64,000 nucleotides of DNA from Candidatus Marinacidobacterium sp. (GCA_965204755.1 OZ242011.1:1216001-1280000); one strand, 5' to 3'; numbered from the stretch's first letter, positions 1 through 64,000 are shown. Numbers and translations: made by a program. Notes: generated by a model from the letters alone, not told the origin.

Positions 1-813
1 GGGCCGCCCGTCGAGCGCCTCGCGGAGTCCCGCCGCCAACCCTTCCGCCGAAGCCCCGTCGGCCACCGAGAAGAGGATCTCCCGGCGGCCCCGGGCCGGG
101 TCGTCGGCGACGCCGGCGGCGAGCAGGTCGTCGAGGGAGACGAGCACCTTGGGGCCGCGGGCGAAGAAGTTGATCCCGCCCCCCGGTTCGCGGGCGAGGA
201 TGCCGCGCACCTCGAAGCGCGTCCCGGCGAGGAGCAGCGCGTCACCGACTTCGAGGCCGAGGCGGGGCAGCAGTTCCGGTCGGACGAGCGCGCCGCCGCC
301 GGCCAGCAGGCCGGCGAGGAGGTCCGGACTCTCGTCCACCCCTTCCACTTCCAGCGCGCCGTGGAGCGGGAAGCCCGGGCCGACGCCTTTCAACTCCACC
401 ATCGCGCCCCGGTCGGGGTCCGCGGCGGAGCGGGCGAGGGTGGCGACCTGCGCTGTCCTGGTGACGCCGGCTAGGGGGTGGGCCTCCGCCGCCGCTTCGA
501 GCAGCGCCGCGGTCTCCTCGTCGAAGCCCTCCGAGGAGACGGCGGAGACATCGGCGGCCAGCAGGAACCGGGATTCGGTCAGCAGCGCTTCCCGGATGCT
601 GTCGGCGGCCGAGCGCAGCACGACCATCGCCGCGGTGCCGATCCCCACCGCGGCGAAGAAGAGGCCCAGCCGGCGCGCCGAGGAACGGAGTTCCCGGAAG
701 GCCATGCGCAGGGCGAAGCGCGCTCCGGCGCCGCCCCCGGGCGGCGGCGTCCGGCGGGTCGAGTCGGTCAGGTCGGTCAGGTCGGTCAGGTCGATCGGGT
801 CGGTCGGGGGCAC
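1..813 (-). CDS. ybbP: ABC transporter permease (YbbP/FtsX-like), 5' part; runs off the left edge of the window
   Basis: Not in the ORF track. Manual minus-strand translation gives MAFRELRSSARRLGLFFAAVGIGTAAMVVLRSAADSIREALLTESRFLLAADV, a typical YbbP N-terminus. Lies downstream of a ybbA-like ATPase and tesA. Start is GTG 813 or ATG 705. Confidence 0.8.
   Translation of the reverse strand, partial: MPPTDPIDLTDLTDLTDSTRRTPPPGGGAGARFALRMAFRELRSSARRLGLFFAAVGIGTAAMVVLRSAADSIREALLTESRFLLAADVSAVSSEGFDEETAALLEAAAEAHPLAGVTRTAQVATLARSAADPDRGAMVELKGVGPGFPLHGALEVEGVDESPDLLAGLLAGGGALVRPELLPRLGLEVGDALLLAGTRFEVRGILAREPGGGINFFARGPKVLVSLDDLLAAGVADDPARGRREILFSVADGASAEGLAAGLREALDGRP
764..806. repeat. 9-bp tandem repeat (TCGGTCAGG)x3 plus degenerate units, encoding TDL/IDL repeats
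   Basis: gtcggtcaggtcggtcaggtcggtcaggtcgatcgggtcggtc read directly. Confidence 0.8.
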
Positions 814-846
814 TCGCGCTCGGCCGGAGGCGCGGGCCGGGCTCAG

Positions 847-1070
847 CAGCCCGTGGAGAAAGTCCGGAGAGCCCCCGTCGGCGCGAAGCGCCGACCGGGG
901 AGGGGTGCGGGGAGGGGGTGTTGTCCCCCTCCCCGCGATAGATGGCGGGGGGAATCGCGCAGCGATTCGCGCCGCCGGCCCGTGGGAAAAGCGCCCCGCC
1001 GCGAAACCGAACGCGGGCTCGGCGCCCTCGCGTCGAGGAGTGGACGGCGGGGCGCTTTTTCCACGGGCTG
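847..1070. mobile_element. MITE-like non-autonomous element, copy 1 (224 bp)
   Basis: 15-bp terminal inverted repeats cagcccgtggagaaa / tttttccacgggctg (1 mismatch); flanked by 4-bp direct repeat TCAG (843-846, 1071-1074); second copy at 37913-38145. Confidence 0.85.
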
Positions 1071-1847
1071 TCAGCCGGCCGCGAGGGCCGGTTCCGGGAC
1101 GCCGACGGAGGACGGCGCGACCGAGGCCGCCGCCGGGGCCTCGAGGAGGTCGTCGTCTTCGTGGAGCCGGCCGGCGCGCAGCCGGAGGCGGCGGTCGGCG
1201 AGCGCGGCGAGGCCCGAGTCGTGGGTGGCCACCACCAGCGCCGCGCCGGTTCGTTCGCGGACGCCGAGCAGGAGTTCCGCGATGGCCCCTCCGGTCTCCT
1301 CGTCGAGGTTGCCGGTCGGTTCGTCGGCGAGCACGACCGCGGGTTCGTTCGAGATGGCGCGGGCGATGGCGACGCGCTGCTGCTCGCCGCCGGAGAGTTG
1401 CGACGGCAGGTGATGGCCGCGATCGGCGAGGCCGAAGGACTCGAGCAGGGCCTCCGCCCGGGCCTTCGCGCCGCGCTCCCCGGCGATCTCCAGCGGCACG
1501 CCGATGTTCTCCAGCGCGGTGAGGTTCGCCAGCAGGTGGAACGACTGGAACACGAAGCCGAGATGCCTCGACCGGAAGAGGGCGAGTTCCTCCTCGCCGA
1601 GTGAGGCGAGATCGGTCCCGGCGACCTCGACCCGGCCGGCGGTCGGGTGGTCGAGCCCGGCGAGCAGGCCGAGGAGCGTGGACTTCCCGCTGCCCGAAGG
1701 GCCGCGGATGCAGACGAGTTCGCCGGCGGCGACGGTGAGTTCGAGGCCGTTCAGGATGGTGAGGTCCCGGTCGCCGCTCCGCACCGTCCGGCGGAGGCCG
1801 GCGGCGCGGATCATCGCCGGGGGCGCGTCGGGAGGCGTCTCGGGCAC
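1071..1847 (-). CDS. ybbA: ABC transporter ATP-binding protein (YbbA/LolD-like)
   Basis: Walker A GPSGSGKS, signature LSGGEQQRVAIARA, Walker B VVLADEPTGNLD; lies between tesA and the permease. Confidence 0.9.
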   Translation of the reverse strand: MPETPPDAPPAMIRAAGLRRTVRSGDRDLTILNGLELTVAAGELVCIRGPSGSGKSTLLGLLAGLDHPTAGRVEVAGTDLASLGEEELALFRSRHLGFVFQSFHLLANLTALENIGVPLEIAGERGAKARAEALLESFGLADRGHHLPSQLSGGEQQRVAIARAISNEPAVVLADEPTGNLDEETGGAIAELLLGVRERTGAALVVATHDSGLAALADRRLRLRAGRLHEDDDLLEAPAAASVAPSSVGVPEPALAAG

Positions 1848-1868
1848 GATCGGGAGGGGAGAACGGAG

Positions 1869-2684
1869 TCAGGGATCGGAAGGTTCCGCCGCCGGCGCCG
1901 CCGCGCCGGAGGCCGCCCGCTCGAGCAGCGGCCCGATCGCGGCGAAGACATTGTCGGCGAGGCGGCGCGCGCCTTCGGCGTTGGGATGGATCCGGTCGCC
2001 GAGGTTCAGGGCGGGGTCCCCGGCCACCCCGTCGAGGAGATTCTCGAGGAGCGGCGTCCGCGTCTCGTCCGCGACTTCGCGGAAGGCGGCGCGGAACTCT
2101 TCGGCGTAGTCCGGCCCGAGTTCCGGGGCGGTGGGGACGCCGGCGAGCAGGACGGAGAGGCCCCGCCCCTCGGCTTCCCGGATCATGGCGCGCAGGTTGT
2201 CCGCCATCACGGAGGCCGGGACGCCGCGCAGGCCGTCGTTCCCGCCGAGCGCGAGGACCACCGCGCGAGCCGCGGGCTCCCGGTCGAGCACCCAGGGTAG
2301 CCGCCGAAGCCCGCCGGAGGAGGTCTCGCCGCTGACCCCGGCGTTCACCACGCGCAGGCCCGGCCCTTCCCGGTCGAGCCGCTCCTGCAGCCGCGCCGGC
2401 CAAGCCTCTTCGATCTCCAACCCGTAGCCGGCGGTCAGGCTGTCCCCGAAGGCGATGACCGCCGGGCGGTCGTCGGCGGGGTCTTCCGCCGGCGGGGGAA
2501 CCGGGGCGGGGGCCGGCGACTCGCGCGCCGGGGCGGGATCCCGGGGCCGGTCGTCGTCGCCGCAGCCGAGCGCGAACGCGCCGGCGGCCGCGAGGAGGGC
2601 GAGCGGCGGATTCCGGCGGCCGCGCCCCCCTCGGAGGGCGCGCAGGGAGCCGGAACCGGGCCGGCCCGAAAGGAGGAGTCTCAC
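1869..2684 (-). CDS. tesA: Arylesterase/acyl-CoA thioesterase I (GDSL/SGNH family), predicted lipoprotein
   Basis: FGDSLTAGYG, NAGVSGETS, LGGNDGLRG and DRIHPN blocks; lipobox AFALG-C. Start estimated at GTG 2684; the 740-aa track ORF is over-extended. Confidence 0.9.
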   Translation of the reverse strand: MRLLLSGRPGSGSLRALRGGRGRRNPPLALLAAAGAFALGCGDDDRPRDPAPARESPAPAPVPPPAEDPADDRPAVIAFGDSLTAGYGLEIEEAWPARLQERLDREGPGLRVVNAGVSGETSSGGLRRLPWVLDREPAARAVVLALGGNDGLRGVPASVMADNLRAMIREAEGRGLSVLLAGVPTAPELGPDYAEEFRAAFREVADETRTPLLENLLDGVAGDPALNLGDRIHPNAEGARRLADNVFAAIGPLLERAASGAAAPAAEPSDP

Positions 2685-2762
2685 CAACGGCTTCGGAGTG
2701 TTTCGGTCGGGCGCGCCGGAAGGATATCCCCCGTACCATCCCGCCGCCCCGCGCCTCCTTCC

Positions 2763-3257
2763 GTGTCCTCGACTCCCCCGCGCCGCTCGCCGGCGCCGAC
2801 CGGCCCGGGCGCGGAGCGCGAGCGCCTGGTGGTGTTCCTCTGCGTGGCCAACTCGGCGCGCAGCCAGTTGGCCGAAGCCCTCGGGCGGGAGTTGGCGCCG
2901 CCCGGCGTCCGGGTGGAGAGCGCCGGATCCCACCCCTGGCGGGTGCACCCGATGGCCGTCCGCGTCCTCGCGGAAGCCGGGCTCGACATCTCCGGCGCGC
3001 GGTCGAAGCCGGTCACCGAAGTCCCGGTGGCCTCCGCCGACACGGTGATCACGCTCTGCGCCGAGCAGGTCTGCCCGATCACTCCCCCCGGCGTCCGCCG
3101 TCTCCACTGGCCCTTCCCCGACCCGTCGGAGGCTTGGAGCGAACCGGAGCAACTCGCGCGATTCCGCGAAACCCGCGACGCCCTCCGGGAGCGGATCGCC
3201 GACTTCTTCGCGGAGCGGTTCGGCACTCGCGCATCCCGCCCCCGTCCGGCCGAGTGA
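2763..3257 (+). CDS. arsC: Arsenate reductase ArsC (LMW-PTP fold, thioredoxin-type)
   Basis: P-loop FLCVANSARSQLAE, ITLCAEQVCP, HWPFPDP. Confidence 0.85.
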   Translation: MSSTPPRRSPAPTGPGAERERLVVFLCVANSARSQLAEALGRELAPPGVRVESAGSHPWRVHPMAVRVLAEAGLDISGARSKPVTEVPVASADTVITLCAEQVCPITPPGVRRLHWPFPDPSEAWSEPEQLARFRETRDALRERIADFFAERFGTRASRPRPAE

Positions 3258-3268
3258 CGACCGCACCT

Positions 3269-4396
3269 CTAGACAACGAACACGAAATCGTGTTCGACGC
3301 CGCGCGAAGTTCCCCTTCCCCGAAACGCACTGGCCTGCGTACGCGGCACCTCCGAAGTGACACCCTCCCCAACGACGCACACGCGCCGGTTCAGCTCCCT
3401 GTCCAGCGCATTCTCGAGTCCCGCCGCCAACTCCGCCTTCTCGAAAGCCCGCCCGCCGATGCGCACGACGATACGCGCCGACTCGTCCAGTAGCGGTCCG
3501 AACCCACGCACTGACTCCCCGATGAACTCCCAATACGCCCCCTTGTCGCGATGCCGGTCGTCTCCTCCGGCGGTACGCACTTCGGGGTCGCCGCCGAGAA
3601 ACCACGCGCGAAGCCACTGATCCTCGCGATAGTTCGTCGTGTCTAGGTACGGCGGCGATGTCACCACATCCGTAACCCTCCCGAGCAGTCTCGGAAAGGC
3701 GTCCGCGGCCCGCCGTGCATCGGATTCCACCACTTCGCCCGCTTTCGTCGGCGGCGCCGTGGTGAATCGGTATTCCGCCATTCGCTCCAGTATGTCGAAG
3801 ACATCTTGAGGAGGTGGCTCCGACTTCGTTCGCCGCCACCACCGAACGGAATAGTCGGGTTTGGTGCTGATCGTCCTCGGAAGGCGGTTGCTGAAGTAAT
3901 TCCGCGACCGATGCGACTCTCCATGAAGTGCGCCAAGACACAGCGCGGCAATGAACCGATCGTCCTTCCGTCGACGCCAGTCCAAAGTCGCCCGTAGATA
4001 CCGCACCTGTACCATCGTTCCTTCGTGATAGCACATCCCGAAGAACTCGCCCAAGTTGCCGTCCCACCCCCGATCCTGTGGCTCCACGCACTCCGAACGC
4101 AATTCCCCCACGCGCTCCTTGACCTGCACCAATGTCGGTGGGTCACACTTCGCACCGGCGATGCAGACTGCCACGGGATTCCGGTCACAGCCGGCCCCTT
4201 CGCGCCCGGACAGGAGCGCCTCGAACATGGTCGTCCCACGACCGCAAAACGGGTCGAAAACGACACCCGAGTACTCGCTGGCAACCAACTGCTCTCGCAC
4301 AAATGCTTCGGGAAACATGGCAAAGTACGGGCAAATCGCATGGAACCGATGTCTCACGCCACGCTCCTCCCCCGCTTTCGGTACGAGTGTACCCAC
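3269..4396 (-). CDS. Site-specific DNA amino-methyltransferase (probably N4-cytosine, alpha motif order)
   Basis: SAM motif I DPFCGRGTT precedes catalytic motif IV TSPPY; N-terminal HAICPYFAMFP; lower-GC segment. Confidence 0.85.
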   Translation of the reverse strand: MGTLVPKAGEERGVRHRFHAICPYFAMFPEAFVREQLVASEYSGVVFDPFCGRGTTMFEALLSGREGAGCDRNPVAVCIAGAKCDPPTLVQVKERVGELRSECVEPQDRGWDGNLGEFFGMCYHEGTMVQVRYLRATLDWRRRKDDRFIAALCLGALHGESHRSRNYFSNRLPRTISTKPDYSVRWWRRTKSEPPPQDVFDILERMAEYRFTTAPPTKAGEVVESDARRAADAFPRLLGRVTDVVTSPPYLDTTNYREDQWLRAWFLGGDPEVRTAGGDDRHRDKGAYWEFIGESVRGFGPLLDESARIVVRIGGRAFEKAELAAGLENALDRELNRRVCVVGEGVTSEVPRTQASAFRGRGTSRGVEHDFVFVV

Positions 4397-5355
4397 TCCT
4401 TTGCGTCTTCCAGACGCTTGTATCCCTCGATCTTGACACTGCGTTCCACCAGTTCGGCCGCTTCCTCCACCCTCCGCGGCACTCGAAGTCGGTGAAGGAT
4501 GTTGCCTAGTGTCCGTACATCATCGATGAACTGAACCCGATCGATCACGAACGGCACGACCATGTAAGGAACGAATTTCGTCGCTGGTCGCGGGAAGAAC
4601 CATCGATCCTTGAAGGCCTCCATGTGGTGCAGCACACTCTTGTCTCTCATGTCCCTTCCTGTCGCTACTTGAGCTACCGCTAGAAGGAATCCAGGAAAGT
4701 GATCCCGATGGTGACGAGCCGCGAACACATCAATCCCATCGTCCTTCGGATGACTCGGCGCACCCGGTTGCGGCTCTACTCGCCCATCGCCGAGACACCT
4801 CCAAATCGTCTTCAGTTTCTCCAGAAAGCCTGACCGATCTGGTCGCGGGAATCCAAATGACCACGCACTGCCCTGGATCTCCGCGGCCATCGCCGCAGTA
4901 GCAAAGAACTGAAAGAACTCCCTCAGTGAGGGAATTTCAGCGTCCGTCGGATGGAGATCCGAGTCACTTAGAAGGTCGGAGGCCGAACGGAGATTCGACA
5001 ACACAAGACTCAGAATGTACGCGACTTGACCCATGGAGTCTTTGCGCAAGTCGCACATAATGACGTCGCCCGAGTCATCCAACTGGAACGGGTATGCTGC
5101 ACCCAGTATGTGACGCCGTGATTCCACACACTCGGCCGTGCGTGACTCCGCCTCTTCCTCGCCGCGGCTGAGTTCGTCGTCAAGATTAGCGTAGTCGTTC
5201 GACGCTGCGATGCCCAGTTGATTACCGAGAGTTGAAATGCGCTCCGTGCCATCCGCCGAGAAGAACGCGGCAAGTTCAAGAAAGTCCGCAAGGAGATCAA
5301 AATCGAGGTGGCCCGGCGTGGCGGCATCCCTCGGGAAGGAGAGGCGCGTCGTCAT
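4354..5355 (-). CDS. Hypothetical protein with a PD-(D/E)xK/Mrr-like nuclease motif
   Basis: 333-aa ORF coupled to both neighbours; KDDGIDVFA...AQVATG resembles the D...QxK-type restriction-endonuclease core. Confidence 0.6.
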   Translation of the reverse strand: MTTRLSFPRDAATPGHLDFDLLADFLELAAFFSADGTERISTLGNQLGIAASNDYANLDDELSRGEEEAESRTAECVESRRHILGAAYPFQLDDSGDVIMCDLRKDSMGQVAYILSLVLSNLRSASDLLSDSDLHPTDAEIPSLREFFQFFATAAMAAEIQGSAWSFGFPRPDRSGFLEKLKTIWRCLGDGRVEPQPGAPSHPKDDGIDVFAARHHRDHFPGFLLAVAQVATGRDMRDKSVLHHMEAFKDRWFFPRPATKFVPYMVVPFVIDRVQFIDDVRTLGNILHRLRVPRRVEEAAELVERSVKIEGYKRLEDAKEWVHSYRKRGRSVA

Positions 5356-6482
5356 TCAGGATGGTCCTCGCCGTCTGACTTTTTCTTCATACTCTGCCAG
5401 ACTAGACCGGCAGTTTCCTTGACGTCCGCGGCGATTTCAAGTAGTGAGCGATCTTGACCATCATACGCACGTAGTGAATTGGCACACTCACCGATGGCAT
5501 CTCGCGCACGAACCAACGACGCCGTAAACCGTCTGTCAACGGGTTCGGTCGCTGCGTACGCGGCATCAAGATCTCTTGTAGATTCCAGCACATGTCGCCC
5601 CTGCGCGTGGGCAAGAACTTCTCCGAGATACTTGATATGTGGATTCTGAGCACGAACGACAGGTGCGACGTCCTCGCTGCGTGATCCGTAAATCCACGAG
5701 AGCACCCGCTCAAGTTGCAGGAACTTCTGTCGAGGTATCGGATTCGGACGCGGATCATACCGTGCCCACCGAGTACCGAGACCGAGGTACTTCATGTAGG
5801 GCGATCTTCCGAGAGCAGTGTACAGGTGAGAAAAATTGAATCTCTTGCTGTACCGATCGTCAATACGGAAGAGACCTTCATCGTGCGCTTGGTCGAGCAC
5901 GTAGATGGCGGAAACCATCCGCTTTATGGTGTCGTGTCGATCTCCGATCGCGTTAGCGATGTGGTCCATCGTCACATCCTGTCGTAACGCGGACTCGTAC
6001 CACTGGGCAGCAAACCTAGCCTTCGCATAGGCGTCCCATTTGGCGGGCCCATTGATGTGCTTGAACCCGATGAATGATCGCGCTTCCTCGCGACTGTCGA
6101 CCGGGTACACCGATACGCTGTCGAGAGAGCGGCGCCTGGACTGGTCGACACTTGGGACACTGATGCTGAGGCCGCCCGTCGAGTTGATGCGATCGACGAG
6201 GTCGCGCTCCCGCAGCAGGCGCAACGCCGCGAGGCGCCTGTTCCCTTCCAGAACGACAAACTTGGACGTCATGGTCCGCAAGCCGATCAATGGCTCGATG
6301 TCCATATAGCCGTTGGCCGATATCGACTGCAACAACTCATCGAGTTCGGCGGCCAAGTAGAGACGGGCGATGATGGACTCCTCGGTTGTTGCGGCTTGGC
6401 CGACCAGCCGGGGATTCTTGTCGTCAAGCATGAGGAGCCCAATTTCGACTCGTTGAATTTCGTGAACCGGTGGAGGCGTCAT
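5352..6482 (-). CDS. ParB/Srx N-terminal domain protein
   Basis: LDDKNPRL, SISANGY, EPLIG, VVLEGNRRLAALRLL ParB/sulfiredoxin motif; stop overlaps the next ATG (ATGA). Confidence 0.75.
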   Translation of the reverse strand: MTPPPVHEIQRVEIGLLMLDDKNPRLVGQAATTEESIIARLYLAAELDELLQSISANGYMDIEPLIGLRTMTSKFVVLEGNRRLAALRLLRERDLVDRINSTGGLSISVPSVDQSRRRSLDSVSVYPVDSREEARSFIGFKHINGPAKWDAYAKARFAAQWYESALRQDVTMDHIANAIGDRHDTIKRMVSAIYVLDQAHDEGLFRIDDRYSKRFNFSHLYTALGRSPYMKYLGLGTRWARYDPRPNPIPRQKFLQLERVLSWIYGSRSEDVAPVVRAQNPHIKYLGEVLAHAQGRHVLESTRDLDAAYAATEPVDRRFTASLVRARDAIGECANSLRAYDGQDRSLLEIAADVKETAGLVWQSMKKKSDGEDHPE

Positions 6483-6874
6483 CTAGGTCACCGTGAGTTT
6501 CCGGACGGAGGCCGCCACGCCGGCGGATCCACGCTCAGTTCGCCGGCAGACCGGCAGGGGCTCACGGACGGGATTCGGCCGGTTGGCGGACACGGAGCAC
6601 GACCATCCGCGGCACAAGCAGCCAACGACGACAGGGCCGGGCGGTTGGGCATCACAGGAGGTGGGCCATCTCGGCCACCGGCCACCGGCACGCTTGCCGG
6701 CGCTTGGCGGCTATCGGGCCTGAAGGGGCCGGCGGTAGAACCGCGCCGGCACTGCGCTCTCCCGCGAATGATAGAGGAACAGCGAACTGTCTGCCCGCCC
6801 CACGGGGGGGACACAGGCACGAGTGCCCGAGCCGACCGCCGGCGTAGTGAGTTCGCGGGTTGGCGCCGGTTCTC

Positions 6875-8551
6875 TCACGGCGATTCCGCGTGTTCCCCGG
6901 CCGCGGGCGGTTCCGAGAGGGTGATCTCCCGGGCTTCGTCGAGGGAGACCGCCTCGAACCGCACCGCGGTCCCGGGGAGGGCCTGGGCGAGGCGGGCCAG
7001 GTCCGGGGCGGCGACGCAGCCGATCTTCGGGTAGCCGCCGGTGGTGCCCTGGTCGGCGCCCATCACGATGGGGAGGCCGCTCGGGGGGACCTGGATCGCG
7101 CCGGGCGGGTTGGCGTCGGAGACGATCTCCTTCCGGCCCTCCCGGTGGGTGAGCAGCGGGCCGGCGAGCCGGACCCCCATGCGGTCGGAGTCGTTCGAGA
7201 CCGTCCATTCCCGGTCGCCGAGGGAAGCGAGGCACTCGTCGGTGAAGCAGTCGTCCTGCGGGCCGAGGCTGACCCGCAGGGTCATCCGGTCGGCGGCCGG
7301 CCGGCGGGCGTTCGGCTCGTAGCGGTTCTCCCGGGCGCCCTCCGGCGGCGGGCCGGCGAAGAGGCGGTCGCCGGCGCGGAGGGCGCGGCCCTCGACGCCC
7401 CCGAAGGCCGAGGTCAGGTAGGTGGCGGCGGAGCCGAGCACCCGGGGGACGGCGATCCCGCCGGCGACGGCCAGGTAGGCCCGCATTCCGGCGGGCGGGC
7501 CGGCGAAGCGGAGCCGGCTCCCCTCCGGGGCCAGGAACGAAGCGCCGACGGGCGCCCGCCAGCGGACGCCGCCTCCGGTCTCGAGCAGCGCGCCCAGGTC
7601 GGCGCCGCCGAGCGCCGCCAGCGTGTCGCGGACGAAGCGGAGTTCGGGGCCGAGGAGGGTGCATTCGAGCCCCGGGGCGTCGTCCGGGTTCCCCGCCGCC
7701 CGGTTGGCGAAGAGGAGCGACCGGGAGTCCGCGGCCCCCGCCCGGGGGACTCCGTGGCGGAGGTGGCCGCGGCGCCCGAGATCCTGCACGGTGGTCTGGA
7801 GCCCCGGTTTCACCACTTCGGCGAACGGCCGGGCCCCCTCCGGACGGGGCGCCCGCGCCGGGGACGCGCCGCCGCCCGGCGCCTCCGGGAGTTGAGCGAC
7901 CGGGAGGAAGCGGACGCGGTCGCCGGGGAGCAGGGCGCTCGGCGGGCTCTTCTCGACATCGAACAGGATCGCCGGGTCGGTGCGCCCGATGAGGTGCCAG
8001 CCGCCGGGCGTCACCCAGGGATAGATGCCGGTCTGGGCGCGGGCGAGCGCCACGGACCCCGCCGGGACGCGGATCCGCGGCGTCGAGCGGCGGGGAAGGT
8101 CGAGGCGCGGGTCGGTCATTCCCAGGTAGGGGAAACCGGGGGTGAAGCCGAGGACGAACACCCGGTAGTCGCGCCCGGCGTGGATCCCGACCAGTTCCTT
8201 CCGGGAGACGCCGGCCAGCCGCGCGACTTCCGGGAGGTCCTCCCCGTCATAGACGCAGGGAATCTCCATCCGGCGGGGCGCCGGCGGCGGTTCCCGCCCG
8301 GCCCGCGCCGCGAGCGCCAGGGTCTCCCGGCGCAGTTCGGCGGGGTCGGCCGCCGGGTCGTGGACCACGAGCACCGAGCGGTAGGCGGGCACCGCTTCCC
8401 GGAACCCCTCCGGGGTCTCCCGGTGGAGGAGTTCGGCGAGGGCGGCGGCCCGGATGTTGGACTCCTCGGAGATGCCGCCGCCGACTTCGATCGAGAACGC
8501 GGACTCCCCGGCGTCGAGGAGGCGCGGGTACTCGGCGGCGGGCGGCGGCAA
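6875..8551 (-). CDS. pxpBC: 5-oxoprolinase subunits B/C fusion (allophanate hydrolase subunit 1+2)
   Basis: VPAYRSVLV, LGFTPGFPYLG, QTGIYPWVTPGGWHLIGRT (PxpB); QTTVQDLGR, SDRMGVRL, QVPPSGLPI, TTGGYPKI (PxpC); adjacent to pxpA. Confidence 0.9.
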   Translation of the reverse strand: MPPPAAEYPRLLDAGESAFSIEVGGGISEESNIRAAALAELLHRETPEGFREAVPAYRSVLVVHDPAADPAELRRETLALAARAGREPPPAPRRMEIPCVYDGEDLPEVARLAGVSRKELVGIHAGRDYRVFVLGFTPGFPYLGMTDPRLDLPRRSTPRIRVPAGSVALARAQTGIYPWVTPGGWHLIGRTDPAILFDVEKSPPSALLPGDRVRFLPVAQLPEAPGGGASPARAPRPEGARPFAEVVKPGLQTTVQDLGRRGHLRHGVPRAGAADSRSLLFANRAAGNPDDAPGLECTLLGPELRFVRDTLAALGGADLGALLETGGGVRWRAPVGASFLAPEGSRLRFAGPPAGMRAYLAVAGGIAVPRVLGSAATYLTSAFGGVEGRALRAGDRLFAGPPPEGARENRYEPNARRPAADRMTLRVSLGPQDDCFTDECLASLGDREWTVSNDSDRMGVRLAGPLLTHREGRKEIVSDANPPGAIQVPPSGLPIVMGADQGTTGGYPKIGCVAAPDLARLAQALPGTAVRFEAVSLDEAREITLSEPPAAGEHAESP

Positions 8552-8647
8552 CGGCGGGCCGGGGGTTTCGGTCGGGGACCGGTTGAGCGGCGCGGCGGAC
8601 GGTTCGACGGACCGTTTGACGGACGGGGCGGGGCTCGCCGGGCGGGC

Positions 8648-9403
8648 TCAGGCGAGCGGCCGGACCTCGACGCCGGCCTCTTCGAGCCGCCGCCGCACCA
8701 GCCGGGCGTTCCCCAGGGCCGCCGGGTTGTCCCCGTGGAGGCACAGGGTCTCCGCTTCCACGGCGACTTCCGAGCCGTCGTGGGCGGTCACCGAACCCGA
8801 GGCGATGGCGACCGCCTGCGCCGCCGCCCGCTCCGGGTCGTGGATCACCGAGCCCTCGATCCGCCGCGACTGCAGGGTGCCGTCCGGGTTGTACACGCGG
8901 TCGGCGAACGCCTCGCCGGCGAAGCGGAGCCCCGCCTCCCCGGCGGCCTCGCGCATCGCGGACGAAGTGGCCAGGCCGACGAAGACCAGGTTGCAGTCGG
9001 CGCGGGCCACCGCGCGGGTGAGCGCCCGGGCCAGGGCCGGATCACCCACGGCCTGGTTGTAGAGCGCGCCGTGCGGCTTCACATGGACGAGCGAGCCGCC
9101 CCGCGAGCGGACGAACGCCGAGAGCGCGCCGACCTGGTAGAGGACATCGGCCTCGACTTCCTCCGGCGGCGCCTGGATCGGCCGCCGCCCGAACCCGCGC
9201 AGGTCGTGGTGCCCGGGATGCGCGCCGACCGCCACCCCCCGCCCGAGCGCCCGCTCCACGGTGAGGTCCATGATGACCGGATCGCCGGCGTGGAACCCGC
9301 AGGCCACATTCGCCGAGGTGACGATCTCCAGGATCTCCTCGTCGCAGCCGAGCCGGTAGTTCCCGAAACTCTCTCCCAGGTCGCAGTTGAGGTCTATCCG
9401 CAT
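8648..9403 (-). CDS. pxpA: 5-oxoprolinase subunit A (LamB/YcsF family)
   Basis: MRIDLNCDLGESFG, SANVACGFHAGDP, HVKPHGALYN, EAFADRVY, TLCLHGD; start taken as ATG 9403. Confidence 0.95.
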   Translation of the reverse strand: MRIDLNCDLGESFGNYRLGCDEEILEIVTSANVACGFHAGDPVIMDLTVERALGRGVAVGAHPGHHDLRGFGRRPIQAPPEEVEADVLYQVGALSAFVRSRGGSLVHVKPHGALYNQAVGDPALARALTRAVARADCNLVFVGLATSSAMREAAGEAGLRFAGEAFADRVYNPDGTLQSRRIEGSVIHDPERAAAQAVAIASGSVTAHDGSEVAVEAETLCLHGDNPAALGNARLVRRRLEEAGVEVRPLA

Positions 9404-9434
9404 GACCCCGATTCTACGCCCGACTTCAGGACTG

Positions 9435-10292
9435 TCACCCTCCCGCCGCATCCCTGCGTCGCCGGTCGGGCGGCGCCACCAGCTCCCACCGGCCGTCGGC
9501 GCGGCGGACGATGACGCCCTTGTTCTTGAGTTGAGTCTGCGCGTTTCGGACATCGTGTTTCCACCGAGCGCCGAAGCGGACGCCGCGGATGATCCGGAGC
9601 TCATCGTCGTTGCAGAGGTCAGGATGGATCCGCTGAACCAGCGGATACAGCTCGACCGTTCGCAGGCTTTCTCGTCGCAACAGGTGCAGAACGGTTTTCA
9701 CGAACAAACCGGTGCGGGAGGTCGCCGAGTCTCCCCGCAGGGAGCGCAGTCGCAGGTCATACCGCCGTTGTAACTCGCCGCCCCGGGCCCCGCTCGCCGA
9801 CGCGTCGTACTCGGAGGCGAGATCGGCCAGTTCCGCCAAGGCTTCCGGCGGCGTTTCCGTACCGAGCCCGGCGTACTCCCGTATGTCTGCATCGATCGTC
9901 GCAGCGACGGAAGCGTCGGCGATTCGGACACCGTATTCCTTGTTCCGAAGGAGCGACGCCGCGGTCAAGTTGCCCGATGTCACGATCGCCCTTTCGCCAT
10001 CGGCGACATACACCTTGCCGTGCAGGTGTTCGACATGCCGCACCGTCAAGTTGGGAACGCCGCGGTGAGCCTCGGACAGAGCTCTCAGGTCCAGCGATCC
10101 CGAGGCGGCGGACTCGACTCGCAGGCAGCTGAGGAGATCGATGCGAATGGAACCGGGGAACTTCAACGCCTCCGCAAACGCGCTCCAGCCGTCTCCGGTC
10201 ACATAAGGGGCGGCGATCAGGGCGGTCTTTCGAGCGGACCCGGCCAAGTCCCGAAGATCCGCCATCCACGGAGACCGCACGAGTTCGATCAC
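9435..10292 (-). CDS. Phospholipase D-family nuclease with a C-terminal Mrr_N-like winged helix
   Basis: Single HKD motif HLHGKVYVAD...VTSGNLT..N.E; C-terminal RWKHDVRNAQTQLKNKGVI...GRWEL resembles the Mrr N-terminal wHTH. Confidence 0.75.
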   Translation of the reverse strand: MIELVRSPWMADLRDLAGSARKTALIAAPYVTGDGWSAFAEALKFPGSIRIDLLSCLRVESAASGSLDLRALSEAHRGVPNLTVRHVEHLHGKVYVADGERAIVTSGNLTAASLLRNKEYGVRIADASVAATIDADIREYAGLGTETPPEALAELADLASEYDASASGARGGELQRRYDLRLRSLRGDSATSRTGLFVKTVLHLLRRESLRTVELYPLVQRIHPDLCNDDELRIIRGVRFGARWKHDVRNAQTQLKNKGVIVRRADGRWELVAPPDRRRRDAAGG

Positions 10293-10323
10293 CTGCGATT
10301 CACCGGGCCCCTCTCCTCACCGC

Positions 10324-11511
10324 GTGGCCGCGACAAAACGACGGGTCGTCCGGAAGCGGCGCGGGTCCGGGCAGGCTCAGAGGCCGCGCTCCGTATTCCG
10401 CCGGGAGGGCATCGCAGGTAGAATAGAACGCTATGGGAAAAGGCGACCGGCGCACGCGGCGGGGCAAGATCTTCCAGGGTACGACCGGGAAGCGCCGTCC
10501 GAAGCGCCCACCGAAGCGGTAGCGCTCGGCAGCGGTCGCCCTTCGCCCGGCGCTGCGGCGGGCGGCGCGGGGAGCCGCGGGTTCGAGGCGTCGGGTTCCG
10601 CCTTCGGCGCGGGACAGACGCCGTACCTGGCGGCCAAGTCCGTCGTGGACGCGCGGGCCGTGAACCGCGAAGTGCGGCGGGCGGCGGCCGCGGCGCTCCG
10701 CCGAATCGCCCGGGAGCGGGACCGGCGAGCGCCGCTCCGCGTACTGGAAGTGGGCGCGGGGGCCGGACACGCCCTGCCGCGGTGGCTGGCGCTCCTCGCG
10801 CCGTTCCCGTCGGTCGAGTTCACCGCTACCGACCCCTCCGACGCCCTGCTCCGCGCGCACCGGGAAGCCGTCGCGGCCTGGGCGGGGGAACACCGGTACT
10901 GCCTCGCCGACGGGGGCGCGGGAGCGCTGCGGATCGAGGCCGACGGGCGGAGCCTCGTCTTCCGGTTCGAGCGCGCCGCTGCCCCCGGCGGCCTCGACCG
11001 CTTCCCGTCCGGCGCCTTCGACCTGCTGGCGGCGCAGTCCGTGTGGGACCTCGCGCCGCCGGGGAGCGCACTCGCGGTCGGGCGGCGCCTTCTACGGCCC
11101 GGGGGCCTCTTCTACTCGGCGCTGACCTTCTGCGGCGAGACGAGTTTCGAGCCGCCGCTGCCGCTCGACGAAGTCGTCCTCGACCGCTACCACCGGAGCA
11201 TGGAAGCGCGGGGCGGCGATCCCCGAGCGGGAACGAGACTCGCCGGCGATATGGAACGGGGCGCCGGCGCGGACTTCACCGTGCTGGCCTCCGGGAGATC
11301 CGACTGGCGCGTCCCGGCGGAGGGCGGCGAAACCTCGGACGCAGAACGGGTCTTCCTCTCCGCGGTGCTGGACTTCGTCGAGAGCGAAGTGGCCGGCAGT
11401 CCGGGGATCCCGGAAGCCGCCGACTGGTTGGCGGCCCGCCGCCGGGCGCTCGCCGCCGGGGAACTGCGCTACCGCGCCGTGAACCGGGACCTCGCCGCCA
11501 CGCGGCGATAA
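10324..11511 (+). CDS. Class I SAM-dependent methyltransferase
   Basis: VLEVGAGAG motif I, FDLLAAQSVWDL, LRPGGLFYSALTF, YLAAKSVVDARAVN; true start is probably downstream of 10324. Confidence 0.75.
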   Translation: MAATKRRVVRKRRGSGQAQRPRSVFRREGIAGRIERYGKRRPAHAAGQDLPGYDREAPSEAPTEAVALGSGRPSPGAAAGGAGSRGFEASGSAFGAGQTPYLAAKSVVDARAVNREVRRAAAAALRRIARERDRRAPLRVLEVGAGAGHALPRWLALLAPFPSVEFTATDPSDALLRAHREAVAAWAGEHRYCLADGGAGALRIEADGRSLVFRFERAAAPGGLDRFPSGAFDLLAAQSVWDLAPPGSALAVGRRLLRPGGLFYSALTFCGETSFEPPLPLDEVVLDRYHRSMEARGGDPRAGTRLAGDMERGAGADFTVLASGRSDWRVPAEGGETSDAERVFLSAVLDFVESEVAGSPGIPEAADWLAARRRALAAGELRYRAVNRDLAATRR

Positions 11512-11547
11512 CGGAAGAAGAAGACCGCCGACGACGGCGGTCGCGGC

Positions 11548-12708
11548 TCAGGCTCCCGCCGACCGGGCCTCCGACGCGCCCCGCGCCGCGATGAGCCGAT
11601 CCACCTCCGTCTTCAGCCGACCCAGGATCTCCCCGTAGGGAAACGCCCCCAGCGCCTCCGTCCCGCGCTTCAGGTTCACGAACTGCGGGCCGCACCACAG
11701 CCCGAGGTCGGCGTCGTCGGTCTCCCCGGGGCCGTTCACCCGGCAACCCATCACCGCGATGGTGATCGCGTGGTCTTCGGCGTAACGCGTGAGTTCCCGC
11801 ACCTCCTCCGCCAACTCGATGAACTTCTCGTTCTCGACGCGGGAACAGGACGGGCACGAAATGATGTTCAACCGGTCCTTCGGGAACTCCGGCACCGAGC
11901 GGAACCGCCCGGACGCGATGTCGCGGAGGATTTCGTGCCCGACCGTGACTTCCTCCGGTTTCCGCGCGTTCGGCAGCGTGAGCGAGACGCGGACGGTGTC
12001 CCCGATCCCGCGGCTCAGCAACTGCTCGAAGGCGATGCGGGTCTTGATGATCCCCTCCGGCGGCATCCCGGCTTCCGTGACCCCGAGATGCAGCGGCACA
12101 TCGGGCCGCTCCGCCGCGAACCTCCGATTCCCCTCGATCACCTGCGCCGGGTCGGAGTCCTTCAGCGAAACCACGAACCGATCGAAGCCGATCTTCTCCA
12201 GCATCTCGCAGTGCTCGGCGGCGGACGCGACCATCGCCCCCACCGGATCGCCCCGGAACAGGTCCCGGTGCGCCGGATCCATGGAGCCGCAGTTCACGCC
12301 GACGCGCAGCGCGCAGTCGTGCTCGCCGGCGGCGTCGGCGATGCGGCGCACCTTGTCGGGCACGGGCGTTTCCGTCTCGTGGTGCCAGAGGTGGCCCGGG
12401 TTGTAGCGGATCTTGTCCACCTGGGCCGCCACCTTCCCGGCGAGCCGGTAGTTCTCCTGGAGGTCCACCGCGAGGTTGGCCCCGGTGCGGCGGCGGATCT
12501 CCGCGAGCGCCTCGGCGTCCTTCGCGCTGTCCACCGCGATCCGCACGATGCCGGCGCCGGCTTCCCGGAGCGCCTCCGCCTGCCGGGCGGTGGCTTCGAC
12601 ATCGCGGGTGTGGGTGGCGCACATGCTCTGCACCACCACCGGGGCGCCGCCGCCCACGACCACATCGCCGACCGGCACCCGCCGGGTGGGGTTCCGCTCC
12701 GCCAGCAC
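11548..12708 (-). CDS. ispG: (E)-4-hydroxy-3-methylbut-2-enyl-diphosphate synthase
   Basis: [62 protein letters not shown]. Confidence 0.97.
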
Positions 12709-12802
12709 GCCGGAAATGCTACTCCGGCGGAGGTCTTACGATTCCCGGCCACCCCGGCCCGCCGCGCCCGGGCGCGGCGCCGCCCGAAGGAGACCGACCC
12801 CG

Positions 12803-13930
12803 ATGCAGTTCGAACCTTTCGCCATGGAGCGGGACCTCTGCCGCTGGGAGAACACCGTCCGCTGGAACATCTCGGAGAGCGGGGTGCATCCGCTGACGCT
12901 CGAAGAACTGGCCGGAGGCGCCGATCTCGGCGGCGTCCGGCTCGGCTACCCGCAGTCCAACGGGACGATCCCGCTGCGGGAGCGGATCGCCGCGCTCTAC
13001 CCCGGCGCCGACCCCGACCGGGTGCTCGCGACCCACGGAACCGCCGAAGCGAACTTCCTCGCGGCGCTCACCACCGTGGACCGGGGCGACGAAGCCGTGG
13101 TCATGGTCCCGAACTACATGCAGTTGATCGGCGCTCTCCGCTCCTTCGGCGCGCGGGTCCTCCCCTTCCCGCTCCGGGAGGAGGACGGCTGGCGCCCGGA
13201 CCTCGACGCCCTCGACGCCGCGGTCACCGACCGCACCCGGCTGATCGCCGTCTGCAACCCGAACAACCCGTCCGGCGCGGTGCTGACCGAAGCGGAGATG
13301 GACCGCATCGCCGCCGCGGCGAACCGGACCGGCGCCTGGCTGCTCGCCGACGAGGTGTACCGCGGCGCCGAGTTGAGCGGCGTCGAGTGCCCCACTTTCT
13401 GGGGCAAGGCGGAGCGCCTGCTGCTGAACTCCGGGCTCTCGAAGGCGTTCGGGCTGCCCGGCCTCCGGGTCGGGTGGACGGTGACCACCCGCGAGAAGGC
13501 GGACGAACTCTGGGGGCACCGCGACTACAGCACCCTGGCGCTGAGCGCGCTGTCGGACCGCCTGGCGCAGATCGCCCTCGACCGGCGGCCGGAGATCCTG
13601 GAGCGGACGCGGGGGATCTGCCGGAAGCAACTCCCGCTGGTGGGCGAGTGGGTGGCCTCCCACCGCGACCACCCGGTGCGGCTCGAGTGGACGCCGCCGG
13701 AGGCCGGCGCCATCGCCGCGGTCCGCTACCGGCATCCGGTCTCGTCGGAGGCCCTGGCGGAGCGGCTCCGGCTGGAGAAGGACCTGCTGGTGGTCCCGGC
13801 GTCCCACTTCGAGATGGACGGCTTCCTCCGGATCGGCTACGGCGCCGAACCCGCGGTGGTGGAGAAGAGCCTCGGGCTGATCAGCGAGACGTTGGCGGAG
13901 GTGGCCTCGGAGTCGGCCGCCGCCGCCTGA
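12803..13930 (+). CDS. PLP-dependent aminotransferase class I/II
   Basis: CNPNNPSG, LLADEVYRG, SGLSKAFGLPGLRVGW; start ATG 12803. Confidence 0.9.
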   Translation: MQFEPFAMERDLCRWENTVRWNISESGVHPLTLEELAGGADLGGVRLGYPQSNGTIPLRERIAALYPGADPDRVLATHGTAEANFLAALTTVDRGDEAVVMVPNYMQLIGALRSFGARVLPFPLREEDGWRPDLDALDAAVTDRTRLIAVCNPNNPSGAVLTEAEMDRIAAAANRTGAWLLADEVYRGAELSGVECPTFWGKAERLLLNSGLSKAFGLPGLRVGWTVTTREKADELWGHRDYSTLALSALSDRLAQIALDRRPEILERTRGICRKQLPLVGEWVASHRDHPVRLEWTPPEAGAIAAVRYRHPVSSEALAERLRLEKDLLVVPASHFEMDGFLRIGYGAEPAVVEKSLGLISETLAEVASESAAAA

Positions 13931-13973
13931 TCCGGGGCGGAGGGACGGCTGAACGGCGTCCGCCGCGCCGGGT

Positions 13974-15281
<1,308 letters not shown>

Positions 15282-15365
15282 GCGGATAATTCTACCCGTC
15301 CGGGGCTCGCGGGCCCGGCCCGCTGACCGCCCCGGGGACATCGAGAAGCGACGGGAGCGACCGGC

Positions 15366-16571
15366 ATGTCGAGGGCGGGAGCGGCTTCGGCCCGGCGGTC
15401 GTGCGAGGTGGCCGTCGTCGGGGGCGGCGTCATCGGCGCGTCCATCGCGGCCCACCTGGGGGAACGGATGGGAGCCGGTAGCGGGGGCGCCGGCGGCCGC
15501 GCCGCCGTGGTGGTGTTCGAGCGGGAGGACGCGCTCGGAACCGGCTCCACCGCGAAGGCCGCCGGCGGGATCCGGCTCCAGTTCACCACCGCCGCCAATG
15601 TGGCCTTCTCCCGCTACAGCATCGAGGAACTCCGGCGGTTCGAGGAGCGCACCGGGGTGGATCCGGAATTCCACCAGGACGGCTACCTGTTCCTGCTGGA
15701 CCGGGAAGCGGACCTGGCGCGGTTCGCCGAGACCGCGCGGGAGCAGCGCCGGCTGGGAGCGCCGGTGGAGGTCATCACGCCGGAGGAGGCCGGGTGGATC
15801 CACCCCGGCATCCGCGTGGACGACCTGGTCGGCGCGACCTTCTGCGCCGAGGACGGCGTGGCGACTCCGGCGGCGCTCGTGGCCGGCTACGCGGCCCTGG
15901 CGCGGCGCAGCGGCGTGGAACTCCGCCGGGGGGCGGAAGTCACCGAGGCGGCGCCCCGCCCCGGCGGCGGGTTCTCGTTCACCGCCGGCGGGGAGCGGTG
16001 GGAGGCCGATTGGTTGGTGGATGCCGCCGGCCCGTGGGCGGCGGAGGTGGGGCGGCTGCTGGGCGTGGACATCCCGGTGTCGCCGGTCCGCCGCCAGTTC
16101 TTCGTTACCGCGCCGCTGTCTTGGCTCCCGCCCCGGACGCCCCTCACCATCGATTGGGGAACCGGGGTGTACATGCACCGGCACAGCGGCGGAATGCTCG
16201 TCGGGAACTCCGACCCCGACGAGCCGCCGGGGTTCTCCCAGACCCCGGACCTGGCCTACCTGGGCCAAGTCTTCTTCGACGCCGCCGCCCGCCTCCCGGC
16301 CCTGGCCGACGCGGAGTTGCGAACCACCGCCGCCGGCCTCTACGAAGTCTCCCCGGACCACAACGCCATCCTCGGCGAGGTACCCGGCGTCCCCGGGTTC
16401 CTGGTCGCCGGCGGCTTCTCCGGCCACGGGATGCAGCACGCCCCGGCAGTGGGCCGCGCCATCTCCGAAGTCATCCTCGACGGCGCGTCCCGCGCGCTGG
16501 ACATCGAACCGTTCTCCATCACCCGCTTCTCCAAGGGCGGCGCCCCGAGGGGCGAGGACCGGGTGATCTGA
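15366..16571 (+). CDS. FAD-dependent oxidoreductase (sarcosine oxidase beta/DadA family)
   Basis: VVGGGVIG, GSTAKAAGGIR, DAAGPWA, AGLYEVSPDHNAILG, GFSGHGMQHAPAVG. Confidence 0.9.
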   Translation: MSRAGAASARRSCEVAVVGGGVIGASIAAHLGERMGAGSGGAGGRAAVVVFEREDALGTGSTAKAAGGIRLQFTTAANVAFSRYSIEELRRFEERTGVDPEFHQDGYLFLLDREADLARFAETAREQRRLGAPVEVITPEEAGWIHPGIRVDDLVGATFCAEDGVATPAALVAGYAALARRSGVELRRGAEVTEAAPRPGGGFSFTAGGERWEADWLVDAAGPWAAEVGRLLGVDIPVSPVRRQFFVTAPLSWLPPRTPLTIDWGTGVYMHRHSGGMLVGNSDPDEPPGFSQTPDLAYLGQVFFDAAARLPALADAELRTTAAGLYEVSPDHNAILGEVPGVPGFLVAGGFSGHGMQHAPAVGRAISEVILDGASRALDIEPFSITRFSKGGAPRGEDRVI

Positions 16572-16614
16572 GGAACCCGGCAGGCGCCAGGGCGCTTGCC
16601 GGCAGCGAGAGGTG

Positions 16615-16644
16615 TTGACACGAATCAAGTGTCTGGTCTAAACT
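16615..16644 (+). promoter_or_regulatory. Putative sigma70 promoter with an overlapping palindromic operator
   Basis: TTGACA (16615-16620), 18-nt spacer, TAAACT (16639-16644), 16 nt before ATG 16661; GACAC-N7-GTGTC inverted repeat at 16617-16633. Confidence 0.55.
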
Positions 16645-16660
16645 TATTCCTCCTGTCACC

Positions 16661-17884
16661 ATGACCACCACGGACTTCCCGAACCCGTTCCGTCCCGGAG
16701 CCGGTCATCCGCCGCCGTATCTCGCCGGACGGACAGAGGAACGCGAGGAGTTCGGGCGCCTGCTCGGACAGTCGCCGATTCTCGAAAACCCGATCTTCAC
16801 CGGGCTCCGCGGCGTCGGCAAGACCGTGTTGCTCGAATCCCTGAGGCCGGAAGCACTGCGGAGCGGATGGCTGTGGGCCGGAAACGACCTCTCGGAAGCC
16901 GCCAGCCTGAGCGAAGACCACCTTGCGACCCGTCTCGCCGCCGACCTGGCGCTCATCACTTCCGGACTCGCGCTGCCGACCGCGACGAAGCGCCGAGCCG
17001 GGTTCGCCTCCGGCGGGCCCGACGACGCCCCCCTGACCTTCGAGGCTCTGCTCGGAATCTATCGGGACACGCCCGGCCTCCCGGTTGACAAGTTCAAGCA
17101 GATCCTCATGGCCTCATGGCAGGCCGTGAGTGCGGCGCGCTCTGAAGTCCGGGGCATCGTCGTCGCCTACGACGAGGCGCAGAACCTGGCCAACCGGCCG
17201 GACCGGGACCAGTTCCCGCTCTCGCTGCTCATTGACGCCTTCCAGTCTCTGCAGCGACAGGGACTGCCCCTGCTGCTGGCCCTGGCCGGACTCCCGACGC
17301 TCTATCCGGCCTTGGTGCAGGCGCGCACTTCGTCGGAGCGGATGTTCCGTGTCCTCTTCCTCAAACGCCTGAGCGATCGGGAGAGCGAGGATGCCATCCG
17401 CAAACCGATCGAGGACTTCGACTGCCCGGTTCGTCTGTCGCGCCGAACCGTCGCCGGAGTCGTCGAGATGTCCGGCGGCTACCCCTACTTCATCCAGTTC
17501 ATTTGCCGGGAAGTGTTCGACGCGTTCCTCCAGCGGCAGCGCAAGGGCAAGCCCCCCGCCGTACCGGCGCGGGAGATCGAACAGAAGTTGGACGACGACT
17601 TCTTCTCCGGACGCTGGTCGAAGACCACCGACCGACAGCGTGCCCTCCTGTGGGTGATCGCACATCTGGAGACAGATGGTGGGGAGTTCACCGTCCAAGC
17701 GGCGGTCGAGAAGGCCAAGACCCTGCTCGATCGACCGTTCAGCTCCAGCCACATCAACCAGATGCTCTCCAGTTTGGCCAACCAGGGTCTGGTCTTCAAG
17801 AACCGGCACGGGCGGTACTCCTTCGCCGTCCCGCTGCTCGACCGGTTCATCCGCCGCCAGGCCCCGCCCGAGACCGGGGGCTGA
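16661..17884 (+). CDS. AAA/STAND-like P-loop ATPase with a C-terminal winged helix
   Basis: NPFRPGAGHPPPYLAGR, Walker A GLRGVGKT, Walker B VVAYDEAQ, SGGYPYFIQ, C-terminal LANQGLVFKNRHGRYSFAVP. Confidence 0.8.
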   Translation: MTTTDFPNPFRPGAGHPPPYLAGRTEEREEFGRLLGQSPILENPIFTGLRGVGKTVLLESLRPEALRSGWLWAGNDLSEAASLSEDHLATRLAADLALITSGLALPTATKRRAGFASGGPDDAPLTFEALLGIYRDTPGLPVDKFKQILMASWQAVSAARSEVRGIVVAYDEAQNLANRPDRDQFPLSLLIDAFQSLQRQGLPLLLALAGLPTLYPALVQARTSSERMFRVLFLKRLSDRESEDAIRKPIEDFDCPVRLSRRTVAGVVEMSGGYPYFIQFICREVFDAFLQRQRKGKPPAVPAREIEQKLDDDFFSGRWSKTTDRQRALLWVIAHLETDGGEFTVQAAVEKAKTLLDRPFSSSHINQMLSSLANQGLVFKNRHGRYSFAVPLLDRFIRRQAPPETGG

Positions 17885-17922
17885 CCTCTGCGAGCCAGCC
17901 TCTCGATCGAGGAGCGCCGGTA

Positions 17923-18987
17923 GTGCTTCGCCAAGTCCGACTGTCCAACTTCAAGTGTTTCGCGCGTCTTCACCTGGAGTTGGCGCCGCTCACGCTTCTT
18001 TGCGGCGGCAACGGCGCGGGAAAGAGCAGCGTGCTGCAGGCCCTGCTCGCGCTTCGGCGGTCTCGCGCAGCCGGCGCCCTCGACCGCGGCAACCCGGTCC
18101 CCGCCGACGAACTCACCGGTCTCGGAACCGGTCGGAGGGTCCTCCACGAGTTCGCCGAAGACGACGCCATCGAATTCGGACTGGTGGACGACCGGGCCGC
18201 CGAACCCCTGCGGATCACCTTCGACTACGACCGCGAGACCGACGAGTTGCGAGTGCGTGGCGCCGGCGCCTTGGCTCTCGGCCCGTGGGAAGCGCTGCCG
18301 CCCTTCGCGGCCCTGCATCATTTGGCCGCCGAACGGATCGGGCCCGGGAAGATTCGGGACCCGCCCGACACCGGCGCGCGCCGGAGCGACGAGTCCGCCT
18401 CGAACTTCCCGACTGCGCACCGAAACGATTCCCTCACCGCCGCCGACCCGCGGCGCGACGAAGCGGACACCGATCGATACGGCGATGTCCTCGACTACTG
18501 GTTGCGGCAGATCATGCCGATAGCCTCGCGGCGGACCGGGCGCATCCGAGCGGCGGAGGCGCCGACCGGCGGCGCGCGCCGATATCGAGCCGCCGATGCG
18601 GGCTTCGGACTGTCCTATGTCGCGCCCACCGTCGCAGCCCTTCTCGCGCCCCCGGGAACCCTGTGCCTCATCGAGAACCCCGAAGCGCATCTCCACCCGA
18701 GCGCGCAGACCAAGATCGCGGAACTCGCCGCGCGCGCCGCAGCAGCCGGTCTGCAGGTCGTCCTGGAGACACACGGCAACCATGTTCTCGACGGCGTACG
18801 AATCGCGGTCTTGGACAGACTCCTCGAGCCCGGGGACACGCGGTTCCATCACTTCGAGCAGGAGAACGGCCAGTCCGTCGTGCGGACGCCACAGATCGAT
18901 TCCCGCGGTCGTCTGTCCTCCTGGCCGGAAGGGTTCTTCGACCAACACCTCCTCAACTTGACACGACTGCTGGCGCCGAAGGCCTGA
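17923..18987 (+). CDS. ABC-type ATPase (AAA_21-like) with a C-terminal DUF3696-like tail
   Basis: VRLSNFKCF, Walker A GGNGAGKSS, GFGLSY, Walker B CLIENPEAHLHP, ETHG, tail IDSRGRLSSWPEGFFDQ; GTG 17923 preceded by GAGGAG. Confidence 0.8.
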   Translation: MLRQVRLSNFKCFARLHLELAPLTLLCGGNGAGKSSVLQALLALRRSRAAGALDRGNPVPADELTGLGTGRRVLHEFAEDDAIEFGLVDDRAAEPLRITFDYDRETDELRVRGAGALALGPWEALPPFAALHHLAAERIGPGKIRDPPDTGARRSDESASNFPTAHRNDSLTAADPRRDEADTDRYGDVLDYWLRQIMPIASRRTGRIRAAEAPTGGARRYRAADAGFGLSYVAPTVAALLAPPGTLCLIENPEAHLHPSAQTKIAELAARAAAAGLQVVLETHGNHVLDGVRIAVLDRLLEPGDTRFHHFEQENGQSVVRTPQIDSRGRLSSWPEGFFDQHLLNLTRLLAPKA

Positions 18988-19188
18988 GCCGCGAAGCCGC
19001 GCCCGCCGCGTGCGTGGCGCCCGGCCGGGCGGACGCGGCCGGCGAGCCGACAACGGCCGCCACCGGCGTTGAGCGCCCGTCGGGCCGGCGGCCCCCGCGA
19101 AATCCCGGCGACCGACAGTCCGGGCCTGACCGGGCCGGGAGGCCGGCCGCGCCGGGTGGTAATCTCCCCCGTCCGGCGGCGAGTTGCG

Positions 19189-19701
19189 ATGACGGGGAAG
19201 CGGACGAAGTTCTATCTCGGCGGGGGGCTCTTCGCGCTCTCCGTGGCCGCCCTCCTGCTCACCGGGTTCGAGGAGGGGAAGGCCTACTACCGGACGGTCG
19301 GCGAACTGCGGGCCATGGGGCCGGCGGCCGAGGGGCGGCCGGTGCGGGTGGCCGGGGATGTGGTGCCGGGGAGCATCGAGCCGCGCGGCGAGGGCCGGGT
19401 GGCGTTCACCATCGAGTACGACGGGGAGCGCCTGCCGGTGCTCTACACCGGGCGGGAGCCGCTTCCGGACACGCTGGTGGACCGGGCGCAGGCGGTGGCC
19501 ACCGGGACCCTGCTCGCCGACGGTTCCTTCGAAGCCCGGCAGGTGCAGGCCAAGTGCGCCTCCAAGTACGACCCCGCCTACGAGACGGACGGGGCCGGGC
19601 CGGCCGAAGCGGAGAGCGCGGAACCACCCGGCGGCTCGCCGGAGCCCGACAACGCCGAGCCCGGCCCCGGCAACGAGCGCCGTTCCACCGACGGCGCCTG
19701 A
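19189..19701 (+). CDS. ccmE: Cytochrome c maturation heme chaperone CcmE (CxxxY variant)
   Basis: N-terminal TM, YYRTVGEL, VRVAGDVVPGSI, PLPDTL, QAKCASKY. Confidence 0.9.
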   Translation: MTGKRTKFYLGGGLFALSVAALLLTGFEEGKAYYRTVGELRAMGPAAEGRPVRVAGDVVPGSIEPRGEGRVAFTIEYDGERLPVLYTGREPLPDTLVDRAQAVATGTLLADGSFEARQVQAKCASKYDPAYETDGAGPAEAESAEPPGGSPEPDNAEPGPGNERRSTDGA

Positions 19702-19824
19702 GGCACATCGCCCCGGAGCGGCGCCGCGCACGGCCATCGGTCGTCCCGCGCATGACCCGCCCGCAACCGAACACCCACATTGGTCGGCGACCGCCGCGCC
19801 ACTTGGCGCACTGGATCACCTGAG

Positions 19825-21207
19825 ATGACTGACGCGAGCGCGACCATGGAGGAAATCCCCGGAACCCCGTATTCGTTCCACTCGTCCCGGATCGACGACT
19901 TCCAGACCCTCGCCCGTCGGGTCCAGACGATGCGAGCCGGCGGGCCGCTGACACCGGAGGTTATGCGTCGCGTAACGAAGTTCTTCCGGATCAAGAACAT
20001 CTACCACTCGAACGCCATCGAGGGAAACCAGCTCGACCTCGGGGAGACGAGGCAGGTCGTCGAACAGGGGCTGACACTCACCGGAAAACCTCTGAAGGAT
20101 CAGGCCGAAGCGCGCAATTTGTCCTCCGCGATCGACTTTCTGGAAGAACTGGTGGAGGACACGACGATCCCGATCAGCGGGCGTGATCTACGCCAGATAC
20201 ACGAACTCGTCCTTCGCGGTATCGCCGATCATGCCGGTGCGTACCGAACCATCGAAGTGGCGATCGCAGGATCCCAACATGACCCGCCAGGACCGGAGAA
20301 AGTCCAGCCAGAGATGGATCACTTCTGCGACTGGCTGAAGGGCGTCAGCGTTCCGGCCGAAGAAGAGTTGGCGTCCGCTAGGGGTCTGCTCGTTGCCGCC
20401 GCGGCGCACACATGGCTCGTCACTGTCCATCCCTTCGTGGACGGCAACGGCCGCGTCGCGCGCTTGCTGGCCAACCTCCTCCTCATGCGCTATCGATACC
20501 CCATAGCGATCGTCTCGCGCGAAGATCGGTACCGCTATTACGACGCTCTGGAGGAGTCCCAGGGGTCCGATCTGACTCCTTTCCTCGTCCTGTTCCACGA
20601 ATGCGTGTCTGAGAGCCTCGAAGAGTACGAACGCGCCGCCGAGGAACAACGCAGGCAGTCGGGATGGGCGCAAAAACAGCAGATGCGGTTCGCGGAGCCG
20701 GAGCGAATTCGCACCGAAAACGAGTACGAAGTCTGGAAGAACGCGATGGAGTTGTTCCGTAGTTTTCTTCGTCAGGTCGCCGAGGAGATCTCCAGTGAGT
20801 TCGGGCGGATCTGGGTCAAGGACTTCGGTCTCGCGGAGTTCGAGAAGTACGCCATCATGCGAAGCGGCGCCGCCGCGAAAAGGACTTGGTTCTGTCGGCT
20901 GGATTTCAGGCGGGGCGACCGCACGGCGCGTTATCTCTTCTTCTTCGGCTCGGCCACTAACAGAGCGAAGAGGAGCGGTTGCCGGGTCACTCTGCATGTG
21001 GCGCGCGAAGACCCTCCGGGTTCGTACTACTATGAGCGTCTCGATCGCCTAACGGCCCCGAATGTCCCCGACCTCCACGAGATCGGCTACGACATGAAGA
21101 AGGAGCAGTTCGTGTTCTTTCGACAACGCGGTCTGAAGCGAGATCGCATCGAACCTCTCGGGCGGAGTTTCTTCGAGGAAGTGTTGAAGAAACACTTCAG
21201 CAGTTGA
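19825..21207 (+). CDS. Fic-domain protein with an uncharacterised C-terminal domain
   Basis: Canonical HPFVDGNGRVAR, inhibitory-helix-type IYHSNAIEGN; lower GC than flanking ccm genes. Confidence 0.9.
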   Translation: MTDASATMEEIPGTPYSFHSSRIDDFQTLARRVQTMRAGGPLTPEVMRRVTKFFRIKNIYHSNAIEGNQLDLGETRQVVEQGLTLTGKPLKDQAEARNLSSAIDFLEELVEDTTIPISGRDLRQIHELVLRGIADHAGAYRTIEVAIAGSQHDPPGPEKVQPEMDHFCDWLKGVSVPAEEELASARGLLVAAAAHTWLVTVHPFVDGNGRVARLLANLLLMRYRYPIAIVSREDRYRYYDALEESQGSDLTPFLVLFHECVSESLEEYERAAEEQRRQSGWAQKQQMRFAEPERIRTENEYEVWKNAMELFRSFLRQVAEEISSEFGRIWVKDFGLAEFEKYAIMRSGAAAKRTWFCRLDFRRGDRTARYLFFFGSATNRAKRSGCRVTLHVAREDPPGSYYYERLDRLTAPNVPDLHEIGYDMKKEQFVFFRQRGLKRDRIEPLGRSFFEEVLKKHFSS

Positions 21208-21355
21208 CACCGCGCATCTACCGACCTCCCGAAACAGAAGTGAGCAAGCAGTGATGCCGTGCGTTCGCGCGACGGAGCGGTTCGGCGTCGGTTTCGCAGG
21301 CGGCCGGTGATGTCGGGCAACCTCCGAGAACGCCTGGCGACATCTGAGTAGATTC

Positions 21356-23389
21356 GTGCACCACCTCGGCAACTTCTCGCTCATGGCGGTGGTGGTGCTG
21401 TGCGCCTACGCCGCCGTCGCCGCGCTCCTCGCGATCCGGAAGGGATCGACCGCGCTCGCCGACAGCGCGCGGCGGGGACTGGTGGCGGCCGCCGGGTTCT
21501 CGGCGCTTTCGGTGGCCTCGCTGCTCGCGCTGTTCCTCGCCGACGACTTCCGCTTCCGTTATGTGGCCAGTTACTCGGCGGCGGAACTCCCCTACTACTA
21601 CAAGGTCTCCGCGCTCTGGGCCGGGAACGACGGGTCGCTGCTGTTCTGGACCTTCCTGATGCTGGTGTTCGCGGCGGCGTGCGTGATTTCGCGCCGGCGC
21701 GACCGGCTGATACCGCAAGTGGTGTTCACCCTCGCCGGCGTCACCCTGTTCTTCGCCTACATGAACTACTGGGTATGCAACCCGTTCGAGCAGTTGGCGG
21801 AGATCACCGCGGCGGGGCCGGTTCCGTTCGCGCCGCCGAACGGGAACGGGCTCAACCCGCTGCTGCAGCACCCGATCATGGCGATCCACCCGCCGATCCT
21901 CTATACGGGTTATGTGGGTTTCGTCGTGCCCTTCGCCTTCTGCATCGCCGCGCTCTGGACGCGCCGGCTGGACGCCTCGTGGATCGCGAGCACGCGCCGC
22001 TGGACGCTGGTCGCCTGGTTCTTCCTCGGGAGCGGCATCCTGCTCGGCGGCCGCTGGGCCTATGTGGAACTGGGCTGGGGCGGCTACTGGGGCTGGGATC
22101 CGGTGGAGAACGCCGCGCTCATGCCCTGGCTCACCGGCACCGCCTTCCTCCATTCCGTGATGATCCAGGAGCGGAAGGGGATGCTGAAGGTCTGGAACGC
22201 CGGCCTCCTGATGGCGACCTACCTGCTCTGCGTCTTCGGGACCTTCCTCACGCGGAGCGGCATCGTTTCGTCGGTGCATGCGTTCGCCTCGTCCGAGTTC
22301 GCCTGGCGGTTCCTGGTGTTCCTCGTCGTCGCCGCCGCGCTCTCGGCGGCGCTGCTGCTCTCCCGGCTGAAGGACCTGAAGACCGAGAACGAACTGCAGG
22401 CGGTGGTTTCGCGCGAGTCGGGATTCCTGTTCAACAACCTCCTGCTGCTCGCCGCCTGTTTCTCCGTCCTCTGGGGCACGCTGTTCCCGGTCCTCTCCGA
22501 GGCGGTGCAGGGCGAACAGATCACGGTGGGCGCCCCGTTCTTCAACCGGGTGAATGTGCCGCTCGGGCTCGCGCTCCTGCTCATGACCGGCGTGGGGCCG
22601 CTGCTCGCCTGGCGCCGCTCCTCGGCGGACAGCCTGCGGCGGAACTTCATGGTTCCCGGCGCCGCCGGCCTCGCCGCCGCCGCCGCCCTGCCCCTGCTCG
22701 GGATGCGCCACCCGTACGCGGTCGTCTGTTTCGCCTTCGCGGCATTCGTGACCGTCACCATCGGGCTGGAGTTCCACCGCGGCGTCCGCGCCCGCCGCGC
22801 GCACCGGGGCGGGAGTTACTTCGGGGCGCTGAACGACCTGGTGCTCCGCAACACGCGCCGATACGGGGGATACATCGTCCACTTCGGCATCGTCCTCCTC
22901 TTCGTCGGTTTCGCCGGCAACGCCTTCAACACCGAAGTGATCGCCGACCTGGAACCGGGCGGGAGCACCCGCATCGGGCCCTACGAAGCCACGCTCCAGG
23001 AACTCCCCGGCGGCTCGACCCCGGTGTACGACTGGCTGGGCGCCCGGCTGCTGCTGACGAAGCACGACGAGCCGGTCGGCCTGTTCCAGCCCCGCCGCCA
23101 GTTGGACCGGGCCACCGGACAGGCCACCTCGGAGGTCCGCCGCCACGCCACCTTCCTCGAAGACATCTACCTGGTCTTCTCCGGGGTGACCGACGACCGC
23201 CGCGCCACCATCCACATCTACCGGAACCCGCTGGTGCGCTGGGTCTGGATCGGCGGCCTGGTCATGTTCCTCGGTACCATCCTGACACTCCTGCCCGGAC
23301 GGCGCGCCGCCCCTTCGCCGGTCCGCTCCGCCGCCGCGGTCCGGGCGCAGTCCCCCGCCGGCGAACTCCCGTCAGCGAAGCCCGCCTGA
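21356..23389 (+). CDS. ccmF: Cytochrome c-type biogenesis protein CcmF (heme lyase)
   Basis: LWAGNDGSLLFW, GLNPLLQHPIMAIHPP, WAYVELGWGGYWGWDPVENAALMPW, FLTRSGIVSSVHAF. Confidence 0.97.
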   Translation: MHHLGNFSLMAVVVLCAYAAVAALLAIRKGSTALADSARRGLVAAAGFSALSVASLLALFLADDFRFRYVASYSAAELPYYYKVSALWAGNDGSLLFWTFLMLVFAAACVISRRRDRLIPQVVFTLAGVTLFFAYMNYWVCNPFEQLAEITAAGPVPFAPPNGNGLNPLLQHPIMAIHPPILYTGYVGFVVPFAFCIAALWTRRLDASWIASTRRWTLVAWFFLGSGILLGGRWAYVELGWGGYWGWDPVENAALMPWLTGTAFLHSVMIQERKGMLKVWNAGLLMATYLLCVFGTFLTRSGIVSSVHAFASSEFAWRFLVFLVVAAALSAALLLSRLKDLKTENELQAVVSRESGFLFNNLLLLAACFSVLWGTLFPVLSEAVQGEQITVGAPFFNRVNVPLGLALLLMTGVGPLLAWRRSSADSLRRNFMVPGAAGLAAAAALPLLGMRHPYAVVCFAFAAFVTVTIGLEFHRGVRARRAHRGGSYFGALNDLVLRNTRRYGGYIVHFGIVLLFVGFAGNAFNTEVIADLEPGGSTRIGPYEATLQELPGGSTPVYDWLGARLLLTKHDEPVGLFQPRRQLDRATGQATSEVRRHATFLEDIYLVFSGVTDDRRATIHIYRNPLVRWVWIGGLVMFLGTILTLLPGRRAAPSPVRSAAAVRAQSPAGELPSAKPA

Positions 23390-23397
23390 ACCCGCCG

Positions 23398-23931
23398 ATG
23401 CGTTCCGCCCCGCCGTCCGCGCCCGCCCCCGCCCGGGCGCGCCGCATCCTCGTCGGCCTCGCCGCCGTCTGGGCCGGAAGCGCGGCCGGCGCGATGGGGC
23501 AGGAGCGCTACAACAGCGAGGCCTACCGCCAGGTCACCGGGGCGCTGACCTGCCAGTGCGGCGGCTGCAACGCGATCGTCTCCGAATGCGCCATGGATCG
23601 CTGCCCCAGTTCCAACCCGATCCGGGAAGAGACCGCCGAGCGGCTGCAGGCCGGAGAGACGCCGGAAGCGGTCATCGCCCGATTCCGCGACCGGTACGGC
23701 CTCTCGGTGCTCGCCGCCCCGCCGGCCGCCGGCTTCCACCTCACGGCGTGGATGCTCCCCGGCGTCGTCCTGCTCCTCGGCGGCGCGGCGGCAGCGCTCG
23801 TGATCCGGCGTTGGCGGCAGGAGACGCCCGCCCCGGCCACGCCGGCGGAGGGCCCCTCGGCGAACGCCGCCGGCGCGGCCCGGCCCGAAGTCCTCGCCCG
23901 GATCGAACGCGACATCGCCGACCTTCGCTGA
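23398..23931 (+). CDS. ccmH: CcmH-like cytochrome c biogenesis protein
   Basis: Signal peptide, LTCQCGGC..C..C, RYGLSVLAAPP, TAWMLP TM helix; follows ccmF. Confidence 0.75.
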   Translation: MRSAPPSAPAPARARRILVGLAAVWAGSAAGAMGQERYNSEAYRQVTGALTCQCGGCNAIVSECAMDRCPSSNPIREETAERLQAGETPEAVIARFRDRYGLSVLAAPPAAGFHLTAWMLPGVVLLLGGAAAALVIRRWRQETPAPATPAEGPSANAAGAARPEVLARIERDIADLR

Positions 23932-23959
23932 GCGACCGCGGAGCCGCCGCCGCCCGAGC

Positions 23960-24325
23960 GTGACCCTGGTCTTCCTCGCGGCGCTCGCCGCGATCGCCAC
24001 CGGTTTCGTGCTGCAGCCGGTCTTCGCCGCCCCCGCGAGCGCGCCGGCCCCCGAGTGCCCGGCGGACCGAAAAGCCCTGCGGCTCGCCGAGCGGCGCCGG
24101 CAGTTGTTGCTCGCCATCGCCGAACTGGACTTCGAGCGCGACGCCGGCAAGGTCGGCGAGGAAGAGCACCGCGCCGCCCGCGCCGCGCTCCTGGAAGAGG
24201 CGGCGGCGGTCAGCGAAGCGCTCGACGCGCGGGCCGAGCCGAAGGGCGGCAGGCGGCGCGGGGGCCGGAAGCGTCCGCCGGCGACCGCGGCCCCGGCCGC
24301 CGGCGCCGCGGGGTCCCCGGAATGA
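23960..24325 (+). CDS. CcmI N-terminal-like small membrane protein
   Basis: N-terminal TM then LLAIAELDFERDAGKVGEEEH, like the CcmI cytoplasmic helix; ccm context. Confidence 0.6.
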   Translation: MTLVFLAALAAIATGFVLQPVFAAPASAPAPECPADRKALRLAERRRQLLLAIAELDFERDAGKVGEEEHRAARAALLEEAAAVSEALDARAEPKGGRRRGGRKRPPATAAPAAGAAGSPE

Positions 24326-25599
24326 GGTCCGCCGGAAGGCGCCGGAGCGCGGTCGCCGCGATGGCCGCGGCCGTTCTCGCCGCCGTCACCGGCGCCCCGT
24401 CCCCGGCGCCCGCCGGGCCGGTCCGCGTCACGCTGGTGAACGGCACCACCGGCGAACCGGGCCGGGCGGACCTGCTCACGCTCTACCGCCTCGGCCGGGG
24501 CATGGAGCCGGTGGCGTCCGTCGAGGACGCCGAGGCCTCGGCGGTGCTGGAGGCCCCCGCGGAAGCCGCGCCGGGCGGCCTCCCGCGCCCCTACCTCCTG
24601 CAGGCCACTTACGCCGGAGTGAACTACAACCAACCGGTGCGCCTCGACGCCGACGGCGGCGCCGAGGCGACGCTCACGGTGTACGACCCCTTCGACCGCT
24701 GGGAGGACGGGGGGATCGCCCTCACCACCTGGCGGGCGCTCTACCGCCGGCAGCCGAGCGCCGCCGGCGCCGCCGCGGACACCCTCCGCGCCGACCACAT
24801 CTTCGTGATCGAGAACCGGACGGCGCCGCCCCGCACTTTCGCGAGCGACCGCGAGACGCTGCGCTTCCGGCTGCCCGGCGAGGACGCGCTGCTCGGCGTC
24901 CCCTCGGTGAGCGCCACCGGCGCCACCGGAATGCCGGTGCCGCAGAGCCCCTTTCCGGTGGAGAGCGGCGCGGGGGCCGGCAACGACTACGCGGTCCGCA
25001 CCGCCTTCAAGCCGGGCGAAACCGAAATCGTCCTGTCCTATGAAGTGGAGTACCCCGGCGAGCGGCACGAGGCGTCCCTGGTCGCGCCGCGGGACTCCCC
25101 GGAGGTGATGCTGCTGGCCGCCCCGGCGGACATGACGCTGGCCCTCCCCGACGACGCCTCGGGGCCGGCCGCCGCCGGGTGGGAATTCCCGGGGCCGGAC
25201 CCGGACGCCGGACTCAATGTGGCCCGCAAGATCGGAGTCCGGGCCGGCGAACCGGTGCGGATGGTCTTCGCCGGCGGCTCGCCCGCAGCGGCGGACGCGG
25301 GCCCCGCGGCCTTCTCCGCGCCTCCGGCCCGACCGGCGGCGGGCGGCGGCGCGCTGCCGCCGGTGGAGGCGCCGGGAGCCCCCGGAGACTCGGCCTCCCC
25401 GGTCGGGACGATCGGCGTCCTCCCGGACCCGACCCGCGCCGGCAAATGGGCGCTCGCGCTGCTGATGGCCGCGGCGCTCGGCTTCGGCCTGCTCCACCGC
25501 GCCTTCGGCGGCCCGAGCGACCCCTCCGGGGGCGGCGGCAAGAACCCCGTCGCAGGCGGCGGCAAGGACCCCGCCGCGCGCGGCGGCGCCGCCCGGTAA
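24322..25599 (+). CDS. Periplasmic beta-rich protein with a C-terminal membrane anchor (ccm-associated hypothetical)
   Basis: Signal peptide, VTLVNGTTG, YLLQATYAGVNY, C-terminal TM WALALLMAAALGFGLL; ATGA overlap with the upstream gene. Confidence 0.6.
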   Translation: MRSAGRRRSAVAAMAAAVLAAVTGAPSPAPAGPVRVTLVNGTTGEPGRADLLTLYRLGRGMEPVASVEDAEASAVLEAPAEAAPGGLPRPYLLQATYAGVNYNQPVRLDADGGAEATLTVYDPFDRWEDGGIALTTWRALYRRQPSAAGAAADTLRADHIFVIENRTAPPRTFASDRETLRFRLPGEDALLGVPSVSATGATGMPVPQSPFPVESGAGAGNDYAVRTAFKPGETEIVLSYEVEYPGERHEASLVAPRDSPEVMLLAAPADMTLALPDDASGPAAAGWEFPGPDPDAGLNVARKIGVRAGEPVRMVFAGGSPAAADAGPAAFSAPPARPAAGGGALPPVEAPGAPGDSASPVGTIGVLPDPTRAGKWALALLMAAALGFGLLHRAFGGPSDPSGGGGKNPVAGGGKDPAARGGAAR

Positions 25600-25607
25600 C
25601 GCCCCCC

Positions 25608-26306
25608 GTGGCGGCGGAGGTCTTCCGGGCGGAAGGCCTCACCCGGAAGTACCGGGAGTCCCCGGTGGTGTCCGGAGTGGCCCTGCGGATCGGCCAAGGC
25701 GAGGGCGTCTGCCTGCTCGGCGGCAACGGCGCCGGGAAGACCACCCTGATCGGCATGGCCGCCTCGCTGATCCGCCCTTCCGCCGGCGCCCTCTTCTACG
25801 ACGGGATCCCCGCCGCCGAGGCGCTCCCCGCCGCGCGCGGCCGGATCGGCTACGCCTCGCACCGGTCGCTCCTCTACCCGGAGTTGACCGTTCGGCAGAA
25901 CCTCGCCCTCCACCGCCGCCTCCACGGGAGCGCCGCCGACCTCGACGAACTCCTGGCGGCCTGGCGCCTCACCCTCTGGGCGGACACCCCCGCGAGCCGA
26001 CTCTCCCGGGGGACCGCGCAGCGGGCGACCCTCGCGCGGGCGCTGCTCCACGAACCGGCCCTCCTGCTGCTCGACGAGCCCTTCGCCGCGCTGGACGGCC
26101 CTTCGCGCGACCGCCTGGCGGCTCACCTCCGGCGGACGCGGGCCCGGGGCGCCGCGCTGCTGCTCGCGACCCACGACCTCGACCGGGGGCTCCCGCTGAC
26201 CGAGCGGACGGTGGTGCTCCACCGGGGAAAGAAGGTCCTGGACGAACCGAACGCCGACCGCGCCGCCATCGAACGCGCCTACACCGCCGCGGACCCCGCC
26301 CGCTGA
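25608..26306 (+). CDS. ccmA: Heme ABC exporter ATP-binding protein CcmA
   Basis: GGNGAGKTT, LSRGTAQR, LLLLDEPF, ATHD; precedes ccmB. Confidence 0.85.
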   Translation: MAAEVFRAEGLTRKYRESPVVSGVALRIGQGEGVCLLGGNGAGKTTLIGMAASLIRPSAGALFYDGIPAAEALPAARGRIGYASHRSLLYPELTVRQNLALHRRLHGSAADLDELLAAWRLTLWADTPASRLSRGTAQRATLARALLHEPALLLLDEPFAALDGPSRDRLAAHLRRTRARGAALLLATHDLDRGLPLTERTVVLHRGKKVLDEPNADRAAIERAYTAADPAR

Positions 26307-26320
26307 CCCGCCCGTCCCGC

Positions 26321-27004
26321 ATGGGAGCCGTCCGAGCCGCGCTGGCCATCGCCGGCAAGGACCTCCTCGGCGAGGCGAGGTCGCGGGAGCGGGTCCCGGC
26401 GATGCTGCTGTTCGCCGCGCTCATCCTGCTGGTGATGCACTTCGCCGCCGGGCTCGACGGAGCGGGCGCCGAACGGCTCGCGCCCGGCGTGCTCCAGACC
26501 GCCTTCCTCCTCGCCGGGACGCTCGGCCTCTACCGCAGTTTCGCCCCGGAAACGGAAGCCATGGCCCTCCACGGCCTGATGCTGGCCCCGGTGGACCGGG
26601 CCGCCATCTACTTCGGCAAGTTGCTCTCCGGCGCGGCGCTGCTGTTCTTCGTGCAGGTCCCGGTGGCCCTGCTCTACGAACTGCTGTTCGCCGTGAACCT
26701 TTCCGGCGGAAGCGCCGTAAGGGGCTCTCTCGCCATCGGTCTGGTCCTCCTGTGCGGCTCCCTCGGTTTCACCGCGCTCGGGGTCACGGTCGCCGCCATC
26801 TGCGCCTCCACCTCCGCCCGCGAGGTGCTGCTGCCGCTGCTGCTGTTCCCCCTCGCCGCCCCGCTGCTGATCGCCGGCGTCTCCGGTCTGGCGTCGGCGA
26901 TGGCCGGCGAACCGGTGTGGGAAGCGGCGCGCTTCCTGTTGCTGGCCTCGACGGCGTTCGTCTCGGTCTCCTGGATCGTCTTCGAGTTCGTCCTCGAACC
27001 GTGA
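26321..27004 (+). CDS. ccmB: Heme exporter membrane protein CcmB
   Basis: KDLLGEARSRE, APVDRAAIYFGK, REVLLPLLLFPL; about 6 TM helices. Confidence 0.9.
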   Translation: MGAVRAALAIAGKDLLGEARSRERVPAMLLFAALILLVMHFAAGLDGAGAERLAPGVLQTAFLLAGTLGLYRSFAPETEAMALHGLMLAPVDRAAIYFGKLLSGAALLFFVQVPVALLYELLFAVNLSGGSAVRGSLAIGLVLLCGSLGFTALGVTVAAICASTSAREVLLPLLLFPLAAPLLIAGVSGLASAMAGEPVWEAARFLLLASTAFVSVSWIVFEFVLEP

Positions 27005-29205
27005 CCGGCCGGCGCGCGCTGCTCGCGGCCCTCGCCGCCGGCGCCTGGAGCATCGCTTCGCCGGCGACGACGCAGCCCGCCCCCGAAGCCGACGCGGCGC
27101 CGGAAGAGCGCCGAGAGAAATCCGTACGGGCGCCGCTCGTCGAATCCCTCCCGAATCCGGACGGACGGCTCGACGAGCCGGTCTGGGAGACCGCCGCGCG
27201 GATCCGCGGCTTCACCCAGTCGGAGCCGGCCTACGGCGAACCGGCGACGCTGCCCACCGAGGTGCTCATCGCCTATACGCCGGAAGGGGTGATGGTCGGC
27301 GCCCGGCTCGACGATCCGGCGCCGGACGCGGTGGTGGCGAGGGAATACCGACGAGACGCGAACCTGGACTCCGACGACAACTTCATGGTCGTCTTCGACA
27401 CCTACCACGACCACCGGAGCGCGTTCTTCTTCACCACCAACGCCGTCGGGACCCGCCAGGACGGCCTGGTGCAGGGGGAAGGCGCCTATGTGAACACCGA
27501 ATGGGACGGCGTATGGACCGTGGCGTCCCGGCGCACCGACCGGGGCTGGGTCACCGAGATGGTGATTCCCTTCGAGACGCTCCGCTTCCCGGCGGGCGCT
27601 TCCGAGTTCGGCGTGAACTTCGGCCGGCGGGTGGCCCGCACCCGGGAAGAGAGTTACTGGGCGCCCATAGACCCGGGCTGGGGTTTCAACGCCCAGTGGC
27701 GGGTTTCCGCGTACGGCGGGCTCACCGGAATGGAGCGCGCCGAACCGGGAGGGCGCGTCAAACTCAAGCCGTTCGGCGTCCTCGGCGTCTCGGACGGCGA
27801 GGCAACCGAGCGCGAGGTCGTACCCGACCTCGGGCTCGACGCCAAGATCGCCCTGAGTTCCAACCTGAACCTGGACCTGACGCTGAACACCGACTTCGCC
27901 CAGGTGGAAGCCGACGAGCAGCAGGTCAACCTGACCCGCTTCGAGTTGTTCTTCCCGGAGAAACGCGAGTTCTTCCTCGAGAACGCCGGGCTGTTCGAAG
28001 TGGGGGAGCGGACGCGCCCGTTCGATCCCCGCGAGACGGCCCTGTTCTTCAGCCGCCGCATCGGGTTGTCCTCCGACGGGGACATCCTGCCGATCCTGGG
28101 CGGCGCGCGGGTCACCGGGAAAGTGGGGGCGACGGATGTGGGCGCCTTCCACATCCGCCAGGAAGCGCTCGACGGCGAACAGCCGGCGGTCGGGTATACC
28201 GCGGCGCGCCTGCGCCGCGATGTGCTGGCCCGGAGTTCCGTCGGCGTGCTCGCCCTCGACCGCACCGAGATCGGCGGCGAGTCGCACCGGGTCGCCGCGG
28301 CCGACTTCTCCTGGGCGCCGCACCGCGCGACCACGATCAGCGGGTTCGGGGCGCGGAGTTGGACTCCCGGCGCCGAGGGCCGGGAATCGGTCTGGGGCCT
28401 CCACGGGGAAACCACCACCGACCTCTGGAACCTCACCGCCGCCTACACCGACATCGGCGAGGGCTTCGAGTCGAAGATGGGATTCGTGCCGCGCACCGGC
28501 GTCCGCAAGGTGCGGGTGGGCGGCCTGTGGAAACCGCGCCCCGGCCGGTTCGGCATCCGGCAGGTCTTCTTCGGCCCGGATTACCTCCGGTTCACGAGAC
28601 CGGACGGCTCGGTCCAATCGGAGACCCTCGGCGTCGGCCCGTTCTTCCTGTTCAACGACGGCAGCAACCTGTTCTTCAGCGTGGAGCGCTCGGTGGAGGG
28701 GCTCGCGGAATCGTTCGAGTTGCGCGATGGCGTGGAGATCGCCGCCGGCGAATACCGCGCCGGCGCCGTGCTGTACATGTTGGACACCTCCGAGAGCCGC
28801 CGCGTCTCGTTCAACCTGTTCGGCATGAACCGGGGATTCTTCGGGGGCCGGCTGAATGTGTATTCCCCGGGAGTGGCGTTCCGCCCCCACCCCCGGATCC
28901 GGCTGCAGGTGAACTACTCGCGGAGCGAGGTGCGGTTGCCGCAGGAGAACGGGGACTTCGACACGAACCTGGTCGTCCTCCGCGGGTTGATCGCGCTCTC
29001 GCCGGACGCCTTCGTCCGCGGCCTGCTGCAGTGGAACGACGACGACGGCAACTTCTCCGGAAATGTGCAGTTGCGATGGACCTACGCCCCGGGAAGCGAC
29101 TTCTTCCTGGTGTACAACGAGCGCCGCCCTTTCGGCTCGCGCGCCTCGGACCCGTCGCGGCGGGAAGTGCTGGCCAAGGCCACTTGGTACTGGACTCCCG
29201 GATGA
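27001..29205 (+). CDS. CBM9-like sugar-binding domain plus DUF5916 outer-membrane beta-barrel protein
   Basis: PDGRLDEPVW, FDTYHDHRSAFFFTTNAVG, LTLNTDFAQVEADEQQVNLTRFELFFPEKREFFLE, LFFSRRIGL; aromatic C-terminus. Confidence 0.8.
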   Translation: MTGRRALLAALAAGAWSIASPATTQPAPEADAAPEERREKSVRAPLVESLPNPDGRLDEPVWETAARIRGFTQSEPAYGEPATLPTEVLIAYTPEGVMVGARLDDPAPDAVVAREYRRDANLDSDDNFMVVFDTYHDHRSAFFFTTNAVGTRQDGLVQGEGAYVNTEWDGVWTVASRRTDRGWVTEMVIPFETLRFPAGASEFGVNFGRRVARTREESYWAPIDPGWGFNAQWRVSAYGGLTGMERAEPGGRVKLKPFGVLGVSDGEATEREVVPDLGLDAKIALSSNLNLDLTLNTDFAQVEADEQQVNLTRFELFFPEKREFFLENAGLFEVGERTRPFDPRETALFFSRRIGLSSDGDILPILGGARVTGKVGATDVGAFHIRQEALDGEQPAVGYTAARLRRDVLARSSVGVLALDRTEIGGESHRVAAADFSWAPHRATTISGFGARSWTPGAEGRESVWGLHGETTTDLWNLTAAYTDIGEGFESKMGFVPRTGVRKVRVGGLWKPRPGRFGIRQVFFGPDYLRFTRPDGSVQSETLGVGPFFLFNDGSNLFFSVERSVEGLAESFELRDGVEIAAGEYRAGAVLYMLDTSESRRVSFNLFGMNRGFFGGRLNVYSPGVAFRPHPRIRLQVNYSRSEVRLPQENGDFDTNLVVLRGLIALSPDAFVRGLLQWNDDDGNFSGNVQLRWTYAPGSDFFLVYNERRPFGSRASDPSRREVLAKATWYWTPG

Positions 29206-29261
29206 GCCGCCGACCGCCGCGGCGCGGGGCCGAACGCCGGCCCCCCGGCTAGACTCTCCGC

Positions 29262-30314
29262 GTGCAGCGGCCCCGCCGACCGAAGGCCGGTCAGACCCGA
29301 AGACCGCTCCCGGCGGCGCTGCCCGCCAAGGCCTTGGTCGCCGGGGCGCTGGCCGCGCTCGGCCTCGCTCCGGGCGCGCCCCGAAGCGAGGCGTACCGCC
29401 TCTACGACAACGGGGCCATCGACTATGTGGTCGCCTCGGACGAAGCCGTCCGTTGGGCGCCGAACATCTGGGGACCGGGCTCGAACCTGTCGTTCGGCGT
29501 CGCGGACTCCCCCGAATGGGCGGCGATCTTCGGTTCGACGGCGCAGTTCATCTCCGCGATCGAAGAGGGGCTCGCCCGGTGGGGGGACATCGAGACGGCG
29601 GATATCCGCTGGAGCGTTTCGGGAACGACGGGAACGCCGCAGGGCGCCTGGACGCGCGACGGGGCCAGCACCGTATTCCTCAACACCGCCGGGAACGAAT
29701 ACCAACGGGGCGCCGGCGTGTGGTTCGCGCGCGACCGGTCGCGCGCCGTCTGGGACATCACCGAATGCGACATCGGCGTCCCGCGGTCGTGGCGCTCCGA
29801 ACTCCAGGGCGGCGGGGGCCCCTTCGCCGCAGGTGAATTCAGCAAGTGGTTCGGCTACTGCCTCGGGCTGGGCGCCTCCGCCCGGCTGCCGTCCGCCCCG
29901 AGTCTGGACGGTTTCGGGACGCCGTGGACCCCGACCTCCGACCGGGACACCGGCGCCTCGCTCCTCCGCCCCCGGAGCGGCTGGCGCGAGTCCGTCGGCA
30001 GCATCTCCGGTTCGGTCGAGTCCGACGGCGAGCCGGTGTCCTACGCCCATGTCTGGGCGTTTCGGACGAACGGCTCGAACGGAGTCGGGAACCCGGTCGG
30101 AGCGTTCGCGAACCGCTCGGGCGCCTTCATGATCGAGGGGCTCCCGCCGGGCGACTATGTGCTGTGGGCCCACCCGATCAACGGCTACGACAATCGGCTG
30201 GCCGGCGCGGGGATCGTGGCCGATGTGAGGGACGCCGTCCTCGCGCTCCCGGTGACCGTCACCGCCGGAGGGACCGCCCGCGGACACCGAATCTCGATGC
30301 AGCGAGGCCGTTGA
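29262..30314 (+). CDS. Secreted matrixin-like pseudo-protease plus carboxypeptidase-regulatory-like domain (module 1, gene A1)
   Basis: Signal ending SEA-YRLYD; aligns by eye with the HExxH paralogues but has SKWFGYCLGLG in place of THELGHCLGLAH; C-terminal GSISG...GAFMIEGLPPGDYVLWAHP. Confidence 0.75.
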   Translation: MQRPRRPKAGQTRRPLPAALPAKALVAGALAALGLAPGAPRSEAYRLYDNGAIDYVVASDEAVRWAPNIWGPGSNLSFGVADSPEWAAIFGSTAQFISAIEEGLARWGDIETADIRWSVSGTTGTPQGAWTRDGASTVFLNTAGNEYQRGAGVWFARDRSRAVWDITECDIGVPRSWRSELQGGGGPFAAGEFSKWFGYCLGLGASARLPSAPSLDGFGTPWTPTSDRDTGASLLRPRSGWRESVGSISGSVESDGEPVSYAHVWAFRTNGSNGVGNPVGAFANRSGAFMIEGLPPGDYVLWAHPINGYDNRLAGAGIVADVRDAVLALPVTVTAGGTARGHRISMQRGR

Positions 30315-30319
30315 CCGGG

Positions 30320-30901
30320 ATGGCGTCCTTCCCTCCGCCCGGAGCGCGCGCCGCTCGGTTCCGCGGGCGCCGCGGCCGACCCGGTCCGCTCCTCCCGCTC
30401 CTTCTCGCGCTCCCGCTCGCCGGCGGCCTCCTCGGATGCGGCGATTCCACTTCGACGACGCCCGGCGGGCCTGACCCCGCCCCGCCGCCCGATCCGTCCG
30501 GCCCCTCGCCGCCCCCGACGCCGACGCGGCTGCCGGCGGTCATCGGCAACCCCTGTCCGGGAGTCGTCGTCCGAAGCGACCCGCCGACCGCGAGCGGCGA
30601 CACCGTGCTGGCGCAGCAACTCGTCATCGAATGGGAGAACCGCTCCGGCGGCGCCGCTTTCACTTGGGCCGGGCCCTACGAGGTCGTCCCGAACCCCGAC
30701 CCGGAACAACCACCGACGCTGGATGTCGCCCTCTTCGACTGGAGCGTCGAAACCACGGCGACGGTCACGCGGCACACCTTCGGAGTCGGCTGGCCGAGTT
30801 CGGCGGAACTCCGGCTCGACCTCGGTTCGGGCGGCGCCGGGTGCGAGACCCCCACCCTCGTTTGCGCCGCTAGCGGTTGCGAGTTGAGGCGGCGGTCGTG
30901 A
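30320..30901 (+). CDS. Lipoprotein with a Pro-rich linker and a 4-Cys beta domain (module 1, gene B1)
   Basis: Lipobox LAGGLLG-C; domain NPCPGV...RHTFGVGWP...GCETPTLVCAASGCELR. Confidence 0.75.
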   Translation: MASFPPPGARAARFRGRRGRPGPLLPLLLALPLAGGLLGCGDSTSTTPGGPDPAPPPDPSGPSPPPTPTRLPAVIGNPCPGVVVRSDPPTASGDTVLAQQLVIEWENRSGGAAFTWAGPYEVVPNPDPEQPPTLDVALFDWSVETTATVTRHTFGVGWPSSAELRLDLGSGGAGCETPTLVCAASGCELRRRS

Positions 30902-32550
30902 GACTTCGGCGCCTCACCGGGCGAGCCGGCCGGCGGGAGCGGGGCGCCCGGGCGGCCGACTTCCTCCGCCTCGGCCGGGTCGCGGCCGCGGCCGCCGGCG
31001 CCCTCCTCGCGCTCGGTTCCGCGGAGGCCTACCGGTTCTTCGCCGGGACGGACCGGGTCCAGCCCTTCCTCAGCGGAAGCCTCCGCGGCGCGGCGGACGC
31101 CGTGCGCTGGTCGTCGGAGAGTTGGGCCCCCGGCGCCACGCTGACCTGGGAGATCGCGTCGGATCCGGACTTCGCCGACCTGTTCGGCGGCGCGGACCGC
31201 GCGCTGCCGTACTTCCGGGAAGCGCTGGCCCAGTGGTCGGAGATCCCGAACGCCGACATCCGCTGGAGCGCCGCCTCGTCCGTCGGCGCGCCGGTCAACG
31301 ACGAAACCGAAGAAACGCTCCAGGACGGCCGCAACACTTTCTGGATCGACGGGGAGTCGGCGGCCGGGGGGTACGCCTCGCTGTGGGTGGAGCGCGGGGG
31401 CGCGGGCGAACCGTGGGAGTTGTTCGAGTGCGACTTCGCCCTCGGCAGTTGGGTCATCAACCCCCGGCAGGACGTCCTGGAAGAACTGCGGGCCGAAGCC
31501 GTGGCGGTGATCACCCACGAACTCGGCCATTGCCTCGGCCTGGCGCATGCCGCCTCGATGTCGGCCACCGGCCGGCGGCGGCAGGAACTCTTTCGCTCCG
31601 AAGAACAGCCCACGACCTACGAACACCCGTTCGACCCCTCCATGTCCTACGGCATCGCTCGCACGGAGCGGCCGTTCATCTCCGCGGACGACATCGTCGC
31701 CGCCTCGCTGCTGCGCCCGGCCCCCGGCTGGCGCGCGGGAACCGGGGAGATCTCCGGTTCGCTCCGCGCCGGCGGGGAACCCGCGCCGTGGGTCCACATC
31801 TGGGCGCTGCCGGTGGGCAGCGACGACCCGCTCTGGAATCGCGTCGGCGCATTCAGCGACGAGAACGGGGAGTTCGTGATCGAGGGGCTCGCCCCCGGCG
31901 AGTACTTCCTCTGGGCCCACCCGGTCGTGCGCCAGGCCGCCCACGGCCTGCTCCTGACGAACGGCGCCCCGGTGGACCTCGACGACACCCTGATGGGGTA
32001 TCCGGTCCGCGTGAGCGCGGGGCAAACCGCCGGCCCCGTCGCCTTCGCGATGCGCATCGGCCGCACCGGCCGGAGGCCGCCGGACCACGCTCGCGCGGCC
32101 GCGAGTCCGGGTTCCTCCATCGCCGGCGGGGCCTCACCCTGCACCGGGGTTCGCGTGAGCGCCACCGCGCCCTACCCGGCCGACGGCCCGCACGCCGCCA
32201 GCCAACCGGGCCAACTCCTCGGCGGCGACGCCTGGTTCACCAGCGAGTTGACGATGGAGTGGACGCCGGCGTCGGCCGGCGTCGCCGTCGACTGGACCGG
32301 CCTCTATCGCAACTGGCAGTACGAGTTCTTCCTGCAGCGCATCGTGTACATCACGCCCCCCCGCTCGGGTTCGCCCTTCATGGATCTCTCCCTCCCCCGC
32401 TGGGACGCGGAACGCGCGGGCGGCGGAGTGCGCCACACCGTGGAGGTCGTCTGGCCCGAGTCCGCGGAAGCCGGGCTCCGCTTCCGCGGCGGCAGTTGCC
32501 GCGGCGAGCGCACCGTGGTCTGCACCCGGAACGGCTGCGGCCTCAGGTAG
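30898..32550 (+). CDS. Secreted matrixin-family zinc metalloprotease plus carboxypeptidase-regulatory-like domain and 4-Cys domain (module 1, gene C1)
   Basis: HELGHCLGLAH, Met-turn DPSMSYG, GEFVIEGLAPGEYFLWAHP, C-terminal SPCTGV...VVCTRNGCGLR; GTGA overlap with B1. Confidence 0.85.
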   Translation: MRLRRLTGRAGRRERGARAADFLRLGRVAAAAAGALLALGSAEAYRFFAGTDRVQPFLSGSLRGAADAVRWSSESWAPGATLTWEIASDPDFADLFGGADRALPYFREALAQWSEIPNADIRWSAASSVGAPVNDETEETLQDGRNTFWIDGESAAGGYASLWVERGGAGEPWELFECDFALGSWVINPRQDVLEELRAEAVAVITHELGHCLGLAHAASMSATGRRRQELFRSEEQPTTYEHPFDPSMSYGIARTERPFISADDIVAASLLRPAPGWRAGTGEISGSLRAGGEPAPWVHIWALPVGSDDPLWNRVGAFSDENGEFVIEGLAPGEYFLWAHPVVRQAAHGLLLTNGAPVDLDDTLMGYPVRVSAGQTAGPVAFAMRIGRTGRRPPDHARAAASPGSSIAGGASPCTGVRVSATAPYPADGPHAASQPGQLLGGDAWFTSELTMEWTPASAGVAVDWTGLYRNWQYEFFLQRIVYITPPRSGSPFMDLSLPRWDAERAGGGVRHTVEVVWPESAEAGLRFRGGSCRGERTVVCTRNGCGLR

Positions 32551-32664
32551 CCGGAACCCCGGAGTTCGGTCGGCTTCATGGCGCGCCGACGGGTCGCCGA
32601 CCACCATCGGTCGGACGCCGCCGCGCCGGCCGGGGTTCGCCTTGGCGTCGGTAGAGTCCCGCCC

Positions 32665-33801
32665 ATGCGAGCGGAGGCGTCATCGCCGGGCGGGCGGAGG
32701 CGGATCCGCTTCCCCGGCTCGCTTTCATCCCCGCGCCCCGCCACGCGGGCGGCGGCCGCCCTGCTGGCGGCGGCGGTCGGCGCAGGCGCCTTCGGCCCCG
32801 CCGAGGCCTACCGCCTCTACGACCATGGCGCGGCGGACTCGGTGGTGACTTCCGCCGAGGCGATCGCCTGGGCGCCGGAAGTCTGGGGCCCCGGCGCGGA
32901 ACTCGAGTGGCGGAGGGAAGACCAGCCGGAGTGGGAAGCGGCGTTCGGCTCCGCCGACCGGGCCGGGGCGGTCATCGCAAGGGCCCTGGGCGCCTGGTCC
33001 GCCATTCCCGGCGCCGACATCCGGTGGTCGGAGGCGGCAACGGCGGCGCCGTTCATGGGGCGGTGGAACCGAGACGCCTCGAACCGGGTGTTCTTCTCCG
33101 CCGCCGGGTACGTAGGCGCCGGCGTCTGGTTCTCCCGCAGCCGGACCCGGCAGGTCTGGGAGATCAGCGAATGCGATGTGGCCCTGCCGTCGTCCTTGAC
33201 CCAGGACGGCCGGGATCCCGAGACTCTGGAGTCGCTCGCGATCGAAGCGCTCGCAGAGGCTTTCGGCGCTTGCCTGGGCCTCGGGTCTTCGGCCGAACCG
33301 CCGACCTCGGCGTCGGTCCGCGCGGCGGAACCGGAGACCGACGACCCGACCTCCCGCCTCACCGGTTTCCTGAGCGGCCCCCAAGTCGAGCGTCCGCTCT
33401 GGAGATCCCGATACGACCATGCCGTCGGCGCTTCGCTCCTGCGCCCCCGCGCCGGATGGCTGGAGACCGTCGGCAGCATCTCCGGCGCCCTGGAAGCCGA
33501 GGGGGCGCCGCTGGCCTACGCCCATGTCTGGGCCTTCCCGATCGGGGAAGGCGGTTTGACCGATCCGGTGGGCGCGTTCAGCAATCGCGCCGGCGAGTTC
33601 ATGATCGAGGGCCTGCGGCCCGGCCGCTACCTCCTCTGGGCTCATCCGATCAACGCGGACCTGCACCGGCTGCTCGGCGCCGGCGGCCGGACGGAGGTGA
33701 ACGACACTCTCCGGATGCTCCCGGTCCCGGTGGCTGCCGGGGAAGCGACCGGCGGCATCGTCCTCACGCTCGAACCGAACCGCGCGGCCCCATGGCGATG
33801 A
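32665..33801 (+). CDS. Secreted matrixin-like pseudo-protease (module 2, gene A2)
   Basis: AEA-YRLYD; zinc motif replaced by AEAFGACLGLG; clear paralogue of A1 (GASLLRP..GW...VGSISG, YAHVWAF); start 32665 or 32578. Confidence 0.75.
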   Translation: MRAEASSPGGRRRIRFPGSLSSPRPATRAAAALLAAAVGAGAFGPAEAYRLYDHGAADSVVTSAEAIAWAPEVWGPGAELEWRREDQPEWEAAFGSADRAGAVIARALGAWSAIPGADIRWSEAATAAPFMGRWNRDASNRVFFSAAGYVGAGVWFSRSRTRQVWEISECDVALPSSLTQDGRDPETLESLAIEALAEAFGACLGLGSSAEPPTSASVRAAEPETDDPTSRLTGFLSGPQVERPLWRSRYDHAVGASLLRPRAGWLETVGSISGALEAEGAPLAYAHVWAFPIGEGGLTDPVGAFSNRAGEFMIEGLRPGRYLLWAHPINADLHRLLGAGGRTEVNDTLRMLPVPVAAGEATGGIVLTLEPNRAAPWR

Positions 33802-34433
33802 CTGTTCCGATGACCGCCCCGAAACCGCGCCGGGCTTGGCCCGGGCGCCCCGGCGAGGCCTGCTCCCGACGCGGAACCCCCGACGCCGCCGCGCTGCTCG
33901 CCGCGTTCACGATCGCCGCCGGCTCGGCGGGGGCCCTCTCCTGCGGCGGCGAGTCGGGAACCGCCCCGGTCCCGGCCGCCGCCGGCGTCGCCCCGACGAC
34001 CCCGGCGCCGCCGTCGCCGGAACCACCGGCGCCGGAACCCGAACCGCCGCCGCCCGAACCGCCGGCGCTCCTGGGGAGCCCCTGCTACGGCGTCTCGGCG
34101 AGCGCGAACGCGCCCCGGCAGGTGGACGACTGGAATCGCGTGACGGTGGTCCTCGACTGGGACGACGCCGCATTCGCCGAGGGCTTCGAATGGGTCTCTC
34201 CGTACTTCGACTTCTCCCCCGGCAACTACGACGCGCGCGCAGCGCCGCCGGCCCTGGAGATGAGCCTCATGGGATGGGAAACGGCGCCGGTCGCGCCGAC
34301 GGTGACCCGCCACACGCTCGATCTCCTGTGGCCGCCGTTCCGCGAAGTCGGCATGCGGCTTCGTTCCGCCCGGGACGCCTGTCCCCTCCCGCTCCTGGTC
34401 TGCAGCGCCGAGGGCTGCGAACTCCGACCATGA
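33798..34433 (+). CDS. Lipoprotein with a Pro-rich linker and a 4-Cys beta domain (module 2, gene B2)
   Basis: Lipobox AGALS-C; SPCYGV...RHTLDLLWP...ACPLPLLVCSAEGCELRP; ATGA overlaps on both sides. Confidence 0.75.
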   Translation: MTVPMTAPKPRRAWPGRPGEACSRRGTPDAAALLAAFTIAAGSAGALSCGGESGTAPVPAAAGVAPTTPAPPSPEPPAPEPEPPPPEPPALLGSPCYGVSASANAPRQVDDWNRVTVVLDWDDAAFAEGFEWVSPYFDFSPGNYDARAAPPALEMSLMGWETAPVAPTVTRHTLDLLWPPFREVGMRLRSARDACPLPLLVCSAEGCELRP

Positions 34434-36037
34434 CCCGGGCATTCGCGCACCCTCGCCGGTCGGCGGCGCTCGGTTGGGCGGCGGCGGCGGTCCTGGCCGC
34501 CGGGTCCGCGGAGGCGTACCGGTTCTTCGACTCCCGGGGCGAAGACGCGCCGCTCCGGAGTTGGCGGCTCGTCGGCGCCGACGAGGCGCTCCGCTGGTCG
34601 GCGGCCGCCTGGGGGCCGGGGGCCGCGCTGGTTTGGGAGGTGGCGCCGGATCCGGACTTCGAGGGCCTCTTCGGCGGGGCGTCCGGTGTCCTTCCGCACC
34701 TGCAGCGGGCTCTCGCCTCCTGGTCGGGTCTCCCCTCGACGGACATCACCTGGACCGCCTCCCTCCCCGACGAAGCGAACCACGAGTTCGCGGAGGCGGA
34801 CGGCCGCAACACCTTCTTCCTCGACGCCGAGTCCGGCGCCGGCGGCTACGCCGCGCTTTGGAGCCGGAGGAACGAGGAGGACCTCTGGGAACTCGTCGAA
34901 TGCGACTTCACGCTCGGGAGTTGGGCCGCGCGGCCCCGGCAGGACGCCCGCGACGAGACGCGCCGTCTCGCTTCGGCTGTCGCGACGATCGTCCACGAAC
35001 TCGGCCACTGCATCGGGCTCGCCCACGCCGGCACGCTGTCCCTGCTGGGGCGGCGCGGACAGCCGGTGCTGGGCCACCGGATCCAACCGGTGGAACTCAT
35101 CCATCCCCGGGATCCGGCGATGTCCTACGGCCGCTCCCAGCGGGACCCCGCGGCCGTGCCCGACGACGACGCGGTCGGCGCTTCCCTGCTCCGCCCCGCG
35201 GCCGGCTGGTGGCCGCGAACCGGGTCGATCTACGGGAGGCTCCACACCGACGGCGACCCGGCGCCCTGGGTCCAGGTATGGGCCGCGCCGACCGGAAGCG
35301 ACCATCCGCTCCGTGACCGCGTCGGCGTGTTCACCGACGAACGGGGGCAGTTCCGCCTCGAAGGGCTCCCCCCGGGGGACTACCTGCTCTGGGCGCACCC
35401 GCTGGTGTCAAAGGATGCCCACTTCCTGCTGGGCGCGAACGGCGCGCCGCTCGACCTCGACGACACCGTGCTGGGGCGCCCGGTGCGGGTGCGCGCCGGG
35501 CAGTACGCGACCGGGGTCGAGATCCCGCTGCGCATCGGCCGCGAGAGCCGGCCGCTCCCGGACGCTCCGCCTCCGGCCGGGCCGGCGCCGCTCCTGCCCG
35601 CCGACGGTTGGAGCGTTCCCTGCCCCGGGATCCGCGTCCGCGCCGGGCGCCCCTACCCGGCGGACGGCCCCCACGGCGCGTCCGAGCCGGACCCCGGCAT
35701 CGGCGGCGATGTCTGGTTGACGACCGAGTTGGTCGTCGAGTGGGCGGCGGACGCCGAGGGCGTCGTCTTCGACTGGGCCGGGCTCTATCGGGACTGGCGG
35801 GTGCCCTACTGGCGCCGGAGGCCCATCCGGGAAGCGCCGCCGCGCGCCGGGGCGCCCTACTTCGACCTCGCCATCCCCGAATGGGAGGTGGCGGAAGCCG
35901 GGGAGACCGTCCGCCACACGCTGGTGGTGGACTGGCCGGAATCCGCCGAGGCGGGCCTCCGCTTCCGGTCGGCGTCCGGCGCATGCGGCGACCGCCCGAC
36001 CTTCGTCTGCCGCGCCGACGGCTGCGGCCTCCGGTAA
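34430..36037 (+). CDS. Secreted matrixin-family zinc metalloprotease plus carboxypeptidase-regulatory-like domain and 4-Cys domain (module 2, gene C2)
   Basis: HELGHCIGLAH, DPAMSYG, GQFRLEGLPPGDYLLWAHP, VPCPGI...FVCRADGCGLR; start ATG 34430. Confidence 0.85.
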   Translation: MTRAFAHPRRSAALGWAAAAVLAAGSAEAYRFFDSRGEDAPLRSWRLVGADEALRWSAAAWGPGAALVWEVAPDPDFEGLFGGASGVLPHLQRALASWSGLPSTDITWTASLPDEANHEFAEADGRNTFFLDAESGAGGYAALWSRRNEEDLWELVECDFTLGSWAARPRQDARDETRRLASAVATIVHELGHCIGLAHAGTLSLLGRRGQPVLGHRIQPVELIHPRDPAMSYGRSQRDPAAVPDDDAVGASLLRPAAGWWPRTGSIYGRLHTDGDPAPWVQVWAAPTGSDHPLRDRVGVFTDERGQFRLEGLPPGDYLLWAHPLVSKDAHFLLGANGAPLDLDDTVLGRPVRVRAGQYATGVEIPLRIGRESRPLPDAPPPAGPAPLLPADGWSVPCPGIRVRAGRPYPADGPHGASEPDPGIGGDVWLTTELVVEWAADAEGVVFDWAGLYRDWRVPYWRRRPIREAPPRAGAPYFDLAIPEWEVAEAGETVRHTLVVDWPESAEAGLRFRSASGACGDRPTFVCRADGCGLR

Positions 36038-36528
36038 CCGCGAAGACCACGCGCGCGGCCCGCCGGACGGCGAGCCTTCGATCTCGGCGATCCCTCCGGG
36101 GGTCCGCGCCGAATGGCCCGACGCGGCCGGGCGACGGGCGAGTGGTTACGATGCCGGCATGTCGGCGGTACGCCTGCGCAGAGTGGCCGCGGAGGTCGCC
36201 GAGGCGCTGAGGCGCCTCGCCGCCCGGCGCCACCGGTCGTCGCCGGGACGGGCGCTCCGGCTCATCACCGTTCGGACCGGCCGCTCTTCGTCCTGGAGTC
36301 GCGAGGAGATCTACGGCCCCGACGCGCGGTGAAGTCCGGTTCCCGGACGCAGTTGACCGCGACCGACGAATCCCGCGGGTTCGGCGCCGCCCGGCCCCTC
36401 CGGGCGTTCGACGCGCTGCGGCCCTTCGCCGGGCGGGCAGCCCCGCCCCGGCAACTCCCGCGCGGGGCGGAGAGGCGGGGGCGCGGTATTCTCACCGGCC
36501 GCCCCGCGAACGAATCAGGAGACCGGAG

Positions 36529-36978
36529 ATGGCCGCCGCCGAGAAGCCGAAGACCCTCAAGGACATCTGGTCCGAGCACAAACCCGACTTCTACCGGGAT
36601 GTGTATGCGAACCAGATGGAACTCCTGCTCGCGCACCTGAACAGCGAGCGGGCGCGGCAGTTGGCGGCCCGGCGAAAGGCGCGGCTCGGCGGCGGCGAGA
36701 ACGCGCGCCCGCCGGCGGTGTGCATCACCATGACGGCGGAACAGGTGCTCGACCTGCTGGGTCTCAAGGAGGAACAGTGGGAAGTCGTCGCCGACATGCT
36801 CCACGGCCTGAGCGAGTGTTCTCCGGCGGAGGTGCCGGAGGAAGTGAGCCGCGCCCGCTGCTTCCACCCGCTCTCGCTGGTCTCCGCCCCGAAGGATTTC
36901 GGCTCCGGCTCGGACCCGGTCCAGTTCATGGGCGCCGCCCTCGACCCGACCGCCGGCGAGGAGTCCCCGCCGGACTGA
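36529..36978 (+). CDS. Hypothetical cytoplasmic protein
   Basis: 149-aa ORF with AGGAG upstream of ATG, host-like codon usage, non-shadow composition. Confidence 0.65.
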   Translation: MAAAEKPKTLKDIWSEHKPDFYRDVYANQMELLLAHLNSERARQLAARRKARLGGGENARPPAVCITMTAEQVLDLLGLKEEQWEVVADMLHGLSECSPAEVPEEVSRARCFHPLSLVSAPKDFGSGSDPVQFMGAALDPTAGEESPPD

Positions 36979-37041
36979 AGCCCCGGATTCGGGCGGGAGC
37001 GCCGGCCCTTCTCCGGGCGGCGCCGGGTCAGGCCCCGGGGG

Positions 37042-37707
37042 TTACCGGGGCCGCTGCGCAGCCAGCCGGCGGACGGCGGTGGCCAAGCCCTCCAGGTCGC
37101 TGATCTGACTGGCCGCGCCGCCGGCCCCCTCCGAGAGCGCGAACCCGGGCAGGATCAACTCCTGCCCGTCGTCCCCCTCGCGGAGGTGGCGCTTTCCGGC
37201 TTCGCCGGCCACGACTCGTGGGAGCCGGCCGCTCTCGCCGGCGAGGAACACCAGCGCCCGCTCCCCCACCGAGAACCGCGGCGAGTGCGTGACCATCAGC
37301 CGCGTGTCACCGACGGTGCCGCCCGGAATCCGGAACCGCACCAGCGACTCGCCGCGGCCCTTGAACCGCCGATCGGTCCGCAGGGTGACCGTCGTGAAGA
37401 TCTGGCGGCGGTCCGGCGTCCAATCGGACCGCATGTCCAGGACTTCCCCGGCGACCACGGTCTGCGCGCGATCGAGGAGTTCCGGCAGGGACGGCGGCGC
37501 GTAGAGGCTCCGCACGCCCTCTCCGGCCACCGGCGCGCCGCCGTGGCGGTGCGGCCCCTGCTGCGCGGGCGGTTCGGCGCCCGACGCCGCGGGGAGCAGG
37601 AGCGCTCCGAAGGCCAGCCCCGCCCCCGCGGCGACCGGCAGAACACCCAAGCGACGGGCCGTGTTCCACGGCGCGGCGAAACGCCGCTCACCAGCGATTC
37701 CAGTCAT
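37042..37707 (-). CDS. Secreted hypothetical protein (OB-fold-like domain often seen at the N-terminus of acidobacterial secreted proteases)
   Basis: Signal peptide; SLPELLDRAQTVVAGEV...IFTTVTL...FKG...PGGTVGD...PRFSVGERALVFL. Confidence 0.7.
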   Translation of the reverse strand: MTGIAGERRFAAPWNTARRLGVLPVAAGAGLAFGALLLPAASGAEPPAQQGPHRHGGAPVAGEGVRSLYAPPSLPELLDRAQTVVAGEVLDMRSDWTPDRRQIFTTVTLRTDRRFKGRGESLVRFRIPGGTVGDTRLMVTHSPRFSVGERALVFLAGESGRLPRVVAGEAGKRHLREGDDGQELILPGFALSEGAGGAASQISDLEGLATAVRRLAAQRPR

Positions 37708-37912
37708 ACCGGCAAGGATACATCGGCGGCCCGCTCCGCGGGCGGCTCTGGGTCCGCCGCCGGCTCTCGGTCCGCCGCGAGGCCCCGCCCGTCGGGAAAG
37801 GTCGAGGGCGGACCGCCGGTCGCGCCGCCGCGCCGCGCGCCGGGCGGCCTTCCTTTCATCGCCGGCGCTCCGCGCGCCCGGGACGCGCCGATGACGCCGG
37901 CGTCCGCCCCGG

Positions 37913-38145
37913 CAGCCCGTGGAGAATGTCCGGAGAGCCCCTGGTCGGCGCGAAGCGCCGACCAGGGAGGGGTGCCGGGAGGAGGCGGCCCCCCGTGAAA
38001 GATCGCGGGGGAATCGCGCAGCGATTCGCGCCGCCGGCCCGGGGGAAGAGCGCCCCGCCGCGAAACCGAACGCGGACTCGGCGCCCTCGCGTCATGGAGT
38101 GGACGGCGGGGCGAGTGGACGGCGGGGCGCTCTTTCCACGCGCCG
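37913..38145. mobile_element. MITE-like element, copy 2 (degenerate right end, internal 16-bp tandem duplication)
   Basis: Colinear with 847-1070 (cagcccgtggagaa...tctttccacg); GAGTGGACGGCGGGGC duplicated at about 38097-38128. Confidence 0.8.
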
Positions 38146-38180
38146 CCAAGGCGGGCGCCCCCCTATACTCCGCCCCCACC

Positions 38181-38900
38181 ATGGCCAAGCGATCCAAGAC
38201 CCAGGTCCTCCTGTTCGTCGTTTCCCTCCTTTCGGCGGGTTCGGCGTATGTCCTGTTCCGGCAGTTCGCCGAGAACGAAACGCGGCTCGCGGCCGTCCAC
38301 GCCGCCCGCCTGGAAACCCTCCGCGTCGCGGACGGGCTCCGGCAGACCTCGGACGACCTGACCCGTATGGCGCGGCTGTATTCCGTCACCGGCGACCCGC
38401 GCTACCGCGACTACTTCGAGGAGATCCTCGACATCCGGAGCGGCGACGCCCGCCGTCCGGTGGACTACTTCGGCGTCTATTGGGACTTCGTCCTCGACCG
38501 GGGGGAGCGCCCGCGCCCCTACGGGGAGCGGAAATCGCTGGACGCGCTGGCGCAGGAAGCCGGATTCGCCGACCTGGAGTTCGCGTTGCTGCGCGAGTCG
38601 GAGAGCAACTCCGATGTGCTGGCCGAACTCGAAGCCAGCGCCCTCGAATCGGAGACCCCGGAAGCGCTGGAGGAGGCCCGCGCCCTGCTCCACGGCCCCC
38701 GCTACCACCAGGAGAAGGCCCGCATCATGCGGCCGCTGAACGAGGTGATGGCCGCCGCGGAGAACCGCGCCGCGGAAGAGATCGCCGGCCTCGAAGCGCG
38801 CCGCGAGACGCTCGCCCTGCTCATCACCGTCGCGATCGCCCTCGGCGGTTTCTGCTCCCTCCTCGGCTTCGCCCGGAAGAATGTCTTCGTCGCGGCCTGA
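38181..38900 (+). CDS. Membrane-anchored extracytoplasmic sensor domain with no cytoplasmic output domain
   Basis: TM1, then LRQTSDDLTRMARLYSVTGDPRYRDYFEEILDIRSG...YWD...YHQEKARIMRP, then TM2 and a stop about 9 aa later. Confidence 0.7.
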   Translation: MAKRSKTQVLLFVVSLLSAGSAYVLFRQFAENETRLAAVHAARLETLRVADGLRQTSDDLTRMARLYSVTGDPRYRDYFEEILDIRSGDARRPVDYFGVYWDFVLDRGERPRPYGERKSLDALAQEAGFADLEFALLRESESNSDVLAELEASALESETPEALEEARALLHGPRYHQEKARIMRPLNEVMAAAENRAAEEIAGLEARRETLALLITVAIALGGFCSLLGFARKNVFVAA

Positions 38901-38919
38901 CCGGAAAGAAGGGGAAGTG

Positions 38920-39411
38920 ATGACGAACCGGCCCGGCGCCGCCCTCGCGCTCGCGGCGCTCCTCCCGCTCGGCGCCCTCCCGCTGGGCACCCTGTCGTCG
39001 GCGGGCGCCGCCGCTGTCGACGCCGACGACGACCCCTCCCGCGAAGCCGTGGTCGAAGGCCGCGCCGTCTGCCTTCGGGGCGAGGTCCCCGCGCCGCCCG
39101 CCGAGTGCTCCTACGGCGACCCCTTCGCCATCGAGTCCCCCGACGGGACGCTCCACCGCCTGAACCCCGACGACCCGCGCGTCGAGATCCTCACCGACGA
39201 CCGCGTGACCCGCCACCCCCTCCGCGTCACGCTCTGGAACGAAGACGGCCTCGGCAACATCCTCCACCTCCACACGATCCAGGACGGCGAGGAGATCGAG
39301 CCCTTCTACTTCTGTTTCACCTGCAACATCACCGCCCACATGCCCGGCCCCTGCTGGTGCTGCCAGCAGGAATTCGAGTTCCACGAACGCCCCGCCGAAC
39401 CCCGGCAGTAA
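38920..39411 (+). CDS. Secreted Cys-rich putative metal-binding protein
   Basis: Signal peptide; GRAVCL, C-terminal YFCFTCNITAHMPGPCWCCQQE. Confidence 0.65.
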   Translation: MTNRPGAALALAALLPLGALPLGTLSSAGAAAVDADDDPSREAVVEGRAVCLRGEVPAPPAECSYGDPFAIESPDGTLHRLNPDDPRVEILTDDRVTRHPLRVTLWNEDGLGNILHLHTIQDGEEIEPFYFCFTCNITAHMPGPCWCCQQEFEFHERPAEPRQ

Positions 39412-39484
39412 ACCCCCACCCGGCGGGGTAGAGCCCTGCTTCGGGGAGTCGCCGCGGCCAGAGCGCGGCCGAGGGAAAGCGGCT

Positions 39485-40495
39485 TTGCGACCACGCGGTT
39501 GCTCTACTCCCGCGGCTCCGCATGCCGCGGCCCGCGTCGAGAGCGCGTCGGACGCACGGGAACCGGCGGACGACATCGGAAGCGCGCGGCCGCCGCATCC
39601 GTTTCCCTACCAAGGGAGCAAGCGCGCCATCGCCGACCACATCCTCCTCTACCTGCCTGCCGGCGCCGGGCGATTGGTCGAGCCCTTCGCCGGGTCTGCG
39701 GCCGTGTCGCTCGCGGCGGCTGTCCGCCGGCGCGCGGGGCGATTCTGGCTGAACGACAGCAACGGGCCGCTCATGGCGCTGTGGGCCGAGATTCTGGAGC
39801 GCCCCGAGGCGCTGGCCCTGAACTACGCCCGGTTGTGGCGGGAGCAAAGTGCGGACCGGAAGGCGTTCTTCTTTCGTACCCGGGGGCAGTTCAACCGCAC
39901 CCGCGAGCCCCACCTCCTTCTCTACCTGCTGGCAAGAATCGTCAAGGGCGCCGTGCGCTACAACGCGGAAGGTCGCCTCAACCAGAGTCCGGACAATCGG
40001 CGCTTCGGGATGCACCCGGACACCATGCGCCGACAGTTGCTGCGGGTCTCCGAACTGATGGCGAATCGCACCGAGATCACGGCGATCGACTTCCGAGAGG
40101 TCGTGACGGATGCAACCGACGACGATGTGCTCTACTTGGATCCTCCCTATCAGGGCACTTCGCTCACCCGCGACCACCGGTACTCGGGCGGGCTGTCCTG
40201 CGCCGATCTCGTGGAGGCGCTGGAACTGATGAACGACGCCGGGCAGTCCTACATCGTCAGTTATGACGGGCGCACCGGTACGAAGTCACATGGTCGGCCA
40301 CTGCCCGATCGGTTGCGCTTGCGGCGGCTGTTCCTCCATGCGGGCAGATCGAGCCAGGCCACGCTGCTCGGCAGAATTCGCGAGACCGTCGAGTCCCTGT
40401 ACCTGTCGGAGTCCTTGATCGAGCGTCTGCGCGACTCGAAGCCTGCCGCCGATGGCGCGAGCGCGAAACCGATGAAGTTGCCTTTCGCCGGATGA
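39485..40495 (+). CDS. Dam-like (D12 class) DNA adenine methyltransferase, orphan
   Basis: PFPYQGSKR, LVEPFAGSAA, LYLDPPY; start uncertain. Confidence 0.9.
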   Translation: MRPRGCSTPAAPHAAARVESASDAREPADDIGSARPPHPFPYQGSKRAIADHILLYLPAGAGRLVEPFAGSAAVSLAAAVRRRAGRFWLNDSNGPLMALWAEILERPEALALNYARLWREQSADRKAFFFRTRGQFNRTREPHLLLYLLARIVKGAVRYNAEGRLNQSPDNRRFGMHPDTMRRQLLRVSELMANRTEITAIDFREVVTDATDDDVLYLDPPYQGTSLTRDHRYSGGLSCADLVEALELMNDAGQSYIVSYDGRTGTKSHGRPLPDRLRLRRLFLHAGRSSQATLLGRIRETVESLYLSESLIERLRDSKPAADGASAKPMKLPFAG

Positions 40496-40535
40496 GATCG
40501 CCGATGACCCGGTCCCACGCCCGACCGGCGCCGCG

Positions 40536-40961
40536 TCAGCGATCCGCCTCCCCCAAGAACGCCGCAACCCGGCGGGCCGTCCCCTCGGGATCGGCCAACT
40601 CACATTCCCACAGCGTGAGTACCCGCCACCCGTCCCCTCCGAGGCGCACGAGGTGCTCCCGGTCTCGCTCCCGAGTGCGGCGGAGTTTCGGGAGCCAGTA
40701 GGCCCGATTGGACTTCGGCAGTCCGGCGATCCGGCAGTTCGGGTCGGCGTGCCAGTGCCAGAAACACCCGTTCACGAAGATCACCGATCGAAGACGGGGG
40801 AGGACCAAATCCGGCTTCCCCGGAAGACTCTTCCGGTGAAGTCGAAAGCGGTACCCCATCCGGTGGACCAGCGACCGGACGACCATCTCCGGCGCCATCC
40901 CTTCCGACCGAATCCGCGACATGCACCGCGACCGATCCTCGCGGCTCAGGTTGTCGGTCAC
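40536..40961 (-). CDS. vsr: Very short patch repair endonuclease
   Basis: DNLSREDRSRCMSRIRS, PEMVVR, LPGKPDLV, FVNGCFWHWH, N..YWLPK, GWRVLTLWEC. Confidence 0.95.
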   Translation of the reverse strand: MTDNLSREDRSRCMSRIRSEGMAPEMVVRSLVHRMGYRFRLHRKSLPGKPDLVLPRLRSVIFVNGCFWHWHADPNCRIAGLPKSNRAYWLPKLRRTRERDREHLVRLGGDGWRVLTLWECELADPEGTARRVAAFLGEADR

Positions 40962-41071
40962 CTCCCCTTTCGCGCCACCCCTTCCAGCGCCGCCTCCGCT
41001 TCCTCCTCCAGCAGCCGGCGGAGGCGCGGTTCGGAGAGAGCATCGAGCAGGACGACGCCGCCCCGGCGATT
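40787..41071. repeat. 285-bp target-site duplication, left copy
   Basis: Identical on direct comparison to 42984-43268; ends exactly at the IS left inverted repeat. Confidence 0.95.
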
Positions 41072-42983
41072 CTCGACTTCGACGGTTTAGCCCGGTCTGA
41101 GACCGGGAAGTCCTTGGTGCCCTTGGGGCGGCAGCTTGGATCCGGTTTGTAGTGTGCCGTGGTATTTGGTGATGAGTAACTTACTGCTATCATTCCCGCG
41201 TGTTCGTCCGCAAGTTCCGCCGGAAGAACCGGCCCGGCGTCGGCGTCCAGATCGTCCGGTCCTTCCGCGACGCCCGCGGCCGGCCCCGGCAGGAACTGAT
41301 GGTCTCCATCGGCTCCGCCCCGGAAGGCCCGGCCCTCGACGCCCTGGTCGAAGTGGCCGAGAGGAAGGTGGCCGAACTCCGGCTGGCCCGTCGGCCCACC
41401 CTGTTCCCCACCGACCTGCTGCTGCGCCAGGCGCTGGAGGCCCGCCAGGACCGGCGGACGCGCCGGGCGCGGTTGTCGGAGGTGAGCCAACTGCAGGAGG
41501 AGGCCCGCCTGACCCTGGGGGTGCACGAGGTGTTCGGCGCGCTCTGGAGCGAGGCCGGACTGGACGGGGTGTGGGGTGCGGGGCACCCGGTGTCCGGTCG
41601 GGTGTTCCGGCATGCGGTGATGCTGCGGCTGGCGGAGCCGGGCCGGAGCAAGCGGGGCCACGCGCAGGACCCGCAGCGGAACTACGGGCTGGAGATCCCG
41701 GTGGAGAAGTTCTACCGGATGATGGACCGGCTGGACGGGGAGCGGATCGCGCGGCTCACCGCCCGGGTGGGGACGCAGGTTCGGCGGCTGCTGGGGGGCG
41801 AGGTGGAGGTGGTGTTCATGGATGTGACCACCCTTTCGTTCGCCTCGGAGCAGGAGGACGGGTTGCGGGCGAAGGGGTACAGCAAGGACCAGAAGCCGCA
41901 CCGGGTGCAGGTGGTGCTGGCGCTGTTGCAGACGCGGGAGGGTTTGCCGCTGGGGTATCGGGTGTTCCCGGGGAACACGGCGGAGGTGAAGACGCTGCTT
42001 CCGTTGGTGGGGGAGTTGCGGGAGCGGTACCGGATCGGCCGGGTGGTGGTGGTGGCGGACGCGGCGATGCTGGGGACGAAGAACCTGGAGGCGTTGACGG
42101 CGGCCGGTTTCGAGTGGGTGGTGGCGGCGAAGCTCCGCCAGTTGCGGGGGAAGGACCTGGCGGCGCTGGCGGAGCCGGAGTCTTGGGCGGCTTCGGGGGA
42201 GGCGGGGCAGCGGCTGCGGGAGCACCGGGCGGAGGAGGGGGCGCTGCGGGGGCTTCGGCTGGTGGTGCGTTACTGCCCGAAGAAGGCGGAGCGGGACGCG
42301 GGGCTCCGGGCGAAGGCGGTGAAGCAGGCGAAGAAGCGGGAGGCGTCGGGGGTGAAGGGGAAGGGGCGGGCCGCGCGCTACCTGCGGGTGCGGCGGGACG
42401 CGGTGCGGTTCGACCCGGATCTGGTGGAACGGGACGCGCGGTTCGACGGGCTCCACGGGGTGTTCACCAGCCTGGCGGACCCGCCGGCGGAGATCCGGGC
42501 GCACTACGGGGGGTTGTGGCGGATCGAGCAGGGGTTCCGGGTGCTGAAGGGCACGCTGGAAGTGCGCCCGGTGTTCCACTGGACGGAGCGGCGGGTGCGG
42601 GCGCACCTGGCGATCTGCTACGCCGCCTTCGCGCTGCTCCGGTTGCTGCGCTGGCGTTACGCCCGGGCCTACCCGGAGGCGCCGCTGAGCGAGGAGCGGC
42701 TACTGCGGGAACTGCTCCGGGTGGAGGTCTCCCACGGCTGCGACCGGGGCACGAACGAGTGGTTCTTCCTGCCCTCGAAGGCCACCCCGGAGGCGGAGCG
42801 GATCTACCGGCTGGTGGGCCTGCGACTGCCCCGGCGGGCCACGCCGGTTCCACCCCCGAGGCGACTCCGCGAAGTCGCCTGACCTCCGACACCCCACCGC
42901 CGGACTCCCCCCGGTTGTAGTGTGCCTACGAAACCAAATCCCCAACTGTCAACCACTTACAAAGCCAAACCGTCGAAGTCAAG
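41072..42983 (+). mobile_element. IS1634-family insertion sequence (1912 bp)
   Basis: 17-bp inverted repeats ctcgacttcgacggttt / aaaccgtcgaagtcaag (1 mismatch); single transposase; long flanking direct repeat. Confidence 0.92.
41200..42882 (+). CDS. IS1634-family DDE transposase
   Basis: VVFMDVTTLSF, GYSKDQKPHRVQVV, GLPLGYRVFPGNTAE, VVVADAAM, YGGLWRIEQGFRVLK..LEVRPVFHW...RVRAHLAIC. Confidence 0.92.
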   Translation: MFVRKFRRKNRPGVGVQIVRSFRDARGRPRQELMVSIGSAPEGPALDALVEVAERKVAELRLARRPTLFPTDLLLRQALEARQDRRTRRARLSEVSQLQEEARLTLGVHEVFGALWSEAGLDGVWGAGHPVSGRVFRHAVMLRLAEPGRSKRGHAQDPQRNYGLEIPVEKFYRMMDRLDGERIARLTARVGTQVRRLLGGEVEVVFMDVTTLSFASEQEDGLRAKGYSKDQKPHRVQVVLALLQTREGLPLGYRVFPGNTAEVKTLLPLVGELRERYRIGRVVVVADAAMLGTKNLEALTAAGFEWVVAAKLRQLRGKDLAALAEPESWAASGEAGQRLREHRAEEGALRGLRLVVRYCPKKAERDAGLRAKAVKQAKKREASGVKGKGRAARYLRVRRDAVRFDPDLVERDARFDGLHGVFTSLADPPAEIRAHYGGLWRIEQGFRVLKGTLEVRPVFHWTERRVRAHLAICYAAFALLRLLRWRYARAYPEAPLSEERLLRELLRVEVSHGCDRGTNEWFFLPSKATPEAERIYRLVGLRLPRRATPVPPPRRLREVA

Positions 42984-43158
42984 ATCGAAGACGGGGGAGG
43001 ACCAAATCCGGCTTCCCCGGAAGACTCTTCCGGTGAAGTCGAAAGCGGTACCCCATCCGGTGGACCAGCGACCGGACGACCATCTCCGGCGCCATCCCTT
43101 CCGACCGAATCCGCGACATGCACCGCGACCGATCCTCGCGGCTCAGGTTGTCGGTCAC
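42979..43158 (-). pseudogene. vsr: Truncated 5' copy of vsr created by the target duplication
   Basis: VTDNLSRED...LPRLRS followed by a stop inside the IS end. Confidence 0.85.
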
Positions 43159-43268
43159 CTCCCCTTTCGCGCCACCCCTTCCAGCGCCGCCTCCGCTTCC
43201 TCCTCCAGCAGCCGGCGGAGGCGCGGTTCGGAGAGAGCATCGAGCAGGACGACGCCGCCCCGGCGATT
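42984..43268. repeat. 285-bp target-site duplication, right copy
   Basis: Starts immediately after the IS right inverted repeat; identical to 40787-41071. Confidence 0.95.
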
Positions 43269-43928
43269 GACGCCGCGCATCCACGCCCGGAACACCTCAC
43301 GGTCGAACAAGGCCCGGTCGCCCTCGTCCTTCCAGTGCTCCTTCATCACTGCATAGATCCTCCGCAGGACCTTCACATTACGGGACACGAAGGGGCGCTC
43401 CAACAGCGACGACCGCACATCCTGACGATAGAGCACGATCTCCAGAAACTCCTCCGGCCGCTCGGGATCCACCTCCCGCGCGATCTTCCCGAGCCACCAG
43501 AGGCGGGAGATCCCGTTGTCCCGAATCAGCGCCCGCGCGCCGCGGGCGAAGAAGTGGTTCCTTACCTCCCGGACCGCCGCCTCCTTCTTCTTCGGCCGGC
43601 GCAGAAGCCACCTCGCCCGAACATAGTCCGCGCACTCCACATGGCACAGGTACGCCCAGAGCCGCTCTTCGGACGCCTCATGACGGCTCAGTTCTCAAAG
43701 GTGGTCATGCACGCGCAGCGCGTTGACCGGATCGTCTTGTCCCGGCTTCTCGGTCGCCGTAAGCCGAAGATCTGCGGTACGTCTCTCGACTCTCGCTCGT
43801 CGCGACTCCGGCCATGACAGGCCGCGCTTTCTTCCGTGGGAACCCGAGTAGTACCAGTCCAGCCGGTCCGGCACGCTCTCCCGCAACTCTACGAGGGATG
43901 CCTCCGTGAAGTAGCGGATCTCGTCCAT
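43155..43928 (-). pseudogene. DUF6339-like protein interrupted by one in-frame TGA (43695-43697)
   Basis: One continuous frame: MDEIRYFTE...DPVNALRVHDHL*ELSRHEASEERLWAYLCHVECADYVRARW...RDNGISRLWW; family assignment from motif memory. Confidence 0.7.
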
Positions 43929-44821
43929 TACGCCGATCGTCCGTCCTTCAGGAGGGGCAGCCCTCTGAACGGACCTTCCAAGACACGCTGCGCATCCATC
44001 AGACGGTCCGCGTTCTCGCAACCGATGGGTCGGCACACCGGCGACCGGGATTCCCCCAGTGCCTCGCTCGTGGGCCGTACTTTCTCCAACCGCGTGTTCA
44101 GTACGGAATACCACCGACAGGACCTGTACTCGTCGGGAGCGCTGTCGGCGATCGTCAACAGATGCACGAGTGCCGGGAGATACACGCCGTTCATGAGGTA
44201 CGAAGCCTCGGCCTTCGTGCGAACCCGCTCCCGAGCCTGCCGAAAGTCCTTGTAGTCGACGGGGTGCATCTGCACTTCCACACGGTCCCCGGTCGGCGCG
44301 CAGGACCAAAGACCACGCGTTTGTTCGGGGTGCGGAATGAGAATAAAGATCGAACCCATATGACTCTCGTCTGCCGTGTCGATCCAGTAGGCCTCCGGCG
44401 TGTCCATCGCGAGAACGGCTCCTTCTTCGATGTCGAAAGTGCGGCCATCGAAGTCCGAGTGCCAACGCCTGGCGCGAAACGCCCGAAGGGGTCTTCCGGC
44501 CACACAGAACGCCGTAACTTCGAGATCGCGCGCGATCGTTCCGTCGGGGAACTCCTCGACGATTCTCGGCTCGAACGAATACGCCAAGGTGCGCAGACTG
44601 GTGAGCGGGCAGTGGATCAGGAGGGCGTAGCGCGCGCTCCGCTTCTCTACGAGCGCTACCAGGTCGGGGTCGCTCAACCGGTAGTCGGCGGTAACTCGGA
44701 GCGCCACCGTGCCCTCGATCCGCTCGACCTCGACATCCACCTCGAATTCGACTTTCTCGTAGTCCGAACTACGCGGACGGAGCACCGGATGCGGGAACGC
44801 CTTGGCTTCGTCGAACTTCAC
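43928..44821 (-). CDS. Hypothetical protein of the dcm-GHKL operon
   Basis: 297-aa ORF MKFDEAKAFPHPVLRP..DY; overlapping start/stop with both neighbours. Confidence 0.8.
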   Translation of the reverse strand: MKFDEAKAFPHPVLRPRSSDYEKVEFEVDVEVERIEGTVALRVTADYRLSDPDLVALVEKRSARYALLIHCPLTSLRTLAYSFEPRIVEEFPDGTIARDLEVTAFCVAGRPLRAFRARRWHSDFDGRTFDIEEGAVLAMDTPEAYWIDTADESHMGSIFILIPHPEQTRGLWSCAPTGDRVEVQMHPVDYKDFRQARERVRTKAEASYLMNGVYLPALVHLLTIADSAPDEYRSCRWYSVLNTRLEKVRPTSEALGESRSPVCRPIGCENADRLMDAQRVLEGPFRGLPLLKDGRSA

Positions 44822-46791
44822 GACTTACTCCCGGAACTCGCAATCAGGCGAAGCGCGGCGCCGGTGAGAGCCTCCGGACTTCTCACATGCAAAGAGCGCC
44901 GGCGATTCTCCTTCAGTGACAAGCCCGTCGTGACCTCTCGCCCGTTGTCGGCGATGAACCGAACTCCGGGAATCGCCCGCGCCGCCGTGTCCCCGGCCTC
45001 TTCGAGTGCGAGGCGTGCGCGGCCGCTCGCTCCGGGCGTGAACCAGACCCGGAACTGCCGGCCGCTCGCGTCCTCGGCAAGGATCCGAACATCGTAGAGT
45101 CTGACGGCTGCGCCGCCGAGCGGGCCGTCCCTCGGCCCCGTGCCTCCGCGCCCCGGCCCGTCACCCGGCCCACCCCCGGGGCCCTGACCTCCTCCGCCCT
45201 CGCCGACGGGTGCGCCGCCACCGTGTCCGGCTTCGTCACCGTCGCCGGCCTCGTTGTCCTCGTCTGCGTCGCTTTCGAGCCCACTCGGCTGAACGCGGCG
45301 CTTCGGAGCCTTGCGCAGCACCACTCCCGTAACACCGAACTGTTTCTCGAGGTGTTCGCCTCCTTGTCCACCATCCAGCGGCCCAGGGCCGTCGAGCGGC
45401 AGGAACCGAGCCAGTTCGTCCAACTCCTCGGAAACACTCGACGGCGCCGGCGCGGCCACCTCGTCGAGCCGCTTCCGGATCCAGCCGGTCAGGCCACGGA
45501 GCGTGTCGCGGCCCTGTTTCCGGCGGTCCGGCGGGAGACGGTCCGGCTCGAATCGATCATGCGCCGGGTTCTCCATCTGCCGCAGGAGTTCGTTGGCTTC
45601 GGGAGTCTCGAAGACACAGACTGCAGCGAAATCGCGCAACGACGGAAAACGCATCAGGCCGGGCTGGTTGTCGGTCACCAGCATCCCCGTCCCTCGAATC
45701 AGGGCCACTTTGCCGGGTAGTTCTTCTCCGGGGCGCTCGTCCTCAGTCTCCACCCACAACTTCACCTTCCCCAGTCCCGGCAGGTCCTCTTCGAAGCGCG
45801 GCTTCGCGCCATCTCGAGTCATCCTCCAGTAGGTGTAAGCGTCCCGGGAGCCGTCCGCGGCGCCGTCGTCCTCTTCGAACAGACCGGCGAAGACCGTCTC
45901 CAGGGTCTCGTTACGGAGATCGGCATATTCGCCGCCCGCTTCACGGGACTCATCCGGCTCCAGCACGACATCCAGTCGGCGGCGCTCGATCGCGTAGAAG
46001 TAGTTCCGGAGGACACTTCGCGCGACTCCTCGCTGCCAAGCCTCCTCCGTCCTGAACCCGGCGATCCACACCGCTGTCCCGCCGATCGGCGTTCCCTCGT
46101 TCCCACGCATGCGGAACACTCGGGGAATCCTCCGGTTCCGCAACTCGCGGCAGCGGTCCGTGAGACCGAAGAAGCCCGAGCCGTGCGTCTCTTCAGCGCC
46201 TCCGTTCTCCTGCCAGTCGTGAGACATCAGGATCGCCTTCGCCTGGAACTTTTCGACGAGTTCACCGTCCTCGTCGAGACAGGTCCAGTAGCCGACGGTG
46301 CGAAGCGGCGACACCGCGAACGGCGCGTTCTTGCCGATTCCGTACGACCCGCCGGAAGTCGTGTCCTTCTTGGCGCTGTCCCCCTGCCTCTTCACGAGCG
46401 CCTTCCACTCCGCGTCCGGCAATCCCGTAGTGTTGCGATCCGAAATGCAGAGGAACGGAACGACTCGGCGCTCGAGCAACTTCGCAGCCTCCGCAAAGAA
46501 ATCGGCCGCCTTTGTCCGATCATCAGAGACACAGACGCGGTGACAGGCCTCGATGTGCCGGCGCAGTTGATCGCCGTCGAGATGTTTGCGGATGTCGATA
46601 TCGCGCAGTTCGAAGGTCATCTCCACGGTTTTTCCGTCGAGACCGGCGTCCAACGAATTCTGGATCACCTCCCGCGCCAGACTCCCGAGCAAATCGCCCT
46701 GGAAGTGGGCCATCCCGGCGTGTTCGAACCCCTGCCCCTCGCCTCCATCGAGAAGCGGGAACTTCCAGCCGATGCCGCCTCCGAGATTCAT
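44818..46791 (-). CDS. GHKL (MutL/Hsp90/MORC-like) ATPase-domain protein
   Basis: N-box LAREVIQNSLDA, G1 ISDRNTTGL, G2 GGSYGIGK, G3 GGTAVWI; acidic/Gly-rich linker; ATG 46791 overlaps the dcm stop. Confidence 0.75.
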   Translation of the reverse strand: MNLGGGIGWKFPLLDGGEGQGFEHAGMAHFQGDLLGSLAREVIQNSLDAGLDGKTVEMTFELRDIDIRKHLDGDQLRRHIEACHRVCVSDDRTKAADFFAEAAKLLERRVVPFLCISDRNTTGLPDAEWKALVKRQGDSAKKDTTSGGSYGIGKNAPFAVSPLRTVGYWTCLDEDGELVEKFQAKAILMSHDWQENGGAEETHGSGFFGLTDRCRELRNRRIPRVFRMRGNEGTPIGGTAVWIAGFRTEEAWQRGVARSVLRNYFYAIERRRLDVVLEPDESREAGGEYADLRNETLETVFAGLFEEDDGAADGSRDAYTYWRMTRDGAKPRFEEDLPGLGKVKLWVETEDERPGEELPGKVALIRGTGMLVTDNQPGLMRFPSLRDFAAVCVFETPEANELLRQMENPAHDRFEPDRLPPDRRKQGRDTLRGLTGWIRKRLDEVAAPAPSSVSEELDELARFLPLDGPGPLDGGQGGEHLEKQFGVTGVVLRKAPKRRVQPSGLESDADEDNEAGDGDEAGHGGGAPVGEGGGGQGPGGGPGDGPGRGGTGPRDGPLGGAAVRLYDVRILAEDASGRQFRVWFTPGASGRARLALEEAGDTAARAIPGVRFIADNGREVTTGLSLKENRRRSLHVRSPEALTGAALRLIASSGSKS

Positions 46792-47804
46792 GCGGCGGCT
46801 CTCAACTCTTCGCGCAGGATGCGAGCGCACTCGACGCCGATCAAGCGGGACAGGTGAACGCAGACCGCGTTGCCGAGCAGACGGTAGCGCTCGGCAGTCG
46901 GGACGGACTCCGGAAAAACCGAGGAATCCACGCCGAAGCCCTGGAGTCGGGCTACCTCTTGGACGCTCAACTTGCGAATCCCCCACCGGTCGCGGAGGAA
47001 GGGAACATTGTGGCCGCCGATACCCATGTTCGCCGTCAGCGTCGGGCACTGGCCGTTCGGCTTCTCGCGGACATAGGAACGCCGAAGTTGATACAGGTTG
47101 CGGTCGGATTTCCCCTTCTCCATGGCCGCGCTGATCATTCGGTAGTACTGGTTCTCCGGAGCGAGGTAGAGATCGTCGGGAGCCTTTCGCCTGCGGTCGA
47201 TCAAGGCGCCGATCTCCGATTTGACTCCGCTGGCGATGGCCGGCGCGGAGAACGGGTTGTAGGGGAAGTGGGCGCGTGAAGCGGCCACCAGGAAGAGCCG
47301 CTCCCGATCCTGCGGCGACTCGCTGACTTCCCGGACATTCACTTTCCAGCAGGTCTCTTCACGAAACCAGTATCCGACCTGGCGCAGTTCTCGGCGCACG
47401 CGATCGAACCAGGCGCCTCGGGCGCCGTACAGCAGGTGAGGAACATTCTCGAGAACGACGAGCGCCGGGCGCTCCTCCTCCGCGTACTCACGCAGAAGTC
47501 TCGGGATCTCGAAGAACAGGCGCCCTCTCGGATCGTCGAACCCGCGGCGGTCGCCGGCCTGGGAAAAACTCTGGCACGGGAACCCGGCCGCCAGCACCTC
47601 GACCGGGCTCAGCTGAGCGGCGGCTACGAACAATTCGCAGACATCCTTTTCCACGACCGGAGCGCCGGGGAACCGGTGGCGGAAGGTCTCGCAGGCGGAG
47701 CGGTCGCAGTCCGACGCCCAAGCGATCTCGAAGCCGGCCTCGGCCAGACCGGAGGCGAACCCGCCCATTCCGGAGAACAGGCAGCCTGCTCGAAGGCGGC
47801 GCAT
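46788..47804 (-). CDS. dcm: DNA (cytosine-5)-methyltransferase
   Basis: LFSGMGG, AGFPCQSFSQAG, VLENV, PQDRERLF, CPTLTANMG, ARLQGF, YRLLGNAV. Confidence 0.95.
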   Translation of the reverse strand: MRRLRAGCLFSGMGGFASGLAEAGFEIAWASDCDRSACETFRHRFPGAPVVEKDVCELFVAAAQLSPVEVLAAGFPCQSFSQAGDRRGFDDPRGRLFFEIPRLLREYAEEERPALVVLENVPHLLYGARGAWFDRVRRELRQVGYWFREETCWKVNVREVSESPQDRERLFLVAASRAHFPYNPFSAPAIASGVKSEIGALIDRRRKAPDDLYLAPENQYYRMISAAMEKGKSDRNLYQLRRSYVREKPNGQCPTLTANMGIGGHNVPFLRDRWGIRKLSVQEVARLQGFGVDSSVFPESVPTAERYRLLGNAVCVHLSRLIGVECARILREELRAAA

Positions 47805-47901
47805 ACGCTGCTCAGTGCTCGGCCGCACCGTAGCGGCGACGCCGGGCGAAGACCCCCGGCCGCGCCTGCGACCGGGCGGCTGCTATCCGCCGACTGCGCT
47901 C

Positions 47902-47917
47902 AGAGAGAGAGAGAGAG
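47902..47917. repeat. (AG)8 simple sequence repeat upstream of dcm
   Basis: cagagagagagagagagaag read directly. Confidence 0.85.
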
Positions 47918-48122
47918 AAGTCTGAGGACACCTCCGGGCGCTCGTCGTCATCTCGTGGCTCGTGGGTTCCGGGGGCAGGCTGCGGCGCCGAAGGGCGCGG
48001 CGGCCCGTCCCGCTCGAATTGTAGAAGACGCCCGCCGTCCCCGCACAACCGAACACCCATGCGCTCGGAACCTGCTCAGGGCCCCCCGCGTTAGGTTCCC
48101 GTCGCACCCCGTCCGTCCCCGC

Positions 48123-49586
48123 ATGATCCTCCGGAAGACCCGCCGCCGCCTCGCCGCCATCCTCCTCGTCCTCGCGGCGGCGGCCGGCGCGAGCGCCCAG
48201 GGCGAGCGGCCCACGGACACCGAACTGGGATGGCTGGAGTCGTTCCTCATGACGCCCGAGGAGCGGCGCGCCTCCATCCGGGCGTTGTCCGCCGGGGATC
48301 GGGGGGCGTTCCGGCGGCTGTTCTGGATGCGGCGGGACCCGACGCCCGACACGCCCCGGAACGAGACGCTGGAGCGCTACCTGGCCCGGGTGCGGCTGGC
48401 CGAGAGCAACTTCCGGAAGGACGGCTACGGCGGAGGCGGCGACCGGGCGCGGGTCTTCGTCCTGCTCGGCCTGCCGGTGCAGACCATCCCGCAGCCGGCG
48501 ACGGAGGACGCCCCGGACGGGCTCCTCTGGGTCTATCCGCCCGACCGGGACGCCGGGGTCCCGGACGGGTTGACCGCGCACTACCTGGCCGACCCCGACG
48601 GGCGGCTCTGGCTGGAGAACCGAGGCGAGGTGGACGACCGGCTCGAACCCCTGCGCGCGGAACTCATCGTCCGGCCCGGGATCCGGTTCGAGCGCGGCCC
48701 GGACGGGCGGCTCCTCATCCCGAACCTGCCCGCCGGGGGCTCCGAGCGCGCCCGGAAGGTGCTGGCGACGATGGCTTCGGACGAGGCGGCCGACGACCCC
48801 GGCCCCCGCGCCGCCGGCTTCCCGTTCCGGGTCACGCCCGCGTACTTCCGGAGCGGCGAGGACGCGACCACCGTGGCGCTCCTGTTCGAGACCCCCGCCG
48901 GCGTACTGGCCGCCGCCGACGACGGACAGTCGGCGGCTTCCGTCTTCGCCCGGGACGCCGCCGCGCCCCGCGCCGCCGCCGGCGGCCCCGGCGAGGGTCG
49001 GTTTCGGTTCGAGACCGCCAACACCCGCATCCAGCCCGGAGGGGGGCCGGCGCGGTTCGAGGCCTCCCTGGTGCTGCCGCCCGGCGACCGCCGACTCCTG
49101 CTGGGCGTGGTGGACGAACAGTCGGACGCCTTCGGGACCGCCGCCATCGAGATCGAGGCCCCGGCTTTCCCCGAGGCCGAGCCGAGTTTCTCCTCGGTGG
49201 TGCTCTACGGGGAGACCACCCCGGTCACCGCCGCCGAAGGTTCGTCCGACCGGGCGTTCCAGTTCGGGCGCACCCACTTCCGGGCGCGGTCGAACGGCAT
49301 CTTCCGCCGCAGCGAGACGCTGGGCGCTTTCTACTTCTTCTATCCCGGCGCCCGGGAGGACGACGGCGCGCTGCCGGAGATCGTCGCCGAGTACACGGTC
49401 CTGAGGGACGGGCGGGAGACCGGGTTCGTTCGTCCCGAAGCGCTGCCGACCAGCACCCGGCAGGCCGCCGCCAACGCGGAGATCCCGCTCGCGCAGTTCG
49501 CTCCCGGGCGTTACCGGCTGCGCATTCGCATCCGGTACCGCGACGACACCTACGAGACCGGCGCCGCCTTCACGGTAACCGGCTGA
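48123..49586 (+). CDS. GWxTD-domain secreted protein
   Basis: Signal peptide; FLMTPEER, FRRLFWMRRDPTPDTPRNE, R...A...F, DRARVFVLLG.P; the namesake motif is degenerate (GYGGGGD). Confidence 0.8.
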   Translation: MILRKTRRRLAAILLVLAAAAGASAQGERPTDTELGWLESFLMTPEERRASIRALSAGDRGAFRRLFWMRRDPTPDTPRNETLERYLARVRLAESNFRKDGYGGGGDRARVFVLLGLPVQTIPQPATEDAPDGLLWVYPPDRDAGVPDGLTAHYLADPDGRLWLENRGEVDDRLEPLRAELIVRPGIRFERGPDGRLLIPNLPAGGSERARKVLATMASDEAADDPGPRAAGFPFRVTPAYFRSGEDATTVALLFETPAGVLAAADDGQSAASVFARDAAAPRAAAGGPGEGRFRFETANTRIQPGGGPARFEASLVLPPGDRRLLLGVVDEQSDAFGTAAIEIEAPAFPEAEPSFSSVVLYGETTPVTAAEGSSDRAFQFGRTHFRARSNGIFRRSETLGAFYFFYPGAREDDGALPEIVAEYTVLRDGRETGFVRPEALPTSTRQAAANAEIPLAQFAPGRYRLRIRIRYRDDTYETGAAFTVTG

Positions 49587-49638
49587 TCGTCCGCCCGCGC
49601 AGGCGGCGAGGGCCGGACGACGGCGAGGCGCCGCCCGC

Positions 49639-50559
49639 TCAGGACCCCAGGTGGCGGCGGAAGAACCGCACGGTCAGGGGCCAGGCCTGCGCGGCGGCGT
49701 TCCGGTTCCGGCCTTCCCGCGCCTCCTGCGCCCGCAGGAACCCGTGCCCGGCGCCGGCGAAGGTGTGCGTTTCGAAGGCCTTGCCGAGTTCGGCCATCCG
49801 CTCCTCCGCCGGCGGCACCGTCGCGTTCACGCGGGCGTCGTCCTCCCCGTAGAGGCCGAGCACCGGCGCTTCCACCGCCGGGAGTTCGTCGGCTTCGGGC
49901 GAAGTCCCGTAATAGACCACCGCCGCGCCGAGGTCGGCGGAGCGGGCGGCGTGGGCGAAACTCGTCCGCCCGCCCCAGCAGAACCCCACGACCCCGTAGG
50001 TCTCCCGCGCCGCCGGAAGCGCCATCGCCCACTCCGCCACCGCCGAGAGCCGGCGATGCGCTTCGTCGGCGTCGAGCGCCCGGATGAGCGCCACCGCGCC
50101 GTCGCGGTCCACCGAGTCGGTGCGGCCCCCGCCCGGCCCCTTGCCGCTGAGCAGGTCCGGCGCGACGGCGATGAACCCGCTGTCGGCGAGTTGGTCGGCC
50201 ACCGCGCGGATCCAGTCGGTGAGGCCGTAGATCTCGTGGATCACGACGACCACCGGCGCGGCGTCGGCGCGTTCGGGATAGACGACCCAGGACTCCACCG
50301 AGTCGCCCCCGGGCGCCGGAACCGACACCCACTCCCCATGCCGCGGCGAGCCGTTCAGCCGGTCGCGGGCGGTCTCGGCGGACGCCGGAATCAGGGCCTG
50401 CGCGGCAGCGGCGCCGGGCGCGAGGAGAGCGGCGAGCAGGACGGCCCGACCCGCCGCGGAACCGGCGCCGGCGCGGGCCGCGAAACGGGGGGAAACCGAT
50501 CGAAAAAGCCGACCGCGCAAAGCCCCGAATGGGCGGAAGGAGCGAGAGAAACCGGGCAT
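49639..50559 (-). CDS. Dienelactone hydrolase family protein (secreted)
   Basis: VIHEIYGLTDWIR, VAPDLLSG, nucleophile GFCWGG, YGEDDARVN, GAGHGF. Confidence 0.9.
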   Translation of the reverse strand: MPGFSRSFRPFGALRGRLFRSVSPRFAARAGAGSAAGRAVLLAALLAPGAAAAQALIPASAETARDRLNGSPRHGEWVSVPAPGGDSVESWVVYPERADAAPVVVVIHEIYGLTDWIRAVADQLADSGFIAVAPDLLSGKGPGGGRTDSVDRDGAVALIRALDADEAHRRLSAVAEWAMALPAARETYGVVGFCWGGRTSFAHAARSADLGAAVVYYGTSPEADELPAVEAPVLGLYGEDDARVNATVPPAEERMAELGKAFETHTFAGAGHGFLRAQEAREGRNRNAAAQAWPLTVRFFRRHLGS

Positions 50560-50715
50560 CCAGCGAGTATAGTCAGCGCGCCGCGTCCGGCGTCCCGCGT
50601 CCTCTTCTTCCGGTGAGTCCCGAGTGAATCCGCGCGCCGCGGGCCCTTCGGCGGGCGCGGAAACCGGCCCCTCCGCCCGGGAGCCGGAGGCGGCGAAACG
50701 GCAGGTCGGGGGCCG

Positions 50716-51417
50716 GTGAGCGCCGACCGCGAGCCCCGGTCCCGGTCCCGGCTGCTCCCGGCGGCGGCCATCGCCGCCTTGGCCATCGCGCTCGCGGCAG
50801 TGTTCTTCTACGCGCCCACGGAGCGGACGATGGGCGACCTCCAGCGCATCTTCTACTTCCATGTGGCCGCTTGGTGGCTCGCCTTCGGCGCGTTCTTCGT
50901 CGTCGCGGGCTCGGCGGTCGGCTGGTTCCGCACCCGCCTCCCGAAGTACGACGCCGCCGCGGTCGCCGCCGCCGAGATCGGCGTCCTGTTCACCACGATC
51001 GGCCTGGCGATGGGGATCATCTGGGCGAAACCGGCTTGGGGCATCTGGTGGACCTGGGACGCGCGCCTGACCACCGCTTTCGTGCTCTGGCTGATCTACG
51101 CCGGATACCTGATGCTGCGCGCCGCGGTGGACGACCCGGTGCGCCGGGCGAACCTCTCCGCCGCGCTCGGCCTGCTCGGCGCCGCCGACATCCCGCTGGT
51201 CTATTTCTCTATCCGCTGGTGGCGGACCCAGCACCCTTCTCCGGTCATCATGGGCGGCCCGGACTCGGGACTCCACCCGGACATGTGGATCGCGCTGCTG
51301 ATCTCGCTCGCGGCGCTGACGCTGCTCTTCCTCTGGCTGTTCCGTTGGCGGGTCCGGCTCGAACACGCCGAACGCCGCCTGCTCGCCGACCGCGCGGCGC
51401 TCCTCTCCGAGTCCTGA
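50716..51417 (+). CDS. ccmC: Heme exporter protein CcmC
   Basis: QRIFYFHV, WAKPAWGIWWTWDARLT (WWD motif), WWRTQHP. Confidence 0.95.
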   Translation: MSADREPRSRSRLLPAAAIAALAIALAAVFFYAPTERTMGDLQRIFYFHVAAWWLAFGAFFVVAGSAVGWFRTRLPKYDAAAVAAAEIGVLFTTIGLAMGIIWAKPAWGIWWTWDARLTTAFVLWLIYAGYLMLRAAVDDPVRRANLSAALGLLGAADIPLVYFSIRWWRTQHPSPVIMGGPDSGLHPDMWIALLISLAALTLLFLWLFRWRVRLEHAERRLLADRAALLSES

Positions 51418-51422
51418 CCGCG

Positions 51423-51602
51423 ATGTCCTGGCTCTTCGCCGGCTACGCCGCCTTCTTCGTACTGCTCGGCGGCTACTTCGCGCGCCTGCTCCTCATGGAG
51501 CGCCGCCTCGCCCGTGAACGGCGCGTTCTCGCCGCCGCCCACGACGAGGCCGGAAACCGCGGCGACGGTTACACTCGCCCCGATCCCCGGTCGAAGAGTT
51601 AG
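51423..51602 (+). CDS. ccmD: CcmD-like small membrane protein
   Basis: MSWLFAGYAAFFVLLGGYFARLLLMERRLARE: one TM plus charged helix, directly after ccmC. Confidence 0.75.
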   Translation: MSWLFAGYAAFFVLLGGYFARLLLMERRLARERRVLAAAHDEAGNRGDGYTRPDPRSKS

Positions 51603-51607
51603 TCGCC

Positions 51608-52138
51608 ATGCCTTGGTGGAAGCGCCACAGTCTCGAGGGACTCGTCGCCCACTCCCCCATCGCCGTCGGCCGTTACATCCTCACGAAGGCCGGCGAGCAG
51701 GGGTTCACGGTCACGCCCATGAAGTTGCTCAAGATCGTGTACCTGGCCCACGGTTGGATGCTCGGCATCCACGGCCTCCCGTTGGTGCGCGGCCGGGTGG
51801 AGGCGTGGCAATACGGCCCGGTGTTCCCGGAGTTGTACCACGCGATCAAACACCGCGGCGCGGAGCCGGTGACGGCGGCCGACCTCCCGGACAAACCGCA
51901 TGAAGTCTTCGAACCGGAAGCGAAACGAGTGATGTCGGACGCCGTCGAACAGTACGGCCCGCTCACGGCCGCCGCGCTCTCGTCGCTGACTCATGCGCCG
52001 AACACTCCGTGGGAATTGACTTACCGGAAAGGAGTTCGCGGCCGAGCCATACCGAACGAACTGATCGAGTTCTACTATCGGGAGATGTTGCGGCTGTACC
52101 ACGAGGGTCACGGACAAGAGGAAGAGAGTCCGTCGTGA
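51608..52138 (+). CDS. Panacea (DUF4065/SocA-like) antitoxin
   Basis: TPMKLLKIVYLAHGW, VEAWQYGPVFPELY, LSSLTHAPNTPW, IPNELIEFYY. Confidence 0.85.
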   Translation: MPWWKRHSLEGLVAHSPIAVGRYILTKAGEQGFTVTPMKLLKIVYLAHGWMLGIHGLPLVRGRVEAWQYGPVFPELYHAIKHRGAEPVTAADLPDKPHEVFEPEAKRVMSDAVEQYGPLTAAALSSLTHAPNTPWELTYRKGVRGRAIPNELIEFYYREMLRLYHEGHGQEEESPS

Positions 52139-52536
52139 ACGCCGAATATCCCTATTCCGACTGGTTGGGCCTCGGTTCCAAAGGACAACCGGCGGCTCCG
52201 GCGCAACAGTCGTTGAAGGGTGCCCGAACACTGCAGAGGCGTGTCGCCGAGAAGGACTACGAACTCAGCGAGAAGAAGCACAAGAATCGATTCCGCGTGG
52301 TCATGCTGTTCGGTCTTCCGATACTCACCGCGGCCTGGCTGTTTCTGATCGCGTGGGCAATCGTGACCGACCGAATCGAAGGCATCCAAGTAGGAATCGC
52401 CTTGGGTGCGACCGGAGCGGGTTTGCTGACAGTGCTCGGACTGCAGATCTCGTGGGCATACTCCCAGAAGACGAGTACGGATACGGATCCTTCCGGCCGC
52501 GTGCTCAAGTCCGTTACCAAGAAGTACGTCCGATGA
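52135..52536 (+). CDS. Two-TM membrane protein, putative Panacea-paired toxin
   Basis: GTGA overlap with the antitoxin; two hydrophobic helices; lower GC. Confidence 0.6.
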   Translation: MNAEYPYSDWLGLGSKGQPAAPAQQSLKGARTLQRRVAEKDYELSEKKHKNRFRVVMLFGLPILTAAWLFLIAWAIVTDRIEGIQVGIALGATGAGLLTVLGLQISWAYSQKTSTDTDPSGRVLKSVTKKYVR

Positions 52537-52788
52537 TTTGGCAACTGCCAAAGAGCGCTGCGATGATCAAGTCCTTGACGCCGCGGCCGCGCATTCCGCC
52601 GGCAGGTCTCCGTCCTGCCGAAGAGGAGGGCGGAACCTCGCGGCGGTCCGCTGTGGTGCGAGTGCGCTCGTTTCAGTCGTCTGACGAGTGCGACGCCGGC
52701 CGGTCTTCGAGGCCGCTCGCGAACGGACGGGGACGGCGGGCACCGGAGGGCGAAGGCCGCGGCGACAACCCGCCCTTCTGACCGAGTC

Positions 52789-54105
52789 ATGACCACCGTT
52801 ACGCCCGGAGGGGGTGAGCGTTTCGCCACGGCCTTCGGGACGGCGATGGCGCTCATCGGCGTTTCGGTGGGGCTCGCCAATGTCTGGCGATTCCCCTACA
52901 TGGCCGGCCAGTTCGGGGGCGGCGCTTTCGTCCTGATCTACCTGGTCCTCGTGTTGCTGCTCGGCGCGCCGGCGCTGATCGCGGAATGGAGCCTCGGGCG
53001 GCTCACCCGCGGCGGCCCCGGCACCGCCTTTCGCGCGATCGGTATGCCCGGCGGCCGCGCGATCGGCGGACTGCTGTTCCTCACCGTCTTCATGGCGGGT
53101 TCGTATTACGCCGTCGTCGTCGCGCAGGTCTTCTTCTACGCGATCCCCGGCCGCGCCATCACCGATCCCGAAGCCTTCTACGCGGCGAACTTCCAGGGCA
53201 TCACGCCCTTGAATGTCGGCTGTTCGGTGCTCGTCTTCGGCGCGATGGGCGTGGTCACCGCGCTGGGAGTCCGCCGGGGGATCGAGCGGGTGTCCCGGAT
53301 CGCCATGCCGCTCGCCGGCCTCGCCCTGCTGGTCGTGGTGGCGCGGTCGGTCACGCTGCCCGGCGCCGCCGAAGGCATCCGCTACTTCCTCTGGCCGGAC
53401 TTCGCCCAGGTGACCCCGGCCACTTTCCTCGCCGCGCTCGGGCAGGCGTTTTTCAGCCTGTCGCTCGGCGGCACCTTCTTCCTCGCCTACGGCAGTTACC
53501 TCCCGTCGTCGGCCAGCCTGCGCCGCCTCGCCGGGACGACCGTGCTCGGCGACACCGGCGCCGCCCTGCTCGGGGGTCTCGCCGTCCTCCCGGCCGCTGT
53601 CGCCCTCGGCATCCCGCCCGCTTCCGGGCCGCCGCTGCTCTTCTTCACCCTGCCGAAGGTCTTCGCGGCCATGCCCGCCGGGCAGGTGTTCGGCCCGCTG
53701 TTCTTCGCCGGGCTGTTCCTCGCGGCGTTCTTCTCGGCGGTAGCCGCCCTCGAAGTCGTCGTCGGCGCGGGGATCGCCTGGACCGGATGGAGCCGCGCCC
53801 GCGTCGTGCTCCTCATGCTCGCCGTGCAGGTCCCCGTCGCCCTTCCGGCGATGGCGAGCACCGCCTACCTCGGCTGGAGCGACCTGGTCTGGGGCTCCAC
53901 CATGCAACCCATCGGCTCCGTGTTCACCTTGGTCGGCCTGGGCTTTTTCGTCTCGCGGGGTCGGGCGCTCGCGGAGGCCGGACGCGGCGCCAAGCACCCG
54001 CCGGGGACGCTCTGGCTCTTCTGGATCCGCTGGGTGATCCCGATCGGCGTCGTGGTCGTGCTGGTCTGGGGCTGGGCCGGCGCCCTCGGGGACCTCCTCG
54101 GATGA
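52789..54105 (+). CDS. Sodium-dependent transporter (NSS/SNF family)
   Basis: GVSVGLANVWRFPY, GGGAF, ALGQAFFSLSLG, GPPLLFFTLP. Confidence 0.92.
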   Translation: MTTVTPGGGERFATAFGTAMALIGVSVGLANVWRFPYMAGQFGGGAFVLIYLVLVLLLGAPALIAEWSLGRLTRGGPGTAFRAIGMPGGRAIGGLLFLTVFMAGSYYAVVVAQVFFYAIPGRAITDPEAFYAANFQGITPLNVGCSVLVFGAMGVVTALGVRRGIERVSRIAMPLAGLALLVVVARSVTLPGAAEGIRYFLWPDFAQVTPATFLAALGQAFFSLSLGGTFFLAYGSYLPSSASLRRLAGTTVLGDTGAALLGGLAVLPAAVALGIPPASGPPLLFFTLPKVFAAMPAGQVFGPLFFAGLFLAAFFSAVAALEVVVGAGIAWTGWSRARVVLLMLAVQVPVALPAMASTAYLGWSDLVWGSTMQPIGSVFTLVGLGFFVSRGRALAEAGRGAKHPPGTLWLFWIRWVIPIGVVVVLVWGWAGALGDLLG

Positions 54106-55262
54106 GCGCGGAGGAACCCGACCGGAAGCCGGGCGGGAAGGCCCCGGCGCGGGCCGGGGGGCCGCCGGCCGGAGGCGGTCCCTCCGCGGCCTCGGGGGAC
54201 CCCTCGCCCGGGGACTCGAGTGCGCCCCCCGAAGCGCTTCCGCCTGCGGAAGGGGAGCCCCGCCGAAACCGCCGGCCGCGGCGCGAGTCCGCCTCCGGCC
54301 CCCGGCCGCTGCGGGTGCGGCACGGACGGCTCCACGCCTTCGTCCGGCAGGCGCTGACCCGCTCGCGCCTCGCGCCGGAGTTGGCGTCGCAGACCGCCGA
54401 CGCCCTGGTCGGGGCGAACCTCTCCGGCTGGGACGAGGACGGCGCCGCCCGCCTGCCGGAGATCGTGGACGGCCTCTCGACCCGCCACCTGAACGCCTCG
54501 CCGAGTTTCCGGCTGGCGGCGTCCTCCGGCGGCGCCGCCGTGCTCGACGGCGGCGGCGGCCCCGGCCCGGCGGTCGCCCACCGCGGGATGACCGAAGCCA
54601 TCGGCGCCGCCAACCGCCACGGGGTGGGCGCGGTCGCGGTGCGCGGCGGCAACCGGTTCGGCGCCCCCGGCCACTTCGCGCGGCTGGCGCTCCCGCACCA
54701 GATGATCGGCGTGGCGGTCAGTTCGGGTCCGGCGCCCCCGCCGGGGCCGAGCGACCCGGCTGTCGGCGGCGACTCCGCGCCCGTCGGTTACCCCGCCGCG
54801 TTCGGCATCGCCATCCCCGCCGCCGAGACCGCGCCGCCCCTGGTGCTGAACACCTGGCTCGGGGACCCGGCGGGCCCGCGCGCCGACCGCGCCGGCGGGG
54901 AGGGGGCCGACCTCGAACTCGCCCTCGCGTTGGAAGCGTTGACCGCGCTCGCCGGCGCCGCCCTTCCCGGCCAGTTGGTCGCCGCCGACCGTCCGGAGCC
55001 GCTCCACGGCGGCACCGGCCAACTGTTCCTCGCCTTCCGCATCCGCGCCTTCGCTCCCTGGGCCGGTTTCCGCAACCGCATGGTGGAGCGCCTCACCGAC
55101 CTCCGCCGCCGCCGCATCCCCTACCCCGGGCAGGCGGAAGGCGCCGTCGAAGAAGAACGCCGCGCGCGCGGCATCCCGCTCGATCCGGATACCGCCGAGG
55201 CCCTCGAGCGCCTCTCCTACCGGCTGGAACTCAACCCCGCCTGGAAGAAAGCCACCGCCTGA
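54102..55262 (+). CDS. Ldh_2 (type-2 malate/L-lactate dehydrogenase) family protein, degenerate
   Basis: ADALVGANLSG, VLDGGGGPG, A..HGVGAVAVRGGNRFG, YPGQ.E...R..GIPL; lacks the conserved His residues. Confidence 0.65.
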   Translation: MSAEEPDRKPGGKAPARAGGPPAGGGPSAASGDPSPGDSSAPPEALPPAEGEPRRNRRPRRESASGPRPLRVRHGRLHAFVRQALTRSRLAPELASQTADALVGANLSGWDEDGAARLPEIVDGLSTRHLNASPSFRLAASSGGAAVLDGGGGPGPAVAHRGMTEAIGAANRHGVGAVAVRGGNRFGAPGHFARLALPHQMIGVAVSSGPAPPPGPSDPAVGGDSAPVGYPAAFGIAIPAAETAPPLVLNTWLGDPAGPRADRAGGEGADLELALALEALTALAGAALPGQLVAADRPEPLHGGTGQLFLAFRIRAFAPWAGFRNRMVERLTDLRRRRIPYPGQAEGAVEEERRARGIPLDPDTAEALERLSYRLELNPAWKKATA

Positions 55263-55289
55263 GTCCCCGCCGTCGTTCCGGCCGACCGA

Positions 55290-55754
55290 TCACGAGGACG
55301 GCGCCCGCGTCGGGCGTCTTCGGTCCCGTTCCCCGGCTCGGTCGGAGCGGGCGAACTGGTTGAGCCACCGCGTCGCCGTGAACGGCGCGATCCGGGCGTT
55401 GCCCATCGCCCGCGCCAACTCGTAGAGCGGAAGCCCGGTGTCGAACACCAGTTCGCGGTATTCCGGAAAGCGCATGCTCCCGAACAGGTTGTAGAGAGCG
55501 CCGCGCGACTCCCGGCCGACTTCGGGGGCGCGAAGCGCCCTCCACAGCGACTGCGGACTCGGCGCATCCGCGTAGCCCGCGAAGTGCCGGGCCAGCAGAC
55601 TCCGCATCACCGGAATCGGCGCGCGCCCCCGGCGCGTCGTTCCCTCCGCGGGTAGCGGCCGCCGGAGCGCCTCCCGGTCGAACCGCTCCAAGGGCAGCAG
55701 CGCCACCCGGCTACCCGGCCGGCTGAGCGACCGGCTGACCGAGCGACTCGTCAC
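55290..55754 (-). CDS. Hypothetical protein coupled to the AbiEii-like gene (candidate antitoxin)
   Basis: GTG 55754 overlaps the upstream stop (GTGA); helical C-terminal region. Confidence 0.5.
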   Translation of the reverse strand: MTSRSVSRSLSRPGSRVALLPLERFDREALRRPLPAEGTTRRGRAPIPVMRSLLARHFAGYADAPSPQSLWRALRAPEVGRESRGALYNLFGSMRFPEYRELVFDTGLPLYELARAMGNARIAPFTATRWLNQFARSDRAGERDRRRPTRAPSS

Positions 55755-56446
55755 GCGCGGAGCGCCGCAGCCGCATCGCGGCAGATCGCAACCACTCGGT
55801 CGCGGATCTCCCGATGCGACCAGTCCTCCACCGGCCTGATCAATGTTCCCTCGAAGTCGTCCAAGGCGGTGAGTTCGTCCGCGATCTGCCGAAGCCGCCG
55901 CGGCCCTTCCCCGGCGAGCGCGCGTCCGAGCGCCTCCGGACTGCGGCGAGCGGCGCACGCGACATCGTAGAGGTCGCGAACCAAGTACGACCCGGCGCCC
56001 AGCATTCGCAGGCGGATCTTCTTCGCCAGGATCTCGTCGACTTCCTCCACCGGTACTTCGGTCCCTTCCACGACGACCGCCCGCCGCTCACGCGGGACGA
56101 GACGCACGGCCGGAATCAGGGTGACTTCCCCTTCGCCGAAGTCCAGGCAGATGTGCTCCGGCTCCACCCAACTCCGCGCGGAAACGACTCCGCCGACCTC
56201 GTCGAGCAGCGCGCGCTCGAGTTCCCGCCCGGCGCGCCCGACGACCTCCTGGAAATGCGAAGGCTCGGCGAAGAGGCCCACATCGGTCGAGTGGCGGTGC
56301 GCCCAGAGGGCGGCCGGCGCGGTTCCGCCGCCGAGACGGTAGCCCGAAGCCCCGAAGTGCCGACCGAGCGCGGGCTCCACCCCCGCGAACAACTCCCGCG
56401 GGCCTTCCGGCAGGACGATCCTCCCGGCCGCGGCCCGGGCGCGCAC
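55751..56446 (-). CDS. AbiEii/AbiGii-family nucleotidyltransferase
   Basis: LGGGTA...HRHSTDVGLF, EILAKK, RDLYD motifs. Confidence 0.75.
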   Translation of the reverse strand: MRARAAAGRIVLPEGPRELFAGVEPALGRHFGASGYRLGGGTAPAALWAHRHSTDVGLFAEPSHFQEVVGRAGRELERALLDEVGGVVSARSWVEPEHICLDFGEGEVTLIPAVRLVPRERRAVVVEGTEVPVEEVDEILAKKIRLRMLGAGSYLVRDLYDVACAARRSPEALGRALAGEGPRRLRQIADELTALDDFEGTLIRPVEDWSHREIRDRVVAICRDAAAALRA

Positions 56447-56531
56447 CGGTCGAGTCAGGTCCCGCGCGCCCGCGCCTCGGCGGACGGCCCGCCCCGGGCC
56501 CTTCTCCTCACGGAGTCTTCGATTGCGCCGG

Positions 56532-58622
56532 TCACCGGTGGACGAAGGGGGCGGGGCCGCCGCGGGGGCCGTTCTCCAGGAAATGGCGGACGCCGAGGCG
56601 CATGTCCTCCAGCGCGCAGCCCTCGCCGAAGAGGCGCGCCTCGCGCCGGAGGCCGTCGGCGAGGGGGCCGCGGGCGCCTTCGAGGACGGCCCGCTGCAGG
56701 AGTTCGTCCACGGCGCGGGAGCGGTGGCCGAGGTCCACTTCCGGCAGCGGTTCCGGAATCGGGATCGGGCCGGCCTCGACGGGCGGCGGCCCGGCGCCTC
56801 CGGCCGCGAGTTCGACGGCCAGCGCCGCCGCCCGGTCCACCAGGCGGTCGCCGGGGACGAGTTCGCTGACCAGCCCGAGCGCGAGCGCCTCCTTCGCCGA
56901 GATCGGGCCGCCCGTCCGGAGCAGCGCCCAGGAGGCCTCCAGCCCGATGAGCCGGGGCAGCCGCTGGGTCGCGCCGGCGCCCGGGATGATTCCCAGGTTC
57001 ACTTCCGGCTGCATCGCCGCCGTCGGCAGCCCCTCGCGGGCGATGCGGACCCGGCAGGCCATCGCCAATTCGTTGCCGCCGCCGACCGCCATGCCGTTCA
57101 GCGCGCAGACGACCGGTTTCGGGAACGCCTCGATCCGGTTCAGCACCCGGTGCGACGCCAGGGAAAGCCGCTCGCCGTCCGCCGGCGACTCGATCCGGGC
57201 CAGCATCCGCACATCCGCGCCGGAGACGAAGGCCTTGACGCCGAACCCGGTGAGCACGACGCCCCGGACCCGGTCGTCCGCCTCGGACTCCTCGAACCGC
57301 TCCTCCAGTTCGGCGAAGAGTTCCTCGTCGAGGGCGCCGAGCGCCTCGGGGCGGCGGATGACCAGCACCCGCGCGACTCCGCCGCCGGCGGAGACCTCGC
57401 GGACGACGATCCGCGGGATCGGACGCCGGGCCCACGCCGGGCCCGGCCCCCGCAGCATCTCGGGCGCGAAGAAGGTCGGCTCCCGCTCCCGGTATTCCGA
57501 CAGGAGCCGCGCGGCCTCGGCGGGCCCCAGCGACCTCAGCAGCGCGTAGGGCCGCCGCACCGCGAGGGCGAGGTGGCACGAAAGATCCAAATCCGGCGCC
57601 GAGATCGCCCGTTCCTCGACGGTCCAGGCGCAAAGACCCAGGAAAGCGGCGGTGACCCTTTCGGCGATGGCGCGCCGCCTATCCTCCGGCACTTCCACCG
57701 CTTCCCCCCGCGCCGGGACTTCCCAGACCCGCCCGGTCGGCCCGCCCGCCGCCATCGCCTCTTCGAGCAGCCGGGGGATCCGGAACCACGGGTGCAGCCG
57801 GGTGTGCATCTCCCCGAACCCCTCGTAGGTGATCGGGTTGCCGCCGGTCAGGTTCATGGCGGTGAACGGCCCGATCCCGAGGCCGAGCGCCTCCTTGGCC
57901 GCGTAATCCACTTCCTTCGTGGTCCCGACGCCCTCTTCGACCAGGAGCGCCGCCGCGAGGAACAGCCCCTCGAAGATGGGGTTCAGCGCATGACCGAACC
58001 GGCAGCGCACCGGAACCGGAACCTTCCCGATCTCCTCGTAGAACGCGAGGAGCCAGGGGACGAGGCCCGACGCCGCCGGCGCCGCGGCGATCTCCACGAC
58101 CGGGTTCCGCTCGGCGGGGAAGAAGTAGTGGGCGACCGCCGCCCGTCCGGGCCGGGCCAGTTCCGAGAAGATGCGGTCCGGTTCGAGGTGGGAGGAGTTG
58201 GAGAGGAGGACCGCCTCCGGCCCGACCCGCTCCTCCAGCGCGGAGAAGATCCGGCGCTTCACCGCCAGGTCCTCCGAAGCCGCCTCCACGACCAGGTCGG
58301 CGCCTTCGACCCGCCCGTAGTCGCCGGTGAACTCGACCGAATCCCGCATCCGGTCGGCGCGCCGGTCGGAGAACGCCCCGGTCTGCCGTCCCTTCTCGAT
58401 CTTCCCGAGCAATTTCTCCTCGCCCCCGGCCAGGGCCGCCTCGGAGATGTCCACCACGATGGTGGGCGCGCCCCGCGGCGCCAGCGTCTTCACCAGGTGG
58501 AGGGCGATGTCCGGGCCGATCTGGCCGGAGCCGATCACCGCCGCCCGGCGGATCTCCCGGCCTCGCCAGCGGAACGGAGCGCCGGCGGCCCCGGACGGCG
58601 CTTCCTTCGAGGCCGCGGGCAA
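56532..58622 (-). CDS. 3-hydroxyacyl-CoA dehydrogenase / enoyl-CoA hydratase fusion (HCDH N-terminal, ECH C-terminal)
   Basis: VIGSGQIG, VVEAASEDLAVK, SNSSHL, HYFFP; then AFVSGADV, GGGNELAMAC, QPEVNLGIIPGAGATQRLPRLIG; start estimated at TTG 58622. Confidence 0.9.
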   Translation of the reverse strand: MPAASKEAPSGAAGAPFRWRGREIRRAAVIGSGQIGPDIALHLVKTLAPRGAPTIVVDISEAALAGGEEKLLGKIEKGRQTGAFSDRRADRMRDSVEFTGDYGRVEGADLVVEAASEDLAVKRRIFSALEERVGPEAVLLSNSSHLEPDRIFSELARPGRAAVAHYFFPAERNPVVEIAAAPAASGLVPWLLAFYEEIGKVPVPVRCRFGHALNPIFEGLFLAAALLVEEGVGTTKEVDYAAKEALGLGIGPFTAMNLTGGNPITYEGFGEMHTRLHPWFRIPRLLEEAMAAGGPTGRVWEVPARGEAVEVPEDRRRAIAERVTAAFLGLCAWTVEERAISAPDLDLSCHLALAVRRPYALLRSLGPAEAARLLSEYREREPTFFAPEMLRGPGPAWARRPIPRIVVREVSAGGGVARVLVIRRPEALGALDEELFAELEERFEESEADDRVRGVVLTGFGVKAFVSGADVRMLARIESPADGERLSLASHRVLNRIEAFPKPVVCALNGMAVGGGNELAMACRVRIAREGLPTAAMQPEVNLGIIPGAGATQRLPRLIGLEASWALLRTGGPISAKEALALGLVSELVPGDRLVDRAAALAVELAAGGAGPPPVEAGPIPIPEPLPEVDLGHRSRAVDELLQRAVLEGARGPLADGLRREARLFGEGCALEDMRLGVRHFLENGPRGGPAPFVHR

Positions 58623-58626
58623 CGCG

Positions 58627-60246
58627 CTAGTCCTCCGCCGGGGCCGGCTCGACCGCCCCCGCCGACGCCTCCGGCCCGGAAGGGGACGGCGGCTTCTCGC
58701 CGGAGCGCGCCGACGCCGAAGCGTCGTCGTCCAGTTGCGCCCGCCACCTCTCGATCTGGCGGGCGGCGGCGTCCCGGCCCCCGAGGCCGAAGGCCACCGC
58801 GAAAGCGACCGCCACCGCGCCCAGCACGATCCCGAAGGCCAACTCGATGATCTCGTTGGCGATTCCCATCTGCTCCAGGCCGATGGCCGTCGTGAACAGC
58901 AGGATGCCGATCCGGGCCAGGAGGGCGAACAGGCGCGCCTGGGGGATGGAACTCGCGGCGATCGCCCGCGCCGAGAACGAGGCGAGGGCCACGCCGATCC
59001 CGAGGAAGACCAGCCCCAGGAAGACATGGCCGGCGAACTCCAGCAGCCGGGTGAGCAGCCCGGAGGCGTTGTCGAAGCCGATCAGGCTCGCGGCCTCGAT
59101 GGCGGCCACCACCATGATGAGCGCGAGCAGCAGCACCCGGACGATGTTGGAGGCGGAGAGTTCCTCGGGAGGCGCCGCGCCGGTGAGGCCGATCCGCGTC
59201 AGCAGGTGGTCGAAGCCGCCCTCGTGGAGCAGGTCGCGCACCAGGTTGGAGACGATCCTCCCGACGATGTAGGCGGTGAGCAGCAGGCCGGCGGCCACCA
59301 ACACCAGCGGCACCGCGCCGAGGACCCGTCCCAGCACATCGGTCGCCGGGCCGGTGATCACTTCGAGGCCCAGGCGGTCGAGACCGGTAAGGATCACCGG
59401 GAACAGCACCAGCAGGTAGGCGAGGCCGCCGACGACGCCCGACGGATTGCGGGAGCCCAGCACCCGGCGCGCGCCGAGCCGCTCGGCGGCCCGGTCGAAG
59501 CCCAGCACGGCGAGCAGGTTCACCACCATCGCCCGGACGATGCGCGCGAGCAGCCAGCCGGCGAGCAGGATGATGACCGCCCCCAGCACATTCGGCAGGA
59601 ACCGGATCACCTCGTCCACGACGGTCTCCACCGGCAGCAGGACGCCTTCGAGATCGAGCGCCCGGAGCACCGCCGGGAGGAACAGCAGCAGGACGATCCA
59701 GTACACCGCCTCGGGGACGGTGTGGGACAGCCGCGAGGGCCGGGCCTCCCCGCCGCCGGACTCGTCCAGCCGGTCGTCCACCCCGGCCAGGTCGAGCGCC
59801 GCCCGCACCGCGCGGCGGAGGACCGCGGCCAGCACCCAGGCGGCCACGAGCAGGATCAGCGCCCGCCCCAACTGGGCGGTGAGCCCCATCACCCGGTCCA
59901 GCAACTCCCCGGAGGCGCCGCCCACGCTGCCGACCGGCGCCACCGAAGCGATGCCGGCGCCGACGAGGATCAGGAGACCCCAGAAGAGGATGCGGCCGGC
60001 CAGCCGGTCCACATCGAGTTGCGCGGCGCGCTCCGGGCCGAGCACCAGCCGGATGCCGCCGCGCAGCCGGACCGCCACGCTCTCGCGGAGGCCGAGCCGG
60101 GACAGCAGGCGGCGGAGGACCGCCGCGGCGACCAGCGCGAGGCCGAAGGCGGCGGCGAGGACGCCGAGCGCGATCACCAGGTCCCCGACCGTGGTGTCGA
60201 AGATCGGAGGGATCCTCCGGAGCCAGTCGCCGAACTGTTGGGGCAT
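58627..60246 (-). CDS. CmpX-like membrane protein with 'conserved TM helix' repeats (mechanosensitive-channel associated)
   Basis: Repeated LPNVLGAVIILLAGWLLARIVR...GFD units; C-terminal AVAFGLGGRDAA. Confidence 0.8.
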   Translation of the reverse strand: MPQQFGDWLRRIPPIFDTTVGDLVIALGVLAAAFGLALVAAAVLRRLLSRLGLRESVAVRLRGGIRLVLGPERAAQLDVDRLAGRILFWGLLILVGAGIASVAPVGSVGGASGELLDRVMGLTAQLGRALILLVAAWVLAAVLRRAVRAALDLAGVDDRLDESGGGEARPSRLSHTVPEAVYWIVLLLFLPAVLRALDLEGVLLPVETVVDEVIRFLPNVLGAVIILLAGWLLARIVRAMVVNLLAVLGFDRAAERLGARRVLGSRNPSGVVGGLAYLLVLFPVILTGLDRLGLEVITGPATDVLGRVLGAVPLVLVAAGLLLTAYIVGRIVSNLVRDLLHEGGFDHLLTRIGLTGAAPPEELSASNIVRVLLLALIMVVAAIEAASLIGFDNASGLLTRLLEFAGHVFLGLVFLGIGVALASFSARAIAASSIPQARLFALLARIGILLFTTAIGLEQMGIANEIIELAFGIVLGAVAVAFAVAFGLGGRDAAARQIERWRAQLDDDASASARSGEKPPSPSGPEASAGAVEPAPAED

Positions 60247-60653
60247 GGCGGGATGTTAGTAGTTGCCCGGGGCGGGGAGCGGCGACTCGGCGGGGGCGCG
60301 CCGCCGACCGGAAACCGGCGTCCGGCGGGCGCGCGATCACCGGGTTTCGGGGGGGAGAGAGGCGGTGGAGCGGGGCCCGCGCGGCGCCGACGCGGCCTCC
60401 GGTCGCGCTGCCGCTCCACGGCTTCCCCGGGCCGACCGGGCGGCGCTCCGCGGCCTCCCGCCCGGCCGTCGGCGGCGCCGAACCCGGTCCCGGGAGCCGT
60501 TCCGAAGCGGTCCGACCCCGCCGCCTCGTGATAGATTCGCGGGCCGCCCGGCGGAGCGAACGCCCTCGGCCGACGCTCCGGGACACCCCGGCGCGGAGGC
60601 CGGCGGCAGCTGCTCCGCGCCGGGAGGAGTCGACGAGAAGGAGTCATCACCAC

Positions 60654-61961
60654 ATGCTGCGCCGCCGTTTCCTGAACTCGCTGGGCGAGGCCGGCGGCGC
60701 CGCCTTGGTCACCACCCTGTTCGGCCCGGAAGCGGTCGCCCGCATCGAGGCCGCGAACCGCCGGGCGCCGGCCGCCGAAACTCCCGAGGAGCGGGCGAGG
60801 GACGAGAGTTACTGGGCGGATGTCCAGCAGGCGTTCAGCGTTTCGAGATCGATCATCAACCTGAACAACGGCGGCGTCTGTCCGTCGCCGCGAATGGTCA
60901 CCGAGGCCTTCGTCCGCTACACCTGGGCGCAGGAAGAAGCCCCGGTGTACACCATGTGGCAGGTTCTCGAGCCGCGGAAGGAATTGGTCCGGCAGCGGCT
61001 TGCCGGAATCTTCGGTTGCGACCCGGAAGAGATCGCGCTCGTGCGGAACACCTCGGAGGCCATGGAGATCCTGCTTCTGGGCATGGACTTGAAGGCCGGG
61101 GACCAAGTCCTCACGACGACCCAGGACTACGGCCGGATGATCACGACGCTCGACCAGCGAGTGCGCCGCGAAGGGATCGAGATCGAGTACATCCAGGTGC
61201 CGACGCCGGCGGAGACCGACGAGGAAGTCATCGAGGGCTTCCGGAACGCGATCACCGACCGAACGCGCCTGATCCTGATGTGCCACCAGATCAACTTGAC
61301 CGGCCAGATCCTGCCGGTGAAGGCCATCTGCGACCTCGCCCGGGAGCGGGGCGTCGAGGTCATGGTGGACGGCGCCCATTCCTTCGCCCAGTTCGATTTC
61401 CGTCGCGACGACATCGGCTGCGACTACTTCGGCACCAGCCTCCACAAGTGGCTGCTCGCGCCGAAGGGCACCGGGATGCTCTATGTGAAGAAGGACCGCA
61501 TCCCCTCCATCTGGCCGCTCATGCCCGCCCCGGAGCGCCTGTCCGACGACATCCGCAAATTCGAGGAGATCGGCACGCATCCGGCGGCGAATTTCATAGC
61601 CGTAGGCGAAGCGATCACCTTCCACGAGACGGTCGGCGCGGAGAACAAGGAAGCGCGCCTCCGCTATCTCAAGGATGTCTGGGCCGAGCGGCTCTCGGCG
61701 CTGCCCGGGACCGAACTCCACACCTCCCTCGACCCCCGGATGAGTTGCGCCATCGGCAACATCGACCTGAAGTCCGTGGAGCCTCCGCGGCTGAGGGACT
61801 ACTTCTGGGACCGACACCACATCATCGTCACCCCGATCATGCACGAGGAGTTCCGGGGGCTCCGCATCACGCCGAACCTCTACACCACCATGGCGGAACT
61901 CGACTACTTCTGCGAAGTCTATGAACACATCGCCCGAAACGGCCTCCCCAAATCGGCCTGA
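60654..61961 (+). CDS. Class V PLP aminotransferase (isopenicillin-N epimerase/cysteine lyase-like) with a Tat signal
   Basis: MLRRRFL Tat motif; INLNNGGVCPSP, VDGAHSFA, GTSLHKWLLAPKGTG. Confidence 0.88.
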   Translation: MLRRRFLNSLGEAGGAALVTTLFGPEAVARIEAANRRAPAAETPEERARDESYWADVQQAFSVSRSIINLNNGGVCPSPRMVTEAFVRYTWAQEEAPVYTMWQVLEPRKELVRQRLAGIFGCDPEEIALVRNTSEAMEILLLGMDLKAGDQVLTTTQDYGRMITTLDQRVRREGIEIEYIQVPTPAETDEEVIEGFRNAITDRTRLILMCHQINLTGQILPVKAICDLARERGVEVMVDGAHSFAQFDFRRDDIGCDYFGTSLHKWLLAPKGTGMLYVKKDRIPSIWPLMPAPERLSDDIRKFEEIGTHPAANFIAVGEAITFHETVGAENKEARLRYLKDVWAERLSALPGTELHTSLDPRMSCAIGNIDLKSVEPPRLRDYFWDRHHIIVTPIMHEEFRGLRITPNLYTTMAELDYFCEVYEHIARNGLPKSA

Positions 61962-62081
61962 TCCGAGGCGGCGCGTCGAAGCGCGCCCCGGCAGGGTCTC
62001 CCGCCTCCCGCGCCGCCGGCGGTCCGGCCCGACCTCCGACCGGACGGCCTCGCCCGTCCGCGGCCCGGTCCCTTCCGCCCC

Positions 62082-63626
62082 GTGCTCCAGCCGGCCGCGC
62101 GCCTGAGTCCCGCCGTGCCCGCCAACGAGCCCAGCCCCGCGATCTCGCCGGAAGCGAGCGCCCTTCCGGCGTTCCGGCAGTACGACTTCAACTCCGTCTT
62201 CTACGACGAGATGTTCGACGAGAAGGGGGCGACGCGCGAACACTGTCTCCCGTTCTTCGACCTCCTGCGCGCCACGGCCCCCGACGAAATGGCGCAGATC
62301 CAGGACCGGGTGCGGCGGTCCTTCCTCCACGAGGGAATCACCTTCACGGTGTACGGCGACGAGCAGACCCTGGAGCGCGTGTTCCCCATCGATTGCCTGC
62401 CGAGGATGATCCAGGGCGACGAATGGGATCGGGTCGCGGTCGGTCTCGAACAACGCATCAAGGCGCTGAACCTGTTCCTCCACGATGTGTACCATCAAGG
62501 CCGCATCATCCGGGACGGCATCGTGCCGGCGGAGATGATCTACGGCAGCAAGCACTACCGGCAGGAGATGCGCGGGGTGCATGTGCCCCACGGCGCCTAT
62601 GTCTCCGTGTGCGGGAGCGATCTGGTGCGCACCCACGACGGCTTCGCGGTGCTGGAAGACAATCTCCGGGTCCCTTCCGGCGTCAGTTACATGCTCGCCT
62701 GCCGGGATGCGGTCAAGCGCAGCCTTCCCCGGCTCTTCCGGCAGTCCCGGGTGCGGGATGTCGAGGACTACAGCCAACGGCTGCTCGAGATCCTCCGCTC
62801 GCTCGCGTCGTCGCGCGCCGCCGATCCGAACATCGTGCTGCTGACGCCGGGCGTGTACAACTCCGCCTACTACGAGCACGCGTTCCTGGCGCGGCAGATG
62901 GGCATCGAATTGGTGGCCGGACGCGACCTGCTGGTGCACAACGAGCGCGTCTTCATGCGCACGACCAGCGGACTCAAGGCCGTGGATGTCATCTATCGGC
63001 GGATAGACGACGACTTCATAGATCCGGTCACTTTCCGGGCCGACTCGCTGCTCGGCGTGCCCGGCCTGTTCCACGCCTACCGCGCCGGACGCGTCGTGAT
63101 CGCGAACGCGCCCGGCACCGGGATCGCCGACGACAAGGGCGTGTACGCGTATGTGCCGCGCATCATCGAGTACTACCTGGGCGAGAAACCGCTTCTCGAC
63201 AACATCCCGACCACCCTCTGCCGGGAGCCGGAAGGACTCAAGTACACGCTGGACAACCTGGACAAACTCGTCGTGAAACTGGTCGGCGAATCGGGCGGGT
63301 ACGGAATGCTCGTCGGCCCGCACGCCACGAAGGCGGAACGGGCGGAGTTCGCCGGGTTCCTGCGCGAACACCCGGAGGACTACATCTCGCAGCCCACGCT
63401 CGCGCTGTCCCGGTCGCCTTGCCTGGTCGGCGCCCACATCGAACCCCGGCATGTGGATCTTCGCCCGTTCGTCCTCCACGCCGACCGCACCGAAATCGTC
63501 CCGGGCGGTCTTTGCCGAGTGGCCCTGAAACGGGGCAGTCTGGTCGTGAACTCCAGCCAGGGCGGCGGTTCCAAGGACGCCTGGATCGTGGACCGCCCCG
63601 GCGCGGCCGCGGAAAACGGAGCCTGA
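62082..63626 (+). CDS. Circularly permuted type 2 ATP-grasp protein
   Basis: YDEMFD, GITFTVYG, VLEDNLRVPSGVSYML, NSAYYEHAFLA, VDVIYRRIDD, GESGGYGM, RHVDLRPF, VVNSSQGGGSKD. Confidence 0.95.
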   Translation: MLQPAARLSPAVPANEPSPAISPEASALPAFRQYDFNSVFYDEMFDEKGATREHCLPFFDLLRATAPDEMAQIQDRVRRSFLHEGITFTVYGDEQTLERVFPIDCLPRMIQGDEWDRVAVGLEQRIKALNLFLHDVYHQGRIIRDGIVPAEMIYGSKHYRQEMRGVHVPHGAYVSVCGSDLVRTHDGFAVLEDNLRVPSGVSYMLACRDAVKRSLPRLFRQSRVRDVEDYSQRLLEILRSLASSRAADPNIVLLTPGVYNSAYYEHAFLARQMGIELVAGRDLLVHNERVFMRTTSGLKAVDVIYRRIDDDFIDPVTFRADSLLGVPGLFHAYRAGRVVIANAPGTGIADDKGVYAYVPRIIEYYLGEKPLLDNIPTTLCREPEGLKYTLDNLDKLVVKLVGESGGYGMLVGPHATKAERAEFAGFLREHPEDYISQPTLALSRSPCLVGAHIEPRHVDLRPFVLHADRTEIVPGGLCRVALKRGSLVVNSSQGGGSKDAWIVDRPGAAAENGA

Positions 63627-63630
63627 TCCC

Positions 63631-64000
63631 ATGCTGGCCCGAGTCGCGGACAACCTCTTCTGGATGAGCCGCTACCTGGAGCGCGCCGACCAGACCGCCC
63701 GACTGCTCCGGGTCCAGGTCGGCGCGCTCGCCGACCGCCCGACGACCGAGATCGCCTCCGGCTGGAAGCGGCTCTTCCAGAGCCTGTCCACCCTTCCGCC
63801 CGGCGGTCCGGCCTTCTACCAGGAGGATGTGGACGAGAACTTCCTGCTCGCCGACGCCTACTCCCTGACCGACTACATGACCTTCGAGGCGGACAACGCG
63901 AACTCGGTGCTCGCCCTCTGGGCCCGGTCCCGGGAGAATGCGCGGCAGGCCCGGCAGGAGATCACTTCGGAGATGTGGGGGCACCTGAACCGGTACTACC
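63631..64000 (+). CDS. Alpha-E domain protein, 5' part (runs off the right edge)
   Basis: Manual translation MLARVADNLFWMSRYLERADQTARLL...RENARQARQEITSEMW; the usual partner of CP-ATP-grasp. Confidence 0.9.
   Translation, partial: MLARVADNLFWMSRYLERADQTARLLRVQVGALADRPTTEIASGWKRLFQSLSTLPPGGPAFYQEDVDENFLLADAYSLTDYMTFEADNANSVLALWARSRENARQARQEITSEMWGHLNRYY

Follow-up and report, generated by a model that had tools for sequence, protein, structure and literature searches.

A tandemly duplicated gene module pairs an active-type secreted metzincin with a split, catalytically dead paralogue in a sponge-associated acidobacterium

Why would a bacterium keep, directly beside a secreted protease, a dead copy of that protease divided between two genes? 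Bacterial pseudo-proteases have been little studied, and the question is posed twice over in the window analysed here, a 64,000-nucleotide stretch of Candidatus Marinacidobacterium sp. DNA (GCA_965204755.1 OZ242011.1:1216001-1280000) in which six genes lie in the order A1-B1-C1-A2-B2-C2 between positions 29262 and 36037, all on the plus strand (Table 1). Gene bounds were set from the ORF listing and a start-codon scan, the latter also offering an alternative TTG start for C1 at 30877 and an alternative ATG start for A2 at 32578. The genes are mostly translationally coupled, as the preliminary description of the locus had it: stop and start codons overlap at the B1/C1 junction (GTGA) and at the A2/B2 and B2/C2 junctions (ATGA), A1 and B1 are separated by a 5-nt gap, and C1 and A2 are spaced by 114 nt, or by 27 nt with A2's alternative start. 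The same description spoke of two well-diverged copies with open frames, and BLASTP identities of 46% between A1 and A2 and 53% between C1 and C2 agree with it.

Table 1. Genes of the two modules and the neighbouring gene E, with positions counted from the first letter of the window
Gene	Position	Strand	Product
A1	29262..30314	+	Secreted pseudo-metzincin; protease-like and transthyretin-like domains
B1	30320..30901	+	Predicted lipoprotein; Pro-rich tether of about 40 residues, then 4-Cys beta-sandwich domain D
C1	30898..32550	+	Secreted active-type metzincin with transthyretin-like domain and D; GTG start
A2	32665..33801	+	Second secreted pseudo-metzincin, without D
B2	33798..34433	+	Second predicted lipoprotein; Pro-rich tether and D domain
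C2	34430..36037	+	Second active-type metzincin with transthyretin-like domain and D
E	37042..37707	-	Secreted 221-aa conserved neighbour of A-B-C; homologue of the domain preceding Peptidase_M10 in other bacteria

The C proteins carry three marks of the metzincin clan: zinc motif, Met-turn and catalytic-domain fold. The motifs stand in the translations as first quoted (HELGHCLGLAH and DPSMSYG in C1, HELGHCIGLAH and DPAMSYG in C2), all 32 aligned C-type proteins have HExxHxxGxxH unaltered, and M249 of the Met-turn, DP(S/A)MSYG, is likewise invariant among them. An AF2 model of C1 (pLDDT 79, pTM 0.80) supplies the fold. Its catalytic domain aligns best with MMP-2, -9 and -12 (Z 10.2-10.8; 8k5v_A at Z 10.2), with MMP-2 (1eak_A) matching about residues 55-280 at Z 10.8, rmsd 3.7 and 147 aligned; the protease domain (P) also matches alkaline protease (1akl_A: Z 9.0, rmsd 4.8, 169 aligned) and snapalysin (4hx3_A: Z 8.6, rmsd 3.6, 123 aligned). 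Residues 283-389 (R) align with carboxypeptidase D over its transthyretin-like domain (5aq0_B: Z 6.5, rmsd 2.1, 80 aligned), which supports at fold level the carboxypeptidase-regulatory-like domain named earlier; in Pfam its support lies below the cut-off of 32.3 bits, PF13620 (CarboxypepD_reg) scoring 18.6-30.6 bits in the window's four proteins, and a precomputed PF13620 match is present in many homologues. The full-length pTM suggests that the domains of C1 are packed in a fixed manner in cis.

C resembles the matrixins and other M10 metzincins (MMPs, karilysin) and the serralysins in its zinc motif, Met-turn, secretion and C-terminal accessory domains, but these last are a transthyretin-like domain and the 4-Cys domain D where matrixins and serralysins have hemopexin or RTX. 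It also differs from the matrixins in falling short of the Pfam Peptidase_M10 cut-off of 24 bits (C1 20.2 bits, C2 14.7 bits, over the motif helix only) and in having an invariant Cys as the residue that follows the second His, accompanied by an ECD Cys; a profile run against PDB sequences returned nothing better than E 0.03. Peptidase_M10 matrixins have an N-terminal propeptide with a cysteine switch. The signal peptide of C ends in AEA and abuts the mature N-terminus YRFF (conserved as YR(F/L)), and C therefore has no propeptide or cysteine switch, a Cys-containing pro-segment having been sought in sequence and model and not found.

A keeps the P-R scaffold of C, with its structural Cys pair and its R domain, and is 32-36% identical to C (BLASTP E 1e-41 to 1e-49). 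The claim that its zinc ligands and Met-turn are lost and that it ends before D is borne out by the sequence: the former zinc site reads SKWFGYCLGLGAS in A1 and AEAFGACLGLGSS in A2, and the Met-turn is gone from both. The extended zinc motif is absent from all nine A orthologues, His1 and His3 being lost in 9/9, and four basal A proteins (G005b, G003, G018 and G043) keep the Met-turn as P(A/L)M. The clade has invariant motifs of its own, such as YxxxDxGxxD at the mature N-terminus. Among the 120 A-profile matches listed from public protein clusters, 108 are short A-type proteins; within these, His1 is missing from 108 of 108 and His3 also from 101, and 47, many of them basal, keep the Glu and the second His (xE..H), so that residual metal or ligand binding is possible in the basal members.

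The domain that A lacks is encoded by the next gene. A signal peptide with a lipobox Cys (LLGC in B1, ALSC in B2), followed in each case by a Pro-rich stretch, marks B as a predicted lipoprotein, and all nine B proteins from intact modules have a lipobox (LLGC, ALSC, ALSC, LLSC, ASSC, VLSC, GVSC, AASC and, in G018, CLAC). B is homologous to the C-terminal domain of C (BLASTP E 4e-9 to 1e-15), and every one of 23 aligned copies of D has the four Cys, in accord with the view that B1 and B2 consist of a Pro-rich tether plus the domain missing from A. In the B1 model (pLDDT 89) D is a nine-strand all-beta domain whose best fold matches are Ig-like sandwiches (6pnq_B: Z 7.3, rmsd 3.1, 98 aligned; best Foldseek E 0.013), a fold too generic to hint at function. 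The lipoprotein could face the periplasm, hence a surface location is putative.

Trees of the two halves tell the same history. In the P-R tree (31 rows) all nine A rows form one clade (100/99), the sister C clade (94/90) mirrors its topology, and the polyphyletic decay that a check of A monophyly might have revealed is not seen; in the D tree (23 rows) nine of nine B rows (94/93) and eleven of eleven C rows (95/93) are sister clades relative to the outgroup. Since A is sister to C and the D of B is sister to the D of C, the A-B pair is a paralogue of C divided over two genes. A and C are both under purifying selection, with dN/dS, depending on method, of 0.08-0.13 (ML) or 0.24-0.57 (NG86) for A, well under 1, and of 0.08-0.13 (ML) or 0.27-0.40 (NG86) for C; A1 compared with its G001 orthologue gives 0.13 (ML) and 0.57 (NG86). 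In contigs of four runs, with 40 of 62 population differences classified and counts accordingly small, synonymous and non-synonymous SNPs number 6 and 2 in A (5 and 1 in A1; binomial P = 0.006 for A against neutrality), 6 and 2 in B and 18 and 5 in C, and no frameshifts or stops are reported among those classified. With its catalytic residues lost, its fold kept and its sequence under purifying selection, A is a pseudoenzyme.

Structure prediction suggests how the two chains might come together. As had been envisaged when modelling of A with B was put forward as a check, A1 is predicted to bind the D domain of B1, with an ipSAE of 0.87 against 0.01 for the best of three controls, though such a prediction tends to succeed for the two parts of a split protein, and success means that the parts fit, not that they meet in the cell. 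The runs share at least 81% of contacts, partner pLDDT is at least 85, and in a benchmark 58 of 80 solved complexes attain this mark, as do 2 of 110 mismatched pairs, counts that hold only roughly here because custom alignments were used. Fold searches with D brought up no similar complex, which makes recall of a solved structure unlikely; some likeness to C, in which the parts are fused, is nevertheless to be expected. At the predicted interface A and C share a consensus residue at 18 of 47 positions, no better conservation than the 129 of 261 found in the rest of the protein.

Taking the architecture, common descent, selection and conserved linkage of the module as observed, we propose that a conserved operon module is present here twice in tandem, and that it comes from an expanded metzincin family specific to this lineage of sponge-associated Vicinamibacteria. 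C would be an exported, active-type, MMP-like zinc endopeptidase of three domains, P, R and D, with no N-terminal propeptide, and A and B its two-chain paralogue, in which A would be the P-R scaffold without zinc ligands and B would give D in trans on a Pro-rich tether from a lipid anchor. In the model, D would clamp the R domain of A by strand pairing, together with the loop now standing where the zinc-site/Met-turn segment used to be. The products of each module would thus be a soluble active protease and an inactive twin tethered to the membrane, the twin acting without catalysis alongside C and holding substrate, products or regulators of C at the envelope; the neighbouring protein E may supply latency or inhibition to the propeptide-less proteases. 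On balance we lean towards this explanation taken as a whole. We infer the cooperation of A and B with C from linkage, co-duplication and a single copy in which all three genes have decayed; the envelope location of A+B and the role of E are likewise probable readings.

The order of the genes, whose conservation had been named as a check, is indeed kept elsewhere: nine intact A-B-C modules with a dead A are spread over at least six of the 28 genomes of the family (two each in G000, G001 and G005, one each in G003, G018 and G043), and a further one on a metagenome contig (L052). Mirror trees, low dN/dS, recurrent order and the predicted A1-B1-D complex all uphold the preliminary description's central idea of A+B as a counterpart of C that is split, catalytically dead, anchored to the membrane by lipid and kept by selection. 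A rival reading is an A-B pair that neofunctionalised independently, as a tethered binding protein or adhesin (for host matrix, for example) that functions without C and adjoins it through duplication. Such a course would suit the complete loss of the catalytic site in the window's A despite purifying selection, the A clade's own invariant motifs and the existence of C-type genes without A-B (a tandem pair in G016, and G011). We consider it unlikely, however, as A-B-C linkage has persisted in four or more genera and through two rounds in which the block was duplicated, the stop/start overlaps imply co-translation, C lies downstream of 10 of 10 intact A-B pairs seen, both of the A + D stretches that have no C downstream (L053 and L055) are frameshifted, and in one decayed G018 copy A, B and C are all broken.

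A tethered twin that cooperates with C also has to be weighed against a potempin-like arrangement, in which B would be an anchored inhibitor of the downstream C that protects the envelope and A a decoy or buffer for B. According to PMC9890683, the Tannerella forsythia KLIKK-peptidases, one of them MMP-like, have a lipoprotein gene directly upstream with which they are co-transcribed, the potempin product being a five-stranded OB or eight-stranded up-and-down barrel that plugs the active site of an active enzyme. B shares with potempins, so described, a small lipoprotein gene directly upstream of a secreted peptidase, here overlapping it by GTGA or ATGA, and predicted binding to a peptidase-family partner; moreover, C without a propeptide needs some latency mechanism. 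Against this, the domain of B is a paralogue of C's own C-terminal domain, which C already has in cis, its predicted partner is the dead A and its predicted seat is the transthyretin-like R domain rather than an active-site cleft, and D is modelled with nine strands and Ig-like sandwich matches, no potempin being among the matches listed, so that we think this arrangement quite improbable. Least probable by far is that A represents decaying pseudogenes or mis-called frames, for although GC is 72-76% here, long spurious ORFs are frequent at such GC and the catalytic residues are gone, A is not a decaying gene: its clade has a single origin, its dN/dS and SNPs speak for constraint, its Cys pair and R domain persist, at least 108 A-type clusters exist in public data, and a truly decayed copy (L037) looks different, being fragmented and interrupted by stops.

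Our preferred reading of A+B as a non-catalytic partner of C has relatives among known systems. M16B peptidases form active/inactive heterodimers, and NlpD, a degenerate LytM lipoprotein that activates an amidase, has a dead domain that is lipid-anchored. Pseudoenzyme pairs such as iRhom/ADAM17, and the inactive metallopeptidase homologues of PMC11266112, are likewise dead, selection-kept peptidase-family members that act by binding; unlike these, A is soluble, with an anchor that would come from a second gene product, and A+B is a domain-for-domain split copy of the adjacent active-type enzyme. By term search, metzincins figure in that 2024 review (PMC11266112) only as animal ADAMs, and literature searches found no description of the A-B-C layout.

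E may add a further level of control. It contains no Cys and adjoins metzincin genes at three loci of this genome and A-B-C in other genomes. Pfam matched nothing in 20 of 20 members of its family (E <=5) or in 60 distant ones (E <=0.01); in seven of seven relatives longer than 430 aa the E domain is followed by Peptidase_M10, by which E is a free-standing homologue of the domain N-terminal to bacterial Peptidase_M10 (matrixins), and the domain family comprises 10,991 clusters at 50% identity. E may be a trans-acting prodomain, inhibitor or latency factor. Serralysin and Inh are a protease/inhibitor gene pair, and as in snapalysin-sermetstatin pairs (PDB 4hx3), E is small, secreted and encoded beside metzincin genes. 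A TIMP/NTR module, which is characterised by an N-terminal Cys and conserved disulfides, was considered for E and is not borne out by sequence: PF00965 and PF01759 were not matched, searches linked E to neither TIMP nor any solved inhibitor, E lacks Cys, and the likeness to TIMP/NtA/NTR comes from language-model feature scores alone (0.80-0.88, under the lead threshold of 0.9).

One three-domain protein occurs naturally here in a fused and a split version, a pairing that has been duplicated repeatedly, with active-type and dead forms both kept by selection. The module offers a clean system in which to study the purpose that a dead protease serves and the way in which domains go on recognising each other after their genes have split or fused, and it suggests that sponge-associated Acidobacteriota regulate proteolysis outside the cell. 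The metzincin family, the 4-Cys domain and the very large E domain family are all without a Pfam or NCBIfam model. A bolder and doubtful extension would see a self-contained protease-control circuit, made up of a soluble MMP-like C, a tethered dead A+B that docks substrate or C or titrates C's inhibitor, and E as a free-standing, prodomain-like and possibly TIMP/NTR-like inhibitor; if true, this would be a prokaryotic counterpart of the animal MMP/TIMP/pseudo-protease network, in a symbiont inside the sponge extracellular matrix.

The protease has about 15 paralogues in this genome, several with separate D-lipoproteins. At three other loci, split P-R and D-lipoprotein pairs occur with active-type proteases, and there is a second, independent dead lineage, whose motif reads HQxxH.

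The two A-B-C modules of this Candidatus Marinacidobacterium genome (G000) each pair a secreted, active-type metzincin (C, with a protease domain, P, a transthyretin-like domain, R, and a C-terminal four-cysteine domain, D) with the parts of an apparent inactive counterpart, split over two genes: a P-R paralogue that lacks the zinc ligands and D (A), and a lipoprotein made of a proline-rich tether and D (B). The ORF list and a start-codon scan place the genes in the positions and order, A1-B1-C1-A2-B2-C2, of the preliminary description, which had read them as a duplicated module of dead protease, lipoprotein and active protease, and the motifs that it quoted match exactly. Its wording "mostly translationally coupled" is apt: four of the five junctions in the run are tight, one with a 5-nt gap (A1/B1) and three with stop/start overlaps (GTGA at B1/C1, ATGA at both A2/B2 and B2/C2), and the spacing from C1 to A2 is 114 nt, or 27 nt if an alternative A2 start is used. 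The DNA holding A1 to C2 is 72-76% G+C. A promoter and terminator scan of window positions 28800-36800 gave no promoter-like and one terminator-like site, not above shuffles, and no RNA runs are listed among those with near-identical DNA of the region. Directly upstream lie genes for a CcmB-like ABC-2 permease (window 26321-27004) and an 817-aa DUF5916 protein (window 26752-29205); this pair is syntenic in the same-genus genome (G001) at 76-88% identity, well above the 48-68% of A, B and C.

Positions of the module genes, neighbor E and related genes elsewhere in the same genome
Feature	Position	Strand	Basis or remark
A1	window 29262-30314	+	ORF list, start-codon scan
B1	window 30320-30901	+	ORF list, start-codon scan
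C1	window 30898-32550	+	ORF list, start-codon scan
A2	window 32665-33801	+	ORF list, start-codon scan
B2	window 33798-34433	+	ORF list, start-codon scan
C2	window 34430-36037	+	ORF list, start-codon scan
E	window 37042-37707	-	221 aa, secreted, 1 kb beyond C2
E paralogue	genome 1124249-1124827	-	adjoins other metzincin genes of the family
E paralogue	genome 3078472-3079071	+	adjoins other metzincin genes of the family
Active-type P-R protease and repeat/D lipoprotein	genome 1481905-1486418; 1586008-1588268; 2757746-2759988		loci L005-L008, L015, L016
HQLGHCLGLxH genes	genome 1126619-1127569; 3696607-3697554		loci L048, L050; outside the window

Between A and C, BLASTP alignments span about 330 residues with 32-36% identity (E 1e-41 to 1e-49), and the last 140 residues of C align with the C-terminal 120 residues of B. 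The four cysteines of this shared D domain, proposed from the outset, are invariant in all 23 copies, and B1 and B2 have the expected lipoboxes followed by about 40 proline-rich residues. Matches of the six proteins to Pfam and NCBIfam were sub-threshold only. In an all-against-representatives structural search with an AlphaFold2 model of C1 built from 32 homologues (pLDDT 79, pTM 0.80), residues 55-280 came closest to MMP catalytic domains (1eak_A, Z 10.8, rmsd 3.7, 147 aligned; 8k5v_A, Z 10.2), followed by serralysin (1akl_A, Z 9.0), snapalysin (4hx3_A, Z 8.6) and archaemetzincin (Z 8.5). The segment from residue 283 to 389 resembles carboxypeptidase D in its transthyretin-like domain (5aq0_B, Z 6.5, rmsd 2.1, 80 aligned); the carboxypeptidase-regulatory-like domain claimed earlier is matched in fold, while its library scores stay below threshold. 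A Foldseek query of the PDB using the whole C1 model was uninformative because its two beta-sandwich domains drew in mostly Ig-like and Fab rows. Modeled alone from 23 sequences (pLDDT 89), D is all-beta with nine strands and is best matched by Ig-like sandwiches, with no convincing relative in the structural search (best Z 7.3, 6pnq_B, rmsd 3.1, 98 aligned) or in Foldseek (best E 0.013). By its sequence and model, C is probably an M10/serralysin-type metzincin in its working and fold; we refrain from calling it a matrixin because it falls below the Pfam M10 cut-off and has no propeptide, the mature YRFF N-terminus directly following a signal peptide that ends at AEA.

The A-B-C order is conserved beyond this genome. 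Intact modules with a dead A occur twice in G001, at two separate sites in G005 and singly in G003, G018 and G043, all genomes of the same family, and with the window included make nine modules in at least six of 28 family genomes, a minimum because the screen used A1 (at E 1e-40) and C1. A JGI metagenome contig (L052) adds a complete module with a dead A and an E homologue beside it, and C lies downstream of intact A-B pairs in 10 of 10 cases. C-type genes also occur without A-B, in G011 and as a tandem pair in G016. At the latter locus (L034, G016:C20:13500-23000) the two fused active-motif genes stand in 9.5 kb from which A and B are absent, and one reads HELGHCIGLEN, with Asn replacing the third His. 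A second copy in G018 has decayed (L037, G018:C1:3282000-3289500): its A lies in two frames, the terminal Cys motif is missing from its B-like D, and its C is interrupted by a TGA and a TAG, alongside an intact E homologue. On two metagenome contigs (L053, L055) an A-like gene runs across 2-3 frames and is followed by pieces of D, with no C-type gene within 1.1-1.6 kb downstream; these broken genes could be pseudogenes or assembly errors.

Since A-B has been long kept, always together with C, and the genes are broken together in one decayed copy, we infer that it forms a non-catalytic partner of C's proteolysis. We propose that each module yields two products: a soluble active-type protease of MMP-like character (C), and an inactive twin in which A joins with the lipoprotein B. 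The lipid anchor and proline-rich tether of B would hold this twin on a membrane, and at the envelope it may capture substrate or products or else buffer regulators of C such as E. An adhesin-like function of A-B, independent of C, sits less easily with this shared history, and we consider it unlikely. Dead paralogues that regulate hydrolases have precedents in M16B heterodimers and NlpD. iRhom/ADAM17 is another known case, which A resembles in being catalytically dead.

Complex prediction points to direct binding within the twin. Mature A1 (9-row alignment) with the D domain of B1 (23 rows) scored 0.87 (runs 0.81, 0.90 and 0.87), and the best of three controls scored 0.01. In the benchmark, 58 of 80 solved complexes and two of 110 mismatched pairs attain the mark of A1 with D, counts that hold only roughly here because custom alignments were used. 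The runs share at least 81% of contacts, with partner pLDDT of at least 85. In the predicted interface, a strand in A's transthyretin-like domain (mature residues 281-288) meets D strand 43-46, and A residues 166-179, a loop in place of the former third-His/Met-turn segment, also take part; A/C conservation is not higher at the interface than elsewhere (18 of 47 versus 129 of 261 positions). This supports binding of A to B's D at the level of a model; parts of split proteins tend to pass such prediction. Potempins (PMC9890683) likewise have a lipoprotein gene upstream of a protease gene, and B might by analogy be a potempin-like inhibitor; the fold of its lipoprotein domain and its predicted partner differ from theirs, which makes this reading quite improbable. 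We found no description of the A-B-C layout in the literature searched: neither these articles, supplements aside, nor a term search of a 2024 pseudopeptidase review (PMC11266112) gave a pseudo-metzincin from bacteria which joins a lipoprotein to make a split copy of its active neighbor.

Among 31 P-R domains analyzed with IQ-TREE (omitting the L037 fragments, a distant paralogue at 3079 kb and metagenome rows), the nine A genes form one clade (100/99), sister to 11 C genes (94/90). In a tree of 23 D domains, the nine B rows (94/93) are sister to 11 C rows (95/93) relative to D of other loci, and the outgroup includes both split and fused forms. These sister clades in both trees show that A plus B is a paralogue of C, gene for domain, in line with the split mirror of the preliminary description. 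The A and C halves of the P-R tree share the same internal order, G005a and then the G000/G001 1-pairs and 2-pairs, which indicates block duplication of the module ahead of the divergence of the two species. A profile of the nine A proteins gave 171 matches in all; among the best 120, which are listed, 108 are short A-type proteins and the 12 lowest-scoring have a complete motif. The first zinc His is gone in all 108 and the third also in 101; xE..H is kept in 47, as in basal A genes, and the motif is wholly gone in 40, as in A1 and A2. A retains its Cys pair (ECD ... HC) and R domain. The shared loss of His1 and His3 among the listed proteins indicates that the zinc site of A died once and eroded further afterwards.

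Between G000 and G001, dN/dS is 0.13 (A1), 0.08 (A2), 0.08 (C1) and 0.10 (C2) by maximum likelihood and 0.57, 0.43, 0.38 and 0.40 by NG86, and for A in the closest pair, G018/G043, it is 0.10-0.24, all rough values given near-saturated synonymous sites. In contigs from four runs, each of a different study, there are 62 single-base differences, of which 40 are listed, 39 of these inside genes. Among those listed, synonymous and non-synonymous changes number 6 and 2 in A, 6 and 2 in B, and 18 and 5 in C; the A counts depart from neutrality (P = 0.006), and no stop or frameshift is among the changes listed. The sole indel reported is an in-frame 3-base deletion in C1 (window 31530), seen in run X15 alone at depth 68.9 of 77.5, which may represent a related strain. 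That A is a product of gene decay is contradicted by this selection, by its single clade and by the 108 listed A-type proteins, and is highly improbable.

Homologues of E (55-69% identity) directly adjoin A at five of the 10 loci searched by tblastn (G005a, G003, G018, G043 and the decayed G018 copy). E has no cysteine and no sequence match in Pfam, NCBIfam or the PDB; Pfam found nothing on 20 family members, and an E profile run on PDB sequences gave nothing beyond chance rows for ribosomal L35 (E ~0.9). A profile of E gathers 10,991 clusters at 50% identity, a family without a Pfam model. Among its 150 best matches, all seven longer than 430 residues place the E domain N-terminal to Peptidase_M10 (27-74 bits, above Pfam's cut-off), and E is thus a free-standing form of an N-terminal domain of bacterial matrixins. 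A reasonable inference is that E acts in trans as a prodomain or inhibitor, encoded beside propeptide-less proteases. By language-model features, the named clusters nearest E are TIMP, NtA and NTR (0.80-0.88), which serves as a lead only.

In this single-contig genome of 3.98 Mb there are 15 P-R domains at eight loci, seven D domains and three E genes. At three other loci an active-type P-R protease precedes a distinct lipoprotein with long repeats and then D, so the split arrangement is common and has no tie to a dead protease. One long repeat lipoprotein bears further C-terminal domains. A Calx-beta label, given by eye to the repeats of the long B-like lipoproteins, was dropped, as Pfam gave no match in the three scanned. 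Another, independent dead lineage carries the motif HQLGHCLGLxH, in which Gln replaces the catalytic Glu while the Met-turn and the three His remain; each of its genes is second in a pair, after an active paralogue, and they form their own clade (100/99). An A1 search of genome contigs returned the same-genus genome alone, and a metagenome search four loci. C1 has relatives in all 24 other genomes of its taxonomic family searched, and weak, partial matches (best E 2e-18) in the other two families of the order. Near-identical DNA occurs in runs labeled sponge metagenome and marine metagenome, from eight studies.
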